A model generated the notes under the pieces. That model was not told the origin of the DNA, did no database searches, and saw only the letters and a list, made by a program, of their open reading frames with translations. A stretch of 64,000 bases of DNA. It comes from an uncultured Acidobacteriaceae bacterium. Its GTDB lineage: Bacteria > Acidobacteriota > Terriglobia > Terriglobales > Acidobacteriaceae. Shown here piece by piece: positions 1 to 64,000 of the stretch (positions are counted from its first letter, which is position 1; each line of letters starts with the position of its first letter). The DNA lies in NCBI GenBank assembly GCA_963838425.1, contig CAWIRH010000012.1, positions 26,955 through 90,954 on the forward strand, in the 5' to 3' direction. Made by a program: the position numbers and the translations under genes.

Positions 1-937
1 CTCCACTGCCACTGCTAACCGCATCGATGAAGAGATCTTCGATGGTGGGCGTGACCTGCTGAATCGCGTCGAATGGAATGTGCGCGTCCTTCAGCCGTGC
101 CTCGAATTCGGGGATGCGGCGGGCGGCATCGTCAACCACGACGTGCAGACCGTCACCGGTCAGCACCAGACTTGAGATCCCCACCGCGTGCTCGAGTTGG
201 TCACGCGATCCGCGTGGATCGGACGAGGTGACCGACAAGACGCCTTTGCCCAGCTTGGCTTTGAGATTCGCAGGGGTGTCGCAGAAGAGCAGCTTACCCT
301 GATGGAGTAAGGCGACGCGATGACAGCGCTCCGCTTCGTCGAGGTAAGCGGTCGAGGTGAGTATCGCCACACCTTGCGAGGCTAGTTCATAAAGGATGCG
401 CCAGAAGTCGCGGCGCGAAACGGGATCGACACCGGTGGTCGGCTCATCGAGCAGGATCACCTTGGGGCGGTGAGTGAGGGCGCAGACCAGGCCTAGTTTT
501 TGCTTCATACCACCGGAGAGTTTGCCAGCGAGCCGCTTGCGGAATTCGCTCATGCCGGCGGCCTGTAACAGTTGTGTGGCGCGCTCTTCGCGCTCAGCCC
601 TTTTCACTCCGAACAGGTCGGCGTAGAAGCGGATGTTCTCATCGACGGTGAGGTCCTCGTAAAGTCCAAAGCGCTGCGGCATATAACTGAGGTGGTGCTT
701 AGCGCCTTCGGGATCGTGAACGACATCAAATCCAGCAACCGTGGCTTTGCCTTCATCGGGCGGCATGATACCGGCGAGCATGCGGAGCGTGGTCGTTTTT
801 CCGGCGCCGTCAGGACCGACCAGGCCAAAGATTTCTCCGGCGCTCACGTCGAAGCTCAAGCGATCGACAGCGCGTATGCCCGGGAAGCTCTTTGTGAGTG
901 CCTCGGCGATAATTGCGGATTGGGACTGCTCCGTCAT
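1..937 (-). CDS. ABC transporter ATP-binding protein, N-terminal part (runs off the left edge; YbhF-like efflux ATPase)
   Basis: Reverse-strand ATG at 937. It is absent from the ORF track because there is no stop in the window. My translation gives MTEQSQSAIIAEALTKSF..., Walker A GPDGAGKTT, signature LSGGMKQKL and Walker B ILLDEPTTGVD. It starts 3 nt after the HlyD stop. Confidence 0.85.
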   Translation of the reverse strand, partial: MTEQSQSAIIAEALTKSFPGIRAVDRLSFDVSAGEIFGLVGPDGAGKTTTLRMLAGIMPPDEGKATVAGFDVVHDPEGAKHHLSYMPQRFGLYEDLTVDENIRFYADLFGVKRAEREERATQLLQAAGMSEFRKRLAGKLSGGMKQKLGLVCALTHRPKVILLDEPTTGVDPVSRRDFWRILYELASQGVAILTSTAYLDEAERCHRVALLHQGKLLFCDTPANLKAKLGKGVLSVTSSDPRGSRDQLEHAVGISSLVLTGDGLHVVVDDAARRIPEFEARLKDAHIPFDAIQQVTPTIEDLFIDAVSSGSG

Positions 938-940
938 TAT

Positions 941-2020
941 TTATTGCTTCTGCGGCGCAACTTCCTGTTGGCGCGCGTTTGGATTGCCCGCGGCCAGATC
1001 GATGTGGGCGTCAGCGGGCATGCCGGGTTTAAGTTCGTGATTGGGATTGTCGATATCGATCTTGATGCGATAGACGAGGGTGACGCGTTCTTTGTAGGTC
1101 TGAACACTCTTGGGTGTGAACTCGGCGGTCGAGGAGATGAAAGAGACACGTCCGCGGTACTGCTTGCCGGGATAGGTATCGGTGGTGATAGCCGCTTCCT
1201 GGCCCCAGTGGATGCGGCCCAGATCGGTTTCGGCGATATACGCGCGCAACCAGATGTGATCGAGGTCGGCGAGCGTGACCACCGGAGTGCCGGGAACGAC
1301 TACCTCTCCCAGTTCAGTCTGGCGCACGGTGATCACGCCGGTGGCAGGGGCGCGCAGGATTGTGTAGTCCAGGTTGACTCGCGATAGACCCAAGTTGGCG
1401 TTGGCTTCCGTGAGATTGGCGCGAGCGATCGCGATATCCTCTTTGCGGCTGCCTTCAACGGCCTCGTTGTAACGCTGTTGCGCTGCCCGGAACGTCGCCT
1501 CGGCGCGCTTCAGCGCAGTCTCGGCGAGGTCGCGGTCCTGGGCGGAGACTTCATCTTTGCTGAAGAGGCGCTGGGCGCGGTCGTAGTCGAGTTTCTTCTC
1601 CTGCAAATCGGCTTGCGCATCGAACGTGGTTTGCTGCGACGCCTTTACTTCCTGCTCACGGGTTCCAGCAAGGGTGAGCGCGAGGCCGGATTCGCGCACG
1701 TGAACCGTGGCCTCGTCGATCCGGACCTTCTGCTTGTAGTCGGCGTCATCCAGGCGCGCAAGCAATGCGCCTTGCTCAACCGACTGGCCCTCCTCGACCG
1801 GCAAGTCGATGATGCGCCCTTGAACCTTGAAGCTCACCAGGCTCTCGTGCGCTTCGATATTGCCCGAGAGCGTCAGCTGACTTTCGGGCTCCGCCTTTTT
1901 GGTCAGACGCGGATAAAGATACACACCGGCGGCGATTGCCGCCGCCAGCAGGATCAGAATCGGTATAAGTCGCTTCATAGCTTCAAACCTCGTTGCATCA
2001 AACCCCGCGGGCGTGAACAT
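941..2020 (-). CDS. HlyD/YbhG-family periplasmic adaptor (membrane fusion protein)
   Basis: 359-aa ORF. The likely true start is MKRLIPILILLAAA at 1978. It has a lipoyl-like segment VSFKVQGRIIDLPVEEGQSVEQGALLARLD and a long coiled coil, and lies between the TolC-like and ABC ATPase genes. Confidence 0.85.
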   Translation of the reverse strand: MFTPAGFDATRFEAMKRLIPILILLAAAIAAGVYLYPRLTKKAEPESQLTLSGNIEAHESLVSFKVQGRIIDLPVEEGQSVEQGALLARLDDADYKQKVRIDEATVHVRESGLALTLAGTREQEVKASQQTTFDAQADLQEKKLDYDRAQRLFSKDEVSAQDRDLAETALKRAEATFRAAQQRYNEAVEGSRKEDIAIARANLTEANANLGLSRVNLDYTILRAPATGVITVRQTELGEVVVPGTPVVTLADLDHIWLRAYIAETDLGRIHWGQEAAITTDTYPGKQYRGRVSFISSTAEFTPKSVQTYKERVTLVYRIKIDIDNPNHELKPGMPADAHIDLAAGNPNARQQEVAPQKQ

Positions 2021-2059
2021 CTAGTTGCAACATGGTTCACCGCCCGCCTGACAAATCGC

Positions 2060-3400
2060 TTACGGATTCCCCAGATACTGTCCAATGTTGTTTTCCGTGT
2101 CGCCTACGGCCCGGGCGAGCGCGAACTTCGCGTCAGCGTGGCTGGAGACGGCGAGAATGTAGTTCTCCTCGGCGCGGGCGAGTTCGTCTTGAGCCGTGAC
2201 CACTTCCACGTTATTGGTTGTACCCGACTGAAAACGATCCTGCGCGAGTTCGAGTTCGCGCTGCGCAAGTCTCTGCCCCTCTTCGGCGACAGCAATCTGC
2301 TCGGCCGCGGATTCGAGATTCAGAAGGGCCTCGTGGATCTCCTCTTCAATGCCGCGGCGCAAATCGGCGATTTGATCGTCGATGCGTTTGACGCGGCTGG
2401 CAAGCTCCTGCGCCTCGCCGCTGCGATCGCGATCAAACACCGTAAAGTCGACTTGGCCTTGAATGATGCCGGTGCCCTGCACGCCTCCAATGCTGCGGCC
2501 AATCCCGCCATAATTTCCGTTAATGCTTAATTTGGGATAGTAGCGGGCGCGGCTGGCGCGTTGCTGCTCGACCAATCCCAGACGCTGGCTGGCAAGCGAC
2601 AGGTAATCCGGACGCATCAGGAGCGCGGAGGGCAACAGACTCTGCGCCTGAGACGGGGTTAAGGGCCGATACCGGAGCGGCTCGGCGAGTTCCAATGGCG
2701 TGCTCGGCCGCATGCCGAGGTTGCGCGCGAGGGAGAGCAGCGATTTTTTGTATGAATTCTGCGCGACCAGCAGAGCCTGCTTGTCATTCGCGAGCTGCAC
2801 CTGAGCGCGCAGGACGTCCACGCCGGTCGCGGTTCCAGCGTCGTGCTTATCTTTCGCGAGTTTGTACAAAACATCCGAGTCGGTCACCCGGGATTGGGCA
2901 GCATCGGCGCGAGCCGCGGCAGACTGGGCGTTGAGATAGAGGCTGGCAACGGCCCGGATGATGAGGTCGCGCGCATCCTGGTAATCCATCTTGCCGGCAT
3001 CAAGGGCGCGTTCGCTGGCTTTCCATCCGCGATAACTCTGAAGATCGACGACGTTCTGCTGCGCATAGAAGCGGAAATCGTAGTTGGAAAACGGTCCAAC
3101 CACCGCGGGGACGCCAGGCAGCGAGATTCCGAAAGCGGCGAGGGAGCGGTTCTGGTAGTTGGCGTAGCTTTGCGCTCGTACCTGCGGAAGCAGCGCGGCC
3201 GATAAGCGGCGCAAGCGGGTGCCTTCGGCTTCCTCGACCCGGGTGTCGGCGACGAGCACGTTGAGATTGGCTTGCAGCGCCTGCTGAATAGCATCACGCA
3301 GCGTAAGGCGATAGGGCGCTGGTTCCTGGGCGGCGCTGAGCGCACTGCAGATCAGGCTCGCCAGCGACAGGATGACGATAGTACGGAAATTGCATTTCAT
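2060..3400 (-). CDS. TolC-family outer membrane efflux protein
   Basis: 446-aa ORF with a signal peptide (MKCNFRTIVILSLASLICSALSAAQE) and duplicated OEP-type repeats. Its start overlaps the TetR stop by 4 nt. Confidence 0.85.
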   Translation of the reverse strand: MKCNFRTIVILSLASLICSALSAAQEPAPYRLTLRDAIQQALQANLNVLVADTRVEEAEGTRLRRLSAALLPQVRAQSYANYQNRSLAAFGISLPGVPAVVGPFSNYDFRFYAQQNVVDLQSYRGWKASERALDAGKMDYQDARDLIIRAVASLYLNAQSAAARADAAQSRVTDSDVLYKLAKDKHDAGTATGVDVLRAQVQLANDKQALLVAQNSYKKSLLSLARNLGMRPSTPLELAEPLRYRPLTPSQAQSLLPSALLMRPDYLSLASQRLGLVEQQRASRARYYPKLSINGNYGGIGRSIGGVQGTGIIQGQVDFTVFDRDRSGEAQELASRVKRIDDQIADLRRGIEEEIHEALLNLESAAEQIAVAEEGQRLAQRELELAQDRFQSGTTNNVEVVTAQDELARAEENYILAVSSHADAKFALARAVGDTENNIGQYLGNP

Positions 3401-4116
3401 CGCGTTTGCTCTTTATTGGAGACGGCGATTGCCCTCCAAAGGTGTTGGAAGCTTTCTTCGATCCAAGTTGCGAGCGCAGGCTGGCCCCGAAGCGACCAGA
3501 GCAGAAGTGTTCCCATGAACGCCTGCTGGAACTGAAGCGCAACCTTCTCTTTTTTCAAGCGAGGGTCGATCTCTCCGCGCTTTTGCCCGGCGGCCACTAC
3601 CTGGGCGATCATCTTGCGGCCTTCGGAAAAGTTGCGTTCAATGAGGCCACGAACGCGCTCGCTCGCGAGAAAAGAGGAGATCAGGGCGCGGGCGAGGTCT
3701 GGGCTGCGACCGGGTTCTTCGCCGACGCGAAGAAACAGGCGGTGCAACACCGAGTGAATGGTCTCGGTGCCGGACTCGGCAAGCGTCACGGCTTCTCTTA
3801 CCTTGCCAAGCTGAATTTCCGCCATCACGCCCAGCACGTGATCTTTGCTCTCAAAATAGTTGAAGAAGGTCCCCTTGCCGACATCGGCGGCCTCGGTGAT
3901 GTCTTCCACCGTGACGCTCGGAAAGCCGCGCTCGGCAAAGAGCTGAAGAGCGCAACGGAACAGCCGCAGACGCGTTTCAGCGGCGCGGCGCTGGCGCCGT
4001 CCCATACCTTGTAAGTGAGGTAGGTTACTGGAAGCAAGGGCCTCGATGAGAGCGGAGTGATATTGATGACTTTTAGCCATTATAGACCTATAACCATAAA
4101 CGACTATCAGTCGCAA
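3397..4116 (-). CDS. TetR/AcrR-family transcriptional regulator
   Basis: HTH segment FAERGFPSVTVEDITEAADVGKGTFFNYFESKDH. The likely start is MAKSHQ at 4080. It is the first gene of the efflux operon. Confidence 0.85.
   Translation of the reverse strand: MRLIVVYGYRSIMAKSHQYHSALIEALASSNLPHLQGMGRRQRRAAETRLRLFRCALQLFAERGFPSVTVEDITEAADVGKGTFFNYFESKDHVLGVMAEIQLGKVREAVTLAESGTETIHSVLHRLFLRVGEEPGRSPDLARALISSFLASERVRGLIERNFSEGRKMIAQVVAAGQKRGEIDPRLKKEKVALQFQQAFMGTLLLWSLRGQPALATWIEESFQHLWRAIAVSNKEQTR
4101..4113. promoter_or_regulatory. Candidate TetR operator palindrome CGACT-ATC-AGTCG
   Basis: Perfect 5-3-5 inverted repeat about 20 nt upstream of the likely TetR start. Its function is inferred only. 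Confidence 0.25.
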
Positions 4117-4279
4117 TTATTACGTGGAAGCTGCAATTTGTCAAAGTCAGAGGGGCAGGTGTTTTCTCACGTGCCACCCAGCTATGCCGGGTCTAAGGGA
4201 GAGGCACATTTCGGGGTATGAGAGTTGCGTTGGTCCGGCGTCACTACGAAGGTGTCAATGCTCAAGATTCTTCAATACA

Positions 4280-4712
4280 AAACTTTGTGGCAGCCGGACC
4301 TGTAAGCCGAATTCTGTCTGCCGTTACCGGCAGGACGGTCATTCCTCTGGGCCACGCATTGCTGCTAGGCTCAAGCGACCTACCCGGAGGTTGTGGCGCA
4401 CCGAGCCGGCACGCGTCCCCGGCAAAGCCCGAAGGCTTGCCAGAGAATCCCTCCCTATTTGGTCTTGCTCCGTGTGGGGTTTGCCCTGCCCGCCGCATTA
4501 CTGCGACGGCGGTGCGCTCTTACCGCACCTTTTCACCCTTACCTGAGCCTTGCGGCCCGGGCGGTATGTTTTCTGTGGCACTTTCCGTCGAGCGATCCCG
4601 CCCTTACAAGCGCGGGGGCCCTCCCGGACGTTATCCGGCACACTGCTCTGCGGAGTTCGGACTTTCCTCTGTCTCGCGACAGCGACCGTCCGGTCCGGCT
4701 GCCAACAGCTTC
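4280..4712 (-). ncRNA. rnpB: RNase P RNA, bacterial type A
   Basis: The reverse complement reads GAAGCUGUUGGCAGCCGGACC...GAGGAAAGUCCGAACUCCGCAGAGCAGUGUGCCGGAUAACGUCCGGGAGG...GUGCCACAGAAAACAUACCGCC...CAGGUAAGGGUGAAAAGGUGCGGUAAGAGCGCACC...GGGUAGGUCGCUUGAGCC...ACAGAAUUCGGCUUACAGGUCCGGCUGCCA. These are the universally conserved P4/J-region blocks, with P1 pairing between the two ends. End coordinates are good to a few nt. Confidence 0.93.
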
Positions 4713-4763
4713 ATTATAGTGCACGAAGTCACAGCGCACGCCGGCGGGCGTGTTCTCTTACTC

Positions 4764-5174
4764 TTACTCCTTGGGCGCGAGGAGGAACGGATAAATTAGC
4801 AGGGCCAAGCCAATCAACAATGGAATCAGTCCGACAAGATAAGCCGGTTCCTCGTGCTCAACCCCGTGTAGAAACACCATGAGACCGATGCCGACGGCGG
4901 CCGTGATCAAACCGCCCAACTTCATGCCTTCGAGGCGGCGTTTCACAGCGTTCTTCTCCTGCTCGCGCAGCAGTTCCAGCGCGCTCCTGGCTCCCTCTCC
5001 TGAGCTTTCCGCGATCTTTTTCAGGGTTTCATTCTTGTAGTATGCTTCTCTCTCTTTTCGGCGCGCATCGGACCATGAGGCCACACCCAGGAACGAGAAC
5101 AGCGCTATGCTCCCGACGATCGGGATTAGAAAGGGAGCGATGCTTGCGATACCTTCTCCGACATTGAATTCCAT
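4764..5174 (-). CDS. Small integral membrane protein (hypothetical)
   Basis: Internal ATG at 5174 preceded by GAGGAGG. MEFNVGEGIASIAPFLIPIVGSIALFSFLGV... has hydrophobic helices at both ends. The longer 365-aa ORF overlaps the sigma factor gene and is rejected. Confidence 0.6.
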   Translation of the reverse strand: MEFNVGEGIASIAPFLIPIVGSIALFSFLGVASWSDARRKEREAYYKNETLKKIAESSGEGARSALELLREQEKNAVKRRLEGMKLGGLITAAVGIGLMVFLHGVEHEEPAYLVGLIPLLIGLALLIYPFLLAPKE

Positions 5175-5324
5175 TGGAGCCTCCTCGTGTAGTTTTCCGC
5201 TTTCGTTCGGTAGGACCGGGCTTCCACGGTTCCGGTTGCACTTTTTTCGTCCCGGTGCGATTTTCAAAATAAATGCAACCGTCCGCAACGGCATCGTGTC
5301 GTACCTTATGAGGGAGGGCCCAAG

Positions 5325-5894
5325 GTGAGCGCGAGCGACGATCAGGCCGATGTCGAAAGAGTCCTGGCTGGCGACATTTCCGCCTTTGAGGGGATTGTCG
5401 GCCGCTGGCAGGGGCCACTGATCAATCTGGCCTACCGTTTTTGCCACGATCGCGGCCGCGCCGAAGAGATGGCGCAAGAAGCTTTTCTTCGTGCGTACCG
5501 CGGGCTCGGGCAGTGGCGCAAGGATGCGGTCTTTTCCACCTGGCTCTTCGCGCTGGCGACCAACCTCTATCGTTCGGAGCTGCGCCGCATTCCGGCGCGA
5601 ATGGTGTCGGTGCCGCTCGACGACATTGCCGAACCCGCGGACGCGCGCGCCTCGGACGGAGGCCTCGAAGACCATGACCGGGATTCGGCGGTGCGACGCG
5701 CTGTACTTGCCTTGCCGGCGAAGTATCGCGAGGCCTTGACCCTTTTTTATTTTCACGACATGGACGTCACCACGGCGGCGCGGAGCCTCGGCTTGCCCGA
5801 GGGCACGGTCAAGGCGAGATTGTCTCGCGGGCGTGAAATCCTGCGCAGTAAACTTCCGCAACGGTTGGCTGTGCCGCGCCTGAAGGAGGCTTGA
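5325..5894 (+). CDS. ECF-type RNA polymerase sigma-70 family factor
   Basis: GTG start after GAGGGAGG. Region 2 is LINLAYRFCHDRGRAEEMAQEAFLRAYR and region 4 is LPAKYREALTLFYFHDMDVTTAARSLGLPEGTVKARLSRGR. Confidence 0.9.
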   Translation: MSASDDQADVERVLAGDISAFEGIVGRWQGPLINLAYRFCHDRGRAEEMAQEAFLRAYRGLGQWRKDAVFSTWLFALATNLYRSELRRIPARMVSVPLDDIAEPADARASDGGLEDHDRDSAVRRAVLALPAKYREALTLFYFHDMDVTTAARSLGLPEGTVKARLSRGREILRSKLPQRLAVPRLKEA

Positions 5895-6271
5895 TGATTA
5901 AGGATGAGGAGATCGATCGCGTTCTTTCGCTGAAGGATGAAATCCTCCCATCGTCGGGCTTCGCCGCCTCCGTCATGGAAGCGGTGCGGCGCGAGGCTGC
6001 AGCACCGCCGCCGATTCCGTTCCCCTGGAAGCGCGCTCTGCCCGGCTTGGTGGTCGCGGGCTTTGCACTGGCTCTGGTTCTGGTTGCGGGAGTTGTGGCC
6101 ATCACGCAGAGAGCCTCCACCACCCCGCAGTTTTCCGCGCCCTTGCCGTTTGTGATGCCGCCCATCTTCCATGGGGGCATAGAGTCGGCGGCGATGTGGA
6201 CGGCGCTGGCGCTGCTGGTGGCATTTGTGTCGGTGAAATTCTCGATGCGCCTGGCTTCCGGCAGGGGATGA
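5891..6271 (+). CDS. Putative membrane-anchored anti-sigma factor
   Basis: ATGA overlap with the sigma gene. It is 126 aa with central TM helices. The role is inferred from position only. Confidence 0.5.
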   Translation: MMIKDEEIDRVLSLKDEILPSSGFAASVMEAVRREAAAPPPIPFPWKRALPGLVVAGFALALVLVAGVVAITQRASTTPQFSAPLPFVMPPIFHGGIESAAMWTALALLVAFVSVKFSMRLASGRG

Positions 6272-6365
6272 GGCTTGCTGGTGAAGTGCGGGGCGTCCCC
6301 GCCCGGCCGCCGGTAGTGGGCGACTTTGAGCATCTTTTTACTAGGGATTGGCATCTAAGTTGCTA

Positions 6366-6380
6366 GACCGGTCAAGCATA
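6366..6380. repeat. Left copy of the 15-bp direct repeat GACCGGTCAAGCATA bounding the low-G+C cassette
   Basis: Matches 7880..7894 (GACCGATCAAGCATA) at 14 of 15 positions. It lies where G+C drops by eye. Confidence 0.5.
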
Positions 6381-6437
6381 TAGAGTGCAGGTGTTTGCAC
6401 ACTCTTGGTTCCGAATCGGGAATTGTGACGGCGTCAC

Positions 6438-6466
6438 TTGACAACAAATCGCAATCGGATAATTAT
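6438..6466 (+). promoter_or_regulatory. Candidate sigma-70 promoter TTGACA-N17-AATTAT
   Basis: TTGACA is at 6438..6443 and AATTAT at 6461..6466. The predicted transcription start falls on or near ATG 6472, which would make the mRNA leaderless or nearly so. Confidence 0.3.
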
Positions 6467-6696
6467 TGGGCATGCATAAACGCTCAAGCAAGGACATGAA
6501 CCAGATCGCGGCTTTTGTCTTAAACGCCGTGATCAAGAAGACGGAGCCTCCGCAAAGGGTAAAGAATCGTGCTGCTGTGGCTCTTGGGAGGCTTGGGGGT
6601 AAGAAGGGTGGTCCGGCTCGTGCCGAAAAGCTCAGTCCCTTACAGCGCAGTGAAATAGCACGTAAGGCTGCTCTGTCACGCTGGAAAGGAAAATAA
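6466..6696 (+). CDS. Small basic protein with a GRLGGKKGG...LSPLQRSEIARKAALSRW C-terminal motif (hypothetical)
   Basis: 76-aa ORF (ATG at 6472 is also possible). It is the first gene of a tightly spaced three-gene cassette. Confidence 0.55.
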   Translation: MGMHKRSSKDMNQIAAFVLNAVIKKTEPPQRVKNRAAVALGRLGGKKGGPARAEKLSPLQRSEIARKAALSRWKGK

Positions 6697-6699
6697 TAA

Positions 6700-7623
6700 A
6701 TGTCTACTCCGGCGACGCCTCCACCAAGTGCGGAAATTCCAGCTAGTGCGAATGAGTACATAGAACAAGAGCTTGATAAGCGGCTGACCGCAATCGAGAG
6801 TGCCGACGTATTCAAGGGCCACGCTATTAGCGTCAGCGGTCCCCTGATTTCTGGTGTTGACGACATCTTGCGATCTGCGGTTGAGAAACGCTGCAAGAAG
6901 GAACAACCAGAGCGTTTGGTGGTTTTGCTGACAACTCCTGGTGGTTACGCTGAAACTGTTCAGCGGATGGTGGAAACGGTTCGACATCACTATCAATTAG
7001 TGGATTTCGTCGTTCCGAATTATGCATATTCAGCGGGAACGGTTTTTGTGATGTCCGGAGATGCAATCTACATGGATTACTATTCCCGGCTCGGCCCGAT
7101 TGATCCGCAGGTGGACAGTGCGAGAGGGCGTCAGGTGTCTGCTCTCGGAACATTAGAAAAATACAATTCGCTAATCGACAAGGCACAGCTCGGAACGATT
7201 ACCACCGCCGAAGTGCAGCTCTTGATCGATGGCTTTGACCAAGGGGAGCTTTACCACTATGAACAGGCGAGGGATCTATCCATTGCCCTGCTAGAAGAGT
7301 GGCTAGTAAAGTATAAGTTCAAAAACTGGAAAGAAACACAGACCCGCAAGATTCCGGTGACGGACCAGATGAAAAAGGACACGGCGTCTAGGATCGGCGG
7401 AGTGTTAAACAATACAAAGAAATGGCATTCACATGGGTATGGGATTTCCATGGATGTGTTGCAGCGCGACCCTGAGATCAATTTGCTAATCGACGATTAC
7501 GGAAAAGACCCTATACTGTCGGAAAAGATCAGGTGTTACCATGAATTGCTTTCTGACTACATGCTGAAAAGAGCACTTGAGGGAGTCATTCATAGCCCCG
7601 GAGATTACCGGCCGTTCATGTAG
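6700..7623 (+). CDS. Clp/crotonase-fold serine protease of the SDH (serine dehydrogenase proteinase) / SppA-like type
   Basis: 307 aa. The segment LLTTPGGYAETVQRMVETVR...NYAYSAGTVFVMSGDAIYMDYYSRLGPIDPQ matches the ClpP/S49-like nucleophile region as I recall it. The start lies 3 nt after the previous stop. Confidence 0.7.
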   Translation: MSTPATPPPSAEIPASANEYIEQELDKRLTAIESADVFKGHAISVSGPLISGVDDILRSAVEKRCKKEQPERLVVLLTTPGGYAETVQRMVETVRHHYQLVDFVVPNYAYSAGTVFVMSGDAIYMDYYSRLGPIDPQVDSARGRQVSALGTLEKYNSLIDKAQLGTITTAEVQLLIDGFDQGELYHYEQARDLSIALLEEWLVKYKFKNWKETQTRKIPVTDQMKKDTASRIGGVLNNTKKWHSHGYGISMDVLQRDPEINLLIDDYGKDPILSEKIRCYHELLSDYMLKRALEGVIHSPGDYRPFM

Positions 7624-7634
7624 GGGGAGGAATT

Positions 7635-7853
7635 ATGCCTAAACCAATAGACATCGACATGTTGAAGAAGAACCCGCAGATTGATTTGGGCAAATTGGAA
7701 GAATCCCAAAAGCTTCGAGATAATATTCGACAAGGCGGCGGGACTCGCGGACCCAGAGCTGCACCCGTGTTTAATCGCAGACGTGCGCGGGTTATTGACG
7801 ATCTTGCCAGCGACACAAGGCTTGTCAGATTGTCTGTGAAGTATAGATTTTAA
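7635..7853 (+). CDS. Hypothetical small protein (72 aa)
   Basis: Strong RBS GGGGGAGGA 5 nt before the ATG. It starts 11 nt after the protease stop. I recognise no motif. Confidence 0.55.
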   Translation: MPKPIDIDMLKKNPQIDLGKLEESQKLRDNIRQGGGTRGPRAAPVFNRRRARVIDDLASDTRLVRLSVKYRF

Positions 7854-7879
7854 TGGTGTAATTACTCTTGACATTGCGT

Positions 7880-7894
7880 GACCGATCAAGCATA
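7880..7894. repeat. Right copy of the 15-bp direct repeat (GACCGATCAAGCATA)
   Basis: See 6366..6380. Confidence 0.5.
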
Positions 7895-7902
7895 ACGCGC
7901 GC

Positions 7903-8094
7903 ATGAATTGCTTGAGCACTGAGAGACGCTGCCAAGTAGTTTCTGCCCTTGTTGAAGGCAATTCCATCCGTGCAACAGTCCGCATGACTGGGGTCTGCAA
8001 GGACACAGTTCTGAAGCTCCTTGTTGACCTCGGCACCGCGTGCGCATCGTCTCACGATCAACACTTTCGCAATCTCCGGCCACAGCGTGTGTAG
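7903..8094 (+). pseudogene. N-terminal HTH fragment of a transposase (IS relic)
   Basis: MNCLSTERRCQVVSALVEGNSIRATVRMTGVCKDTVLKLLVDLGTACASSHDQ... resembles the HTH N-terminus of IS-encoded transposases, from memory. The ORF ends ...RPQRV-TAG-CD where, as I recall, full-length relatives continue ...RVQCDE.... No DDE domain follows. Confidence 0.55.
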
Positions 8095-8116
8095 TGCGAC
8101 GGTCGCCGAACTGCTG

Positions 8117-8135
8117 GACGGGCGGGACGCGCGTC
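8117..8135. repeat. GC-rich hairpin repeat (GACGGGCG-GGA-CGCGCGTC followed by TCTCCAC)
   Basis: Member of the CGGGCG-NGA-CGCCCG / CCCTCCAC family also seen at 37945, 44504 and 60549. Confidence 0.5.
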
Positions 8136-8273
8136 TCTCCACTAACTTACTCACATAACACGCGCGTTCTGTGAATGCTTCCATTGCGGACCCGCCCGCC
8201 TCGTCCTGCTAAACTCATTTGGAGAACTGCCCACTCCCGCAATCCCAGGAACTGCGGTGAGAAGCGCACGTCG

Positions 8274-9504
8274 ATGAATATTACCGAGGCCATCAAGATC
8301 GCGTTTCTGTCGTTGTGGGCGAACAAACTGCGCTCTGCGCTCACCTTGCTCGGCGTGGTGATTGGAGTGGCCGCCGTGATTGCCGTGGTCACCTTCGTCA
8401 ACGGCATCAACGGCTACGTGGCGACGAAGATTTTCAATCTCGGCGCCGACGTTTTCATCGTCTTTAAAGTTTCACCGGCCGTCACCAACATCGATAAATT
8501 CCTCGATGGCGAAAAACGCAAAGATCTCACCATGGAGGACTACGAAGCCGTCCTCGAAGCCTGCAAGCATTGCGAATGGGTGGGGGCCTCGCTGCGCAAC
8601 GATAGCGGACACGTCAAGTATGGCGAGCAGTCCATCAGCGATACCACTGTCCGCGGGATGACGCCCTCCATGGTGCCGATTCTCGATATCGACCTCACCG
8701 CCGGGCGCATGATCAACGATATCGATGTGAGGAACAACTCCGCCGTCGTCGTGGTCGGGACCGGACATCGTGGATAACCTGATGCCCGGCATGGATCCCA
8801 TTAACAAGGAGATCCGTATCGACGGCTGGGTCTATCGCGTGGTCGGCGTCGGCAAACGCAAAGGCAAGACGCTGGGCCAGAGCATGGATAACTACGCGCT
8901 CATGCCGATCACCGCGTTTCAGAAACAGAATGGTTCCCACGAAAGTGTCCGCATCTCGGGCAAGGCCGCGGCCAGCGGCGCCGGATTCGAAGAAGCGATG
9001 GACGAAACGCGCGCCGTACTGCGCGCCCGCCGCCACGTCCACCCCGGCGACGAAGACAATTTCGACATTGAGACCAACGACAGCCTGCTGAGTATCTGGT
9101 CGAATTTCAGCGGTACGTTCTTTTACGCCATGATCGGAATCGCCGCCATCTCGCTGGTGGTGGGCGGCATCGTGATCATGAACATCATGCTGGTTTCGGT
9201 GACGGAGCGGACGCGGGAGATCGGCATCCGCAAGGCCATGGGCGCGCGCCGAAGCGACATCCTGCTGCAGTTTCTGATCGAGTCCGTCACCTTGGCCCTG
9301 CTCGGCGGCGCGATCGGCGTGCTGTTCGGCATTGTGTTCGCCAAGGGCGTCACGCTCGCCATCGGCATGCCCTCAAGCATCAAACTCTGGGCAATCGTGG
9401 CGGGAGTGTCGGTGGCGGCGAGCGTTGGTATTTTTTTTGGCGTGTATCCCGCGCGCCGCGCCGCTGTATTGGACCCAATCGCGGCGCTGCGATTTGAGAC
9501 GTGA
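8274..9504 (+). pseudogene. MacB-like ABC transporter permease (MacB_PCD + FtsX), interrupted by a +1 frameshift near 8763
   Basis: ORFs 8175..8777 and 8770..9504 are the two halves of one protein. Removing one G from ACCGGACATCGTGGATAAC gives ...VVVGTDIVDNLMPGMDPINKEIRIDG.... The likely start is MNITEAIK at 8274. Confidence 0.8.
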
Positions 9505-9552
9505 AGAAGTAGGTTTTCTCGGCGCACTCCGCGTCTCGGCGGTGAAAAAGTT

Positions 9553-10824
9553 GTGAGGGCAATGCAATTCAAAGGCGAACTCGGCGAAGGCCTGAACATG
9601 GCGGTGGACACGATCCGCAGCAACAAAATGCGATCGTCGCTGACCGTGCTTGGCATTGTGATTGGGGTGGCCGTCGTTATCGGAATTTCGTCGATTGTGC
9701 GCGGGCTGAACGACAACGTCAGCCAGGTCATCAGCAGCCTGGGTTCAAATATCATTTTTGCGTTCCACATGGAGCCCTTCAGCTTCGGACGTCCGACAGA
9801 AGAGATGCGCACCCGCAAGGAACTGACCTATGACGATGCCATGGCGATGCAGGATCTGCCGCACGTGAAAGCGGTCACCGCCGGCGTGCAGTATGTCCAT
9901 CCGGAATTTGGCACTGGAACCTACGCCGTCAAATACAAAGACCGCAAGGCCAAACAAACCATCCTGGAAGGCGACACCAGTTCCTACAAAGATGTCATTG
10001 ACGTTGCCCTCGACTCCGGCCGCTGGTTCAGCGATATCGATGAAGAGCGCCGCGCTTCCGTCATTATCATCGGCCACGATACCGCGGCAGAACTTTTCCC
10101 GAGTGAGCAGCCGATGGGCAAAGAACTGGACATTGAGGGGCAGTTGTTTACCGTGATCGGCGTCTTGAAAATCAGCAAGAGTGTGTTCGGCGGAGGAAAG
10201 AATCCCAATGACAACATCGTTTACTTTCCGCTGAGCACGTTCCGAAAGTTGCACCCAGAGCTGAAGCAGTACTGGATCAGCGTCAAGGCCACCTCGCACG
10301 CCGATATGCCCAAAGCCATCGACGAAATGCGCGAGTTGCTGCGCCGCCGCCGCAAGGTTCCGGCCGAAAAACCGGATAACTTCGCCATCTTCACCCAAGA
10401 TTCGATTTCCGACGTGTGGAATCAGATCACGAGCATGATCTTCATCTTCATGTTTGCGGTCTCGAGTGTGGGCTTGATCGTGGGTGGCGTGGGCGTGATG
10501 AACATCATGCTGGTTTCAGTGACCGAGCGCACGCGTGAAATCGGAGTGCGCAAAGCCATGGGCGCCCGCAAGCGCGACATTCTCGTGCAATTCACGCTTG
10601 AGGCCGTGATGCTTACGGCGGTGGGCGGAGTGATCGGGCTCTTGCTGGGCGCCCTCATTACTGCGATCATTCCGATTGCGTTTCCATCGCTTCCGGCCAC
10701 CATGTCGGTGGACTGGTCGATCTTCGCCTTTGCCGCCTCGGCCGCGGTGGGACTGATCTTTGGCATCTATCCCGCGTGGAAGGCGGCCAACCTCGATCCG
10801 ATCGAGTCGCTGCGCTACGAGTAA
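9553..10824 (+). CDS. MacB-like ABC transporter permease (MacB_PCD + FtsX), intact paralogue
   Basis: 423 aa. The N-terminal TM is [18 protein letters not shown] and the C-terminal FtsX block is [29 protein letters not shown]. No ATPase gene is adjacent. Confidence 0.85.
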
Positions 10825-10825
10825 C

Positions 10826-12040
10826 ATGCTACTCATGCCGCCACTGACAGCAAGAGTCTTACTCGAAGCTGTGGCTGCGATTGGAACTACCTGCAGCTTG
10901 TTTTTCTATTTTCTCTCCGCGCTCTCGCTGGCGAGTTTCCTCGGCGACAAGCGCAAGAAACTGAAGCAGGTTTTGCTGCTGGAAAGCCGGCTCCCTCCGG
11001 TTTCTATCCTCAAGCCGTTGAAAGGTGTCGATCCCGAGATATGGGAGAGCTTTTGCAGTCACTGCGAACAGGACTATCCCGAATTTCAATTGGTCTTCGG
11101 GGTCAGCGATCCCGGCGATCCTGCCATCGAGGTGGTGCGCAAGCTTCAGGCAAAATATCCGAACCTTCCGATTGAGCTGATGGTGTGCGATCGCGTTCTG
11201 GGAGCAAATATCAAAGTCAGCAATCTAGTGCAGATGCTGCCCAGGGCACGTCACGAACTACTGCTGGTGAATGACAGCGACATCCGCGTTCCTTCGGATT
11301 ATTTGCGGAAGGTGATCGCGCCGCTCGCCGACGCTGCTGTGGGACTGGCGACCTGCCTGTATCGCGGCGTTGCCGGCCCGACTCTCGGCTCGCGCCTCGA
11401 AGCATTGGGCATCAGCACCGATTTTGTGCCTGGGGTTCTGAGCGCGAGGTTTCTCGAAAAGGGATTGCACTTCGGATTGGGCTCTACGCTGGCGTTTCGC
11501 CGCCGCGACCTCGAAGCCATCGGCGGCTTCGAAACATTACTCGACTATCTGGCCGACGACTATGAACTCGGACGACGCATCGCTGCGACCGGAAAGCGTG
11601 TCGAGCTCAGCGCCACGAACGTCGTCACATTTCTGCCGGCCTACACACTGGGGCAGTTTTTCCGCCATCAACTGCGATGGTCGCGGACTATTCGGGATGC
11701 TCGCCGTTGGGGATACGCCGGACTGCTGTTCACCTTCGGCCTGCCGTGGGCATTGCTGACGCTGCTAGCGGCCCAGGGGGCTGCGTGGGCGTGGGCACTA
11801 TTTGCGCTTACGTTCGCCGCGCGACTGGGCGTGGGGCTTGTCGCTGCGGTAGGCGTGCTCCACGACCGCCAGATGTTCCGCAACATTTTCTTGCTGCCGC
11901 TGCGAGACCTGATTGCGCCGTTCGTGTGGGCCGCAGGTTTTATGGGTAACCGCATCCACTGGCGAGGCGATGTCTTCGATCTGAAAGACGGACGCCTGAC
12001 TATCGTGAAGCCGACGCCATTGGCTGGTTGGAAAAAATAG
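10826..12040 (+). CDS. Family-2/21 glycosyltransferase (ceramide glucosyltransferase / HpnI-like)
   Basis: VSILKPLKGVDPE...LLLVNDSDIRV...LADDYELG...QLRWSRT motifs. The ATG at 10826 lies 1 nt after the upstream stop. Confidence 0.75.
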   Translation: MLLMPPLTARVLLEAVAAIGTTCSLFFYFLSALSLASFLGDKRKKLKQVLLLESRLPPVSILKPLKGVDPEIWESFCSHCEQDYPEFQLVFGVSDPGDPAIEVVRKLQAKYPNLPIELMVCDRVLGANIKVSNLVQMLPRARHELLLVNDSDIRVPSDYLRKVIAPLADAAVGLATCLYRGVAGPTLGSRLEALGISTDFVPGVLSARFLEKGLHFGLGSTLAFRRRDLEAIGGFETLLDYLADDYELGRRIAATGKRVELSATNVVTFLPAYTLGQFFRHQLRWSRTIRDARRWGYAGLLFTFGLPWALLTLLAAQGAAWAWALFALTFAARLGVGLVAAVGVLHDRQMFRNIFLLPLRDLIAPFVWAAGFMGNRIHWRGDVFDLKDGRLTIVKPTPLAGWKK

Positions 12041-13928
12041 TCTTGCCTCCGCGGCGCGCGACTACGTAGCTCGTCAATCCGCGCAACGCCGGCGGATCTT
12101 CCTGATCGGTCCAGAAGAAAACGCGCTGTGGGCCATTCCACATTTCGAGGAACGACGCCTGCGTCTCGAAAACCCGCGGCGCGTCCGGAAACTGCGTGCC
12201 GTACCACATGTTTCCGCCCGGCGCGTGCAGACTGTGCAGCGGCAGCCCGGTGTAGAAATTCAGCGTGGACGCGTTTTCATACAGCCCACCGACAACGATC
12301 TGATCACCCGGACGGTACTGCTCGCGAATCGCCATCGCCAGATCTTTCGACGAGAGAATCGGAGAGAAGATGCCGAACGCAATGCGCACACACGCGAGCA
12401 CCACCACCATCATCGCCGCCAGGGCAATATTCCCCGCTCCCGCCTGCGCGCGACGCCGCAGAATCCAGTTGGCGAGCGTTCCCAGCAGAAACGCGAGCGA
12501 GAATCCGAACAGCGGCACGCGGAATGCTCCCATCGCCTGCGGGGTTAAATCCAGAAAGTGCCCAAACGAGAGCGCGTAGTCCTGCGGATTTTTTCGCAGC
12601 AGATCCGACAGATCGGTGCCCGGAGCCGGCGCCTTCGAAAACAAGAGCAAGGCAAAGCCAACCACAGCGATGATGACTCCGACTGCCAGCAACACCGCCG
12701 ACGAAATCCGCCCGTTGCGCCGTTCGCGACTATCCGCAGTAGATGCTCTCTCTCGTTGCAGCCATCCGCCGACCAGCAAGGCCATCCCCGGAATCGCCGG
12801 AATCGTGTAGTATTCCTGCCGCGTCGAGAGGCTGAAGAAGCCCACGATTACCACGTTCCACAAGAAAAATAGAAGATATGCTCGCTGGCGGCGCGTCATC
12901 TGCGCGCGGAAGTCGCGCCACCGCCGCGGCACTTCTTGCAGCGACTGCGGAAGAAACGCGGTCCAGGGAATCAGCCACAAAACCAGCAACGCCCAGAACA
13001 GCAGCAGCGGAACCGTGTCGTAGTCGCGCGGCACGCGCTTGTTCAGGAAGCGCAAAATGTGCTCATTGACGAAGTAGAACCAGAGAAATCCGCGGACCCG
13101 GCCCTGCGCCGGATTGCGCAGCGCGGCCAGAATGTGCCACGGCGCAGCGATCGCGAAAAACACCAGCGTGATCGAGAGCAAACGCAGCTTCAGCAAGTGC
13201 CGCAAATTTCCGGTCAGCAGCAGATAAAGCCCGATCGCTCCCGCTGGAAACACCAGTCCGATCAGTCCCTTGGTGAGCACGTTGAGCGCGCATACGGCGG
13301 CTAATCCCCAACAGATCCAGCGCGCGGGCTTCTGTTGTTCCAGCGACACCAGAAAAAGCCAGAACGTCAGCGTCAGCCACAGACCGACGGCCACATCCGG
13401 AATCAGAAAGCGCGTAAAGAGAAACGGTCCGAGCGCGGTCGCGAGCACCAGCCCGGAATCGAATCCGCCTTCGCTGCCCAAGGCCCAGCGTCCCAACCCG
13501 TACGTGGAGAGAATCATGGCCAGCACGATCAGCATGAGCGGAAAGCGCGTGCTCCACTCGCTGACGCCGAACAACGTGTAGCTCGCAGCCACGCTCCAAT
13601 ACATCAGCGGAGCTTTTTCCAGGTAGCGAATGCCGTTGACGTAGAGCGTGACCCAGTCGTGCCGCTGCAGCATTTCGCGCGCCGCCTCGGCGTGCACCGT
13701 GTCGGCATCGTCGAGCAAGGCAGGCCGGGAGAGTCCGGCCATGTAGATGACGGCCCACAACGCAATCAATACCAGCAGGGAAATGCGCCAGTCCGCGATT
13801 AGCCGGTTCGGACGGGTCGTTGTCGGGTGGGTCGCTGTGGGATGGATCGTTGTCGGATGGATCGTGCTCTTAATGGTTGGCGAATCGGGATTGGGCGTAG
13901 CGCCGGAATTCATCGCGGAATTCTTCAT
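12000..13928 (-). CDS. GT-C membrane glycosyltransferase, family 39/83 (ArnT/PMT-like)
   Basis: 642 aa and polytopic. The N-terminal loop is LLDDADTVHAEAAREMLQRHDWVTLYVNGIRYLEKAPLMYW. Its 3' end overlaps the convergent GT2 gene by 41 nt. Confidence 0.8.
   Translation of the reverse strand: MKNSAMNSGATPNPDSPTIKSTIHPTTIHPTATHPTTTRPNRLIADWRISLLVLIALWAVIYMAGLSRPALLDDADTVHAEAAREMLQRHDWVTLYVNGIRYLEKAPLMYWSVAASYTLFGVSEWSTRFPLMLIVLAMILSTYGLGRWALGSEGGFDSGLVLATALGPFLFTRFLIPDVAVGLWLTLTFWLFLVSLEQQKPARWICWGLAAVCALNVLTKGLIGLVFPAGAIGLYLLLTGNLRHLLKLRLLSITLVFFAIAAPWHILAALRNPAQGRVRGFLWFYFVNEHILRFLNKRVPRDYDTVPLLLFWALLVLWLIPWTAFLPQSLQEVPRRWRDFRAQMTRRQRAYLLFFLWNVVIVGFFSLSTRQEYYTIPAIPGMALLVGGWLQRERASTADSRERRNGRISSAVLLAVGVIIAVVGFALLLFSKAPAPGTDLSDLLRKNPQDYALSFGHFLDLTPQAMGAFRVPLFGFSLAFLLGTLANWILRRRAQAGAGNIALAAMMVVVLACVRIAFGIFSPILSSKDLAMAIREQYRPGDQIVVGGLYENASTLNFYTGLPLHSLHAPGGNMWYGTQFPDAPRVFETQASFLEMWNGPQRVFFWTDQEDPPALRGLTSYVVARRGGKTIFSNQPMASASR
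13810..13869. repeat. 4 x 15-nt tandem repeat (GGRYGGRTCGYTGTS) encoding pentapeptide repeats TIHPT/ATHPT/TTRPN
   Basis: Units start at 13810, 13825, 13840 and 13855, inside the N-terminal tail of the GT39-like protein. Confidence 0.8.
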
Positions 13929-13949
13929 TATACGGGAGGAAGAACGGCC

Positions 13950-15110
13950 TCAGTCCGCGGCGGCGCCGCGGGAAACACGGGCGTCCGCCACTTCGCGGTA
14001 GATCTCAAGGATTCTCGACACCGACGCAGTCCAGGAGAAGCGCTGCGCTTGTTCGTAACCGCGTTGTTTCATGCGCTCGCGCAAGGCCGGATCAAGCAGC
14101 GCGCGCTGCAAACCTCGCCGGATCTCAAACACGTTTTCCGGATTCACCAGCAACGCCGCGTTCCCGACAACTTCCGGCAGGCTCGAAGTGTTCGAAGCGA
14201 CCACCGGAGTTCCGTGGGCCATGGCTTCGAGTGGCGGCAATCCAAATCCTTCGTAGAGCGATGGAAACACAAAAATCTTGGCGACATCATAAAAAATGCG
14301 CAGCACTTCGATGGGCACGAAACCGAGGAAACGCACGTCGTTCTGCACACCGCTGCGCACCACAGTGCGCCGTAGGCGCGGATGGCTCGAAAGATCGTCC
14401 CCGATAATGATGAGCTTGAGGTCCGGGAACTGCTGCTCTTTCTGCAATTCGCTCTTCAGCGCCGAAAACGCTTCGATGATGCGCACTACATTCTTGTGCG
14501 GCCGAATCGCGCCCGCATACAGGATGAACGGATAGTTCACCAGGTAGCGTTGGGCAATCAGTTCGCGATCGGCTGCGGTGGCATGGCCGTGCAGAAAACG
14601 CTCGTCAATCGCGTTGTAGACCACCTCGATGCGCGCGTCCGGAATGGCGAACAGCTTTTCGATTTCGTTCCTGGTGAATTGCGACACGGCGATCACCCGC
14701 GCCGCCCTGCGCAACACGCGCCGCGTCAGGTAAAAGTGCAGGCTGCGCCGCAAACTGGAAAGGTCGCGCGATCCATACATGTGCTCCGACAGGTCGTGCA
14801 CGGTTAAAACATACGGACAGCTCAGCCCGCACGGAATCCAGAACAGGTGCGGGACGTGAACCAGGTCGCAACCGAGGCGCCGCACGATGGCCCGGAAATC
14901 GAGGGTCCCTTTGAGCGTGTTATCGCCGCCGTCGAGCGTCACGGCGTGGAAGTTCGGCGGCAGCGAGCCACACTCCGCGACCTTGTCCGGCGATCCGATG
15001 AGGAAATACTTGCTGTCGCGGTCCAGGCGCGCCAGCGTGCGGACCACATTCCGAATGTAGGTGCCAATCCCGAATTCCGTCATGCGACGGATGTCGATGG
15101 CTACTTTCAC
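13950..15110 (-). CDS. Family-4 (GT-B, Glycos_transf_1) glycosyltransferase
   Basis: 386 aa. The C-terminal block is [36 protein letters not shown]. Confidence 0.85.
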
Positions 15111-15205
15111 AACCTGAATTTAACCACAGGGGGCAGGGAGGGCGCAGGGAATTCGCCAGACCTTTGTCGGCAGACCTTTGTCGCCCGACCCTGGCCGGGA
15201 GAGAC

Positions 15206-15231
15206 AAAAAAGCGGCCCCTTTCGGGGCCGC
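15206..15231 (-). terminator. Rho-independent terminator (GCGGCCCC-GAAA-GGGGCCGC followed by UUUUUU on the minus strand)
   Basis: Perfect 8-bp GC stem with a T6 tract, read directly. Confidence 0.75.
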
Positions 15232-15589
15232 CCTTTTCAAAGAGGCTAAGTGGCGGGAAGCAGAGGAAAACTAGTTTGGCGGCCGCTCCGGGAACAGGAA
15301 CGGACAGAGTGAGATGTCGAGAACATCGAGAGTGAAGTTGTTCAAACGGTTGCGGCCTCTTTCGTACCGTGGGAGTGAGCATTTGCGGAACCAAAATCGT
15401 AACTGGGTTAGAGGGGGGCGTGCCATTTTGGGAACCTGTTCAAAATCAGGATTTTAGGGTAAATCACTTAGGGAAAGACATGGTGGCGGATCACACGGCA
15501 ATGTGGGGCTGGCTGCACAAAGCTGCACATTGATAGAAGTCAAGGTGTAAGCGGGGCAAGCCCGGTCGCGACGCAACGTACTTTCCCCC

Positions 15590-15615
15590 AAACAAAGCCC
15601 CCTCGAAAGGGGGCT
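15590..15615 (-). terminator. Terminator-like hairpin after the gvpL/F-like gene (AGCCCCC-UUUCG-AGGGGGCU followed by UUGUUU)
   Basis: Lies 25 nt downstream of the stop at 15640. Confidence 0.6.
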
Positions 15616-15639
15616 TGGGACAAGGATCGGTACGGGATT

Positions 15640-16383
15640 TTAGCTGTCGCCGGCTACGGTGCGCACCTTCCCGGGCAGGAAATGGTAGGGCGGCCAGGGA
15701 CCGGTCACAACCATCTGGCAGTCCTTGAGTTGTTTGGCGGCGGTGTTGTAACGGTTCTGATATTTTTCGATCGACTTGGTATCGATGAGGTGAGCGATAT
15801 CGAGCAGCATTCCGTCGGCGTCGACCCGCTTACAGCTGATTTCTTCCTCGAGGGGGTTGAAGAGTTTGTGCACCTGGACGGAAAGGGCGCGGGCTTTGGT
15901 CTGGCGTTCGCGCTCGCGGGATGCCTTCTCGCGAAGCTTGATAAGGTATTCGCGGCCGACGGTATCGGGCAGGACAATCTCTTCCAGATCGCGGAGAGAT
16001 CCGTCGCGGACCATCAGCTTAATACGCATTTCGGACTTGCCGCGAAGGCGGGCCACGCTCTCACAGAAAGTGCGGCGGTTGGAACGAACCGCCTGGCGAA
16101 TGGCATCTTCGGTGTCGAAAATCGTACCGAAGCGGAAGGGTAAGACGGTGGCGGTTCGGAAGCTCCGGCTGACCACGCGGGCATGCTCGAGAACCGACTT
16201 TTCGTCGAGTTTGGAGGTTGCGCGGTCATATTCACTGACGATAACCGCGAATTCTCCACTGGGGTAGCTCATGACGGGAGCGGAGTTCACACCCTGAATT
16301 CCATCGAGAAGGAAGGGACGGCGGGCGCGAACACCGTTGGCGAGGGTCGGGTGTTCCGTGAGGCAGTACGCGTACCACGACAT
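15640..16383 (-). CDS. GvpL/GvpF-family protein (orphan gas-vesicle-protein homologue)
   Basis: 247 aa. MSWYAYCL..., VLPFRFGTIF and C-terminal TGPWPPYHF are the family hallmarks as I recall them. Confidence 0.7.
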   Translation of the reverse strand: MSWYAYCLTEHPTLANGVRARRPFLLDGIQGVNSAPVMSYPSGEFAVIVSEYDRATSKLDEKSVLEHARVVSRSFRTATVLPFRFGTIFDTEDAIRQAVRSNRRTFCESVARLRGKSEMRIKLMVRDGSLRDLEEIVLPDTVGREYLIKLREKASRERERQTKARALSVQVHKLFNPLEEEISCKRVDADGMLLDIAHLIDTKSIEKYQNRYNTAAKQLKDCQMVVTGPWPPYHFLPGKVRTVAGDS

Positions 16384-16509
16384 GCATTCTCTCCGAATTG
16401 CACCGGGGCTTGGGCACCCCTTTAGATTGTTGAACTAGGGCTGCGTTTCTACCTGGAAGTTGTCTGTTTTTTGGAACAAGATGAACGCGAAAAGCTGCGT
16501 CCAAGGCTT

Positions 16510-16538
16510 ATATTACTTCGGTTCCGTCTTATTTGCAA
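16510..16538 (-). promoter_or_regulatory. Candidate sigma-70 promoter TTGCAA-N17-TAATAT for the gvpL/F-like gene
   Basis: Read on the minus strand, about 120 nt upstream of the start codon. Confidence 0.35.
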
Positions 16539-16668
16539 CCTTTCTTACGATAAGTGCATCGCCGATTCGTCTCAATTTGCTACAAGGGCGGTCTTGGCGC
16601 GCTAGCAAAGGGGCTTGCGCTGCACCGAGCGCGTCCCAGTGTTTCCGCGAGTGACAACTTGTGCTCAT

Positions 16669-16811
16669 ACAAGCTGCGGAAAAATTCGTCGAGAGAGCAA
16701 AAAGCTCACCTCAGGCGCTGAAGCGCGGACACATTTTCAACGATTTACGGCACGAGTAAACTCGTGCCCTTCCCCAGAATCTGCTTGCATGAGAGTTTTT
16801 CCGCAGCCTGT
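16669..16811. repeat. MITE-like element, family A (143 bp, TIRs ACAAGCTGCGGAAAAATTC / GAGTTTTTCCGCAGCCTGT)
   Basis: Shares TIRs, length and internal hairpin modules with 34717..34858 and 39559..39699. Confidence 0.75.
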
Positions 16812-16860
16812 ATAGCCCTTTCCGCTCGCCTGTTCTCGATTTCGGCTGGTTAGCGCGGGT

Positions 16861-17469
16861 TCAGATTACATATTGCCGCTTTCGCTGGCGGTTTTGGCGA
16901 GGACGATTCCGCATTTGTGGCGCGGGCTGATAACAGGCGTGGATGGTTCCGGGCGGAAGGTCTTCGCCGCTGCGCTTGCCGTCTTCGTTGGTTTGGGTTG
17001 AGGCGTTGACTGGGCCAGTTACTTGATTGCCATTTGCGGGTTGCGCGCTTGCTGGTGTTCCGCGGGCGATCTCGTCGTCACGGACAGCCATGTGAGTTTC
17101 CGATTCCGAATCCGTTTCGAGATCAATGACAACCTGCTCCGGTTGCGGCTTTTCGAGTTCCATGCGCTTGAGATTCGAAGAGGCGATCTGGAGCGCGTAG
17201 AGCAGGAGGCTGGCGGTTTTCCGTTCGAGTCTTTTTTGCAGGACCATCTGCACGACCTGGCGAAGGACGGTCTGAATGGAGTGCGCGTCTTCAAAATAGG
17301 GCAAGGTGATTTCGCCGGTTGCGTAGGGTCCGTCGAAGTAACATTCGACGGGCAGGGGACGATCCTGTTGATGATAGAAACAGAAATCCTTGTGGCGGAG
17401 AGCGGGCGAGCCGCATTGGGTTCCGTTGACCTTGATGTGGCGGCAACGAGGTGCTGCAAAGGATGACAT
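16861..17469 (-). CDS. Hypothetical protein with an N-terminal Cys-rich (C-x10-C-x11-C-x2-H) motif
   Basis: ATG at 17469 after AGGAG. The protein begins MSSFAAPRCRHIKVNGTQCGSPALRHKDFCFYHQQ. The rest is low complexity. Confidence 0.6.
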   Translation of the reverse strand: MSSFAAPRCRHIKVNGTQCGSPALRHKDFCFYHQQDRPLPVECYFDGPYATGEITLPYFEDAHSIQTVLRQVVQMVLQKRLERKTASLLLYALQIASSNLKRMELEKPQPEQVVIDLETDSESETHMAVRDDEIARGTPASAQPANGNQVTGPVNASTQTNEDGKRSGEDLPPGTIHACYQPAPQMRNRPRQNRQRKRQYVI

Positions 17470-17847
17470 AGTTACTCCTGGGTTATTGGCTGCGATCTGT
17501 TGGCTGGCTGGGCCCAGGTTAGCGCCCAAAGAGCGGGCGCGAACCTGGGGCACCGCCGAGGTTAGTAAGGGGTACCCCCCTGTGGGTCGGTATATTAGAA
17601 TCATCGACTTAGCTTCAGGCTTTGCGGCAAAGTCTTGAAAGGAAGATAGTTATAGGTAAAGTCTTGATTCTGCATGGGTTGGTGGAGATTACATCCTTCC
17701 CTGCCGGATAGGTCACGGCTGGCGCGGAGTTATCAGTGGATAGGCCGCGCATATCTTGTGTGTTTTGCTTTTACTTCTATTATACGGTGGGTTGTCAAGT
17801 GTTATTAGCAGAAAAAAGTCAAAGGACCCGCCCAAGCGGAGCTTCCA

Positions 17848-17878
17848 CCCCATCACGCGAAAACCGCGCGTGATGGGG
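17848..17878. repeat. 12-bp perfect hairpin CCCCATCACGCG-loop-CGCGTGATGGGG
   Basis: Read directly. It resembles REP-like hairpins common in acidobacterial intergenic DNA (from memory). Confidence 0.5.
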
Positions 17879-17943
17879 ACCCCGGCTTGGACGGGACACC
17901 CTCCAGAGTCGACTAGACGCGCGATAGGCAGGGGCACCCGCCA

Positions 17944-18378
17944 CTATTGCAGTTTCGCGTACTCGGCTTTGGCTTGTTTCAGGATGGGGATGTCGGGGTC
18001 GGCGTCTTTCCAGACCGCAAAGAAGTCCTCATACGCTCGGCGGGCGGCAGCGGTGTCTCCGGCCTGTCCGTGAGCGCGCGCGAGCCAGACGTAGGTGATC
18101 GGCCAGAAGGGACCAAGCTCGATAGCATTTGGTATGCCAAGCGCAGTCACGGTGCGGTGGTCGATGATCTTCTGAAACTCAGCCGCAGCCGCGGCTGCTT
18201 GCCCCTGCGCCAGCAGCGCGCGGCCGCGAACCGAGCTGACGAACAAGTCGTACTCGGCTGGAGGGAGGGGCAGATTGCGTAGCATGTCCTCAGTGTCCTC
18301 GGCCTTGTAGACGACGCCCATCCCGCCGCCGCCCAGCTTCTCCACAATGCGGTAGTGCGAGATGGTCTGGCCGATCAT
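17944..18378 (-). pseudogene. Internally deleted Ser/Thr kinase-TPR paralogue (in-frame 144-aa relic)
   Basis: The first 29 aa ([29 protein letters not shown]) and the last ~115 aa (...[11 protein letters not shown]...[22 protein letters not shown]) align to the two ends of the 963-aa kinase at 28638..31529. The kinase catalytic domain and most of the TPRs are missing. Confidence 0.8.
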
Positions 18379-18408
18379 GGTTTGGCCGATTATGGGTTTG
18401 GCCGATTG
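18364..18408. repeat. 3 x 15-nt tandem repeat spanning the start codon of the kinase relic
   Basis: GGTCTGGCCGATCAT / GGTTTGGCCGATTAT / GGGTTTGGCCGATTG, giving ...[10 protein letters not shown]... on the coding strand. Confidence 0.8.
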
Positions 18409-18478
18409 ACGAAGAAACTCGCTCTGTACGCGATCATACTAGGAGGGCAAGTTGCGGAGTGTCAATTTGTGAATGGCC

Positions 18479-20043
18479 TCAATCTTTCGGCTGCTTTTGG
18501 GCGGCGGCGCGGTCTTGCAAAGCGATCGTAACCGCGCGCAGCATATCGCCGGCGGGAGCGGGCTTGCCGGTCCAGATCTCAAACTGGCGGGCGGCCTGTT
18601 GCACAAACATTTCGACTCCGGGGATGACGGCGATGCCCTTGGCGCGCGCCACTTGCAGCAGGTGGGTCTCGACCGGATCGTAGACCATGTCGAAAACGAC
18701 GCGGGCCTGAATCTCCTGGTCTTTAAGCGGACAATCGCGCGTGTTGCCCATGCCAACCGGAGTGGCGTTGATGATGACGTCGAAGGCGATCTTGCGGAGG
18801 TCGGCGCGTTTGATGGTGCGGGCCTTGGCCTGGCGAGCGAGTTTCTGAGCTTTGGCGGAAGTGCGATTCAGTATCCAGACTTCAGCGCCGCGCTCCTTGA
18901 GACCGAAGACGGCAGCGCGGGCCGCGCCGCCGGCGCCGAGCACGAGAACTTTGGCGTTCTCGATGGAGAGGCGCTGCTCGAGGGGACGAACAATGCCGGC
19001 GATATCGGTATTGAAACCGTAAAGCTTGCCCTCCTGTCCGCGGACGACGGTATTGCAGGCGCCGATCTTGCTGGTGTGCGCGTCGGTGTTGTCGAGATAG
19101 GGAAGGATGGCCTGCTTGTAGGGCATGGTGATGCTGAGGCCGTGGAGGGGAATCTCGCGCACGCAGTGGATCAGATCCTTGAGCGTTTTGGCGTGGAGAG
19201 GAAGATAAACGCCGTTCACGTTCTCGCGGCGCAGCGCCGTGTTCATGATGACGGGCGAGAGCGAATGTTCGATGGGATCGCCGGCGACTCCATAGACGCG
19301 AGTGGCGGCGTCGACTTGATCGATGCGGTAGATGCTGCGCAGGTCCCGGGCACTGACCTGACCGGGCGCGGTTTTGAGATCGGCGCTAACCGCGCCAAAG
19401 GTGAAAACGCTGCCGGCGCGCACGCTGAGCACGCGGCTGACGATGCCTTGCTCTCCCATGCAGAACCCGATCAGCGCATGCTTGCCGCTCTGCGCCTGCA
19501 GAAACTTCATCATGGCCACGTTGTCGGAGAGCGTGGTGGCGGTGGTGACGACCTTGTAGAAGTCGGCCGGGATCTTCAGCATTTTTCCAGCGTCTCCTCG
19601 AGGTTGCGGGTGGCGCGGAAATCATGGAATGAGAGGATGAGTCCGGCGCGGCTGCGCAGGCGCGCAATCGCTTCGGGCTTCGATTTCAGCGCGCTCTGGA
19701 GTTCCAGGTCGACAATCTGACAGCCGGCGGCGTGGGCCTTGGTGAGCACATCCAATTGAGAAGCCAGCGATCCCTTGAACTTGCCGCCATTGTCGACGCG
19801 GCGGCAGGTAGCGATGGCAGTAACGTACTGGTGGGTTTCAAGAAAACGATGGACTTTGGGAAGCGCGGCCAAGGGCTGCTTCAGGTAGTCCAAACGAAAC
19901 TCGAGGAAGGGGTTGTCCCGAGCCATGGATTCGGCGGTGGCGAGCATGTCTTCGGCAGTGTCGCCGCTCAGGGCAAGGCAGACCCTGGGCAGGCGCATAG
20001 GCAGAAAACGGGGCGCGAGAGTGGAAGACAAAGCCAAGGCCAT
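18479..20043 (-). pseudogene. aroE: Bifunctional 3-dehydroquinate dehydratase (type I) / shikimate dehydrogenase, split by a -1 frameshift at an A5 run (19582..19586)
   Basis: ORF 19576..20043 is the AroD N-terminus. ORF 18479..19582 begins with the AroD C-terminus (MLKIPADFYKVVTTA...GFCMGEQG) and continues into AroE (VYGVAGDPIEHSLSPVIMN...LVLGAGGAARA). Adding one A restores ...LEETLEKMLKIPADFYKV.... Confidence 0.85.
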
Positions 20044-20257
20044 TTGTTTTCAACGACGGCGCGATATTACAGGGGTGCAAGCGCAGATGCAACATTAACG
20101 TTGCCAAACGGCTCCGAAAACACTTTGGGAGCAGGGGGGCTAAACACCCTCGTAACCTTGACCCTTCCCCGAGCGCTTGTTACTTTTCGGCTGTAACCCT
20201 TGTCTTCCGAGAGAGATAGCTGGGGCAACCCCGGAGCGGTTTGGAGTCGGAGGTAAC

Positions 20258-21223
20258 ATGAAGAAAACAGGATTGTTATTGCTGTTTGTGGCGGCTTGGG
20301 CGGCGGCTTGGGCGGTGGCCCAGCAGTCGACGACGGCGAGCACGCCGGATGCGGACGGTATCGTCCACACGTCGGTCAATGTGCCATTCGTGCGTTTCCA
20401 GACGCCCACCGCGGCAGACATTTACTGCGCGGGATTTATTAGCAAGGACCGGGTTCCCGACGCGAACTACGTGAACGGGGGCCTGGAGACACCGACCTCA
20501 ACCAAGTTCGAGATCGGGGAACTGGTTTATCTCGCGGGGAGCGGCTACCAGGCGGGACAACTCTATTCGGTTGTCCGCGAAATACGGGACGTCAACGAGT
20601 ACGAAATCTATCCGGGGATGAGAAAAATACTGGCTGCCGCGGGACGCCCTTACGGGGAAATCGGGAGAGTGCGCGTAGTCGATACCCGCAGTCACAGCGC
20701 CATCGCCCAGGTGGAATTCAGTTGCGATCCCATCAATCCGGGAGATGTCGTCGTGCCCTTCGTGGAAAGGCCGCCGGTAACCTTCCACGTACCCGGACAT
20801 TTTGACCGGTTCGCGCCTCCGAATGGGAAACTGAGCGGACGGATCGTGCTCGGTAAGGACTTTGACGGCTTCCTCGGGACCGGCATGAAGCTTTATATGA
20901 ACATGGGTTCAAACCAGGGCGTAAAAGTGGGAGACTATTTCCGCGTGGTGCGCTCCTACGAAGCGACCTTGCAGGATCCGGTGGACTCGCTCTCCTTCAA
21001 AGCCCGGACTTCAGAAGACACGCAAGTACGGCCGCCGACTTTTGAGGCCGGTCGTTTTACCAGGACCAAAGGGCCGAACATTCATGTGCGCGATCTGCCG
21101 CGGCGCGCCGTGGGAGAAGTGGTGGTTCTGAACGTCACCCCGACCGCATCGTCAGCCATGATCGTCTTCGCACTGGAAGATGTATACGCGGGCGACACGG
21201 TAGAACTGGACGAGCAGCAGTAA
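20258..21223 (+). CDS. Secreted hypothetical protein
   Basis: ATG at 20258 after GGAGG. Signal peptide MKKTGLLLLFVAAWAAAWAVAQQ. I recognise no domain. Confidence 0.65.
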   Translation: MKKTGLLLLFVAAWAAAWAVAQQSTTASTPDADGIVHTSVNVPFVRFQTPTAADIYCAGFISKDRVPDANYVNGGLETPTSTKFEIGELVYLAGSGYQAGQLYSVVREIRDVNEYEIYPGMRKILAAAGRPYGEIGRVRVVDTRSHSAIAQVEFSCDPINPGDVVVPFVERPPVTFHVPGHFDRFAPPNGKLSGRIVLGKDFDGFLGTGMKLYMNMGSNQGVKVGDYFRVVRSYEATLQDPVDSLSFKARTSEDTQVRPPTFEAGRFTRTKGPNIHVRDLPRRAVGEVVVLNVTPTASSAMIVFALEDVYAGDTVELDEQQ

Positions 21224-21249
21224 GAGAACGCGCCAATTTGATCGAAACG

Positions 21250-21279
21250 AGGGGAGAGCGAATCTCCCCTTTTTCTTTT
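21250..21279 (+). terminator. Rho-independent terminator (AGGGGAGA-GCGAA-TCTCCCCT followed by TTTTCTTTT)
   Basis: Read directly, 27 nt after the stop at 21223. Confidence 0.8.
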
Positions 21280-21532
21280 GTGTGGAGTGTGCGCGCGGAG
21301 TGGGGGAACGAGAAGGGCCCGCTTGCAAGAAGCGAACGCGAAGGGACGTGCCGCCCCTACGCGCAGCAGAGTCCCCGACCGGTGTGCCGGTAGTAACACT
21401 GACGCGTGATTAATAACAACAGATTGCGGGTGATAACGCTGGCAATAGATAATGCGGTTATCTTGCGCGTCGGGCGGGCAAATCGACCCGAAGCGACCAC
21501 CCGCCGCAAAAGAAAACTGAAGGAGTTCTGGA

Positions 21533-22384
21533 GTGAGATTTGGCTTCTCCAGGGGCTTGCGCCCATTGCTTCTGAGCGTAGCGCTGATGTGTCTTGCGGC
21601 GCCATACGCGTTGGCTGGTCCGCCATTCTTTACCGACGATCCGGAACCCGTGGAATTCAGGCACTACGAGTTCTATACGTTCTCAACGGTAGATCGTGCT
21701 TCCAACGGATACGGGGTCGCCGGGCCAGCGTTCGAGTTCAACATGGGTGCGGCGCCGAACCTGCAGTTGCACATTGTCGTCCCTATGCAATTGTCGGCTC
21801 CGAACGATGGTCCGAAGACTTTCGGCGTCGGCGATACTGAGATCGGTGCCAAGTACCGCTTTGTCCAGGAGAAGGGCTCACGTCCACAGGTCGGCACATT
21901 TCCAATGGTGGAAGTGCCGTCTGGAAATGCGGATCGAGGCCTCGGGAATGGCCGCGTCTGGTTCCGACTTCCGATCTGGGTGCAAAAAGACTTGGGGCAT
22001 GGTTGGCAGAGTTACGGCGGAGGCGGGTATGTCGTGAATCCCGCACCCGGCATGCGCAACCACCCCTTTTTTGGCTGGCAAGTACAAAAAGAAGTCAACA
22101 AGAAGCTGACGCTCGGCGGGGAATGGTTCAACCCCGGCCGCCAGAGCTTCAACACCAGCAATACCCACATTCTGAACTTGGGCGGATTGTACAACTTCAA
22201 CAAGGACTTCAGTCTGCTGTTCACCGCCGGCCACAGCGTCCAAGGCGAGTCACACACGGTTGTCTATTTGGGGCTTTATTGGACCTGGGGCAAGAAGGGC
22301 AGCGAAGACGCAGAAAAAGCCAAGGGCACCGACGGCATGTCCTCCCTGTTACGCGCGGTGGGGAGGCACAGCGGACTCATGTAG
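21533..22384 (+). CDS. Outer-membrane beta-barrel protein (MetA-pathway-of-phenol-degradation-like transporter family)
   Basis: GTG start after AGGAG, then a signal peptide, then GPPFFTDDPEPVEFRHYEFY, which is typical of that family. The C-terminal part alternates in beta-strand fashion. Confidence 0.65.
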   Translation: MRFGFSRGLRPLLLSVALMCLAAPYALAGPPFFTDDPEPVEFRHYEFYTFSTVDRASNGYGVAGPAFEFNMGAAPNLQLHIVVPMQLSAPNDGPKTFGVGDTEIGAKYRFVQEKGSRPQVGTFPMVEVPSGNADRGLGNGRVWFRLPIWVQKDLGHGWQSYGGGGYVVNPAPGMRNHPFFGWQVQKEVNKKLTLGGEWFNPGRQSFNTSNTHILNLGGLYNFNKDFSLLFTAGHSVQGESHTVVYLGLYWTWGKKGSEDAEKAKGTDGMSSLLRAVGRHSGLM

Positions 22385-22417
22385 CAAGTTGCACGCGCAA
22401 CGCGACCTGGCAATGGG

Positions 22418-22501
22418 TCAGCGGAAGAAACGGATTTTCGGATTTCCCGGGATCATCGCGCCCGCGACGACCAGTACGACGATGACAATAGCGAGTTCCA
22501 T
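22418..22501 (-). CDS. Candidate 27-aa hydrophobic peptide (MELAIVIVVLVVAGAMIPGNPKIRFFR)
   Basis: Found by eye; it is below the ORF-track cutoff. GGGAG lies 5 nt upstream. There is a single TM-like helix. Speculative. Confidence 0.25.
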   Translation of the reverse strand: MELAIVIVVLVVAGAMIPGNPKIRFFR

Positions 22502-22643
22502 GGCGCTCCCAAAAGGCTGCCTTCAAGATCAAAGTAGCAGGGCTCAGCTTACGTCCTTTTGCAGAGAAGGCAAGGGTACTAAAGTGGGGGCGGGCGCGCA
22601 GGAGTGGAGCGCGCAATCCGCGAAGAGATTCTTGAAAACAGAT

Positions 22644-23300
22644 TCAGCAGGGAAGTTCGACATCGCCGTCGGAAAAGACCTCGGCGGTGAAAGCCTCGAT
22701 GGTTGCGGCCTTGCGCCAGGCATCCAGCGGCAGACCAGCCTTGTGGCAGGTTTGCTCCAGAAAAGTTTCCCGGTCCCAACCATGTTCGACCGGGACCTGG
22801 GGCAAAAGCAGGCCGCGGCGAGCGCCTTCCGAAATGAGCAGGCCGTGGCGCCCGACTTCCACCGCGTCGGGATGAATCGGAAACAGGCGGGAGAGCACGC
22901 TCAGAGAAACCTCCAGCTGCAGAGCTTCCTCCTTCGTCACCGGCAAGAAGCGGGAGTCGTCGAAAGCGGCGGCGCGGGCGGTTTCAGCGACGGCGCGATA
23001 CAGAGGCACGATGGGCAAGGGATATCCGACGCATCCGCGCAGTTCACGATGAAGATCGCCGGGGAGAGCGCCGTGCAGATCGCTGTACAGATAAAGAGTG
23101 GTGAAAACGCCTCGTGGCTCCGACAGTGGGGCGGGGAAAGGCGTCGCTTCCAAAGAGGGCTGAGGCTCCAGCACCGACAGAATCGCCTGGTGCGCAATGC
23201 GGAGTAGAGTCCGGCGTAGCTCGAGAGAAAATTCCGGGGAGAGCGGAGCGGGGCCGGGCGCGGCAAGATTCTCAGGCGGCTTTTCAGACAGCTTGGACAT
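22644..23300 (-). CDS. AMMECR1-domain protein (AmmeMemoRadiSam system protein A-like)
   Basis: Contains ...PRGVFTTLY...LRGCVGYP...LEVSLSVLS...GLLISEGARRGLLLPQV.... The likely start is MSKLSEK at 23300. Confidence 0.8.
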   Translation of the reverse strand: MSKLSEKPPENLAAPGPAPLSPEFSLELRRTLLRIAHQAILSVLEPQPSLEATPFPAPLSEPRGVFTTLYLYSDLHGALPGDLHRELRGCVGYPLPIVPLYRAVAETARAAAFDDSRFLPVTKEEALQLEVSLSVLSRLFPIHPDAVEVGRHGLLISEGARRGLLLPQVPVEHGWDRETFLEQTCHKAGLPLDAWRKAATIEAFTAEVFSDGDVELPC

Positions 23301-23937
23301 CGCGTTTTCTCCGCCGGGCAAGGACGAAGGTCCGGCGCCGCCGCTTTTCCGATTTGCGGTCGATCCGGGACCAGAAGGCAACGAAGTAGTCGAGCGCGGA
23401 AACCAGCGAAAGCAGAACCATGAACCAGATGGCGAGCCGGGCAATCCAGTAGATCGGGAAAATGTAAATGCCGAACACGGGCCACTCGTGCCAGCGGCGA
23501 GCGAGAATCACGGCCACCACGGAAATGATCTGCACCAGCATCTTGAACTTGCCCAGTTCGCTCGCTTGAATGGTAAAACCTTCGGAAGCGGCAATGGAGC
23601 GCAGGCCGCTTACCAGAAACTCGCGGCCGACGATGACCACGGCCATCCAGGCCGGCACCAGCGCGGGATTGAACTGCACCAAGGTGATAAAGGCGGCGGC
23701 GATCAGCAACTTGTCGGCCAGCGGATCGAGCAGCATGCCCATGGTGGTGATCTGACCGCGGCGGCGGGCGAGATAGCCGTCAATGCCGTCGGTGATCGAA
23801 GCCAGGATGAAAACCACCGAAGCCAGGATTTCCCTTTCCCCGGTCGGCTCGCCCGAGAGGCGCGGGGTGCAGAGAATCCAGATGAGCAGCGGAATTGCGG
23901 CGATGCGGGTGAGCGTGATGTAGTTAGGAAGATTCAC
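23284..23937 (-). CDS. pgsA: CDP-diacylglycerol--glycerol-3-phosphate 3-phosphatidyltransferase
   Basis: CDP-alcohol phosphatidyltransferase motif DGIDGYLARRRGQITTMGMLLDPLADKLL. 217 aa. Confidence 0.85.
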   Translation of the reverse strand: MNLPNYITLTRIAAIPLLIWILCTPRLSGEPTGEREILASVVFILASITDGIDGYLARRRGQITTMGMLLDPLADKLLIAAAFITLVQFNPALVPAWMAVVIVGREFLVSGLRSIAASEGFTIQASELGKFKMLVQIISVVAVILARRWHEWPVFGIYIFPIYWIARLAIWFMVLLSLVSALDYFVAFWSRIDRKSEKRRRRTFVLARRRKRDVQAV

Positions 23938-24123
23938 GCGATGACTGAGCCAGGGCCGCGGGGGCGGTTAGTGTGATTATCCTCTACATCGGAAGACAAG
24001 GCAACGGACAGAAGTACGGGGTCCAGAAAAGTCAGGATGGCAGCGCCAAAACCGTACCATTTTGGACCGGAGCAAAGGATGAACAGAAGCGGCGTGTGTT
24101 AAGAACAAACGCCGCGCCACTTG

Positions 24124-24486
24124 TTATTCCTTGTGCGCTTCTTTGTAGCCGGCTGCCTTCGCTTCGGCTTCGGTCATGAACTTTCCGTTTTTCGTTTTGC
24201 CGAACCAGCGGCCGCTCTTGTGATAGACGCCACTCTCGGTGTTGACCCAGACTTTGCCGCTGGCCTTAGCGGCGGCGATCTCCTCGCTGGAAGCCTTGGC
24301 AGTAGCCGCCTTGGAAGCAGTCGCCGGAGTTGTGCTGGGACTAACCGGAGGTGCGGGTTTTGCTGCGCTGGAGTTGGTGCTGGCCGCGCTCGCCTGCGCC
24401 TTTGCCAAAGCAGGCGAAATGGCAACCGTAAGCAGCAGACAAAAAGCGAGCATCCACAGAGTGAGTTTGCTTTGGGAGCGATTCAT
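24124..24486 (-). CDS. Small secreted protein with an Ala/Ser/Pro-rich linker (hypothetical)
   Basis: Signal peptide, low-complexity linker and conserved-looking tail VWVNTESGVYHKSGRWFGKTKNGKFMTEAEAKAAGYKEA. Confidence 0.6.
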   Translation of the reverse strand: MNRSQSKLTLWMLAFCLLLTVAISPALAKAQASAASTNSSAAKPAPPVSPSTTPATASKAATAKASSEEIAAAKASGKVWVNTESGVYHKSGRWFGKTKNGKFMTEAEAKAAGYKEAHKE

Positions 24487-24575
24487 ACTTTCCTCGCGAG
24501 ATTAAGAGGCGTCAAGCCTCGTTTTATACGAATCGAACTACAGGGGCCTCCTACTGGAAGCCCCGGAAGATATGG

Positions 24576-25841
24576 CTAGGCATAAATTCCGCGCTGGCGG
24601 ATGGTGTAGGCCACGCGGTCGATCGCCAGCATGTAGGCGGCGATACGGTTGTTCACGCCGTGAGTGTCAGCGTAGCGGACAACGTCATCAAACGCCTCAT
24701 CCATGATCTCTTCCAGATGCTGGTTGACCACCGATTCCTTCCAGAAGTAGCCCTGGCGATCCTGGACCCACTCGAAGTAAGAAGTGGTGACGCCGCCGGC
24801 GTTCGCCAGGATGTCGGGAATCACGAAGACCTTTTTCTTGGAGAGGATATCGTCGGCGGCCGCGGTGGTGGGGCCATTCGCGCCTTCGGCCAGGATCTTG
24901 CATTTCACGCGGTCCGCATTCTGACTGGTGATCTGGTTTTCGGTCGCGGCCGGGATCAGGATGTCGCAATCGACCAGCAGCAGTTCGGCGGGATCGTACT
25001 TCTCGGCCCCCGGGAAGCCTTGAATGGTGCCATTGCGCTGGCGGAATTCCCACAGCGCCGCAAGGTCGATGCCGTCTTTCTTGTACAAGCCACCGTCAAC
25101 CTCGACGATGCCGATGACCTTGTATCCGGCCTCCGCCATGAGGCGGGCCGCGTTCGAACCGACGTTGCCGAAGCCCTGCACGATAACGCGGGTGGTATCG
25201 CGATGGAGGCGCAGTTTCTGGATCGCCTTTTCGCAGACCATGAGAACGCCGCGTCCAGTCGCCTCGCGGCGCCCGCGCGATCCGCCGATGTTGATCGGCT
25301 TGCCGGTCACGACGGCGGTGACGGTCTGGCGGGCATGCATGGAATAGGTGTCCATGATCCAGGCCATGGTCTGTTCGTTGGTGTTCACGTCCGGGGCGGG
25401 AACGTCTTTCTCGGGGCCGATGAAATCGAACAGCTCGGCGGTGTAGCGGCGGGTCATGCGCTCCAACTCGCCCTGCGACATTTTGTGCGGATCGCAAATG
25501 ATGCCGCCCTTGGCGCCGCCGAATGGAATGTTCACCACCGCGCACTTCCACGTCATCCAGCTGGCCAGCGCGCGGACTTCGTCGAGGTTCACGTCGGGCC
25601 CATAGCGCAGCCCGCCCTTGGCTGGGCCGCGCGCAATGGAGTGCTGCACCCGGTATCCGGTGAAGACTTCCAGATGCCCATCGTCCATCTGCACCGGGAT
25701 ATGAACGATAATTTCGCGGCTCGGATTCCGCAGCACCTTCCACAGTCCTTCATCAAGATTCAGCTTATGCGCGGCCAGGTCGAAGCGGGCGGCCTGCGCC
25801 TGCCAGGGATTCGTTTCCTGCTCGAGGTCCACAATAGTCAT
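24576..25841 (-). CDS. gdhA: Glutamate dehydrogenase (Glu/Leu/Phe/Val dehydrogenase family)
   Basis: ATG at 25841 after GGAG. Contains [16 protein letters not shown] and the Rossmann motif VQGFGNVG. The 575-aa ORF extension is rejected. Confidence 0.9.
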
Positions 25842-26012
25842 AAAAATCTCCGCATAGTTGCGATTACGATTGCCGCGAAGTCGTCGGGCAAGTCTCGCAA
25901 AGTATATTGCCGGCTCGCAGGCTAGGCAAGCGCGGGGAGGACCAAGGGAAGTCATGTATTTACAACGTGCGCACGGCAGTGTATAGTCGTTGTGTATACA
26001 CGGAGGAGATTG

Positions 26013-26306
26013 ATGTCCGCGACAGGAACAGGGACGAGGAGAGGCCGCGATGAAACCATCAACCTGCGGGCCAGCCGGCGCCAGAAATCGCTGATCGACC
26101 GGGCGGCGGATGCGCTGGGCCGCAACCGGTCGGATTTCATGCTCGAAACCGCGTGCCGGGAAGCGGAGGCAGTTCTGCTCGACCGCCGGTATTTTGCCTT
26201 GTCGAGAGAGGAATTCAAGCGCTTCACCTCCATGCTCGACAAGCCTGCGGCGAGCAACGCGAGATTGCGGCGGCTGCTGAAGACGAAAGCGCCCTGGGAG
26301 CAATAA
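26013..26306 (+). CDS. DUF1778 (TacA-like, RHH) type II antitoxin
   Basis: GGAGGAG RBS. The segment [46 protein letters not shown] is characteristic of the family. Confidence 0.8.
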
Positions 26307-26316
26307 GCTGGGAACA

Positions 26317-26847
26317 ATGCGAATGAGCCGGAGCGACCCACTACTAAGCGCGCCCGAGAAGCTGCGCCGGGATCACGAGCTCTCCGAGTTCGAATGCGGA
26401 GAGCCTGCGCTCGACGACTGGCTGCGACGGCGGGCGCTGCAAAACGAGGAAAGCGGCGCTTCGCGTACGTACGTGGTGTGCGCCGGGCAGTATGTTGTGG
26501 GCTATTATGCCCTGGCGGTTGGCGCCGTGGCCCATGTGGAAGCGCCGGGCCGCGTCCGGCGCAACATGCCCGATCCGGTGCCGGTCATGATCATCGGCCG
26601 GCTGGCTGTCCACAAAGATTTTCAGGGGAGAAAGATCGGCCCGGGTCTGCTGCGCGATGCTGTATTGCGCACGTTGCAGGCCGCGGATATTGCCGGCATC
26701 CGCGCGATCCTAGTGCACGCAATTTCAGAGCGGGCACGACAGTTCTATGAAGACTGCGGATTCATTGGGTCTCCAATGGATCCCTTGACGCTGATGATCA
26801 CAGTGGTGGAAGCGGTGAAGGCATTCGTTGGCAAGGATGCCAGCTAA
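26317..26847 (+). CDS. GNAT-family acetyltransferase toxin (TacT-like)
   Basis: Contains ...[30 protein letters not shown]...[23 protein letters not shown].... It starts 10 nt after the antitoxin gene. Confidence 0.8.
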
Positions 26848-26998
26848 GGAAACTCCGATTAAGTCCTTAGGGGGCGAGACGGGCTACGCTAAAGGTGCGA
26901 CCCTCAGCGGCTAAAGCCGCTTGTATAGCGGGTTCTGACGGCATGGCTGAAGCCATGCCCTTTCAAAGCTCTCCGTGAAACTACTTAATCAGAGGTCC
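26848..26998. repeat. MITE-like element, family B (151 bp, TIRs GGAAACTCCGATTAAGT / ACTTAATCAGAGGTCC)
   Basis: Near-identical organisation to 32935..33082. It contains hairpins AGCGGC-TAAA-GCCGCT and GGCATGGC-TGAA-GCCATGCC. Confidence 0.75.
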
Positions 26999-27038
26999 CT
27001 TAGGGGCTGGGCGTCGAGATTCATGCGATGCTAGAAGC

Positions 27039-28539
27039 ATGATCCGTCCCGACTACAAAGAGTTTGCCCGGTTGTCACGCGGCGCCACGCTGGTGCCGGT
27101 GGCGAAGTCGATCTCCGCCGACCTGCTGACGCCGGTTTCCGCCTTTCTTGCCGTGGCTGACGGCGAGCCGGATGCCTTCCTGCTGGAGTCGGTTGAAGGT
27201 GGAGAAAAAATTGGACGCTATACGTTTCTTGGGGTGCGTCCGTTTCTGCGGCTGGAGTCGCGCGGCGCCGAGATCAGGATCGAACGCAGCCGCAACAAGA
27301 AAGTCGAGCGGCGGACGGGAAATGTTTTCGACGTCATCAAAGAACTGCTGCAGCAGCATCGTCCAGCGGCGATGGAAGGCCTGCCGCCGTTTACCGCCGG
27401 CGCGGTCGGTTATTGCGCGTATGACATGGTGCGGCGCCTCGAGAACATCGGCGAGCACGCCTCCGACGACCTCGACGTTCCCGACTGTGTGCTGATGTTT
27501 TTCGACCGGGTGCTTGCCTTCGATCACCTGCGGCACCAGATCCATATTGTTGCGTCGGCGGACGTGACGCGGGAAGCGCCGAGAGGTGCTTACGAGCGCG
27601 CCGTGAAGGACATTGCGCGCATCGAGAAAAAGCTGGCCACGGGTTGGAAGCCGGCGCACTGGCGCAAGGCGGCCACGCAAGTCAAAGCTAAGGGTAAAGC
27701 CACGCACTTCGAAACTGAAGTTTCTCGGAAGCGTCCGCCGCGCCAAGGAGTACATCGCCGCCGGGGACATTTTCCAGGTCGTGCTTTCGCAGCGCTGGGA
27801 TTTCGAGCCGGGAGTCGCTCCGTTCGATCTGTACCGCGCGCTGCGCACGGTGAATCCATCGCCGTACATGTATTACTTGCGATTCGGTGGCGGGAAGAAT
27901 TCTGGAGGAATGCACGTGCTGGGTTCGTCTCCCGAAATGCTGGTGCGTGCCAGCGGCCGGAAGCTTGAATACCGTCCGATTGCCGGCACGCATCCGCGTG
28001 GCCGCGACGAAGCGGAAGACGCGGCGCTCGAAACGAAAATGCTTGGCGACGAGAAAGAACGCGCCGAGCACGTGATGCTGGTCGATCTTGGCCGCAATGA
28101 CCTCGGGCGCGTCAGCGAGTATGGGTCGGTAAAAGTTCGCGATCTGATGTACGTGGAGCGGTATTCGCACGTGATGCACCTGGTATCGGCGCTCGAAGGG
28201 CGGTTGCGTCCTGAACTGAATGCCATGGACGCGTTCGCCGCGTGCTTTCCCGCGGGAACGCTAAGCGGCGCGCCGAAAGTTCGCGCCATGCAGATCATCG
28301 AAGAACTGGAACCGACGCGGCGCGGAGTGTATGGCGGGTCGGTACTCTACGCAGATTTTGCCGGCAATCTGGATTCGTGCATCGCGATTCGAACTCTGCT
28401 CATGAAAGGCAAGAAGGCATACCTGCAAGCGGGCGCAGGAATCGTAGCCGATTCCGATCCGCAGCGCGAGTTTGAAGAAACGGAGAACAAGGCGCGGGCG
28501 GTGCTGCGGGCAGTGGAGATGGCTAGGGGCAGTGGATAG
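27039..28539 (+). pseudogene. trpE: Anthranilate synthase component I, interrupted by a +1 frameshift near 27720
   Basis: ORF 27039..27968 carries the N-terminal domain. ORF 27613..28539 carries ...[26 protein letters not shown]...PYMYYL...GTHPRGRD...GAGIVADS.... The reading frames join at GAA ACT GAA [G] TTT CTC. Confidence 0.85.
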
Positions 28540-28637
28540 AACGGATCTTGGATCGTGAGTGTATTTGGTCGATGAGTGTAAGCCTGATAACAGAAGTTAT
28601 CGGCAAACACCAAGCGACAAGGCGCTGTTCTCTTGAC

Positions 28638-31529
28638 CTACTGCAACTTCACATACTCCGCTTTGGCTTCTTTCAGGATGGGGATGTCGGGATCGGCGTC
28701 TTTCCAGAGGGTGAGGAAATCTTTATAGGCGGTGAGTGCCTGAGTGCGGGCGGCATCGGCATCCGCGCCCTGCGATGTTCTCGCTTGCAGAGCGTTCCCA
28801 CGAGCCACGCCCAGATGCGCCAACGCGCCCGTCCAGCAGTTCCAGACGATGCCGCCGTGGTCGAGAATCTTCTGAAACTCGGCAGCAGCAGCGCTGCCCT
28901 GTCCGGCTGCCAAGTATGCCTCTCCGCGTGCATACACCGGATAGAGGCAGAAAAGATTGCTGAGCATATGTATACCCCCTAGCTCGATGGGTGGTGCGGC
29001 AGCTTGCAGGGCATTCAGGGCGGCAGCCGGATTCTTCCTGTCCAACGCCAATTGCGCCTGAATCGCAGGCAGCCAAAGCGACTGCATCTGGGTGTCCAGC
29101 GGGAAGCGTTTCCCCAAGTCCTGCGCCAAGGACTCGGCTCTTGCCGTGTCGCCCGCCATGGCGAACGCAAGCGCGGCTTCGCTCTCGACACTCCGACTCG
29201 TCGGAGCAAGCTTCAAAGCCTCTGCCGCTGACTGTCGCGCTTCCGCTGCGTAGCCGTAAGCGGCTTCCCGTTGAGCAGCAATCGTCTGCCACCTTGCCCC
29301 ATTTTCCTTGTTGTCCGCTCGGACGGCGGAATCCACCGCCCGCTTGGTCAGTTCCCGCGCCTTGCCGAGATGACCGCCATACGCCTCGCTGTTGGATGCG
29401 AGCGCCAGTCCAAAGTTCTCATACTCGTGCGTATCCGAAAACCACTGTTGCTGTTCCGCTATTGCCCCGGAGTCCGCTCCGAGGAAGGCAATAGCATAGA
29501 GGATTTCGTGGAAGTAGAGAGCATCCATTTTTCGCGCCTGCGCCTCGTGGATGATCTGCCTCGCCTCGTCGGAACGCTGCAGGTCAAGAGAGTAGTTGGC
29601 GAGATCGCCGTACCACCAGACATAATCCGGTGCAAGGCGCACGGCTTGCCTCTCGAGCTCCACGGCTTTTTCATACTGCCCCCGTTCGGCGTACACTACG
29701 CCCAGCATGCCGTATCCTTCGCTGTCCCGCGGGTAGATCTCAATCTCCTCCTGATACGTCCGGGCCGCTTTATCCAGTTCCCCATTCACAGTCCAATAGT
29801 AGATACCGGCGATCCCCAGTTTTTCCCGTTCGCTGGCATGTTCTCGCAACTGGAATGCCTTGGTGATGTACTCGCCGGCCCGCACGTTTTCGCCGAGAGA
29901 GTAGTAGTCGCCGCCCACTATGTAATAGCCCGTGGCAAAATTCGGATCAAGCTCGATGGCATGTTGAAGGTAAGGCAGGGCCGCGGCAGCGCCTTTCTCG
30001 TTAAAAGCCTTGTTGCCAAGGCTGTATGCTTTCAGAGCTTCGAGCGAAGACGTGGTGGCCTCTTCGAGCGGAACATCGAATTTCTGCACTGTAGCCAGCG
30101 ATTCGCCCAGCTCAGTGCGCAACTTCGATGCTGCCTCGCCCAGCGTTTCCAGCACCTTCTCCTTCGACGACGCCGTCACCTGCTCCTCGGCCAGCGTGTC
30201 GCCGCTCTGGCAATTCACCGCCTTCAGCCCCAGCACATATTCGCTGCCCAGACCGCCAACCGTTCCCGCAATGTAGGCCTTGCTGCCCGCCCGCTGGCAA
30301 AGCTCGCGGGTCACTGCGGGCGTGAGTTTCGTGTTGACGGGACGGGTCATTAATTTCAAGGTCTCCGCGACTTGCTGATCGGAGAGCACACTCAAGAAAG
30401 GCGATTGCCGCAGGGAAACGTTGAGCGCCGTTTTGAGCGTGTCGTCGAATATCGCATCGCCCGTCTTGTTGTCGAAGTCGGAGAGGACGATTGTGTCCTT
30501 GTCGGTCAGGCGATTGCTTTGCTGGTGCGAGCGATAGTAAAGCCCGCCCCCGATCAACAAGGCGACCAGCAGGACGGGAACCGCAATCTTCCAGAGCTTT
30601 GCAACCCGAGCCGCTTGCACGGCCACCGTGCCCGAGCTTGCCGCCGCACTCCGCCCGCTCTCCGTATCCCGCTTCAGCCGTTGGATGTCGGTGCGAATCT
30701 CGGAGGCGTGCTGGTAGCGCAGGTTGCGGTCCTTCTCCAGAGCTTTGTTGATGATCTCTTCCAGTTTGGGCGGCACGTCGGAATTCAGGCGCACCACGGG
30801 AATTGGGTCGCGTTCCAGAATCGCGTTGAAGATGACCGCAGAACTCTCGCCCCGAAATGGCAACTGCCCGGTGGCCATTTCATAAATGACGGCTCCAAAC
30901 GAGAACAGATCGGTGCGGGCATCCAGTTCTTTCGCCCGCGCCTGCTCCGGCGACATATAAGCGACGGTGCCCAGCGTCGTTCCCGGACTGGTCAGGTGCT
31001 CTTCGAGCGGCAGAGTGGATTGTTCCACCACCGCGTCTGCTCCGACATTAGCAAGCAGGGGTGTCACTTTCGCCAGCCCGAAGTCGAGAATCTTGGCGTG
31101 CCCGCGGTCGGTAACAAAGATGTTGGCGGGCTTGATGTCGCGATGAACGATCCCCTTGGAGTGGGCGGCGTCCAGTGCATCGGCGATCTCGATTCCGAGC
31201 GACAGAATCAACTCGGTTTCCAGCGGACGCCCGGTGATGCGCTGCTTCAGCGTCATCCCCTCCAGAAACTCCATGGCGATGAAAGGCTGACCATCCTGCT
31301 GCCCGATCTCGTAGATGGTGCAGATGTTCGGGTGATTGAGTGCGGAAGCAGCTTGAGCTTCTCGCTGGAAGCGAGCCAACGCTTGGGGGTCTTTGGCTAC
31401 TTCCTCGGGCAGAAACTTCAGCGCGACAAATCGGTGGAGGGTTACGTCCTCGGCCTTGTAGACCACGCCCATCCCGCCGCCCCCAAGCTTCTCGACGATG
31501 CGGTAGTGCGAGATGGTCTGGTCGATCAT
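28638..31529 (-). CDS. Ser/Thr protein kinase with a TM segment and a long C-terminal TPR array
   Basis: 963 aa. Contains [26 protein letters not shown] and SPEQ, then a TM helix and many TPR-like repeats. Confidence 0.9.
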
Positions 31530-31648
31530 GAATGGCGAATCTTACGTCTGCGAAACGGGCAAGTCAATGAAAGCCATGGGTTTGGCAGTGGATCAAGAGA
31601 ATTGCTGTTGTAACGTCGCGATTACACTCATTTGACCGATGAGTGGGT

Positions 31649-32242
31649 TCAACTCCGCAGGAAATTCGCCACCAGCTTCTTTCCCTCGTCCGTCAGCACG
31701 CTCTCGGGATGAAACTGCACTCCTTCAATTGCGAAGTTCTTGTGTCGCAGACCCATGATGACTCGCGTTCCGTCTTTGTCGTGAGTCCAGGCGCTGACTT
31801 CGAGATCGCTCGGCAGGCCGTCTTCAGCGACGATCAACGAGTGGTAGCGGGTCGCGGTCATCGGAGAAGACAGGCCACGAAAAATGGTTTTGCCATCGTG
31901 CTCAACCTGGCTGGTTTTGCCGTGCATCAGGTTCCTCGCGCGAACCACCCGGCCGCCAAAGGCCGCGCCGATGGCTTGGTGTCCGAGGCAGACGCCGAGC
32001 ACCGGCACATTGTTCTTGTCATTGTTCTTGCCCGCGAAATGGCGGATCAGTTCGATGCTGATGCCGGCTTCCTGTGGAGTACAGGGTCCGGGAGAAACGA
32101 CGATGCGCTCGGGGCGCATCGCCTCGATCTCGCCGACGGTCACTTCGTCGTTGCGGCGAACCTCAACCTGGGCGCCCAGTTCGCCAAGATACTGGACGAG
32201 GTTGTAAGTGAACGAATCGTAGTTATCGAGGACGAAGACCAC
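31649..32242 (-). CDS. trpG: Anthranilate/aminodeoxychorismate synthase component II (glutamine amidotransferase)
   Basis: Begins [23 protein letters not shown]. Catalytic motifs GVCLGHQ and QFHPES. GTG start at 32242. Confidence 0.9.
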
Positions 32243-32265
32243 AGGAGTATTGTAGCGGGGAGGGC

Positions 32266-32388
32266 AGGTTTCAAAGAGCCAGGTTTCAAGGTTTCAGAGT
32301 TTCAAGGTTTCAAGGAGAAAGCAAAAGCGTTCGATCCGAACGGTGACGAAACTTTGAAACCTTGAAACCTTGAAACTTTGAAACCTGG
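32266..32388. repeat. Long imperfect palindrome whose arms are tandem 8-mers (AGGTTTCA x5 / TGAAACCT x5) around a 32-nt spacer
   Basis: Left arm 32266..32315, right arm 32348..32388. The spacer holds its own hairpin CGTTCG-ATC-CGAACG (32328..32342). Confidence 0.85.
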
Positions 32389-32452
32389 CCTTTGCCTCTG
32401 CTTGACAGACGTGCCGCTAGTTGCCATGCTTACAGGCGATTGGCGACAAGTC

Positions 32453-32489
32453 CTTGAAACCTTGAAACTCTGAAACCTTGCAACCTTGC
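32453..32489. repeat. Third block of the TGAAACCT-type 8-mer tandem repeat (4 units)
   Basis: CCTTGAAACCTTGAAACTCTGAAACCTTGCAACCTTG, just upstream of the RBS of the PilZ gene. Confidence 0.8.
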
Positions 32490-32505
32490 TTTTTGGAGGG
32501 GTTCA

Positions 32506-32844
32506 ATGGCCGAGACGCAGCAAGACCAGGACAATGACAAGCGGGCCACGCGGCGGTTCGCGCTTCGTCTGCCGGTAAACGTCCGTTATGGCGAAAATGC
32601 GGAGGAGCACGCGGCGCAGACCCGCGACGTCAGCGCGCGCGGAATCTGCTTCTATATCGATGCGGCCATCCAGGCCGGCTCCGCGATTGATTTCACGCTG
32701 ACCCTGCCGCCCGAGATCACGCTGACGGAAAGCATCCGGGTGCGCTGCAAGGGCCGCGTGGTGCGAGTTGAAGGCGGCGTTCCCGCGAACAAGTTGGCGG
32801 TGGCAGCTGTCATTGACGAGTACGAGTTTCTGGCCGACTCGTAA
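32506..32844 (+). CDS. PilZ-domain protein (putative c-di-GMP receptor)
   Basis: RRFALR (RxxxR) and DVSARG (D/NxSxxG) motifs at the correct spacing. 112 aa. GGAGGG RBS. Confidence 0.75.
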   Translation: MAETQQDQDNDKRATRRFALRLPVNVRYGENAEEHAAQTRDVSARGICFYIDAAIQAGSAIDFTLTLPPEITLTESIRVRCKGRVVRVEGGVPANKLAVAAVIDEYEFLADS

Positions 32845-32934
32845 TAGCGAGCGCGTTTTTTTCTTCACTTTTTTCCGAGCGCTTCTTTCATCAGTCTTTC
32901 TCCATGCAACCCCCGAGTGGTATGGTTTCTCTAA

Positions 32935-33082
32935 GGAAACTCTGATTAAGTCTTCGCTGGCGAGACGGGATGCGTTGAAAGTGCGGCCCTCAGCGGCTAA
33001 AGCCGCTTGGGTGGCTGGTTCTGACGGCATGGCTAAAGCCATGCCCTTTCAAAGCTCTCCGTGAAACGACTTAATCAGAGGC
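32935..33082. repeat. MITE-like element, family B (148 bp), second copy, same orientation as 26848..26998
   Basis: TIRs GGAAACTCTGATTAAGTC / GACTTAATCAGAGGC. Hairpins AGCGGC-TAAA-GCCGCT and GGCATGGC-TAAA-GCCATGCC. Confidence 0.75.
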
Positions 33083-33101
33083 TCCCAAACATTCGAGTGC
33101 T

Positions 33102-34610
33102 TTGGTGAAAGACTTCCCGCCGAATCTTCGGTTCCGGCAACCGCCGTCTCGATACAGATTGCGGGCGGATTTGTGCGCGGTTCTGGCGCTGGGAATGCTC
33201 GTACTCGGTGCACCGGGGCTTCGTTCCCAGACACCGGTTCAGCCTGCGGTTAAGCGTGGCTCCAAGCCTTCCGCATCTTCTGGTGTGGGCAAGATTGCCG
33301 CGATCAAGAGCTTCCGGATTGTGCAGGAAAAGGATGGCCAGGCAGTTGAAATTCTCTCGACGAAGCCGCTCGTTCCTTCGATCCAGGCGGTCAGCGATCC
33401 CGAGCGGCTGGTGATCGATCTGCCGAACGCGCGGCTGGAAACGCAGCAGAAGCGGATCAGCGTACAAGCCGATCAGATCAGCACGATACGCGCCGACCAG
33501 TTTCAGCAGAACCCGCCGGTGGCGCGCGTGGTGGTGGATCTGCTCGCGCCGCGCGCTTACACCTGGGATGCTGCGGGGAATCGCTTGGTCGTGCATCTTG
33601 GAAAAAATCCCAACCCGGCGAGAAGTTCGCCGTTTGAGCCCCCCACGGTTTCGAGCCTGACGCCAGCGCCGCAACCGGCCGTAGCCGCGGTGCGCACGGC
33701 CGGCCCGTTGGCGCTGGCTGGAAATAACGGGGGCGCAGGTTCTTCGATTACGGCCGGGCTGGATACCGCCGTTCTCCGCCTGTCGAGTGGCGGCGAGGTG
33801 GATGTTTGTCCGGGAACGACGGTGGCGGTTACTCCTTCGCAGAACCGGCATAACCTGATGCTCAGCATGAACACGGGAGCAATGGAAGCGCACTTCGCTC
33901 TCGACGCTTCTTCGGATTCGGTGATCACGCCGGACTTTCGCATCCTGCTGGTGGGGCCGGGGGAATTTCACTATGCGATCAGCGCGGACAATCAGGGCAA
34001 CACCTGCGTGCGCGCGCTGCCCGGCAACACAGCGTCGGCGATTGTTACCGAACTGCTTGGCGATCGCACGTACCAGGTGAAGGCAACCGACCAACTCGTG
34101 TTTCGATCCGGGCAACTCGATCGTGTGGATATGGCGGTGCCGCTCGAGTGCGGATGTCCGCCGCCGCGGGACCCTCCGATGCGAGCGGCAAACAATCTAC
34201 CCACGCAAAGTGAGGTGCAGAGGAAAGAACGGAACACGGCGCTGCCGCCCTTGAACGCGAATCCAGCGCCGGTTGCGGAGGCGGTTCACGCGGAAAGCGC
34301 GCCCTGGACTGGGGCGCGAGCAGCGGCCGCCTCAACGGATGCCTCCGTTGCGCCGAATGAACTTCACGTACAGGTGGAGGCGCCGTTCGTGTTCCACGGG
34401 AGCGACCCTCCGCCGGCGCCGGTTGAGGATGTGCGTGCTTGGCCGCTCGATTCGCGTCCACGAGCGGCTCCTGCTTTGGCCGCTCCGCTTCCTCCGCCCG
34501 CGAACAAAACTTCGAAAACGGCTCGCACGGAGACGGCATCGGCGAATCACGGGCCGGTGCGCGGCTTCTTCAGAAAGCTCGGCGGGATGTTTGCAAGGCT
34601 GTTCCACTGA
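33102..34610 (+). CDS. AMIN-domain-containing secreted protein with a Pro/Ala-rich C-terminus
   Basis: IKSFRIVQEKDGQAVEILSTKPLVPSIQAVSDPERLVIDLPNARL...ARVVVDL...RLVVHL is an AMIN-type fold signature. The start codon is uncertain (TTG 33102). Confidence 0.65.
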   Translation: MVKDFPPNLRFRQPPSRYRLRADLCAVLALGMLVLGAPGLRSQTPVQPAVKRGSKPSASSGVGKIAAIKSFRIVQEKDGQAVEILSTKPLVPSIQAVSDPERLVIDLPNARLETQQKRISVQADQISTIRADQFQQNPPVARVVVDLLAPRAYTWDAAGNRLVVHLGKNPNPARSSPFEPPTVSSLTPAPQPAVAAVRTAGPLALAGNNGGAGSSITAGLDTAVLRLSSGGEVDVCPGTTVAVTPSQNRHNLMLSMNTGAMEAHFALDASSDSVITPDFRILLVGPGEFHYAISADNQGNTCVRALPGNTASAIVTELLGDRTYQVKATDQLVFRSGQLDRVDMAVPLECGCPPPRDPPMRAANNLPTQSEVQRKERNTALPPLNANPAPVAEAVHAESAPWTGARAAAASTDASVAPNELHVQVEAPFVFHGSDPPPAPVEDVRAWPLDSRPRAAPALAAPLPPPANKTSKTARTETASANHGPVRGFFRKLGGMFARLFH

Positions 34611-34716
34611 CTGCCCGATCATCTTTCTGACAATCCTGAGACGCGGCAAGCTGTATTTCTAGAGCGTGTTTCATAAATGCCTTTCAGCTCGCAAGGCACG
34701 TCCCTCAGGGGCTGAA

Positions 34717-34858
34717 GAGGCTGCGGAAAAACTCAACCAAGGCCGCGAAAAGCTCACCGCAGGCGCTAAAGCGCAACACATTTCTAACGACTTACGGCAC
34801 GACTGAAGTCGTGCCCTTCCCAACAACCTGCGTGAATCAGAGTTTTTCCGCAGCCTGT
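34717..34858. repeat. MITE-like element, family A (142 bp)
   Basis: TIRs GAGGCTGCGGAAAAACTC / GAGTTTTTCCGCAGCCTGT. Internal hairpins GCGC-TAAA-GCGC and GGCACGAC-TGAA-GTCGTGCC. Confidence 0.75.
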
Positions 34859-34975
34859 GAAGCCCGCATTCTTCCGGGCCCTACCCAAAACCGATTTATG
34901 AAATACGCTCTAAGTCTCGCTTTGCTCGGGATGACAATTCGTGAAAGCGGCGACAGGCGTGGAAAGTCCCTCAAA

Positions 34976-36154
34976 CTAGACAGCCGCCTGAGATTGAGTG
35001 GAAGCCGACATGTGCTGCGCGCATTGTTCCAGGATTGCGGGCACTTCCAACAGCGCTTGGTTGGAGTATTGGTTGACCTGGCGATGGAACTCATCGAAAG
35101 TTGCGGGATCGAGTAAGCGCTGGACGGCGGGCGCAATTCTTTTGAAGCTCGGCACTACGATCCCGTAACCGTTTTCCGTCACCCATTCCGCGTTGTAGCG
35201 CTCCTGGGGCAGCGTTTTGGAATTGCATTCCACGATGACGGGCAAGTGGAACTGCAGCGCCTCGCTGATCGAGCCGGGACCCGGTTTCCCGATGAAGAAA
35301 TCGGCCAAGGCCATGTAGTATTCAACGTTCTGAGCAAATCCTACGACCAGGATTGGCTTTTGGGCCGGCAGATTCTTGAGCTCCGCGGCGAGTTTCTGGT
35401 TGTGCCCGCAGATCAGGATTAATTGGACGCCGCTGCCGGCTTGGTTGAGTTGCTTGGCGATCTCGACCATCACCTTGGAGCCATAGCCTCCGAACAGGAC
35501 AATGCCTGTTGGACAATCGGGTTCCAGGCCGAGGCGCTTCCGTTCCGCGACGCGATCGACGGTGGCCTTTTCGTAGAACCTGGGCTTCAGGATCATTCCC
35601 GATGTCTGGAAAATATGGCCGGCGTCGTGGCCGATGGTTAAGGCTTGCTGCCGGGCGCGTTCCGTGCCGACGATGATGAATTCCGATTCGCGCTCGATCC
35701 AGAAGTGTGGCGGGTAATCGGCTAAATCCGTGATTAGTGTGACAAAGGGAGTTCTTGTGCCAGGCGTTTTTGTGAAAGCGGGGCGAAGGCTGTCGGCGAT
35801 CTCGCGATCGAAGTGCGGGATTACGGAGAGCACCAAGTCCGCCGGATGCTGGGCCCAGTAAGCGTGGAGCGCTTTCACGATCGGAGAATGGTAGAGACGG
35901 ATGGCCGTCTGCAGAATGAGCAGGAGTTGCGGCGTAAAGCGCGTCCAGCCTTTGCGCAGAATCAGGTTGTAGGTGTCTTGAATGCGCAGGCCGGTGGCGC
36001 GCCGAATCAGGTCGAGGGGATCGAGCAACTCCTGAATGTCGAGCAGACTGACGTCCCAGGGATGTTCGTGGCTGGCGAGCGTGGCTTTGAGCGCGTCGGC
36101 GGCACTTTGATGTCCTCCGCCGGCGTGGTGAAAAACGATGGTCAGTTTGCGCAA
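34976..36154 (-). CDS. MGDG-synthase/UgtP-like (GT28) diacylglycerol glycosyltransferase
   Basis: N-terminal HHAGGGHQSAADAL, plus ...GGYGS... and FIGKPGPGSISEAL motifs. Confidence 0.75.
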   Translation of the reverse strand: MRKLTIVFHHAGGGHQSAADALKATLASHEHPWDVSLLDIQELLDPLDLIRRATGLRIQDTYNLILRKGWTRFTPQLLLILQTAIRLYHSPIVKALHAYWAQHPADLVLSVIPHFDREIADSLRPAFTKTPGTRTPFVTLITDLADYPPHFWIERESEFIIVGTERARQQALTIGHDAGHIFQTSGMILKPRFYEKATVDRVAERKRLGLEPDCPTGIVLFGGYGSKVMVEIAKQLNQAGSGVQLILICGHNQKLAAELKNLPAQKPILVVGFAQNVEYYMALADFFIGKPGPGSISEALQFHLPVIVECNSKTLPQERYNAEWVTENGYGIVVPSFKRIAPAVQRLLDPATFDEFHRQVNQYSNQALLEVPAILEQCAQHMSASTQSQAAV

Positions 36155-36217
36155 GAGATCTCTTGCCTCGTCGGTGGTTGAATTTTACAGAAGGCCGCGC
36201 CGTCGGTGGAGCTAGCG

Positions 36218-37060
36218 TCAGCGACCGACACCTTCGTACTCGCCATCTTCTAGTAGGCCCGCCTCGTCGGCGAATTCAGCCGGCTCGTAATCAGCCGGGC
36301 TTGGTTCTTCGCCGGGGTGATGATCGTCAGTCCGATCGTTATCAGGCCGATCAAGGTATTCATGGATCTGGACTCCCTCTTCACCAACGGTGATATAGGT
36401 AGGATGCTCGTCAATCCAGGCTCCGCAATTGAAATAATCGGTTCCGTGCTCGTGTTTGTGCAAGGCGGCATGGGTGTGGCCGCAGAAAATGCGCGCCGCG
36501 TGATGATGACGGGCGTGAGCCAAGGCGCCTTCGGCAACCTTTGGCGACAAACGCAGCCAGCGCGTGCCGAGCCGGTCGAGGAAACGGGTCACAGCTTTAC
36601 TTTTCGAATCCCACTTCTGCAGTTGCAGATAGAGCAGCGTCCCGATCAGGTAGCTGACGCGGACGTTGCTCACCACGAAGCTGTCGAACTGGTGACCGTG
36701 CACGGCGATGTGGCGCAGGCCCCGATATTCCCATTGATATTCGTGGTACACCCGGACGCCCACCAGATGAGACATGATGGGGGCCAAACCGTGGTCGTGA
36801 TTGCCTTCGACCCAGACCACTTCGACGTTGCGCTTGGGATTGGAGAGCTTGCGAATGAAGCCGAGAAATTTCCAGTGCTCTTTTTTGAGGCGTCCGAAAT
36901 TGAGGTCGGCAAAAATATCGCCCAGCAAAATGAGGCGGCGATATTGATTTTCGCGGAGAACGCACAACGCCTCGCGGGCGCGGCTCATGTCCGCGCCGAG
37001 GTGCAGATCGGAGAGGATCAGCGTGTCATAAATCTGCGGTGCTATGACCTGCGGCGGCAC
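36218..37060 (-). CDS. Calcineurin-like metallophosphoesterase, LpxH-like (UDP-2,3-diacylglucosamine diphosphatase family)
   Basis: Motifs LILSDLHLG, LLGDIFD, GNHDH, HGHQFD and GHTH. The C-terminal tail is acidic. Confidence 0.75.
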   Translation of the reverse strand: MPPQVIAPQIYDTLILSDLHLGADMSRAREALCVLRENQYRRLILLGDIFADLNFGRLKKEHWKFLGFIRKLSNPKRNVEVVWVEGNHDHGLAPIMSHLVGVRVYHEYQWEYRGLRHIAVHGHQFDSFVVSNVRVSYLIGTLLYLQLQKWDSKSKAVTRFLDRLGTRWLRLSPKVAEGALAHARHHHAARIFCGHTHAALHKHEHGTDYFNCGAWIDEHPTYITVGEEGVQIHEYLDRPDNDRTDDHHPGEEPSPADYEPAEFADEAGLLEDGEYEGVGR

Positions 37061-37228
37061 AGCTATTATTGTCGCCGCAGAGTGTTACGAGGTGATGAAT
37101 TGGGAACTAATTGAGAGGCCGGAGGTAATCCGTCAGTAACCTGCCTCCAAGCGGCCTGTAAAACCGGCTGACAGCACGGACGGCTTGCCCCGCGCCGGTT
37201 TTAGCCCGGTCCGCTGGCCGCTATGCAC

Positions 37229-37504
37229 TCATTGCTTCGGGGGGACGTATTCGGCTGGACGGGCCGCGCCCTCACCGAAGAAAAACTGCTCCATCTGCTG
37301 CACGATGACTTCCTGATCCTGCTTGCGCGCCGGGTTCAGGCGATATTCGTTCAGCAACATTTTGCAGTGTTCCACCCACTGGCTCCATGCCTGTTGCGAG
37401 ACGTGTTCGTAGATCTTTTTTCCCAAGTCGCTGTCAAAGGGAGGCTCGGGGAGCCCAGGCAATTCCTGTTTTAATTTGGCGCAGAAGACTTTGTGTTCTG
37501 ACAT
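37229..37504 (-). CDS. yggX: Fe(2+)-trafficking / oxidative-damage protection protein YggX
   Basis: Begins MSEHKVFCAKLKQELPGLPEPPF and contains ...WVEHCKMLLNEYRLN.... ATG at 37504. Confidence 0.8.
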   Translation of the reverse strand: MSEHKVFCAKLKQELPGLPEPPFDSDLGKKIYEHVSQQAWSQWVEHCKMLLNEYRLNPARKQDQEVIVQQMEQFFFGEGAARPAEYVPPKQ

Positions 37505-37787
37505 AGATTTCTTGAAATTATCGCACAGGTATCGCGTCCTCACTGGTTGTTGAGGGGAAGGTTCTGCCGTAGCGGTGAAATTCTGCGCGAGTCCGCCCGA
37601 GCGAGCGGAGCACGTGCCACACCAAAATCGTTCGGCATAGTGAAATTTTCATTGACAAATTACATACAAGTGGCAATATCTTGTGGTAGGACAGCTACTC
37701 ATACGACAGATTGAGTAGTTCGGGCATCAAGGTGCCCTGTCGAGAACCTTGGGAGAAAAAAATCGTTCAAACGGAGGAAAATACTTC

Positions 37788-37829
37788 ATGGCAACCAAGA
37801 AGAAAGCCGCCAAGAAAAAGAAACACTAA
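37788..37829 (+). CDS. Candidate 13-aa lysine-rich micro-ORF MATKKKAAKKKKH
   Basis: GGAGGA lies 9 nt upstream and a hairpin terminator 30 nt downstream. Below the ORF-track cutoff. Speculative. Confidence 0.3.
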   Translation: MATKKKAAKKKKH

Positions 37830-37858
37830 GCGGACGGATGCTCGTTCAGAAGTTCCCC

Positions 37859-37895
37859 AAAGCCTCTCAGGAGAAGCACCTCTTGAGAGGCTTTT
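37859..37895 (+). terminator. Hairpin AAGCCTCTCA-14 nt-TGAGAGGCTT followed by TTCC
   Basis: 10-bp stem read directly. The U-tract is weak. Confidence 0.45.
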
Positions 37896-37944
37896 CCATC
37901 TGCGGTGGAGGGGCGGACGACCTCGCCAGTCCGGCAGTGCGGCG

Positions 37945-37964
37945 GCCGGGCGGGGACGCCCGGC
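37945..37964. repeat. GC-rich hairpin repeat GCCGGGCG-GGGA-CGCCCGGC followed by ACTCCAC
   Basis: Same family as 8117, 44504 and 60549. Confidence 0.5.
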
Positions 37965-37999
37965 ACTCCACTTCTAACAATTGATACGATCGAGTCACC

Positions 38000-39526
38000 G
38001 TGCCCACTTCCAGCATTTCGTCTGCATCGGTCGCGAATCACGCCCGCCCGCACTCGTCGCGACGCATTGCCTGGTGGCTTTTTGCGGCATTCCAGTTTTT
38101 CTACCTGCTGACTTCCACCGGCCGAGTTCGTACGCCGGACGAGTACAACATTCTCTACACGACGGAGAGCCTGGTGCTGCGCGGGTCTACGGCTGTCCCA
38201 CAAGCTGTGGAGTTGCATAATTTCTACGGACGGCGAGATCTGAACGGCCAGCCGCGCGCGGCGTATCCACCGGGACAGGCTTTGCTTTGCACGCCCTGGT
38301 ATGCCCTGGGGCAGTATTTGCTGGCCCGATTACCGGGCGTGCCCGCCGACGATATCGATCTGGTGGTGGCGTTCTCTTCGTGCTTGAGCAGCGCGACTTT
38401 TTCGGCGCTGACCGTAGCTTTCTTTTTCCTGTTGCTGGGTGGGATCGGGGTTGGTGCGCGCACTTCCCTGTTTGCCGCGGCGATGGTGGGTCTGGGCACG
38501 CCGATCTTTGCCTATTCCGGGTGGCTGTTCTCGGAACCGTTGTCGGCTGCGATTTTTGCAGGAGTGGCGCTGCTGCTTTTCGGCCGTGGCCACGCCCCGA
38601 TTGCTTTGCGGACCGCGTCCATTGCGGGGCTGGTACTGGGAGTGGCCACGTTAGTGCGTCCAACCAACGTTCTTGCGATTCCTGTGTTTGCGCTGGCGGT
38701 GCTGGTGCGTGACGGAAAGCCTGCGCTGCGCGCCGCGTTTTTCTTGTGCGCGACATCGGGAATCGGAGTGATGGCTCTACTGGCGCGCAATGCGCTGTTG
38801 TTTGGCGGTCCGTTTCAGTTTGGATATCCGACGGCTGCAGAAGGCGCCAAGCGCCTGAATACTTTTGATACGCCGCTCGGGAAAGGCCTTTACGGATTCC
38901 TGTTGTCTCCCGGCAAGTCGGTATTTGTATTCGCGCCTCCGGTGATTCTGGCGCTGGCTGGACTCCGGCGCCTTTGGAAACTGGAGCGGGGCGCGGCGAC
39001 GGTGGCCATGATGTTTCCGTTGGTGTATCTCTTTTTCTTTGCCCGCTATACCCAGTGGGAAGGTGGGTATTGCGTGGGACCGAGGTATATGGTCCCGTCG
39101 ATCGTACTGCTGTCGCTGGCATTGGGGCCGATGCTCGGCGAAGACGCGGCGCCCTTCAGCGGGGCGAAAACAAACGCAGCGCGCATAAGAAAGATCGCTC
39201 TGCTGCTGCTCGTTCTGGGGGCGCTGGTTCAATGTGTCTCACTCGCCACGAGTTTTATGGAAGACCAAGTCCCGCGCGGGCGCTACTACGATGCCAACTG
39301 GACTTACCGGCTCTCGTACTCGCTGAGCGGGCAGATTCATTTGTTGTGGAAGTACCTGGGAAGCGGCGAACCGGCGCGTCTCGGGCTGGGATGGGATCGC
39401 TGGTTCGTGTTCCTGCACAAGGGCGGGGTGTCCGCTGCTACGCTCGCGGTTGTGGGTTTGGTCATGCTCGCGGGATTGGGAATCAGCCTGGCCGGGCTGG
39501 CTAGAAACGTTCGTCGCGTGAGTTAG
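38000..39526 (+). CDS. Polytopic GT-C-type membrane glycosyltransferase-like protein (PMT_2/ArnT-like)
   Basis: 508 aa with more than 10 predicted TM helices. The N-terminal loop is TSTGRVRTPDEYNILYTTESLV. GTG start. Family assignment is tentative. Confidence 0.6.
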   Translation: MPTSSISSASVANHARPHSSRRIAWWLFAAFQFFYLLTSTGRVRTPDEYNILYTTESLVLRGSTAVPQAVELHNFYGRRDLNGQPRAAYPPGQALLCTPWYALGQYLLARLPGVPADDIDLVVAFSSCLSSATFSALTVAFFFLLLGGIGVGARTSLFAAAMVGLGTPIFAYSGWLFSEPLSAAIFAGVALLLFGRGHAPIALRTASIAGLVLGVATLVRPTNVLAIPVFALAVLVRDGKPALRAAFFLCATSGIGVMALLARNALLFGGPFQFGYPTAAEGAKRLNTFDTPLGKGLYGFLLSPGKSVFVFAPPVILALAGLRRLWKLERGAATVAMMFPLVYLFFFARYTQWEGGYCVGPRYMVPSIVLLSLALGPMLGEDAAPFSGAKTNAARIRKIALLLLVLGALVQCVSLATSFMEDQVPRGRYYDANWTYRLSYSLSGQIHLLWKYLGSGEPARLGLGWDRWFVFLHKGGVSAATLAVVGLVMLAGLGISLAGLARNVRRVS

Positions 39527-39558
39527 GGTTTCGCCTTCACCGGAGCGCGCCGTAAGTT

Positions 39559-39699
39559 GCAGGCCGCGGAAAGAGTCATTTCCGCGTCGCAGTTTTGTCT
39601 CAGCGGCTAAAGTTGCCATTGATTTTGGGGCACCTATGGCGCGGCTGAAGCCGCGCCCCTTCAAAGCAACGTCAGGCCCCGAGTTTTTGCGCAGCCTGC
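39559..39699. repeat. MITE-like element, family A (141 bp), diverged copy
   Basis: TIRs GCAGGCCGCGGAAAGAGTC / GAGTTTTTGCGCAGCCTGC. Hairpin GGCGCGGC-TGAA-GCCGCGCC at 39648..39667. Confidence 0.7.
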
Positions 39700-39823
39700 A
39701 GGAAAGCGGAGCATCAAAACGCGCTGGCGGCGGGCGGTCTGCAGTTGGGGAGTACTTTTGGGGGTTGTCCGGCGGCGCGGCTCGTGCTAGAAACGCGTAT
39801 ATAGGAGTACGGAAGCGGCCTCC

Positions 39824-40183
39824 ATGAGCCTGCGCAAGAAAGCGACGAAGAACGCGCGCAACGCCGAAATCATGATTCCGGACAAGCTCTATTTCCGCAT
39901 CGGCGAAGTGGCCAGCTTGTGCCGTCTGCCCGCCTACGTGCTGCGGTTCTGGGAAACAGAATTTCCGCAGCTCCGGCCAGTAAAAAGCAGCACCGGGCAG
40001 CGCATGTACCGCAAGCGCGATGTGGAATCCGTGGTGCGCATTAAGAAACTGCTGTACGAAGACGGCTTCACCATCGCGGGTGCGCGGGTGCAGTTGCGCG
40101 AGGAAAACAAGTCCGGATCGGAGCCAGACCGCGCTTCCGTTTCCGGTGGGTCCTTCCGTGAATGTGGCGCACTTGCGGAATGA
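39824..40183 (+). CDS. MerR-family transcriptional regulator
   Basis: [66 protein letters not shown] is an HTH_MerR signature. Confidence 0.8.
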
Positions 40184-40276
40184 ACTGCAGCAGATCCTGC
40201 ACATTCTTTCCGCACGCCACTAGAGTCGCCGGACTGCCGCTGGCCGCAAACGGGCGTCCTCGCTCGAAGAACTTTC

Positions 40277-40296
40277 GGCATCGCTAAAGCGATGCC
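40277..40296. repeat. Solo hairpin module GGCATCGC-TAAA-GCGATGCC followed by CTGATACGAA
   Basis: Same module as 51769..51788 (GGTATCGC-TAAA-GCGATACC followed by CTGATACGAA). Confidence 0.6.
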
Positions 40297-40342
40297 CTGA
40301 TACGAACCCCTAGTCTCTCCGCTGGATCAGTCCGGCAAATGT

Positions 40343-40369
40343 AAAAACGCGGGCCATGAAGAGCCCGCG
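40343..40369 (-). terminator. Rho-independent terminator of dps (CGCGGGC-8 nt-GCCCGCG followed by UUUUUA)
   Basis: Read on the minus strand, 29 nt after the stop at 40398. Confidence 0.7.
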
Positions 40370-40397
40370 TGCATTCCATCGCAAATCGATTTTTGTC

Positions 40398-41012
40398 TTA
40401 TGCCGATTGCCGCAGGGGCTCGGCTTCGACCAGTGGCGCATTGACCAGGTGTTCGCTCAGGAACCAGGCTTGCAGTTCGCTGGGGCGAAGGACATCACTC
40501 ACCACCAGATCGTTGGTGCCGGGGTCGCCTAGTTTGGTGGCCAACTCCGCGAGTTCACGGCAATAGGTGATGATGAGCTCGTGTGCGTCGAGCAGGCGAG
40601 ACAGTTGCGCGGGAACCTCTTCGCGGCCCTTGAGCGGACGCGGAATCCGGGTCAACTCGGCGACGTCGGCGGCCATGGCGATACTGACTCCGCCCAGAAG
40701 CTGGATGCGTTCCGCGATGGTGTCGACGATCTCGTTCTGTTCTCCGTAGTGCTTATCGTATAGAAGATGGAGTTGATAGAAAGTGGCTCCGGACACCTGC
40801 CAATGGGACTTCTTGTAGAGATCCCGAAGAGTGATGGTGTCGGCTAAGAGTTGATTGAGCCGCTCGGTTATTTCCAGCCGGATGGGTTCTTCCAATTGCA
40901 ACGGCATCACACTGTTTACGGTGCCAAAGGCCTGGAGTTCGCGGGCGGTCTGGTGGTAGCGGGGTTGCGCTGAAGCTTTGTGCGAATTGCTGGAGCTTGG
41001 TTTCTTAGGCAT
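40398..41012 (-). CDS. dps: Dps-family DNA protection / ferritin-like protein
   Basis: ATG at 41012 after AGGAGA. Contains LNQLLADTITLRDLYKKSHWQVSG..F.QLHLLYDKHYGEQNEIVDTIAERIQ. Confidence 0.85.
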   Translation of the reverse strand: MPKKPSSSNSHKASAQPRYHQTARELQAFGTVNSVMPLQLEEPIRLEITERLNQLLADTITLRDLYKKSHWQVSGATFYQLHLLYDKHYGEQNEIVDTIAERIQLLGGVSIAMAADVAELTRIPRPLKGREEVPAQLSRLLDAHELIITYCRELAELATKLGDPGTNDLVVSDVLRPSELQAWFLSEHLVNAPLVEAEPLRQSA

Positions 41013-41240
41013 CAAGTTCTCCTGTAAATAACGAATTTGGGGGCAAGCCAGAAGAGGAGGAGATTGCCAGAACAGTAAGGATGGCTCCGGTCCTGTTTGC
41101 CGGTTCAAGCCCATTGGATGCGGGCGGGCGGAAATAGATTCCGAGCCTCCCAAACGGGAACTCTGCCCCAAGGTACAGCGATCAAGGGTATGGCGATCGT
41201 GGTGGACAGCTTGGTGGACAGCAGTGTCAGTCCTGCACGC

Positions 41241-41537
41241 TCAGTCGGCCGAGCTGCGCCGGACGCTGTGTACCTCAGTGAGGAAGTCGACTCGAGGCTG
41301 GCCCTTGACACCTGCACTCGCCATTTTGGCTTTGAGTTCGTCGGAGGCGATGAATGCGCGCGCCTTCTCCAGACTCTCCCATTCGAAGAAAAGTGTAAGG
41401 TCGTTGGCGTTTCCAGCACTGCGGAAAATACGGCAACCGCACTCGCCGTATTTGCGTCGAAAGTCGAAGGCGGAATCGAACGCCGCTTTCCAAGCTGTAA
41501 AGTCGGCGACCTCGTGGCGGATGAGAAGGTTGATCAT
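41241..41537 (-). CDS. Small dimeric alpha/beta-barrel (ABM/cyclase-like) protein
   Basis: 98 aa. MINLLIRHEVADFTAWKAAFD...LTLFFEWESLEKARAFIASDEL resembles the ABM-like fold family. Tentative. Confidence 0.5.
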   Translation of the reverse strand: MINLLIRHEVADFTAWKAAFDSAFDFRRKYGECGCRIFRSAGNANDLTLFFEWESLEKARAFIASDELKAKMASAGVKGQPRVDFLTEVHSVRRSSAD

Positions 41538-42139
41538 GATGTCGGGGGCACTCCTTTCGCACTAAAAACGTTGCTCCAAACGCAGGAAAAATGCAAGGGC
41601 GGGGATCACAGAGGGCTGGGCTTGCAGAGGTAAACGGCCGGCCCGAGCGGACGATTTTCGACCTTTTCTGCAAGACTGACGGGCCGGCAACGTGCCGAAC
41701 CCGGCCCAGTGATTGCTCCGCCTTCTACCTAATGATTGTAAGAGCAATCGCCGACGGGGAGCGACCTGCGGTTTCCCAACTGCTGCTAAGAACAGATGCA
41801 GACGCCCTGGCTTCGACGTTCAGACGCTCTGGCCGGTCCATCCTGCTTCCAGCGACAATCACGGAAATCTGTGATTGAGATCACCGTGACCGCGGTAGAC
41901 TTGGGATACACTTTTTGACCGGCGGATTCTAGAGCCCGCGGTAGATTGCCATCCGTCTGTTTCGTCCAGGGCTGAACCAGCACGGCAAGAACGTTGACGT
42001 AAAACAAGGCTCTGCTCTCACTGCCAATGTGGACTGAGGACATGGCCTTGCAGCGTACGGGAACCGTATGGACTGATCGCCATCCGAACCCAGGCATACA
42101 CAGGCGAGTCCCCTCCGTCACTCGCTGCGGAGGTACAAC

Positions 42140-42679
42140 ATGAATCTCCAATTGCGGATCTTTCTGCGGTTTTGGGGGATCTGTGTGTTTGTGCTCGGCA
42201 TTTGCGGGTTTCTCTGCCCGCAGTCGTCCCCAGCGTCCAGCGGCGCCACAGACAATCCGGTGACCGTGTTTGTCTTCGTGCAACGGACCAAGGCGCATAT
42301 TAATTACAGCAAGCCGGACGTGTTTCACAGAGTGGTGGATGATGTGTACTCCTACCTGGCAACCAAGCATGTGGCGCTCGCCAAGGACGAGTTCGGTGGC
42401 CGGACCCACGCCGAGGAGGAGATGCCGATATCCACGGTGCTGAACATCGCGCGCGGTGCCAACGCCACTTACGTGCTATACCTGATCGTGGACCGGCCCA
42501 TTACAGAATGGATCAAAGTCACGGTGCGCTGCTATAACCTCTCGCTGCCATCATCAGCGGCAGGCCGGGTTGCCCCAGCCGTCGGCGATGCCCAGGCAGC
42601 GGACACCCAGCCGGTTGAGCGTAAGAATACGCTCGATATCTCCACTATCGACCTCGCACAATTGCAAGCTGTAGTTTGA
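42140..42679 (+). CDS. Hypothetical secreted protein
   Basis: GGAGG 6 nt upstream. The N-terminus is hydrophobic. I recognise no motif. Preferred over the overlapping antisense ORF 41786..42409. Confidence 0.5.
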   Translation: MNLQLRIFLRFWGICVFVLGICGFLCPQSSPASSGATDNPVTVFVFVQRTKAHINYSKPDVFHRVVDDVYSYLATKHVALAKDEFGGRTHAEEEMPISTVLNIARGANATYVLYLIVDRPITEWIKVTVRCYNLSLPSSAAGRVAPAVGDAQAADTQPVERKNTLDISTIDLAQLQAVV

Positions 42680-42814
42680 CTTCACTGCACTTGTAACAAG
42701 CTGAACGAGGATAGTTGATGTGACCAGGCGATTCACCAACTATCCAACAGATCAGTTCAAAATTGTGGGATGGGCGTGCCTGCCAAATTCTGAGATCAAG
42801 GGCTCAATTTGAAA

Positions 42815-42891
42815 TGGTCGGGACGGCGAGATTTGAACTCGCGACCCCTTGCACCCCAAGCAAGTGCGCTACCAGGCTGCGCTACGTCCCG
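42815..42891 (-). tRNA. tRNA-Pro (anticodon GGG), CCA encoded
   Basis: The reverse complement is CGGGACGTAGCGCAGCCTGGTAGCGCACTTGCTTGGGGTGCAAGGGGTCGCGAGTTCAAATCTCGCCGTCCCGACCA. All four cloverleaf stems pair, and the anticodon loop is TTGGGGT. Confidence 0.93.
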
Positions 42892-42972
42892 ATGGAATCC
42901 GCTGCCGAAGATGACAGCGTGGGGTTTGACTTTCAAATTCTACACCAGGCGGCAGCTACGGGATAGGACGGC

Positions 42973-43000
42973 GTTCGGCATACGAGGTTCGGCGTACGAG
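42973..43000. repeat. 2 x 14-nt tandem duplication GTTCGGC(A/G)TACGAG
   Basis: Read directly, in the tRNA-Pro / dksA intergenic region. Confidence 0.8.
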
Positions 43001-43190
43001 CGACATCCTTCATGAATTGACATCAAATCAAGCGCAGCGAGGGGCTGCATTTTGCGGCATGACTGAAGTCACACAGTAGATTTCACCCCCCGCGTCCTCC
43101 AGTTGACGCGCGATCTCTCCCGCGCTTAGGATACTTGTTTGACTTTATGCGCGATGGGGAGCCTGTGAGGCGCGACTTATGCTTCACGGA

Positions 43191-43216
43191 AGGCAGCAAT
43201 CGCAGGCAGCAATCAT
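43191..43216. repeat. 2 x 13-nt tandem duplication AGGCAGCAATC(GC/AT) running into the dksA start codon
   Basis: Read directly. The second unit ends in the A and T of ATG 43215. Confidence 0.8.
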
Positions 43217-43580
43217 GGATAAGAAGAAACTAGAGACATTCAGAAAAAGACTGGAAACCCGGCGCAACGAGCTGCGCCACATGGTTGTCCGCAATCAGCA
43301 GGATGGTCGTACCGCCGACGATGAGGCGACGCAGGATGTCGCCGATCGCGCCGCCAGTTCCTATAACAAGGAATTCCTCTTCAGCCAGAGCAACAACGAC
43401 CGCCAGTTGCTCAATATGGTCGATGGCGCACTGGCCCGCATTCGCGAAGGCAGCTTCGGAGAATGCGTTTCTTGCGGCAAAGAGATCAACGCCAAGCGCC
43501 TCGAAGCCGTGCCCTGGACCCGGCATTGCATCGCGTGCCAGGAAAAAGCCGAGAAGGGTCTGCTGGAAACCGCGCAATAG
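43215..43580 (+). CDS. dksA: DksA/TraR-family C4 zinc-finger transcription factor
   Basis: Coiled-coil N-terminus and the motif CVSCGKEINAKRLEAVPWTRHCIAC. The likely start is MDKKKLE. Confidence 0.85.
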   Translation: MDKKKLETFRKRLETRRNELRHMVVRNQQDGRTADDEATQDVADRAASSYNKEFLFSQSNNDRQLLNMVDGALARIREGSFGECVSCGKEINAKRLEAVPWTRHCIACQEKAEKGLLETAQ

Positions 43581-43720
43581 TTTTTTGTGGGGCGCGGACA
43601 CTCCTGTCCGCTGCCTTTACCAACAGCTTGGTCTTGCGCCGGCGTTTGCTTTGACGCTCTGGAAATCGGCCTGTTAGACTAAACAATTGTCATCCTACCT
43701 TTAAGCGAAGAAGGAAGCCC

Positions 43721-44449
43721 GTGCGCGCAGAAACCCGGCATCAACTGAAACAAGACCGTTTCAGCAAGGTCACGCTCGAAGCGGCGGAGAAGACCGCCAA
43801 CTGGAGCGCGGAGCACCAGTCGAAAATCATTGCCGCTGTGATTGCGGTTGTGGTCATCGGAGCGATCGCGTTTGGCGGCTGGTACTACGTCAACTCGCAG
43901 GACGAGAAGGCGAGCGCCGAGTTTTCGACGGCGGTCCGCACCTTTGAAACGCCGGTGCGTCCGGCAGGCGTGCCCGCGCAACCGGGTTACGACAGCTTCG
44001 CGTCGACCGCGGAGCGTGCCACGGCAGCGCGCAAGCAGTTCCAGGCCATCGTCGATAAATATCCGCGCACCCACACTGCCGACATGGCGCGCTATTTTGT
44101 GGGATTGGCCTCGGCGCAGCTTAACGACAACCCGGCAGCGGAGCGCAGTCTGCAGGAGGCGGCCGGCTCTTCGAACGCCGACCTTGCGGCGTTGGGCAAA
44201 TTTGCGCTGGCTTCGGTTTATCGCACGGAGAATAAGGACACGCAAGCGGTGGATCTTTATAAGCAGTTGATCGATAAGCCTACGCTCGTCGTCAGCAAGG
44301 CGACGGCGCAGCTCGAACTCGCCGGGTTCTACGAGTCACGGCAAAAGCCGGACGAAGCCAAGAAGATTTACGACCAGGTGGAAAAGGAAAATCCAGCCTC
44401 TGAGGCGGCGTCGCTGGCGCAGCGGCGAGCCGCGGCTCTTAAACAGTAG
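43721..44449 (+). CDS. Membrane-anchored TPR-like protein (YfgM-like)
   Basis: N-terminal RHQLKQDRF, a single TM helix, then TPR-like helices. 242 aa. Confidence 0.65.
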   Translation: MRAETRHQLKQDRFSKVTLEAAEKTANWSAEHQSKIIAAVIAVVVIGAIAFGGWYYVNSQDEKASAEFSTAVRTFETPVRPAGVPAQPGYDSFASTAERATAARKQFQAIVDKYPRTHTADMARYFVGLASAQLNDNPAAERSLQEAAGSSNADLAALGKFALASVYRTENKDTQAVDLYKQLIDKPTLVVSKATAQLELAGFYESRQKPDEAKKIYDQVEKENPASEAASLAQRRAAALKQ

Positions 44450-44503
44450 TCCGCGAAGCGTTGGTGGAGAGTCGGGCGTCCGCGCCCCGCCACCAAACTG
44501 CCG

Positions 44504-44522
44504 GACGGGCGAGACGCCCGTC
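44504..44522. repeat. GC-rich hairpin repeat GACGGGCG-AGA-CGCCCGTC
   Basis: Adjacent to a second hairpin (44462..44495), in a convergent intergenic region. Confidence 0.55.
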
Positions 44523-44555
44523 GCTCCATTGTCTGACTTGTCGAGAGATTGCTTC

Positions 44556-45704
44556 TCAAGTCGCACTTCGAGAGGCGATGCGACGCAGGCATGCGATGAG
44601 GCGCTCGCCGTCCTCGACCGTGTTGTAGACGTGCGGCGTCACTCGAATCGAACTTCCGCGGACGCTGACGAACACTTTCTCTCTCGCGAGCATTTCGGGA
44701 AGTTGCTTCGGGATCGCCTCTTTTCTCCGCAGCGCCAGGTAGTGAGGCGCGCGCAACGGTTCGGCAGGCGCGGAAAATCCCAAGTCCGCTGCCGCCTCGG
44801 CCAGTTGACGATTAAGCGCGCCGGCGGTCTCGGAGATCTGCGCTACTCCCCAATCCAGCAACTGCTTCATGGCACGCACGGCGGCGGGCAGCAGCGCGAA
44901 GTTGGAGCGCTCGCCCATGTCGAAGCGCCGCGCGCCCGCGTCGTAGTTTTCCGTATAGAGGATGAGGGTCGAGAAATCGCGGGCGTTGGCGCGCTGAATC
45001 CAATTCTCTTCGAGCGGCATTCCGCCGTGCCATTTTGGAGCGACATAGAGAAACCCGACGGAATAGGGGCCGAGCAGCCATTTGTAGCTGGCGGCGACGG
45101 CGAAATCCGGCTGCACGTCGCGCACGCTAAATGGAAGCGCGCCAAGCGACTGGGTGAGATCGAGAACCAGCGCAGTTCCGAGCTTTCGGCAAGCTTCGCC
45201 GATGCGGACCAGGTCGAGTCTTCCGCCGCTCGTCCACTGCACGTGCGGGAGCGCGGCGATGGCCACGTCGGCGGTCAGGGAAATGAGCACAGCGGCGGTC
45301 CAATCATCATCCTCAGGCCAGGGAACGACTTTCAGCGCAGCGCCGGTTCCTTCCGCCCGCCGCTGCCACGGATAGTAGTTGGACGGGAACTGATCCGCGA
45401 GTACGAGAATGCTCTGGCCTTTCTTGACCGGCAGATTTCGCGCGGCGGTGGCGATGCCGTAGCTGGCCGAGGGAACGATGGCGATGCAGTCGGCGGAACC
45501 GTCGATGAGCTGCGCGGCGGTGGCGCGGAACTCGTCGGAGCCGGTAAAGAATTTGTCGGGAGTGAGTTCCCACGGATGCGCTTTGCGGGCGAGCCCCGCG
45601 GTTCCGGCTTCTAACACCGGCTTCATCAGCGGCGACATGTAGGCGCAATTCAGGTAGGCGACATCGTCGGGGATATCGAAGAGATGGCGCTGGCAGGGAA
45701 TCAT
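44556..45704 (-). CDS. Class V aminotransferase-fold PLP-dependent enzyme
   Basis: 382 aa. AASYKWLLGPYSVGFLYV carries the PLP-lysine context. The family-level call rests on overall similarity, from memory. Confidence 0.7.
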   Translation of the reverse strand: MIPCQRHLFDIPDDVAYLNCAYMSPLMKPVLEAGTAGLARKAHPWELTPDKFFTGSDEFRATAAQLIDGSADCIAIVPSASYGIATAARNLPVKKGQSILVLADQFPSNYYPWQRRAEGTGAALKVVPWPEDDDWTAAVLISLTADVAIAALPHVQWTSGGRLDLVRIGEACRKLGTALVLDLTQSLGALPFSVRDVQPDFAVAASYKWLLGPYSVGFLYVAPKWHGGMPLEENWIQRANARDFSTLILYTENYDAGARRFDMGERSNFALLPAAVRAMKQLLDWGVAQISETAGALNRQLAEAAADLGFSAPAEPLRAPHYLALRRKEAIPKQLPEMLAREKVFVSVRGSSIRVTPHVYNTVEDGERLIACLRRIASRSAT

Positions 45705-45769
45705 GGGCTAGTCTTTTGTTGGATCGATCAGTGGCCATCAGTATAGCAATGGGGAAGGGACTGCCGGCG

Positions 45770-46942
45770 ATGAGTCGAGTAAGAATCTGTCGAGTGAAAT
45801 TGGGGGTCGCAACCCTATTATTGGCTGGTCTTGTGGCAGGTTGCGCGATGGCGCAGACTGGCGCGGCCGCGAGCGCCAAAGCTTCGCTGGCATTCTCGCG
45901 GGCGGAAAAGTTGAAGCGGGGAATCAACGCCAGTGAGTGGTTCGCGCAGGTGTATGACAAGCGCGGCTACACGCCGGAACATTTTCAGGCGTGGACGACG
46001 GCCGAGGATATCGCGCTGATCAAGTCGATGGGCTTCGATCACGTGCGGTTGAGCGTAAATCCGCAGCCGATGTTTACGGCGGGCGAGCCGAACAAAATTC
46101 CAGCGGAATACCTGGGCCATCTGGATGCGGCGGTGAAGATGATTCTCGACCACGGGCTGGCGGTTGTGATCGATCTGCATCCGGAGAGCGACTTCAAGGC
46201 GCGTTTGGCGAAGGATGATGATTTTGTCGAGCGGTTTGCCGACTTCTGGCGAGCGCTGGCCGCGCATTACTCGGCATTGGATTGGATGCGGACCGCGTGT
46301 TTCTGGAAATTCTGAATGAGCCGGAGTTCACCGACCGCTATCGCTGGCTGGGTGTGCAAGCGAAGCTGGCGGCGGCGATCCGGGAGGGCGCGCCAGCGAC
46401 ACACGATCATCGCGGCGGGCGCGCGCTGGTCGAATGACGACGAGCTGGTCTTCCAGGAACCGCTGCGCGATCCGAATATCATTTACAACTTTCACTTTTA
46501 TGAGCCGTACATCTTCACGCATCAGGGCGCGACTTGGAGCGCGTATTACTGGCACTGGCTGCGGGGCGTGAGATATCCGTCGACGGCGGAGTCGGCGGAG
46601 CGCGCGGCGGCGCTGGCGCCAAGTGAAGTGGACCGGTTGCAGGTGATCCGCTATGGGCGCGAGCACTGGGACGCCGCACGGATTGAATCCGAAATGAAGC
46701 AGGCAGCGGAGTGGGCGCGGCGGCGCGGGGTTCCGCTGGTGTGCAACGAGTTTGGCGTATATCGAGAGTATTCCGATCCCGAGGACCGCGCCGCGTGGTT
46801 GCACGATGTAAGAACCGCTCTCGAGCGCAACGGGATTGGGTGGGCGATGTGGGACTACTCGGGATCATTTGGCGTGGTCACGAAGAAAGATGGGAAGGCG
46901 GTGGTGGATGAGGGCGTGCTGCGGGCGCTGGGGATGAAGTGA
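45770..46942 (+). pseudogene. Glycoside hydrolase family 5 (cellulase-like) lipoprotein, disrupted by +5 and +1 indels
   Basis: LVAGC lipobox. The catalytic VFLEILNEPEF block is encoded in frame 1 between a TGGAT-TGGAT duplication (46278..46287) and an extra base near 46399. Frame 2 is used on both sides, and the second catalytic region is PLVCNEFG. Confidence 0.8.
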
Positions 46943-46963
46943 GGTAATGCAGACCAGCCGGGA

Positions 46964-47392
46964 TTAGGAATTCAGAAGCGCCCTGAGTCTGTTGGCAAGA
47001 AGCAACATCTCCTGCAAATCCGCTTCCAGCGATTCGGCACTGGAGATGGGCATGGCGCCGTATCCGCGGATTCGGACGGGCCGGCTGTCCTCCAAAGCCA
47101 CCCATATCTGGGATACGTCCGCTGCCAGGATGCGACGGAGGTTTTTCTTTGAGGGCTGGAGATCATACTTTCGCACAAAAGAAGCGATGAGCGCCTGAAG
47201 TTGAAGCAGACTCGCCCTGGCCTGTTCACTTTCACTTTCAGTAACGGAGCCCTCGATGACCTTCATTGCGGTTGGCGAATTCCGGTCCTCCAAGAGATCG
47301 AGTATACGAACGGCTGCGGCATCGACCACCAGCATGCCGCTCGCGATGACTCTACGATGATTGTCAGTGAGCCCATCATCCATGAGTGGCAC
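46964..47392 (-). CDS. Hypothetical 142-aa protein, third gene of the dynamin-AAA operon
   Basis: Overlaps the upstream gene by 17 nt. I recognise no motif. Confidence 0.55.
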   Translation of the reverse strand: MPLMDDGLTDNHRRVIASGMLVVDAAAVRILDLLEDRNSPTAMKVIEGSVTESESEQARASLLQLQALIASFVRKYDLQPSKKNLRRILAADVSQIWVALEDSRPVRIRGYGAMPISSAESLEADLQEMLLLANRLRALLNS

Positions 47393-48122
47393 CCCACCTC
47401 AGCCTGAAGTCTATGTACAGGGGAGAAAGCTTGACGTGCTGCCCGGTAACGTATTTCGGACTGGCTGCCATTTCGAGCATGGCGAGAATCGCGCCGGGAT
47501 TTCCCTTGCTGTAGTGAACGAATTTCTGAATCGCTTCGTCCTGATTTGCGGCGTTTAGGTGCATCTCTTGTGCGGTTCGCACGGCGAACCCTCTTGCCGT
47601 ATGCGAATCGAAATTCCGCAGGGCATACTTGTCGGAACGATCGGAGAACATCGGCAACAAGAACCCGACGTCTTCCATGTGCGCGGAGCGGGCAACCGCA
47701 ATGAGCGGGGTTGCCGTCCAATTGCACACATCCTTCAGTGAGGCAGCAAACGACTGGGACGGAGATTTCAGGTGGTCGAGCACAATCCAATGGCTGGCTT
47801 CACGCAAAGCACCTGTGACGATCCCCCGGATAGAGACGGCGGACTTGTCATTGATGGCGTTCAGACCACGAGTCCCACAGGCTTGGAGGACGCGGCGATT
47901 CTTTCTTGCAAACAGTCCAGCCGCAAGCTTCCGAAAAACAGCTTGGTTGCTGGAAGATTCGTCGCAATACACCATCTCGGGTACTTCGACTGCCAGTTGT
48001 TTCAGGAGCAGTGTTTTGCCAACCCCAGCGGGACCGTGAAGCAGGAAGGAACGACGACGAGACACCAATTGCCGGAGTTGCTCAAACTCAGCATCTCTTC
48101 CATAGATGGCGGTCGGACTCAT
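47376..48122 (-). CDS. AAA+ ATPase (Cdc6/ORC-like P-loop NTPase)
   Basis: Walker A LLHGPAGVGKTLL and Walker B HWIVLDHL. ATGA overlap with the dynamin-like gene. Confidence 0.7.
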   Translation of the reverse strand: MSPTAIYGRDAEFEQLRQLVSRRRSFLLHGPAGVGKTLLLKQLAVEVPEMVYCDESSSNQAVFRKLAAGLFARKNRRVLQACGTRGLNAINDKSAVSIRGIVTGALREASHWIVLDHLKSPSQSFAASLKDVCNWTATPLIAVARSAHMEDVGFLLPMFSDRSDKYALRNFDSHTARGFAVRTAQEMHLNAANQDEAIQKFVHYSKGNPGAILAMLEMAASPKYVTGQHVKLSPLYIDFRLRWGATHG

Positions 48123-50065
48123 GAATGCCCCAGATGAGAAGTTTCGGCTCCGCTTAGGCGAGCGAGTTCAGCCTCTATGCCCGACAGTTTTTTTAATGAC
48201 GATTCAACGGACGGGGCACCGGCTGCGTGGGCAGCGCGTGCGCGAGCCAGCGCCCGCTCCGCGACCGCGCTCAGTTCACGCAGCACGGCGCGTATCTCGG
48301 CTTCGAGAGAACGGCGGCTCCTGGTTACGCGTTCCTCAAGATCGTTGCGCACGCGCTCGCTGTTGGTCTCCAAGAGAAGATCGAGAAAATCGTGGGCGGC
48401 GGCATCAATCACCGAGTGCGCCCGAATAGCGCCGAGCATTAGGTCGGCAACGTAGCGCACAGGGGAAGCCGGAATGGCCAAAACGATGTACTCGTAGAAT
48501 TGAAACTCAGAGCGAGTTCGGAAATCCTGTTCAGCATTCAACTCTTTTGGCAAGTACTCCAGTTCGGTGGTTCGGACGCCACGCGTCTTGGACAAGAAGT
48601 CAGTTGTCAAATCAGTGAATCTCTTTGCTATCTTGCGGTACGCTTCCTCTCCTTTTGTTTTCTCGGTTTCCAACCACGGCATCGTGTGATTCCGAGCCAC
48701 GTCTTGAGCCGCCCGCATGGCAGATCGCCGATACCGAGGTCCGTTAGTTCGCGGCAGTGACTCCAGGGCCGAACCAAGTTCGTGGTGCGCCACCTCTCGC
48801 ACGGACTTGAGGAAGAAATCCCGGTGATCGCCAAACGTCTTTGACAGGCGCTGTTGTTCGCCGGAGAACAGGTATCCGAGGTCATTCAGGGACTGCTCAG
48901 CTTGCGACACTATCTCTCGTAGTTGGCTGATCCGCCTCTCAGACTCATCGAAAGGTCGAGTCAACGCGTCTCGCTCCTCCTTCACCACAACAAGGAGTTG
49001 ACTCGATAAACGTCGCACTGAACGATCCTCAGCATCGTGGACAAGTTTCCGGCCTGAACGCTGCACCAATTGTTCCAGCGCGTTTACCAGTAGCGCCCAA
49101 TCTCTCGGAGAACCACCGTTGTCGAGTTGTTCGAGGGCACTGATTTCGAAAATCGAACGGACAGGGCGCTGAAGCCGGCTTTCAAGCACCTGTCGGGCAA
49201 AAGAAACTGCCGCATCCCGGTCGGGCTTGGTGACGCGATCTGCCTTGTTCAAGACGAACAGGATGTCGGGAATTTCTTTTGCAACGCTCTCGACCAGCGC
49301 CAATTCGTCTCCGGCGATTGGAGGATCGGCACCGATCACGACGATAGCAGCGTCGATGTGCGGGAGAAATGCGTGTGTGGCAGCGGTGTTGCCCGCGAAC
49401 ACGGAGCCGAGCCCCGGCGTGTCCACAAAGCACATGCCCTGTGCCAGCAGCGGGCTGGGCACAAATACTTCCAACCCCGCGACTCCCTTGCTGTTCTCCG
49501 GGTTCCGTACTTCGGACACGTACTCCTCAATCGTGGCTATGGCAATGTCCGTCCATTCATCACTTTTTAGGCGAACACGTGCCCCGAGGGTTTCTCCGAA
49601 TCTCAATATCGTGGGGACAGCCGTGACCGGAACCACCCCACTGGGCAGGATGGGCTTACCCATCAAGGCGTTCAACAGGGTGGATTTGCCGCGTTTGAAC
49701 TGGCCGACGCAGGCTACGTAGAAACGCCCCTCCGCAATGCGCTCGGCGGCGGAACGGGCATCCTCCGTGATTTGATCGCTATTGAACTGCTCGGCTAGAC
49801 TCGCAATGCGAAGCAACTGGTTCGCTTCTACGCCAACAACGCCGCATGAACCCAAGTCGTGCCGAGAACCAGAGGCTCGCAACTCGCCGGATACCGCGAG
49901 GCGCTCCGTATCGCTGGTGCGACGGTCTGGTGTCCGGCGATCTGAACTCATTGCTCTGCCCGAACTTCCTCTTGGCGCCGGGTGGCGCGCTCGTTGTACG
50001 GAGCCCGCTTTACGTCTTCCGTGTATTCCCCCCTCAGTCCAAACTGCCCTGCTCGATGACGACAT
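48119..50065 (-). CDS. Bacterial dynamin-like GTPase
   Basis: G1 GQFKRGKSTLLNAL, G3 FVDTPGLGS and G4 VLNKADRV, followed by about 350 aa of helical stalk. The start could be ATG 49951, since the 50065 start overlaps the DUF190 gene end. Confidence 0.75.
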   Translation of the reverse strand: MSSSSRAVWTEGGIHGRRKAGSVQRARHPAPRGSSGRAMSSDRRTPDRRTSDTERLAVSGELRASGSRHDLGSCGVVGVEANQLLRIASLAEQFNSDQITEDARSAAERIAEGRFYVACVGQFKRGKSTLLNALMGKPILPSGVVPVTAVPTILRFGETLGARVRLKSDEWTDIAIATIEEYVSEVRNPENSKGVAGLEVFVPSPLLAQGMCFVDTPGLGSVFAGNTAATHAFLPHIDAAIVVIGADPPIAGDELALVESVAKEIPDILFVLNKADRVTKPDRDAAVSFARQVLESRLQRPVRSIFEISALEQLDNGGSPRDWALLVNALEQLVQRSGRKLVHDAEDRSVRRLSSQLLVVVKEERDALTRPFDESERRISQLREIVSQAEQSLNDLGYLFSGEQQRLSKTFGDHRDFFLKSVREVAHHELGSALESLPRTNGPRYRRSAMRAAQDVARNHTMPWLETEKTKGEEAYRKIAKRFTDLTTDFLSKTRGVRTTELEYLPKELNAEQDFRTRSEFQFYEYIVLAIPASPVRYVADLMLGAIRAHSVIDAAAHDFLDLLLETNSERVRNDLEERVTRSRRSLEAEIRAVLRELSAVAERALARARAAHAAGAPSVESSLKKLSGIEAELARLSGAETSHLGHS

Positions 50066-50351
50066 TCTCGCGGACGATGAGGCGATGCGCGGCCATCTCT
50101 CGCAGCTTCGGGAGAACGCGGTTGACGTGCTCGTCGGTATCGACGAAGGAGATCACGACGGGCAGTTCGCCTCCGGCTTCGACGAGGTGCGCGGTGTGGA
50201 CGCGGCCTCGTCCGAGAAAGCCGGCGACGGCGTGGAAGGCGACGGCTCCGAAGACATTTTCCTCGCGCAGATATTTCAGGATTTCCAGATGCAGCGGGCG
50301 ATGATGCCAGGAATCGCCTTCGGTGAGATAGATGGTGACTTGAACGGCCAT
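50034..50351 (-). CDS. DUF190-domain protein (PII-like, fluoride-associated)
   Basis: MAVQVTIYLTEGDSWHHRPLHLEILKYLREENVFGAVAFHAVAGF. It is the typical partner of crcB. ATG at 50351. Confidence 0.8.
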   Translation of the reverse strand: MAVQVTIYLTEGDSWHHRPLHLEILKYLREENVFGAVAFHAVAGFLGRGRVHTAHLVEAGGELPVVISFVDTDEHVNRVLPKLREMAAHRLIVRENVVIEQGSLD

Positions 50352-50370
50352 AACGACGCTAACTCCTATT

Positions 50371-50766
50371 CTACAAACCCCGGGCAAGCGCGGCGCCAGC
50401 CAGAACGGCGGCGAGGCAGAGCGCGTTGCTGGCCACAATGTTGATGCCGGTCAGGAGCCATTGCCCCTGCTCCATCAGCGAAAAGCTTTCGAAGGCATAG
50501 CTGGAGAAAGTGGTGTAGGAACCGCAGAAGCCGATGGCGACCAGCAGGCGCCAGCGCGGGTCGAGCAGAGCGCGTTCGGTCGAAAACACGAGAAAAAATC
50601 CGAGGACGAGGCTGCCGGTGATGTTGATCAGCAGCGTGCCATAGGGGAACGCGGAGGAGAAGTCGCGGGCGATTAGAGTGCTGAGGAAGTAGCGGGCGCT
50701 GGCTCCAACCACGGCGCCGAGCGCGATCCATAGATAGTTGAAAAGATAGTTGGCGTGACAGTTCAC
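50371..50766 (-). CDS. crcB: Fluoride ion channel CrcB/FluC
   Basis: Contains LWIALGAVVGASARYFLS...YGTLLINITGSLVLGF...GFCGSYTTFS. I prefer GTG 50766 (AGGAG 9 nt upstream), because ATG 50802 lies inside the riboswitch. Confidence 0.85.
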   Translation of the reverse strand: MNCHANYLFNYLWIALGAVVGASARYFLSTLIARDFSSAFPYGTLLINITGSLVLGFFLVFSTERALLDPRWRLLVAIGFCGSYTTFSSYAFESFSLMEQGQWLLTGINIVASNALCLAAVLAGAALARGL

Positions 50767-50791
50767 GATGGAGTACTCCTGCAAAAGTTCT

Positions 50792-50840
50792 GTAGGAGTC
50801 ATCAGCCGAACGGGCGGTTAACGGCGAACTCCATCGCCAG
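50792..50840 (-). promoter_or_regulatory. Fluoride riboswitch (crcB RNA motif)
   Basis: The minus strand reads CUGGCGAUGGAGUUCGCCGUUAACCGCCCGUUCGGCUGAUGACUCCUAC. This matches the conserved GGCGAUGGnGUUCGCC...AAC...GCUGAUGAUUCCUAC pattern. A TATACT -10-like box lies just upstream. Confidence 0.85.
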
Positions 50841-50876
50841 TGTCTTAGTATAACGCAGAAGCGGAAGGCGTTCCGC

Positions 50877-51308
50877 CTAGAAAGCTCCCAGCCAGCGGAC
50901 GGGGAAGCGGCTTCCAAGGGCGTTTACCAGGCGCTCGTCGGCGGTGATGAGTTCAGTCCCTGTGGCAGTGGCCATCGCTACATAAGTGCTGTCGTAAATG
51001 GTTCGGTCAAAATCGGTGGCGATTTTGAACGCATCTGGCAGAAAAGCTCGGCTCGGCAGAGTCGGGAAGTCCCGATTGAGCATCGCTTCGAGGGCGCGGC
51101 GCGCCAATGCCGATGTTATCGTGCCACGCTTCGCGGCTTTCCAAAGAAAGCTGCCGATCTCGAGCCAGAACAAATCCGGGACGACCACCTGGATTGTTCC
51201 ATCCACGTAAGCACGAAGAAAGCGGTCGGCGGGAGCGGCGAGAGGCTCGACGATCTCAGGTGACGCCCACTTGGCGCCGACGCTGGCGTCCACGACGAAA
51301 GTCTTCAC
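50877..51308 (-). CDS. vapC: PIN-domain type II toxin (VapC family)
   Basis: MKTFVVDASV...D...TADERL pattern of conserved acidic residues. 4-nt overlap with the upstream antitoxin gene. Confidence 0.8.
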   Translation of the reverse strand: MKTFVVDASVGAKWASPEIVEPLAAPADRFLRAYVDGTIQVVVPDLFWLEIGSFLWKAAKRGTITSALARRALEAMLNRDFPTLPSRAFLPDAFKIATDFDRTIYDSTYVAMATATGTELITADERLVNALGSRFPVRWLGAF

Positions 51309-51556
51309 CGCTCACGATCCTCGCGGATCATCTCTTCGGCAGAGGGGAAGGGACCTTTTCCGGAAGGCTGGTGGGAGCGGAGTTCCATCAAATCCTCATA
51401 GAACCGACGGCGTTGTTTCAGTTCCGCCGCGGTGGGCACGGCGTCCTTCAGCAGCGCGATGACCTCGGCGGCGATGGAGCTGCGCTTCTTGCGGGCGCGG
51501 GCGCGCAGGGCTTCGTAGAGGTCCCTGGGCACGTTTTCCACGTATAGGGTTGGCAT
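51305..51556 (-). CDS. RHH (Arc/FitA-like) type II antitoxin
   Basis: MPTLYVENVPRDLYEALRARARKKRSSIAAEVIALLKDAV. 83 aa. Confidence 0.75.
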   Translation of the reverse strand: MPTLYVENVPRDLYEALRARARKKRSSIAAEVIALLKDAVPTAAELKQRRRFYEDLMELRSHQPSGKGPFPSAEEMIREDRER

Positions 51557-51619
51557 AGGGATAGTCTAGCACATCCCTAGGAACCGGCGGCGAAAGATCG
51601 AACTTTCTGAGATCCAGCG

Positions 51620-51820
51620 CCTGAAGAGGCATTCATTCTAAACGCTTTCGGCGTACCTGAAGGCATGCCCTGATACGAATCGCACTGGCATCAGGGCCTG
51701 CCAGCAAGATCTTGCCGCGGTAAAGCCGCCTCAGCCCCTAAAGGGGCGTCTGATTTTGAGGGACTTACGGTATCGCTAAAGCGATACCCTGATACGAAGC
51801 CGGAGTTTTTCGCAACCTGT
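51620..51820. repeat. Composite hairpin-repeat element (family A variant, about 200 bp)
   Basis: Right end GAGTTTTTCGCAACCTGT abuts the VOC stop codon. It contains GCCCC-TAAA-GGGGC (51734..51747), GGTATCGC-TAAA-GCGATACC (51769..51788), a degenerate GGCGTACC-TGAA-GGCATGCC (51649..51668) and CTGGCA-8 nt-TGCCAG. Confidence 0.65.
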
Positions 51821-52170
51821 TAGCGGTGGAGCACGGCTGACTTCACGATCTCTCTGGCATCCTCGGCTGCGGCGTACTCCCAGAGGCAGAGTTGGTTGCC
51901 GTCGGGGTCGCGGAAGAAGGCCAGTTTTCCGCCCTGCTTGTTCTTGATATCACTGGTCGGGATGCCGAGAGCGTGCATTTGCTCCAACGTCTCATGCAAG
52001 TGGGCGACGGAAAAGCAAAGGCGGGCATTGCCGTTGCCGGGGACCACCGATCCGGGCGGCACGCGCACGAGTTCGATGAGCACGCCATCGAGATCGAAGC
52101 GCGCGACGTAGTCCTGCGAAAGCAGAGAGAGCCCGAGGGTGTCGCGATAGAAGGCGATGGATGCTTCCAT
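51820..52170 (-). CDS. VOC (glyoxalase/bleomycin-resistance/dioxygenase) family protein
   Basis: Contains MEASIAFYRDTLGL...FFRDPDGNQLCLWE. The first beta-strand appears to be encoded upstream of the ATG (see findings). Confidence 0.75.
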   Translation of the reverse strand: MEASIAFYRDTLGLSLLSQDYVARFDLDGVLIELVRVPPGSVVPGNGNARLCFSVAHLHETLEQMHALGIPTSDIKNKQGGKLAFFRDPDGNQLCLWEYAAAEDAREIVKSAVLHR

Positions 52171-52523
52171 GTTGGTGACGTAGTAGAAGACGGTGTCGAA
52201 GGAGAGTTTCAGCTTGCTCGAAGATTAGGGCAGCATGGCGGAGCACTTCCTTTCTTCCGCTGGACGGGGATGTCCGTGGACCAGTTTGCTGACGGAGAAA
52301 AGTTTAGGAGAATGGCGGCGGTTTGTCAGTGAGGAACGGCACCAGTGGAAGTGACGGCTCGGAGATTGGGCATCATGTGGGTAGGCTCTACCACGCCGTT
52401 CCTGCCCTTGACACCGCTATTTTTGGCCTTTATTCTTACTTATTGCTCCCTGAGAGACTTTCGTCTCTGTGCGCACTTCCGCGGGCCTTTGCGGTAATTG
52501 GAGTGGGGGCGGCGGAGGTTCCA

Positions 52524-53069
52524 ATGCTCATCGGAATTAAGGATTTGGAGATTCACCCGGTCGATTTCCGGGAGGAGTTCAGCCCGGGTGTGATCGATCT
52601 GGGCGAGGAGGTCCGGCAGCGGTCGCCGCTCGGCAGCGAGGGCCGGGCGGATCTGGTCGAGGAGCATCACGGCAAGCACAAGGTGGTGCAGGACATCCGG
52701 GTGAAGGGGAAGCTGGAGACGAGCCTGGAAGTGCCTTGTGCGCGTTGTCTCGATCCGGTCGTGCATCAGGTGGAGCGCAGCTTCGATCTTCTGTACCGGC
52801 CGCTGGGAACCGACTCCGGGCACGAAGAGCTTTCGGTCACCGACGCCGAGGCCGAGATTGGTTATTACGAGGGCGAAGGGTTGTTGCTGGAAGACATGCT
52901 GCGCGAGCAGGTGCTGCTGGCGCTGCCGTTGAAGACGGTTTGCCGCGAAGATTGCAAAGGCCTGTGTCCGCACTGCGGCAAGAACTTGAATGAAATTCAG
53001 TGCTCGTGCGTGGACGAGGTCGAGGATCCGCGCTGGTCGGCGCTGAAGGAAATACGGGATAAGTTGTGA
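52524..53069 (+). CDS. yceD: YceD/DUF177 family protein (ribosome-assembly associated)
   Basis: GGAGG RBS. Contains CARCL...CREDCKGLCPHCGKNLN. It lies directly upstream of rpmF, as is usual. Confidence 0.8.
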   Translation: MLIGIKDLEIHPVDFREEFSPGVIDLGEEVRQRSPLGSEGRADLVEEHHGKHKVVQDIRVKGKLETSLEVPCARCLDPVVHQVERSFDLLYRPLGTDSGHEELSVTDAEAEIGYYEGEGLLLEDMLREQVLLALPLKTVCREDCKGLCPHCGKNLNEIQCSCVDEVEDPRWSALKEIRDKL

Positions 53070-53072
53070 GAA

Positions 53073-53149
53073 CCAGTTGCCAGTTGCCAGTCCCCAGTTG
53101 CCAGTAAGGCGGGGTTGACTGGCAACTGGCGGCTGGCAACTGGCCACTG
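53073..53149. repeat. Long imperfect palindrome with arms of tandem 7-mers (CCAGTTG x4-5 / CAACTGG x4-5), 12-nt loop
   Basis: Left arm 53073..53105, right arm 53118..53149. It fills the yceD-rpmF spacer. Confidence 0.85.
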
Positions 53150-53162
53150 AAAAGGAATCATC

Positions 53163-53348
53163 ATGCCGAATCCGAAACGCAGACATTCACAACGGCGCAC
53201 CAGCACGCGGCGCGCGCATGACTCACTCTCGAAGCACTCGCTGTCGGAGTGTCCGAACTGCCATGAGCAGAAGATGCCGCACCGCGCCTGCCCGAAGTGC
53301 GGAACCTACAAGGGCCGCGAAGTGGTAGAGGTCGAAGAGAAGTCCTAA
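53163..53348 (+). CDS. rpmF: 50S ribosomal protein L32
   Basis: Begins MPNPKRRHSQRRTSTRRAH and contains ...CPNCHEQKMPHRACPKCGTYKGREV. Confidence 0.95.
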   Translation: MPNPKRRHSQRRTSTRRAHDSLSKHSLSECPNCHEQKMPHRACPKCGTYKGREVVEVEEKS

Positions 53349-53357
53349 TTTCCTTTC

Positions 53358-54375
53358 ATGCCTAGCGTAATCGCACTGGATGCGATGGGGTCCGACAAGG
53401 CGCCGAAGCCGGAGATTGAAGGCGCATTGCAGGCGGCGCGCCATGCACGGCGTGCGCGTGCTTCTGGTGGGGCCGGAACCGCAACTGTGGGCCGAATTGG
53501 AGCGCTATCCCGGCGCGCGGCGGCTGCCCATTGAGGTCGTTCACGCCAGCGAAGTCATCACCATGGACGACAAAGTGGAGGCGATTCGCGCCAAGCGCGA
53601 TTCGTCGATCCGCGTCGGACTGCGGCTGGTGCGCGAAGGGCGGGCCGCGGGCTTTGTAACGGCGGGCAACACGGGCGCCGCCATGGCTACGGCTAAAGTG
53701 GTGCTGGGCGCGCTGCCGGGCGTGGATCGTCCGGCGCTGGCGGCGGCGTTCCCTACGGTGCTGAACACGGCGGCGGTTCTGCTCGATGTCGGCGCGAACG
53801 TCGATTGCACGGCCAATAACCTCGAGCAGTTTGCGGTGATGGGCGATATCTATTGCCGTTCGATTTTCGGCATGGAGCATCCGCGGGTTGGGCTGCTTTC
53901 GATCGGAGAAGAAGAAGGCAAAGGCAACGAGCTGACACGCGAGGCGTTTCAACTGCTGAAGCGGCTTCCGATCAATTTTATCGGCAATGTGGAAGGGCGC
54001 GATTTATATAACGGCCATGTCGATGTGATCGTGGCCGACGGATTTGTCGGCAACGTTGCGTTGAAGACTTCGGAAGGCGTGGCGCGGCTGGTGCGCGTTG
54101 TGCTGAAAGAGACCTTGAAGGCGACGATCACGCGGCAGGTGGGCGCGTTGCTTTCGCGCAACGCGTTTTCCGATTTCAAGAAGCGGCTGGATCACACCGA
54201 TTATGGCGGCGCGCCGCTGCTGGGTGTAAGAGGCGTGTGCATCATCACCCACGGATCGTCGAATACGAATGCCATCAAGAACGCGGTGCGCGTGGCGGCG
54301 GAATTCGCCGAGGGCAAAGTAAATGAAACGATCGAGCGTGAGTTGGCGGAACTGAGCGCGGCGGTTGCGACGTAG
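53358..54375 (+). pseudogene. plsX: Phosphate acyltransferase PlsX, N-terminus displaced by a +1 frameshift near 53441
   Basis: ATG 53358 encodes [28 protein letters not shown] in frame 0. The remainder ([12 protein letters not shown]...TAGNTGA...ADGFVGN...) is in frame 1 from 53443. Confidence 0.85.
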
Positions 54376-54376
54376 G

Positions 54377-54486
54377 GAAGGTTAGAGGTGAGAGGTCAGA
54401 TTGGAGAGGTTAAAACCTATCGCGCAAACGGTGTTGGCGATCCGTGGTTTTACCTCTGCAATCTGACCTCCGACCTCTGACCTTTC
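54377..54486. repeat. Long imperfect palindrome with arms of AGAGGTN-type 7-mers, about 28-nt loop
   Basis: The left arm 54377..54417 (GAAGGTTAGAGGTGAGAGGTCAGATTGGAGAGGTTAAAACC) pairs with the right arm 54446..54486. The loop contains ATCGC...GCGAT. It ends 4 nt before the fabD ATG. Confidence 0.85.
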
Positions 54487-54490
54487 ATTT

Positions 54491-55449
54491 ATGACAAACA
54501 CTTCTTCTCAAATCGTTTTTCTATTTCCGGGCCAAGGTTCGCAAGCCGTGGGCATGGGCAAAGAACTGGCCGGCCACTATCCGGTGGCGCGTCGAACCTT
54601 TGAAGAGGCCGACGAGGCGCTGGGCTACAAGCTGTCCGAGCTTTGCTTTGAAGGTCCGGAAGAAAAATTGAGGCTGACCGAGATCACGCAGCCGGCGATT
54701 CTGACGGCGTCGGTGGCGGTGTGGCGCGTGCTGCAGGAAAGAGGCCTGCATCCGGACCTTGTTGCCGGGCATAGCCTGGGCGAGTATTCGGCGCACGTGG
54801 CGGCGGGTACGCTGACGTTTGCGGACGCGGTGCGGACGGTTCGTAATCGCGGCAAGTATATGCAGGAAGCGGTGCCGGTGGGCGTGGGCGCGATGGCGGC
54901 GATTCTTGGGATGACGCTCGACCAGGTCGAGCGAAATTGCGAACGAAGCGGCGCAGGGAGAAGTCTGCCAGGCGGCCAATATCAATTCACCCGAGCAAAT
55001 CGTGATCTCGGGACACGCCGGCGCCGTGGACCGCGCCATGAAGCTGGCCACCGAACGCGGGGCGAAGAAGGCCGTAAGCCTGCCGGTGAGCGCGCCTTTC
55101 CATTGTTCGCTGATGCAACCGGCGCAGGATCGCCTGGCGCGAGACCTGAGGGCGCTGAGTTTTCAGGATCCGTTGTGTCCGGTGGTCTGCGAATGTCGAT
55201 GCGGCGGTGGTCGATTCCGCGGACGCTGCGCGCGACGCCCTGATTCGCCAGGTGACCGGCACGGTGAGGTGGGAGCCGTCGGTGCGCTTGCTGATCAATA
55301 AGGGAGCCAGCCTGTTTATTGAAGTCGGCCCGGGAAAAGTTCTGTGGGGACTGATGCGGCAGATCGACCGCTCGAAGACCTGCGTGACCGTGGGGGATCC
55401 GGCGTCGCTGCAGAAGACGCTGGAGCAGATTGCGGCGATGGCGGCTTAG
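54491..55449 (+). pseudogene. fabD: Malonyl-CoA:ACP transacylase, interrupted by two +1 frameshifts (about 54932 and about 55191)
   Basis: Frame 2 gives FLFPGQGSQ...GHSLGEYSA...LDQVE. Frame 0 gives EIANEAAQGEVCQAANINSPEQIVISGHAGAV...PVSAPFHCSLM...PVVC. Frame 1 gives NVDAAVVDSADAARDALIRQVTGTVRWE...EVGPGKVL.... Confidence 0.85.
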
Positions 55450-55892
55450 TAGGGATACACGGTCAGCGTTTTATCCGACTTCTGCACGAACATGCGGGCG
55501 TGCTCGGTGCGTTCGTTGACGATTACTTCGACCACGACGCCTCCGCTGGTAAAACCTTTTGTGTTGGCCGATCCGTAGATCCGGTGGGACTTGATGAGGC
55601 CCCACTCGCCGCCCGGTCCCCAGTCGCGATAGAAGTCCGCGTACGTGTACTGAGAATACTTCTGGCGATGCTGGAGCCATCCAGGATCGTTGAAGTAAAT
55701 GCCGTAGGCGGTTTCGTAGCGCTGATCCTGAAGTGCGGCGAAGAACTTGTCGACGGCGCGCTCTTCGGGCCAGTTGCGATACATCCAGGCCAGCGCGGCC
55801 AGAACGATCACGACCACGATGGTGACCGCGATCTTGATCTTCCGCCGCCGCAACCTTGCGGGGTCGTAGGGCTGGGCGTCTAACAGGGTCAT
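55446..55892 (-). CDS. Hypothetical membrane-anchored protein
   Basis: 148 aa with an N-terminal TM helix IAVTIVVVIVLAALAW. I recognise no motif. Confidence 0.55.
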   Translation of the reverse strand: MTLLDAQPYDPARLRRRKIKIAVTIVVVIVLAALAWMYRNWPEERAVDKFFAALQDQRYETAYGIYFNDPGWLQHRQKYSQYTYADFYRDWGPGGEWGLIKSHRIYGSANTKGFTSGGVVVEVIVNERTEHARMFVQKSDKTLTVYPY

Positions 55893-55932
55893 AGATCTCC
55901 ACTTAAGGATAACGGAAAAAGACAGAATTGAG

Positions 55933-57393
55933 TCAATGGCTCAATGTTTTCCCGACCCGCTCGGTGATTTCCTTGTACACCAAATCGTCGTGTAGGATGT
56001 TGAAATCAGGATCTCGGCTCAGATACAGCAAGCCGGTCTCCCGCTTCTCATAGGCCGCCTGCAAGTACCGCAGCGCTTCTTGCTTCTTGCCCAGCAAGGC
56101 GCAGGTGGCAGCCAAATCATAGGCAGGCCCCAAACCGCGGTCGAAGATCTCCTTTTGAACGGGCAGCATCCTTTCGCGCATGCCGTCTAACCCGCCAGCA
56201 GCGAAGCCCCGCTCGGCGGCATCGGCCACGGCGTACCCAGTCTCATCGTGGCGCAACTGCGCCGACTGTTTTGATTCGGCGAAAAAGTTCTCGTAGTCCT
56301 TGCGGTCGAAGTAGATCGCCGCCAGGTAACCGTGTGTCGTTGCCAGAGCAGGATCGGTCGATTCCAGTTGCTTGAGAAGCGCGAAAGCCTCGCCCTTTCG
56401 ACCGGCATTGAAAAGAATCCAACCCTTGTCAGCCTGGATGGTAGTGGATGAGGGATCGAGCTTGCGGGCCTGTTCGATTTGGTCCAAAGCTTCGGGAAAG
56501 CGCGCGGAAGTCAGCAGGAATGTCGCATACCAGTGGTGACCCTGCACGAAGTTTGGATTCAATTCCAGCGCTCGTTTGTATTCACGTTCGGCGGTCACCG
56601 GGTCCCAATTCCAGTAGAAGGTGGCAAACGCCAGGGAAGTGTGCGCTCCCGGGGAAGAGTCGTCGAGTTCGACGGCTTTCTGGGCCGCAGCCAGCGCCCG
56701 GGGATAAGCTTCATCCGGAGGCATGACACTGAATTCGCGCAGCAAGTTGTAGCAGTCGGCCAGCCCCACGTAGGCTGGCGCGTAGCTGGGATCCTTCACG
56801 ATCGCCTGGGTGAAGTAATCGACCGCCTTATTCAGGTCGTCCGGGGTGCGCTTAGTCCAGTGATATTCGCCCTTGAGATAAAGCTCCTGGGCTTCGGCGT
56901 TGGGTGAGTGCGGGGCGGCCAGGGCATTCTTGTAACGGGGCTCGCGATGACTGAATGAGAGGACAACGATCAAACCGGCGACCACCACCAAGGGCGCGAG
57001 CCAAATTACAATCCGGGCAAACGACGGTTGGGGTGGGGCGGGGGCAAGCGGCAGCTCAAGAACCGGGGCAAGGACGGCGGGGCTTGGCGCAGCCTCGGCT
57101 GCGGGCGAGCCCTCGATCTCTGCACTCTCGGCGACGTCACTCTCGGCAACGACAGCGATGGTTCCGGATTCGGCAGCCTCCAATTCGGCAGCTCGTCCTT
57201 TGAGCCATTCCCTCAGTTCATCGGTGTAGGCGAACACACTTCCGCGGCCCCCACCCGGAACGCGGTGGGCGGGCAAGCCTCGCTCCTTCTCCCAGCGGCG
57301 AACGGTACGCTCGTCGCGTCCGAAGAAGGCAGCGATCTCCTTCCAAGAATCAAGGCGGTGATTGGATATTTGCCGCGCGGAACTATCGCCCAT
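55933..57393 (-). CDS. HTH DNA-binding domain + TM + TPR-repeat protein
   Basis: The likely start is MGDSSARQISNHRLDSWKEIAAFFGRDERTVRRWEKERGLPAHRV (an excisionase-like HTH). A TM helix and TPR repeats follow. Confidence 0.75.
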   Translation of the reverse strand: MGDSSARQISNHRLDSWKEIAAFFGRDERTVRRWEKERGLPAHRVPGGGRGSVFAYTDELREWLKGRAAELEAAESGTIAVVAESDVAESAEIEGSPAAEAAPSPAVLAPVLELPLAPAPPQPSFARIVIWLAPLVVVAGLIVVLSFSHREPRYKNALAAPHSPNAEAQELYLKGEYHWTKRTPDDLNKAVDYFTQAIVKDPSYAPAYVGLADCYNLLREFSVMPPDEAYPRALAAAQKAVELDDSSPGAHTSLAFATFYWNWDPVTAEREYKRALELNPNFVQGHHWYATFLLTSARFPEALDQIEQARKLDPSSTTIQADKGWILFNAGRKGEAFALLKQLESTDPALATTHGYLAAIYFDRKDYENFFAESKQSAQLRHDETGYAVADAAERGFAAGGLDGMRERMLPVQKEIFDRGLGPAYDLAATCALLGKKQEALRYLQAAYEKRETGLLYLSRDPDFNILHDDLVYKEITERVGKTLSH

Positions 57394-57400
57394 CCTGTAA

Positions 57401-57439
57401 TACCCGCTAATACCCGCTAATGTCCGTTGTTGTCCGTTG
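57401..57439. repeat. Two consecutive perfect tandem duplications (TACCCGCTAA x2, TGTCCGTTG x2)
   Basis: Read directly. It lies 8 to 46 nt upstream of the minus-strand start codon at 57393. Confidence 0.85.
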
Positions 57440-57606
57440 CCGGGGAGGGCGTGTTCCAGCATTATACCCGGACCATGGTCGGTCGAAAATCCCCCTTTTG
57501 ACCAGCCCCCGGACCGTTTCGAGCGAGCGTGATGCCGGGGCTAGAGCAGAAACTCGCTGAACTCGTATGGAAACAGTTTTGAATCAACCCTTTCGGAGGA
57601 TTTTTG

Positions 57607-60336
57607 ATGTCCACGCGCCGCTTCACTACTTCCGTTCTGACAAAGATCAACGCTCTTAAGACTATTGGCTCCCTGCTGATCATGGCGAACTTGGCTTTCG
57701 GGCCGTCTGCCGCCTTTGGGCAGGCTCCTCTCCCGGCAACATTTGTGAACCCGATTATGTACAACGGGGGTTCGATTATTCCCAATTACAGCCCAATTCC
57801 GGTCCAGGCAATTGCCCTGGGTGACTTCAATAATGACGGAGTTCCGGATCTTCTCACGCTCGACGACAACGCCAACACCGCCGGGGTGGGCATCATGCTG
57901 GGCAGGGGCGATGGCAGCTTCGAGCCGGTTTCGTCCATAACTACGTTTGGGTGCACTTTAGAGGGCGGTATCGTCACTGGCGACTTCAACAATGACGGGA
58001 ATCTGGACTTCGCCGTCGTGTCTGGCACTTTGGGCGGCGATTGCAACTTCAACCCGGGCACGCTCTCGATTTTTCTGGGCAACGGGGCGGGCGGTTTCAC
58101 TCTCAAGGCTTCGTATTCGATGCTGGGAGGCCCCGCGTATCGCGCCGTTGCCGGCGGATTAGTAACGGCCGACCTCCGTGGCAACGGACATCTCGATTTG
58201 CTCGCGATCGATACCAGCAACGGCGTCGACGTTTTTCTTGGCAACGGCGATGGAACGTTCGTCGTTCCAACGGCCGCAGTCGCAATCGCCTTTCCGGGCA
58301 ATTCGGCGGCCGAGGCGGTGGGTGACATCAATCATGACGGAAAGCCGGACCTGGTGGTCGCCTCCAACAACAGCAGCGACGGGATTTATGTGCTGCTCGG
58401 CAACGGCGACGGCACGTTCCAAACTCCCGTGTGGTACTTGCAGGGTTCGAATTCGGGCGCGATGGCGGTCGCCATTGGGCAACTGATCAAGAACGACCAC
58501 AACGACGTGGTGATGGGAACTGGAAACGGGGCGTACGTATACATCAACAATGGTGATGGCACGTTCAAGACGCCGGTTCTGTATGGTCCCTCGTGGATCA
58601 ACTCCATTGTGATCACCGATATCAATGGCGATAAGAAGAATGACTTGGTCGTGAGTTCCTATTCTTCCTCCGCGGTCTGGACAATGCTGGGCAACGGGAA
58701 AGGCGGATTCACGACCGGCGGATCATTTGCCACGGACGGTTACCCGAACAATCTGGTGGTCGCCGATTTTAATGGCGACAAGAATCTGGATTTCGCCACG
58801 TCGAACACGCAGGGTCAATGGGTGACGGTGGGCCTCGGAAATGGCGACGGCACGTTCCGCAGCAGCCAGAGCTATGGCTACACGTGGAGCGGAACAGTCG
58901 CCCAGATCGCGACGGCGGACATGAACAACGATGGCAATCTCGACATCGTGGAAGCGGGCGGCGGCACTGGGGTTGGCATCACGGTGCTGCTCGGCAGTTC
59001 GCACGGCGCATTTGGGAGTCCGATTTCCACCGCGGTCGGTTGCGGCCAAGCCAATCGGGGCGGCGTCAACGCCATTGCCTTGGGCGACGTCACGGGCGAC
59101 GGCAAGGCCGATGTGGTAGCGACCGTGACCACTGCCGGAGGCGGGTGTCCGGACAACCATGTGGCCGTGCTGGCTGGCAGCGGCAACGGAAAATTCAAAA
59201 AACCGGTTTACTATTCCACCGGGACGACGCAACAGTCTTATCTCGGCGGATTGGGCGATTTCAACGGCGACGGCAAGCTGGACATCGTACTGTCGAACGG
59301 GGACGGCAGCCTGAGCATCCTGCTCAATAAGGGCAAAGGTGTTTACGGTGCCGCCAATGTCATTACCGGCGCCAGCGGCACCGAGGCCGGAAATATCGTA
59401 ATCGGCGATTTCAACCACGACGGCAAGCTCGATGTCGCGGTCACCAACTACAGTGGAACGGCAATCAATGTTCTGCTCGGCAATGGTGACGGCACATTCC
59501 AGGCCCCGATCATCACTCCTTCGCCAATTAACCCATCCGCACTGGTAGGCGGCGACTTCAACAAAGACGGCAATCTCGATCTGGCGCTCACCAGTTGGAA
59601 CAATACGGGATCACTGACAATTTTCACGGGCAACGGCAACGGGACCTTCAATGTGGGCACCACTTACGCGTTCAACACGTGGGACCAATGCCAGTTCGGT
59701 GGAACCAATCCGTTCTGGATGAGCGCCGCCGATCTCAACCAGGATGGCAAGTTGGATCTGGCGATTGCCGTCCAGTACAGCGCCTGCGACACCCAATACA
59801 ACGGACAAAACACCTGGGGCGCGGCCGTGGTCTACACGGGCAACGGCGACGGCACCTTCAATCTGGACCTTGCTCCTGGTTCCCCCGGGCCGTGGGTCGG
59901 CGGTGTGGACAACTCCGGCATCGCCTTGGGAGACTTCAACGGCGACGGCATGATCGACATGGCCGTGGCGGGCAACGCGGGATGGACGGGCCAGGACTGG
60001 GTCACCATCATGCAGAACAACACGCAGCCGGTGAGCGTCTCGCCGCTCGCCATGACCTTTGCGGCGGAGGTGGTGGGCAGCACCAGCAAAGCGCAAACCG
60101 TGGTGTTCACGAACGACGAAAGCGCGTCGCTCACGATCGGCAAAGTGGCGCTCGGGGGAACGGACTCAGGCGACTTCATCCTGAAGAACGGGTGCGGGAG
60201 CAGCTTGTTGTCCGGCGCCAATTGCACCCTGACGGTCACTTTCAAACCCACAGCCAGCGGCACGCGGACGGCGACGGTGGCGATCACCGATGGCGCGGGG
60301 ACACAAACCGTCTCGCTGACAGGCACCGGCAAATAG
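57607..60336 (+). CDS. Secreted FG-GAP/VCBS-repeat protein with a C-terminal choice-of-anchor-D-like Ig domain
   Basis: Many GDFNxDGxxD(L/F)(A/V) repeats. The C-terminal domain is PLAMTFAAEVVGSTSKAQTVVFTNDE...CTLTVTFKPTASGTRTATVAITDG. GGAGGA RBS. Confidence 0.85.
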   Translation: MSTRRFTTSVLTKINALKTIGSLLIMANLAFGPSAAFGQAPLPATFVNPIMYNGGSIIPNYSPIPVQAIALGDFNNDGVPDLLTLDDNANTAGVGIMLGRGDGSFEPVSSITTFGCTLEGGIVTGDFNNDGNLDFAVVSGTLGGDCNFNPGTLSIFLGNGAGGFTLKASYSMLGGPAYRAVAGGLVTADLRGNGHLDLLAIDTSNGVDVFLGNGDGTFVVPTAAVAIAFPGNSAAEAVGDINHDGKPDLVVASNNSSDGIYVLLGNGDGTFQTPVWYLQGSNSGAMAVAIGQLIKNDHNDVVMGTGNGAYVYINNGDGTFKTPVLYGPSWINSIVITDINGDKKNDLVVSSYSSSAVWTMLGNGKGGFTTGGSFATDGYPNNLVVADFNGDKNLDFATSNTQGQWVTVGLGNGDGTFRSSQSYGYTWSGTVAQIATADMNNDGNLDIVEAGGGTGVGITVLLGSSHGAFGSPISTAVGCGQANRGGVNAIALGDVTGDGKADVVATVTTAGGGCPDNHVAVLAGSGNGKFKKPVYYSTGTTQQSYLGGLGDFNGDGKLDIVLSNGDGSLSILLNKGKGVYGAANVITGASGTEAGNIVIGDFNHDGKLDVAVTNYSGTAINVLLGNGDGTFQAPIITPSPINPSALVGGDFNKDGNLDLALTSWNNTGSLTIFTGNGNGTFNVGTTYAFNTWDQCQFGGTNPFWMSAADLNQDGKLDLAIAVQYSACDTQYNGQNTWGAAVVYTGNGDGTFNLDLAPGSPGPWVGGVDNSGIALGDFNGDGMIDMAVAGNAGWTGQDWVTIMQNNTQPVSVSPLAMTFAAEVVGSTSKAQTVVFTNDESASLTIGKVALGGTDSGDFILKNGCGSSLLSGANCTLTVTFKPTASGTRTATVAITDGAGTQTVSLTGTGK

Positions 60337-60548
60337 CGAGATCGGATGGGGATCGCTGAGCGGGAGCCGGTTGGAGTGCGTAGGCTGCGCACTCCATGCC
60401 ACGCCGGTTCCCGCCGCAGCGAACCAGGTCGCGCAGTGATCCTCGAAGCTGGTGGGAGCCGCGGGCAAACTGCTCGCGGCCCTTGCCTGCGCACTGCACC
60501 ATCGATCCAAGCCTGCGGTGGGGAGCCGGGTGTCCCCTCCACTGCTAA

Positions 60549-60565
60549 ACGGGCGAGACGCCCGT
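60549..60565. repeat. GC-rich hairpin repeat ACGGGCG-AGA-CGCCCGT followed by CCCTCCAC
   Basis: Same family as 8117, 37945 and 44504. Confidence 0.55.
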
Positions 60566-60731
60566 CCCTCCACTGTATGACTAATCAAGCGGCCGCGGTA
60601 CTAGTGGGCGGTGGACGGCGTATCATCATTGCTAAAGCAGCGGGTCGAACTGCCGATGTACATCCTGTCAGTGAAGAATGGCGGGGCGCGATTTCGTCGC
60701 CCGGCAGTGTAAACCGCAGAGTGGTGGAATT

Positions 60732-61118
60732 ATGGACAAGATACGGGCGCTCATTGTGGATGACTCCTCGGTGATGCGCAAGATAGTTGAGCGTTCGCTG
60801 CGCCAGTCGGGCATTGAACTGGAAAAGGTTGTGGAAGCCTCGAATGGGGCGGAAGCGCTGGTTGCGTTGCAGAACAACGTGGTCGACCTCATCCTGTGCG
60901 ATATCAACATGCCGGTCATGGACGGGCTGGAATTTGTCCGCCAGGTGGCCAAGATGGAAAGCGCCAAAGGCATTCCGATCGTGATGATCACCACCGAAGG
61001 CAGCGAGTCGCACGTGGTGGAGGCGCTTACGGCCGGAGCTCGCGGATACATCCGGAAGCCGTTCACTCCCGATCAGGTGAAAGAGCATGTGTTGCCGGTG
61101 CTGGGGAAAAAGCCATGA
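60732..61118 (+). CDS. cheY: CheY-like single-domain response regulator
   Basis: Contains MDKIRALIVDDSSVMRK...DLILCDINMPVMDG...ITTEG...YIRKPF. 128 aa. Confidence 0.9.
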   Translation: MDKIRALIVDDSSVMRKIVERSLRQSGIELEKVVEASNGAEALVALQNNVVDLILCDINMPVMDGLEFVRQVAKMESAKGIPIVMITTEGSESHVVEALTAGARGYIRKPFTPDQVKEHVLPVLGKKP

Positions 61119-61597
61119 GTACAGATACCTCATTTGCCACGCGGTCGCGCGAGGAGAATTGGCTCCCTGTTCTCGAGCTAGCGGTCGAGGAAGTTTTCGA
61201 GATCATGGTGGGCTGCCGGGTGAAACCGGTAGCGCAATTCGAGCACACGCCGAACGAGGAATTCACCGCCATGATCGGTTTGGCCGGGGCGTTGTGCGGA
61301 ATTCTGACGGTCAGCTGCGACGCGAAGACCGCCCACCAGGTTGCCAAGAGTATGTTGGGTGACACAGCCAACTCCGCAGAAGAGGTAGGGGACGCGCTCG
61401 GAGAGATCTGCAACATGATCGCAGGAAACTTCAAGAACAAGCTCGCCGGCACGGATGAACGGTGCATGCTGAGCGTGCCGAGCGTCATCAGCGGCGGCGA
61501 ATACAGCTTGCATTCGCTGGCCGATGGGAATTCCGTGGAAACGGTCTTGCTGTTTGAGGGCGCACCGGTTGCCGTTCGCCTTCAACTGCAAGGTTGA
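61115..61597 (+). CDS. cheX: CheX-family chemotaxis phosphatase (copy 1)
   Basis: ATGA overlap with cheY. Contains VFEIMVGC...FTAMIGLAG...ALGEICNMIAGNFKNKL. Confidence 0.8.
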   Translation: MSTDTSFATRSREENWLPVLELAVEEVFEIMVGCRVKPVAQFEHTPNEEFTAMIGLAGALCGILTVSCDAKTAHQVAKSMLGDTANSAEEVGDALGEICNMIAGNFKNKLAGTDERCMLSVPSVISGGEYSLHSLADGNSVETVLLFEGAPVAVRLQLQG

Positions 61598-61621
61598 TCC
61601 CAAATCTCTCATCTCCTCGAC

Positions 61622-61698
61622 AAGGTTGTGGGAGCCTCAAACGGGGGCCGAAGCGCCGATCGCGTTGCCGAACAACGTGGTTGACCTCATCCTGTGCC
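61622..61698 (+). pseudogene. cheY relic (77 nt homologous to cheY 60825..60900)
   Basis: AAGGTTGTGGGAGCCTCAAACGGGGGCCGAAGCGCC...AACAACGTGGTTGACCTCATCCTGTGCC compares with AAGGTTGTGGAAGCCTCGAATGGGGCGGAAGCGCTG...AACAACGTGGTCGACCTCATCCTGTGCG. The rest of cheY is deleted. Confidence 0.8.
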
Positions 61699-61715
61699 TT
61701 ACGGGGGAAGAAACC

Positions 61716-62198
61716 ATGACCACAGATACCGCATGTGCCAAGCCGTCTCCCGAGGAGAACTGGCTGCCGATTCTCGAACGTGCGACGCAGGAAGTTTTCG
61801 AGATCATGCTGGGCTGCCAGGTGAAGCCGGCAGAGCCCTCCGAGCACAAGCCGATCGGCGGATTTACCGCCATTGTCGGGCTGGCTGGGGCGCTGTGCGG
61901 CGTGGTAACGGTGTGTTGCGCCGCCAAGACCGCCGGCCAGATTGCCAAGGGAATGTTGGGGGACACCGGCGACTCCGAAGGACAAGTAGTGGATGCGCTG
62001 GGAGAGATGTGCAACATGATTGCAGGCAACTTCAAGAACAAGCTCGCCGGCACGGATGAACGATGCATGTTGAGCGTGCCGACGGTCATCAGTGGCGGAC
62101 AATACAGCTTGCATTCCATGGCCAATGGCCATTCCGTGGAAACCGTCCTGCTGTTTGAGGACGCACCAATCACCGTTCGTCTTCAACTGCAGAGCTGA
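61716..62198 (+). CDS. cheX: CheX-family chemotaxis phosphatase (copy 2)
   Basis: 160 aa, collinear with copy 1. It shares NWLP(V/I)LE...VFEIM(V/L)GC...NMIAGNFKNKLAGTDERCMLSVP. Confidence 0.8.
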   Translation: MTTDTACAKPSPEENWLPILERATQEVFEIMLGCQVKPAEPSEHKPIGGFTAIVGLAGALCGVVTVCCAAKTAGQIAKGMLGDTGDSEGQVVDALGEMCNMIAGNFKNKLAGTDERCMLSVPTVISGGQYSLHSMANGHSVETVLLFEDAPITVRLQLQS

Positions 62199-62221
62199 TC
62201 CCAACCCCCCCATCGCCGGAA

Positions 62222-62264
62222 GAAAACTTTGCCGGGCTCGCGGGTTGCGCCCGGCAAAGTTTTC
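62222..62264 (+). terminator. Perfect 16-bp hairpin GAAAACTTTGCCGGGC-11 nt-GCCCGGCAAAGTTTTC
   Basis: Read directly, 24 nt after the cheX2 stop. There is no separate U-tract. Confidence 0.5.
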
Positions 62265-62367
62265 CCCGCCCGCAAACTCTAAAGCGCTTCCAATGTTTCG
62301 TTGCGGGCCGCCACTCCTAAACGGCTCAGAACAAAGTCATTGGTGAAAACGTGTCCTGGGCCCGGCA

Positions 62368-62382
62368 TGGCGGTTGGCTTGC
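62368..62382 (+). promoter_or_regulatory. Candidate sigma-54 promoter TGGC-N7-TTGC
   Basis: TGGCGGTTGGCTTGC has GG and GC at the canonical -24/-12 spacing, about 25 nt upstream of the flgF start. Confidence 0.35.
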
Positions 62383-62406
62383 TTTGTCTTATTACAAGGA
62401 GCCAAT

Positions 62407-63168
62407 GTGGACAGCGGATTTTATGCAGCGAGCGCCGGGTTGCGGGCGCAGAGCCAGGCGCTCGAAGTGGTGGCCCACAATCTGGCTAATCTGAACACCG
62501 CCGGGTTTCGAGGCCAGCAGACAACCTTCCAGTCGCTGGTGGCGATGTCGCGCCCCGGGGTTTCGAATGTGCTCAACAATGCCCTCAACTCGGCGGCGAA
62601 CAATTTTGGGGTGCTCGAAGGGACGCACTTGGATATGACCGCAGGCAGTCTGGAAGCGACCGGAAACCCGCTTGATGTGGGGATCGAAGGCAGCGGTTTT
62701 TTTGCCATTCAGACCGCGGGCGGCGTTCGCTACACGCGCAACGGAAACTTTCAGGTGTCCAGAAGCGGAGCGCTGGTGACGGCGGCGGGCGATCCTGTGC
62801 TCAGCGATCCTGCACTCGGAGCCAATGGCGCGATCAACGTTCCGGTGGGAGCCGTCTCGATCGCTTCGGACGGGACGCTCTCGGTGAACGGCGCGGTCGC
62901 GGGCAGTATCCAACTGTTCGAGTTCGTTCCCGGAACCAGGCTCACCTCGGAAGGGGAAACCATGATCTCTGCCCCGGCGGGCAGCGCGATACCCGCAACC
63001 CAGTCGACGCTCCGGCAGGGCGCGCTGGAATCTTCGAACGTGAATTCCATCGGTTCGGTGGTGACCCTGATCGGAGTGCAGCGGCAGGCCGAAATGCTGC
63101 AGCGCGCCATGTCGCTGTTTGACACGGAATTTAACCGCATTGCCACGAGCGACCTGGGAAAAGTCTAG
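62407..63168 (+). CDS. flgF: Flagellar basal-body rod protein FlgF
   Basis: GTG 62407 after AAGGAG. N-terminal motif VAHNLANLNTAGFR and C-terminal LRQGALESSNVN. Confidence 0.8.
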   Translation: MDSGFYAASAGLRAQSQALEVVAHNLANLNTAGFRGQQTTFQSLVAMSRPGVSNVLNNALNSAANNFGVLEGTHLDMTAGSLEATGNPLDVGIEGSGFFAIQTAGGVRYTRNGNFQVSRSGALVTAAGDPVLSDPALGANGAINVPVGAVSIASDGTLSVNGAVAGSIQLFEFVPGTRLTSEGETMISAPAGSAIPATQSTLRQGALESSNVNSIGSVVTLIGVQRQAEMLQRAMSLFDTEFNRIATSDLGKV

Positions 63169-63177
63169 GAGGAAACG

Positions 63178-63969
63178 ATGTTTCGAGCACTCTATACCGC
63201 GGCCAGCGGAATGCAGGCGCAGCAAACCAATCTGGATACCATTGCCAATAACCTGTCCAACTCCAGCACGGCCGGCTTTCAGAGCCGCCGCATGCAGTTC
63301 CAGGATCTGATCTACCAGAGCATGGTGATGCCGGGCGCGGCTGCCTCGCAGCAGACCACGGTGGCCGACGGGCTGCAGGTGGGACTGGGCACGCGCTCTT
63401 CCGCGTCCGAGATCATCCAGCTGCAGGGCGACCTGAGTGCGACCGGCAACCCGCTCGATTTGGCCATCGAAGGGCAGGGATTGTTTCAGGTGCTGTTGCC
63501 GACGGGGCAGACGGCCTACACGCGCAGCGGCGAATTCCACATGGACGCGCAAGGCAATGTGGTTACCGCCAATGGGAATCCGCTGCAGCCCGCGCTGTCC
63601 ATACCGGCGGGCGCCACCTCGATCACCATTGCCTCGGACGGAACCGTGTCGGTGACGCTGGCCGGGCAAACCGCGGCCTCGCAGGTGGGCAGCCTGCAAC
63701 TGGCGCTGTTTCCGAATCCGGGCGGATTGAACAGCGTCGGCCAGAATCTGTATCTGGCCACCACGGCTTCGGGCGATGCCGCCGTCGGCACGCCGGGCGG
63801 CAGCGACGGCTTGGGACAGATCGAACAAGGGTATCTGGAGCAGTCGAATGTCAGCGTGGTCGATGAGTTCATCAACATGATCGTGGCGCAGCGTTCCTAC
63901 GAAGCCGGTTCACGCGTGGTGGATGCTGCCGATCAAATGTTTCAGCTGGTCAACCAGATGGGAAAGTAG
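63178..63969 (+). CDS. flgG: Flagellar basal-body rod protein FlgG
   Basis: Begins MFRALYTAASGMQAQQTNLDTIANNLSNSSTAGF and contains ...GYLEQSNVSVVDEFINMIVAQRSYEA. Confidence 0.9.
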   Translation: MFRALYTAASGMQAQQTNLDTIANNLSNSSTAGFQSRRMQFQDLIYQSMVMPGAAASQQTTVADGLQVGLGTRSSASEIIQLQGDLSATGNPLDLAIEGQGLFQVLLPTGQTAYTRSGEFHMDAQGNVVTANGNPLQPALSIPAGATSITIASDGTVSVTLAGQTAASQVGSLQLALFPNPGGLNSVGQNLYLATTASGDAAVGTPGGSDGLGQIEQGYLEQSNVSVVDEFINMIVAQRSYEAGSRVVDAADQMFQLVNQMGK

Positions 63970-63982
63970 GAGCCGCTGAGTG

Positions 63983-64000
63983 ATGACCCGACTTATTTTC
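63983..64000 (+). CDS. Start of the next CDS (MTRLIF...), truncated by the window end; possibly flgA by position
   Basis: ATG 10 nt after TAGGAG. Only 6 codons are visible. Confidence 0.25.

Follow-up and report, generated by a model that had tools for sequence, protein, structure and literature searches.

A conserved module of a dynamin-like GTPase, an AAA+ ATPase and a small helical protein linked to fluoride riboswitches in peat-soil Acidobacteria

What might a bacterial dynamin-like GTPase, a compact AAA+ ATPase and a small family-less protein do together, and why are their genes found behind a fluoride riboswitch? The locus that raises this question lies in a 64 kb stretch of DNA (hereafter the window), where three co-directional, coupled genes on the minus strand (ORFs 48119..50065, 47376..48122 and 46964..47392) had been pointed out in a preliminary description. 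The G1, G3, G4, Walker A and Walker B motifs listed there are all present. That description took the trio for a candidate undescribed NTPase conflict or membrane-remodelling system in an accessory context.

As had been proposed, the first gene product is, judged by its domains and motifs, a genuine bacterial dynamin-like protein (DLP). The long ORF (48119..50065, minus strand) most likely starts at its M39 (ATG at 49951), giving a gene at 48119..49951 and a protein of 610 aa, because the near-identical contig L001 is called in this way and the MSSD N-terminus is seen again in locus L003. The protein matches Pfam Dynamin_N (3e-26, 92.8 bits; cut-off 27), with G1 GQFKRGKS at G83-S90, G3 DTPG at D177-G180, G4 NKAD at N235-D238 and T110 as the probable G2, and the G1-G4 motifs are at least 90% conserved across 87 related DLPs. 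Its closest PDB matches are IniA (3e-20), Campylobacter DLP2 (9e-18), Nostoc BDLP (1e-14) and Cj-DLP1 (4e-10); the IniA alignment covers DLP residues 53-356 and so extends past the G domain, to which about 350 residues are C-terminal. The window DLP shares 50% identity over the full length with the AAA-adjacent DLP of a deep clade (i.e., the two are orthologs), and its match to the NCBIfam CrfC family is restricted to the P-loop region (E 7e-7, 27.8 bits versus a cut-off of 1146). No transmembrane helix or paddle hairpin is predicted in the window DLP (maximum KD19 1.4); a hydrophobic patch near residues 485-507 is conserved. As read from the sequence, the C-terminal half (about 350 aa) is putatively helical.

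The start of the second gene overlaps the end of the DLP gene by ATGA, an overlap noted before and visible in the window sequence. This gene (47376..48122, minus strand) encodes a compact 248-aa ATPase consisting of an alpha/beta core and a lid only. It matches Pfam AAA_16 (5e-11, 43.9 bits; cut-off 32.6) as well as ATPase_2, and its AF2 model (pLDDT 80, core plus lid) retrieved clamp-loader delta, RFC, ORC/Cdc6, MuB, TnsC and NB-ARC structures in Foldseek (E 4e-5 to 1e-3). By profile and predicted fold the protein is thus an AAA+ of clamp-loader/ORC/STAND type, which agrees with the ORC/Cdc6-like assignment made earlier. It has the Walker A motif GPAGVGKT (K36), which, like the GTPase motifs of the DLP, is conserved in all copies; its Walker B, WIVLDH, reads hhhhD116-H117 without the catalytic Glu, i.e., D-H instead of the canonical hhhhDE. 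D116-H117 is invariant in 24 aligned AAA sequences, and the DHL motif is at least 90% conserved in 81 copies, across which the family-specific motifs RSAHMED, D161-R162, SKGNPGA and the C-terminal KLSPLYIDFRL are also conserved. The D-H Walker B suggests slow or non-canonical hydrolysis. We found 688 homologs of this protein, uniformly 248 aa long among the matches listed. A STAND NTPase was considered and rejected: the protein stops after the lid, at residue 248, without sensor/repeat, effector or DNA-binding domains, and its matches to nSTAND6, nSTAND5, nSTAND3, nSTAND1 and NACHT are all under their respective cut-offs.

The third gene (46964..47383, minus strand; ORF extending to 47392) encodes an all-helical protein that had been given as 142 aa with a 17-nt overlap. 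The overlap itself is real; since nearly all homologs among the matches listed are 139 aa long (202 homologs were found), the start is most likely ATG 47383, with a 139-aa product and an overlap of 8 nt with the AAA gene (ATGGATGA). No motif had been recognised in the protein, and we obtained no family match in Pfam, NCBIfam, PADLOC or PDB; an R(I/M)RGYG motif is invariant in its family. AF2 yielded a helical model of low confidence (pLDDT 57). In a sister clade, a second DLP has an N-terminal domain of about 150 aa that is homologous to the small protein. A profile built from homologs that stand alone in the deep clade matches residues 2-152 of DLPs of about 687 aa (1e-70 to 1e-80) and the 139-aa proteins over their full length (1e-5 to 1e-8), so that in the deep clade the small protein is an N-terminal fusion to a second, paralogous DLP (small::DLP; checked by non-iterated profile and Pfam). 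Distant relatives of the small protein were also found without any DLP or fluoride gene nearby (L089, L090, L091 and L093).

Upstream of the trio and on the same strand, Rfam cmscan placed a fluoride riboswitch aptamer (RF01734) at 50786..50847, at the operon head, with 63.8 bits (gathering 34; E 2e-15; model positions 1-64, i.e., full); it is the one fluoride aptamer in the entire window. A -10-like box, TATACT (50847..50852), can be read just upstream of the aptamer and may be the promoter element of the string. In the putative expression platform (50764..50800, minus strand), the sequence itself shows that ACUCCU, which forms the 3' strand of the aptamer pseudoknot, is complementary to the Shine-Dalgarno sequence AGGAGU, 9 nt before a GTG codon (50766..50764); this pairing potential suggests that the riboswitch is a translational ON switch for crcB acting through Shine-Dalgarno sequestration. 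The crcB ORF (50371..50802, minus strand), encoding a Fluc fluoride channel (the identical L001 gene matches PF02537 CRCB), probably has its true start at GTG 50766, because the annotated ATG falls within the aptamer. Next comes a 105-aa DUF190 gene (50034..50351, minus strand; PII-like fold family, COG1993; PF02641 is matched by the identical L001 gene), with its ATG at 50351 and an AGGAG box upstream, and then a gap of 82 nt before the DLP gene. Among 46500..51400, no terminator-like sites were found beyond chance. The riboswitch, crcB and DUF190 had been described as neighbours of the trio; they are indeed there, and they appear to be more than neighbours, namely the head of one operon-like string whose tail is the trio.

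This reading is supported by comparison with 80 loci drawn from the genomes of GTDB species; all are Acidobacteriota MAGs, and many have names that include bog, palsa or SPRUCE peat. The trio is syntenic elsewhere: the DLP gene adjoins the AAA gene in 74 of the 80 loci, and a small-protein homolog is found in 74 of 80. Homologs of the AAA and small proteins share 66-98% identity and have uniform lengths among the matches listed, and with 688 and 202 uniform-length homologs, respectively, the three-gene unit looks far from a chance ORF pattern. Using a covariance model made from Rfam-verified aptamers, we detected a same-strand upstream fluoride aptamer in 74 of the 80 loci; of the six exceptions, four come from contigs truncated upstream, so that only 2 of 76 loci with enough upstream sequence have no detected aptamer. 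Of 14 loci re-tested with Rfam's own RF01734 model, 13 reached the gathering score, and matches above gathering were also obtained in L001, L003, L004 and L006. No other element accompanies the module as constantly as the fluoride riboswitch.

The arrangement around the aptamer varies considerably. Gene order differs by clade (DLP-AAA-small versus small-AAA-DLP), and in L003 and L006 the DUF190, DLP and AAA genes overlap by 4 nt. In 34 of the 74 aptamer-led loci the first gene past the aptamer is a module gene, with no crcB between (small protein 13, small::DLP fusion 13, AAA 5 and DLP 3); examples are riboswitch-DLP-AAA-small (L012, L018 and L031), riboswitch-small-AAA-DLP (L049) and riboswitch-AAA-DLP (L038), and an independent contig of 65% GC carries riboswitch-AAA_16-small. 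The linkage of module and aptamer thus persists where gene order is permuted, where the crcB/DUF190 type is exchanged and even where crcB is entirely gone from the string. The clusters also hold genes for an Na+/H+ exchanger, enolase, pyrophosphatase, metallophosphoesterase, CrcB and DUF190, matching the gene classes of the fluoride regulon reviewed in PMC11139923. Clusters of the deep clade contain two DLPs each (heterotypic pairs), and fluoride aptamers precede as many as three DLP genes in one genome region; in L071 and L050, a divergent riboswitch is followed by a pyrophosphatase gene and then a third DLP gene. An MFS transporter gene repeatedly adjoins the module (L003, L025, L050 and L087). 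In another lineage, a MutS-type ATPase takes the place of the AAA+ protein beside the DLP, and in the low-GC locus L087 the order small-MFS-DLP-MutS lies upstream of a sub-threshold aptamer-like match only (20.7 bits).

Based on these observations, the module very probably belongs to the fluoride regulon. It resembles the described regulon in having an aptamer above gathering together with crcB, Na+/H+ exchanger, enolase, pyrophosphatase and phosphoesterase genes, and differs from it in the presence of the DLP, the AAA_16 ATPase and the small protein. Our literature searches returned no dynamin-like GTPase, AAA_16 ATPase or small-protein family tied to fluoride riboswitches, and the regulon review mentions neither dynamin nor GTPase (PMC11139923). 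The combination is also absent from PADLOC, so the earlier view of the module as undescribed holds, and the pairing of a DLP with an AAA+ under a fluoride riboswitch, conserved in peat-soil Acidobacteria, is apparently new to the literature.

We propose that the string (promoter, fluoride riboswitch, crcB, DUF190, DLP, AAA+ and 139-aa protein) would respond as follows. At low peat pH, HF would enter the cell and raise cytoplasmic fluoride, which would turn the aptamer on and the whole string up. The DLP, the AAA+ and the small protein would then form one machine, as suggested by their translational coupling and by the position of the AAA gene, always in the middle (DLP-AAA-small or small-AAA-DLP); that the three act as a complex is, on balance, probable. 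Within it, the small protein seems to behave as a detachable accessory domain of the DLP, since elsewhere it is fused N-terminally to a paralogous DLP, and the AAA+ is probably a slow switch and not a motor, because its Walker A is intact while its Walker B is D-H; it would control when the DLP assembles or comes apart. In the third and most speculative step, by analogy with the stress-induced DLPs IniA and DynA, the DLP would bind the cytoplasmic membrane and remodel or seal it, which would curb leakage of HF/H+ or damage during F- export by CrcB. To our knowledge, no mechanism of fluoride toxicity requires membrane remodelling. Speaking against a fluoride machine are the 82-nt DUF190/DLP gap, the lack of a transmembrane segment in the DLP, the low-confidence model of the small protein, the distant small-protein relatives away from any DLP or fluoride gene and the sub-threshold aptamer-like match at L087; in addition, with a translational riboswitch in the window, control of genes three to five positions downstream would need polarity or mRNA-stability effects. 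Taken as a whole, we consider the statement of a fluoride-responsive string with a three-protein machine for membrane maintenance fairly likely; that membrane maintenance under HF/F- stress is the output, a point drawn from analogy, is tentative. The membrane remodelling suggested at the outset is thus retained as the best functional guess, now in the context of fluoride stress. Put more broadly, the module may be an unrecognised arm of fluoride resistance in acid-soil bacteria, in which a riboswitch-induced DLP machine with a dedicated AAA+ switch and a detachable N-terminal accessory domain protects or reorganises the membrane or senses NTPases trapped by metal fluorides, a proposal we hold with slightly less than even confidence. 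If true, no bacterial DLP before it would have had a defined small-molecule inducer, and no earlier DLP system an AAA+ core partner.

Metal-fluoride complexes (MgF3- and AlF4-) trap NDP-bound GTPases and ATPases, and structural work has captured dynamin-family G domains in such metal-fluoride/NDP complexes. The extra DLP and ATPase copies could therefore be compensatory or fluoride-tolerant, or serve as sinks or sensors for these complexes, a reading that the up to three aptamer-led DLP genes in one region (one coupled directly to pyrophosphatase), the substitution by a MutS-type ATPase and the documented overproduction of the inhibited enzymes enolase and pyrophosphatase (PMC11139923) would fit. 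We regard it as quite improbable: there is no sign in these genomes of a housekeeping DLP that needs backup, no fluoride-tolerance feature was identified in the sequences, and the small protein and the strict three-gene coupling would be left unexplained. Another fluoride-induced scheme has the DLP and its partners in signalling, docking according to nucleotide state on CrcB/Fluc, the PII-like DUF190, the Na+/H+ exchanger or the MFS transporter and regulating it. Its model is E. coli RdcA (YjdA/CrfC), a soluble DLP that depends on RdcB (YjcZ), a non-GTPase accessory protein whose gene lies in an operon and whose fold is unknown, and that works by protein-protein contact (PMC6510439). The absence of a transmembrane segment, the module abutting DUF190 genes with 4-nt overlaps, the recurrent MFS transporter and a Walker B that fits a switch more than a motor are all in keeping with such a role. 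However, the closest relatives of known structure are membrane-active proteins (IniA, Cj-DLP1/2 and BDLP) and not RdcA/CrfC, to which similarity is confined to the P-loop region, and in many riboswitch-led loci the string includes neither crcB nor DUF190 nor a transporter. Signalling is, on the whole, unlikely.

The two remaining readings take fluoride out of the function altogether. If the trio had an unrelated housekeeping role and followed crcB by chance, one could account for a riboswitch that probably gates crcB translation only, for the spacer ahead of the DLP gene and for the small-protein homologs in unrelated contexts. Yet the linkage outlasts inversion of gene order, replacement of crcB/DUF190 subtypes and removal of crcB, with 34 loci in direct juxtaposition to the aptamer and just 2 of 76 lacking one, and the single aptamer in the 64-kb window indicates that such elements are rare, so hitch-hiking is very improbable. 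The second is the conflict or defence system first envisaged, i.e., an Eleos/LeoABC-like anti-phage dynamin module with a novel AAA+ partner in an accessory island. Roles in defence are reported for DynA and for DLPs of LeoA type, and the window DLP weakly matches the PADLOC profiles LeoA (6.9e-11, 39.9 bits, partial) and LeoBC (4e-4, 17.6 bits). No named system emerged from PADLOC, in which the AAA and small proteins gave P-loop noise at most, and relatives of the AAA protein are found on 0 of 2.9 million viral contigs and 0 of 72,556 plasmids. The flanks had seemed to favour an island: a PIN/RHH toxin-antitoxin pair does lie nearby (50877..51556, just upstream of the operon), and the downstream GH5 gene is indeed broken into two ORFs, which match the Pfam Cellulase profile at 21-117 and 160-269. 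The PIN/RHH pair, however, was seen only in the window and the near-identical L001. The low G+C noted by eye has the right direction (0.570, where the window averages 0.590 with sd 0.015; the block lies within 1.4 sd and ranks at the 9th percentile among windows of equal size) and is no anomaly; GC3 is 0.61-0.63 versus 0.68 +/- 0.064 in 39 window ORFs, within about 1 sd, and the composition is only marginally low. The module is limited to one order-level lineage, which, together with its uniform lengths and 41-98% identity (among the matches listed), is consistent with vertical descent, and its invariant neighbours are the fluoride riboswitch and regulon genes, not defence genes. An anti-phage function is thus highly unlikely. 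Mobile or defence-island cargo was likewise rejected, given the absence of the AAA partner from phages and plasmids, 80 of 80 loci in Acidobacteriota and the ordinary composition.

Returning to the fluoride-responsive machine, we compared it with known DLP systems. Like Eleos/LeoABC it has a dynamin fold; unlike it, the module lacks a LeoBC-type partner and lies among fluoride genes. RdcA/RdcB also pairs a DLP with an operon-encoded non-GTPase accessory protein, but has no AAA+ and belongs to a flagellar regulon. Bacillus subtilis DynA, Nostoc BDLP and Campylobacter DLP1/DLP2 share the G1-G4 Dynamin_N domain with the window DLP, whose putative long helical stalk would be a further likeness, and, with the deep clade, heterotypic DLP pairs, whereas they are GTPases only, with neither an AAA+ partner nor a riboswitch, and no transmembrane segment or paddle is predicted here. 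The mycobacterial iniBAC operon, whose IniA is the top PDB match, is likewise a DLP operon with a small non-GTPase partner gene and is stress-inducible, as the string here is predicted to be; the inducing element would be the fluoride riboswitch and not cell-wall drugs or trehalose, and the small protein has no match among the families of Pfam, NCBIfam and PADLOC. An SSO1545/ATPase_2-type AAA+ domain is functionally tied to iniBAC in IniR, an 818-aa transcription factor with a MalT-like sensor and a DNA-binding domain (PMC5760070). The window AAA+ shares the ATPase_2 and AAA_16 matches; unlike IniR, it is 248 aa of core and lid, has no DNA-binding domain and is coupled inside the operon. The deep clade, with two DLPs in its cluster, also parallels the IniA/IniC pair.

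The genes for a dynamin-like GTPase (DLP), a 248-aa AAA+ ATPase and a small helical protein form a module that is linked to the fluoride regulon both by genomic position and by regulatory elements, and the module shows translational coupling and domain fusion. In the window, the three minus-strand ORFs are present as the preliminary description had them: the first is a dynamin (Pfam Dynamin_N, 3e-26), the second an AAA+ protein (Pfam AAA_16, 5e-11), and the third has, as had been said, no known family (zero matches in Pfam, NCBIfam and PADLOC, and none in a PDB profile search). The DLP stop and the AAA+ start share ATGA in the sequence, as had been read. The small gene does overlap the AAA+ gene, by 8 nt rather than 17 nt, its probable start having been moved to ATG 47383 (139 aa) on the basis of homolog lengths and sequence; the probable DLP start was refined to ATG 49951 (610 aa) using a near-identical metagenome contig.

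The fluoride aptamer (RF01734) at 50786..50847 is full-length, scores 63.8 bits against Rfam and lies on the minus strand, as the trio does, immediately upstream of crcB. Along that strand a TATACT box comes first, then the aptamer and a possible anti-Shine-Dalgarno hairpin (ACUCCU/AGGAGU), then crcB with its GTG start, DUF190, an 82-nt spacer, DLP, AAA+ and small, and no terminator-like site above chance was found from the promoter to the small gene. Given the shared strand, this order and the lack of a terminator, the crcB-DUF190 pair, earlier taken as a mere neighbour, is the head of the trio's own gene string. At 50764-50802 in the window, mechanical ORF calling puts the start of crcB (ATG 50802) within the aptamer; GTG 50766, 9 nt after an AGGAG box, is the more plausible start. 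AGGAGU could pair with the ACUCCU strand of the aptamer, a putative translational ON-switch design. As the riboswitch in the window seems from these features to gate translation of crcB, its control of the distal genes would be indirect, and this is the weakest link of the model at this locus. In loci where the aptamer stands ahead of module genes (L012:8130-8200, L049:9340-9380, also L038), we observed after the aptamer a strong TGACTCC...GGAGTCA hairpin, which takes in the pseudoknot strand in L012 and L049; no U-tract was seen after it in these three loci.

The flanking features were also found in their places (split GH5 gene, riboswitch, crcB, DUF190 and one PIN/RHH pair). The GH5 cellulase gene (45716-46942, plus strand) consists of two ORFs abutting at 46315/46316, which match positions 21-117 and 160-269 of the Pfam Cellulase profile; the split reflects either a frameshift in a pseudogene or an error of sequencing. 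The gene converges on the end of the operon, with 21 nt between them. The minus-strand interval 50877-51556, adjoining the riboswitch promoter on its upstream side, encodes a PIN-domain toxin of 143 aa and, overlapping it by 4 nt, a FitA-like RHH antitoxin of 83 aa; the near-identical locus L001 has this pair too.

The trio is conserved as a unit elsewhere. Homologs of the AAA+ (688) and small (202) proteins are, among those listed, strikingly uniform in length, and those named by taxon are without exception from Terriglobales/Acidobacteriia. Related contigs carry crcB-DUF190-DLP-AAA-small, and a longer string is found elsewhere, Na+/H+ exchanger-(metallophosphoesterase)-enolase / crcB-unknown-DUF190(tandem)-DUF190-DLP-AAA-small, in which genes overlap by 4 nt and two fluoride aptamers are present. 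Scanning the AAA+ alignment against one genome per GTDB species gave 80 loci, all in Acidobacteriota MAGs (41-89% identity), many with bog, palsa or SPRUCE peat in their names; these were annotated using custom-built profiles and a covariance model from five Rfam-verified aptamers. A DLP adjoins the AAA+ gene in 74 of the 80 loci, a small-protein homolog is present in 74/80, and crcB or DUF190 is within the string in 50/80. According to the covariance model, 74/80 loci have an upstream same-strand aptamer, and four of the six aptamer-less loci are on contigs truncated upstream; when 14 loci were re-tested with Rfam's curated model, 13 had the aptamer at gathering score. The loci fall into a close clade (window-type loci) and a deep clade (sister loci), which show mirrored gene order with the AAA+ gene always in the middle. 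In five MAGs the entire cluster is present twice, on separate contigs (L047/L048, L050/L052, L042/L068, L051/L071 and L077/L078).

The fluoride link of the module runs through more than crcB. In 34 of the loci a module gene is the first gene after the aptamer: small in 13 (RS-small-AAA-DLP, RS being the riboswitch; e.g. L040, L049), a small::DLP fusion in 13 (e.g. L048, L051), AAA+ in five (RS-AAA-DLP or RS-AAA-small; e.g. L038, L079, L083), and DLP in three (RS-DLP-AAA-small; L012, L018, L031). RS-AAA_16-small is found on a separate 65%-GC contig, and the crcB/DUF190 subtype before the close-clade module varies by genome. A third DLP (556 aa) follows an inorganic pyrophosphatase (PF00719, 2e-54) with a 4-nt overlap, behind a divergent fluoride aptamer (L071:151-2558, minus strand, and L050:206-2172). 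Since the linkage persists where gene order is inverted, where partners are exchanged and where crcB is lost, we argue for selection for fluoride co-regulation, not hitch-hiking.

The best solved relatives of the DLP are IniA (3e-20), Campylobacter DLP2 and DLP1, Nostoc BDLP, SynDLP and mitofusins. G1-G4 are conserved across the 87 DLPs of three types; no TM segment is predicted, and a hydrophobic patch at about residues 485-507 is conserved. The DLP fused to the small domain in the deep clade is a paralog of the window DLP (30% identity, G domain only); the window DLP has its ortholog in the DLP next to the AAA+ gene of that clade (50% identity, full length), so that two DLPs, a heterotypic pair, accompany the AAA+ ATPase in the deep clade.

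A profile made from standalone deep-clade small homologs only (~155-200 aa) matches residues 2-152 of the ~687-aa fusion proteins (1e-70 to 1e-80), in which Pfam places Dynamin_N at residues 200-357, and matches the 139-aa window-type proteins over their full length (1e-5 to 1e-8), so the small protein is a domain that occurs free or as an N-terminal DLP extension. Its AF2 model is all-helical but unreliable (pLDDT 57). An exhaustive profile search widened the family to 338 clusters (50% identity), most of them 133-155 aa long, with mixed genomic contexts. One member, on a 41% GC metagenome contig (L087:131-6829), lies in the order Usp, 133-aa small homolog, MFS, DLP, MutS_III/MutS_V ATPase, 74-aa ORF, crcB, DUF190; the MutS-type ATPase occupies the AAA+ place, the DLP is in the window DLP's subfamily (phmmer 1.6e-44), and there is only a sub-threshold aptamer-like match (20.7 bits) ahead of crcB. 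With that match sub-threshold and the neighbours in L089, L090, L091 and L093 unrelated, a fluoride link did not hold up for all distant homologs. As the distant contexts are mixed, we assign the fluoride/DLP link to the Acidobacterial branch and to one further lineage or more, not to the superfamily as a whole.

The AF2 model of the AAA+ protein (pLDDT 80) contains the alpha/beta core and lid alone. Over 81 copies (exact strings from a 24-sequence alignment), the conserved motifs are Walker A, a D-H Walker B in which the catalytic Glu is absent, RSAHMED, a D-R pair that we take to stand where clamp loaders have the SRC arginine finger, a delta-prime-like lid motif (SKGNPGA), and the C-terminal tail KLSPLYIDFRL. 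The protein appears to be a nucleotide switch or an assembly factor, and not an unfoldase. A finer name was not adopted: the PDB sequence profile matches at Walker A level only, and Foldseek matches (clamp-loader delta, RFC, ORC/Cdc6, MuB, TnsC and NB-ARC; TM-scores up to 0.64) are spread evenly over the clamp-loader, ORC, MuB, TnsC and NB-ARC groups. Weak matches to Hda and CrfC had suggested beta-clamp binding by KLSPLYIDF, a reading we rejected as it misfits the consensus (QL[SD]LF/QLxLxL) and has no other support.

Bacterial DLPs are widespread, and a physiological trigger and partners are known for a minority of them. Here, fluoride would induce the module, the DLP, AAA+ and small proteins would work together, and their output may be to maintain the membrane under HF/F- stress, as an analogy with the stress-induced IniA and DynA suggests. 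Alternatives are a DLP with a regulatory role, as in RdcA/RdcB (PMC6510439), and NTPase compensation or sensing of metal-fluoride complexes. The conflict system that the preliminary description had also proposed is unsupported: PADLOC yields a partial LeoA match (39.9 bits), which is cross-family, and P-loop noise for the AAA+ protein; no AAA+ relatives were found on the viral contigs and plasmids searched, which argues against a mobile origin; and composition is ordinary. The suspected dip in G+C exists (0.570 vs 0.590 +/- 0.015) but is marginal and inside the window's normal spread, as is GC3 (about 1 sd under window genes), so a compositional island was rejected. The window also carries bacterial RNase P RNA class A (4287-4701, minus strand, 289.8 bits) and a tRNA (42818-42891, minus strand), housekeeping RNAs from which we argue that it is ordinary chromosome.

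Known fluoride responses are to export the ion, to keep pH and ions in balance, and to make more of the enzymes that it inhibits; a module for membrane remodelling or NTPase switching would be a new category. A 2024 review of fluoride resistance covers exporters, Na+/H+ antiporters, pyrophosphatase, HAD phosphatases, enolase and formate hydrogen lyase, and mentions no dynamin or GTPase (PMC11139923). Our full-text literature search found no paper joining "fluoride riboswitch" with "dynamin", and none of the papers listed had "fluoride", "crcB" and "dynamin-like" together. The nearest precedent for an AAA+ protein tied to a DLP operon is IniR, an 818-aa transcription factor unlike the present protein in architecture and role (PMC5760070). 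We file the module as kin to bacterial DLP stress systems and to the fluoride-riboswitch regulon. It brings together a chemically defined, easily applied putative inducer (fluoride), two partners that look obligate and a naturally occurring fusion that points to contacts, which makes DLP function directly testable. The module may be part of the reason why acidophilic Acidobacteria of peat withstand accumulation of the weak acid HF, and it bears on the engineering of fluoride-tolerant hosts for organofluorine degradation, a stated need (PMC11139923).

Other features were observed around the related loci. A few kb past the module, on its downstream side, two loci have Acido-Lenti-1 sRNA matches (L018:13408-13453, L066:14418-14464); a group II intron is at L057:17140-17427. 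In many clusters a ~200-aa protein with zero Pfam matches is encoded between crcB and the tandem DUF190 gene (L048:8236-8853, L006:4530-5123, L003:4725-5102); its conserved motifs (CPxC...CNFHAW...CxxC...LCxxH) indicate that it is probably zinc-binding. The tandem-domain DUF190 proteins (~244 aa; L003:5112-5846, with equivalents in ~40 loci) also match the P-II nitrogen-regulator profile (6.8e-10), and after each comes a single-domain DUF190 whose gene shares 4 nt with the DLP or AAA+ gene behind it, which suggests that the fluoride cluster holds a putative PII-like signalling layer.
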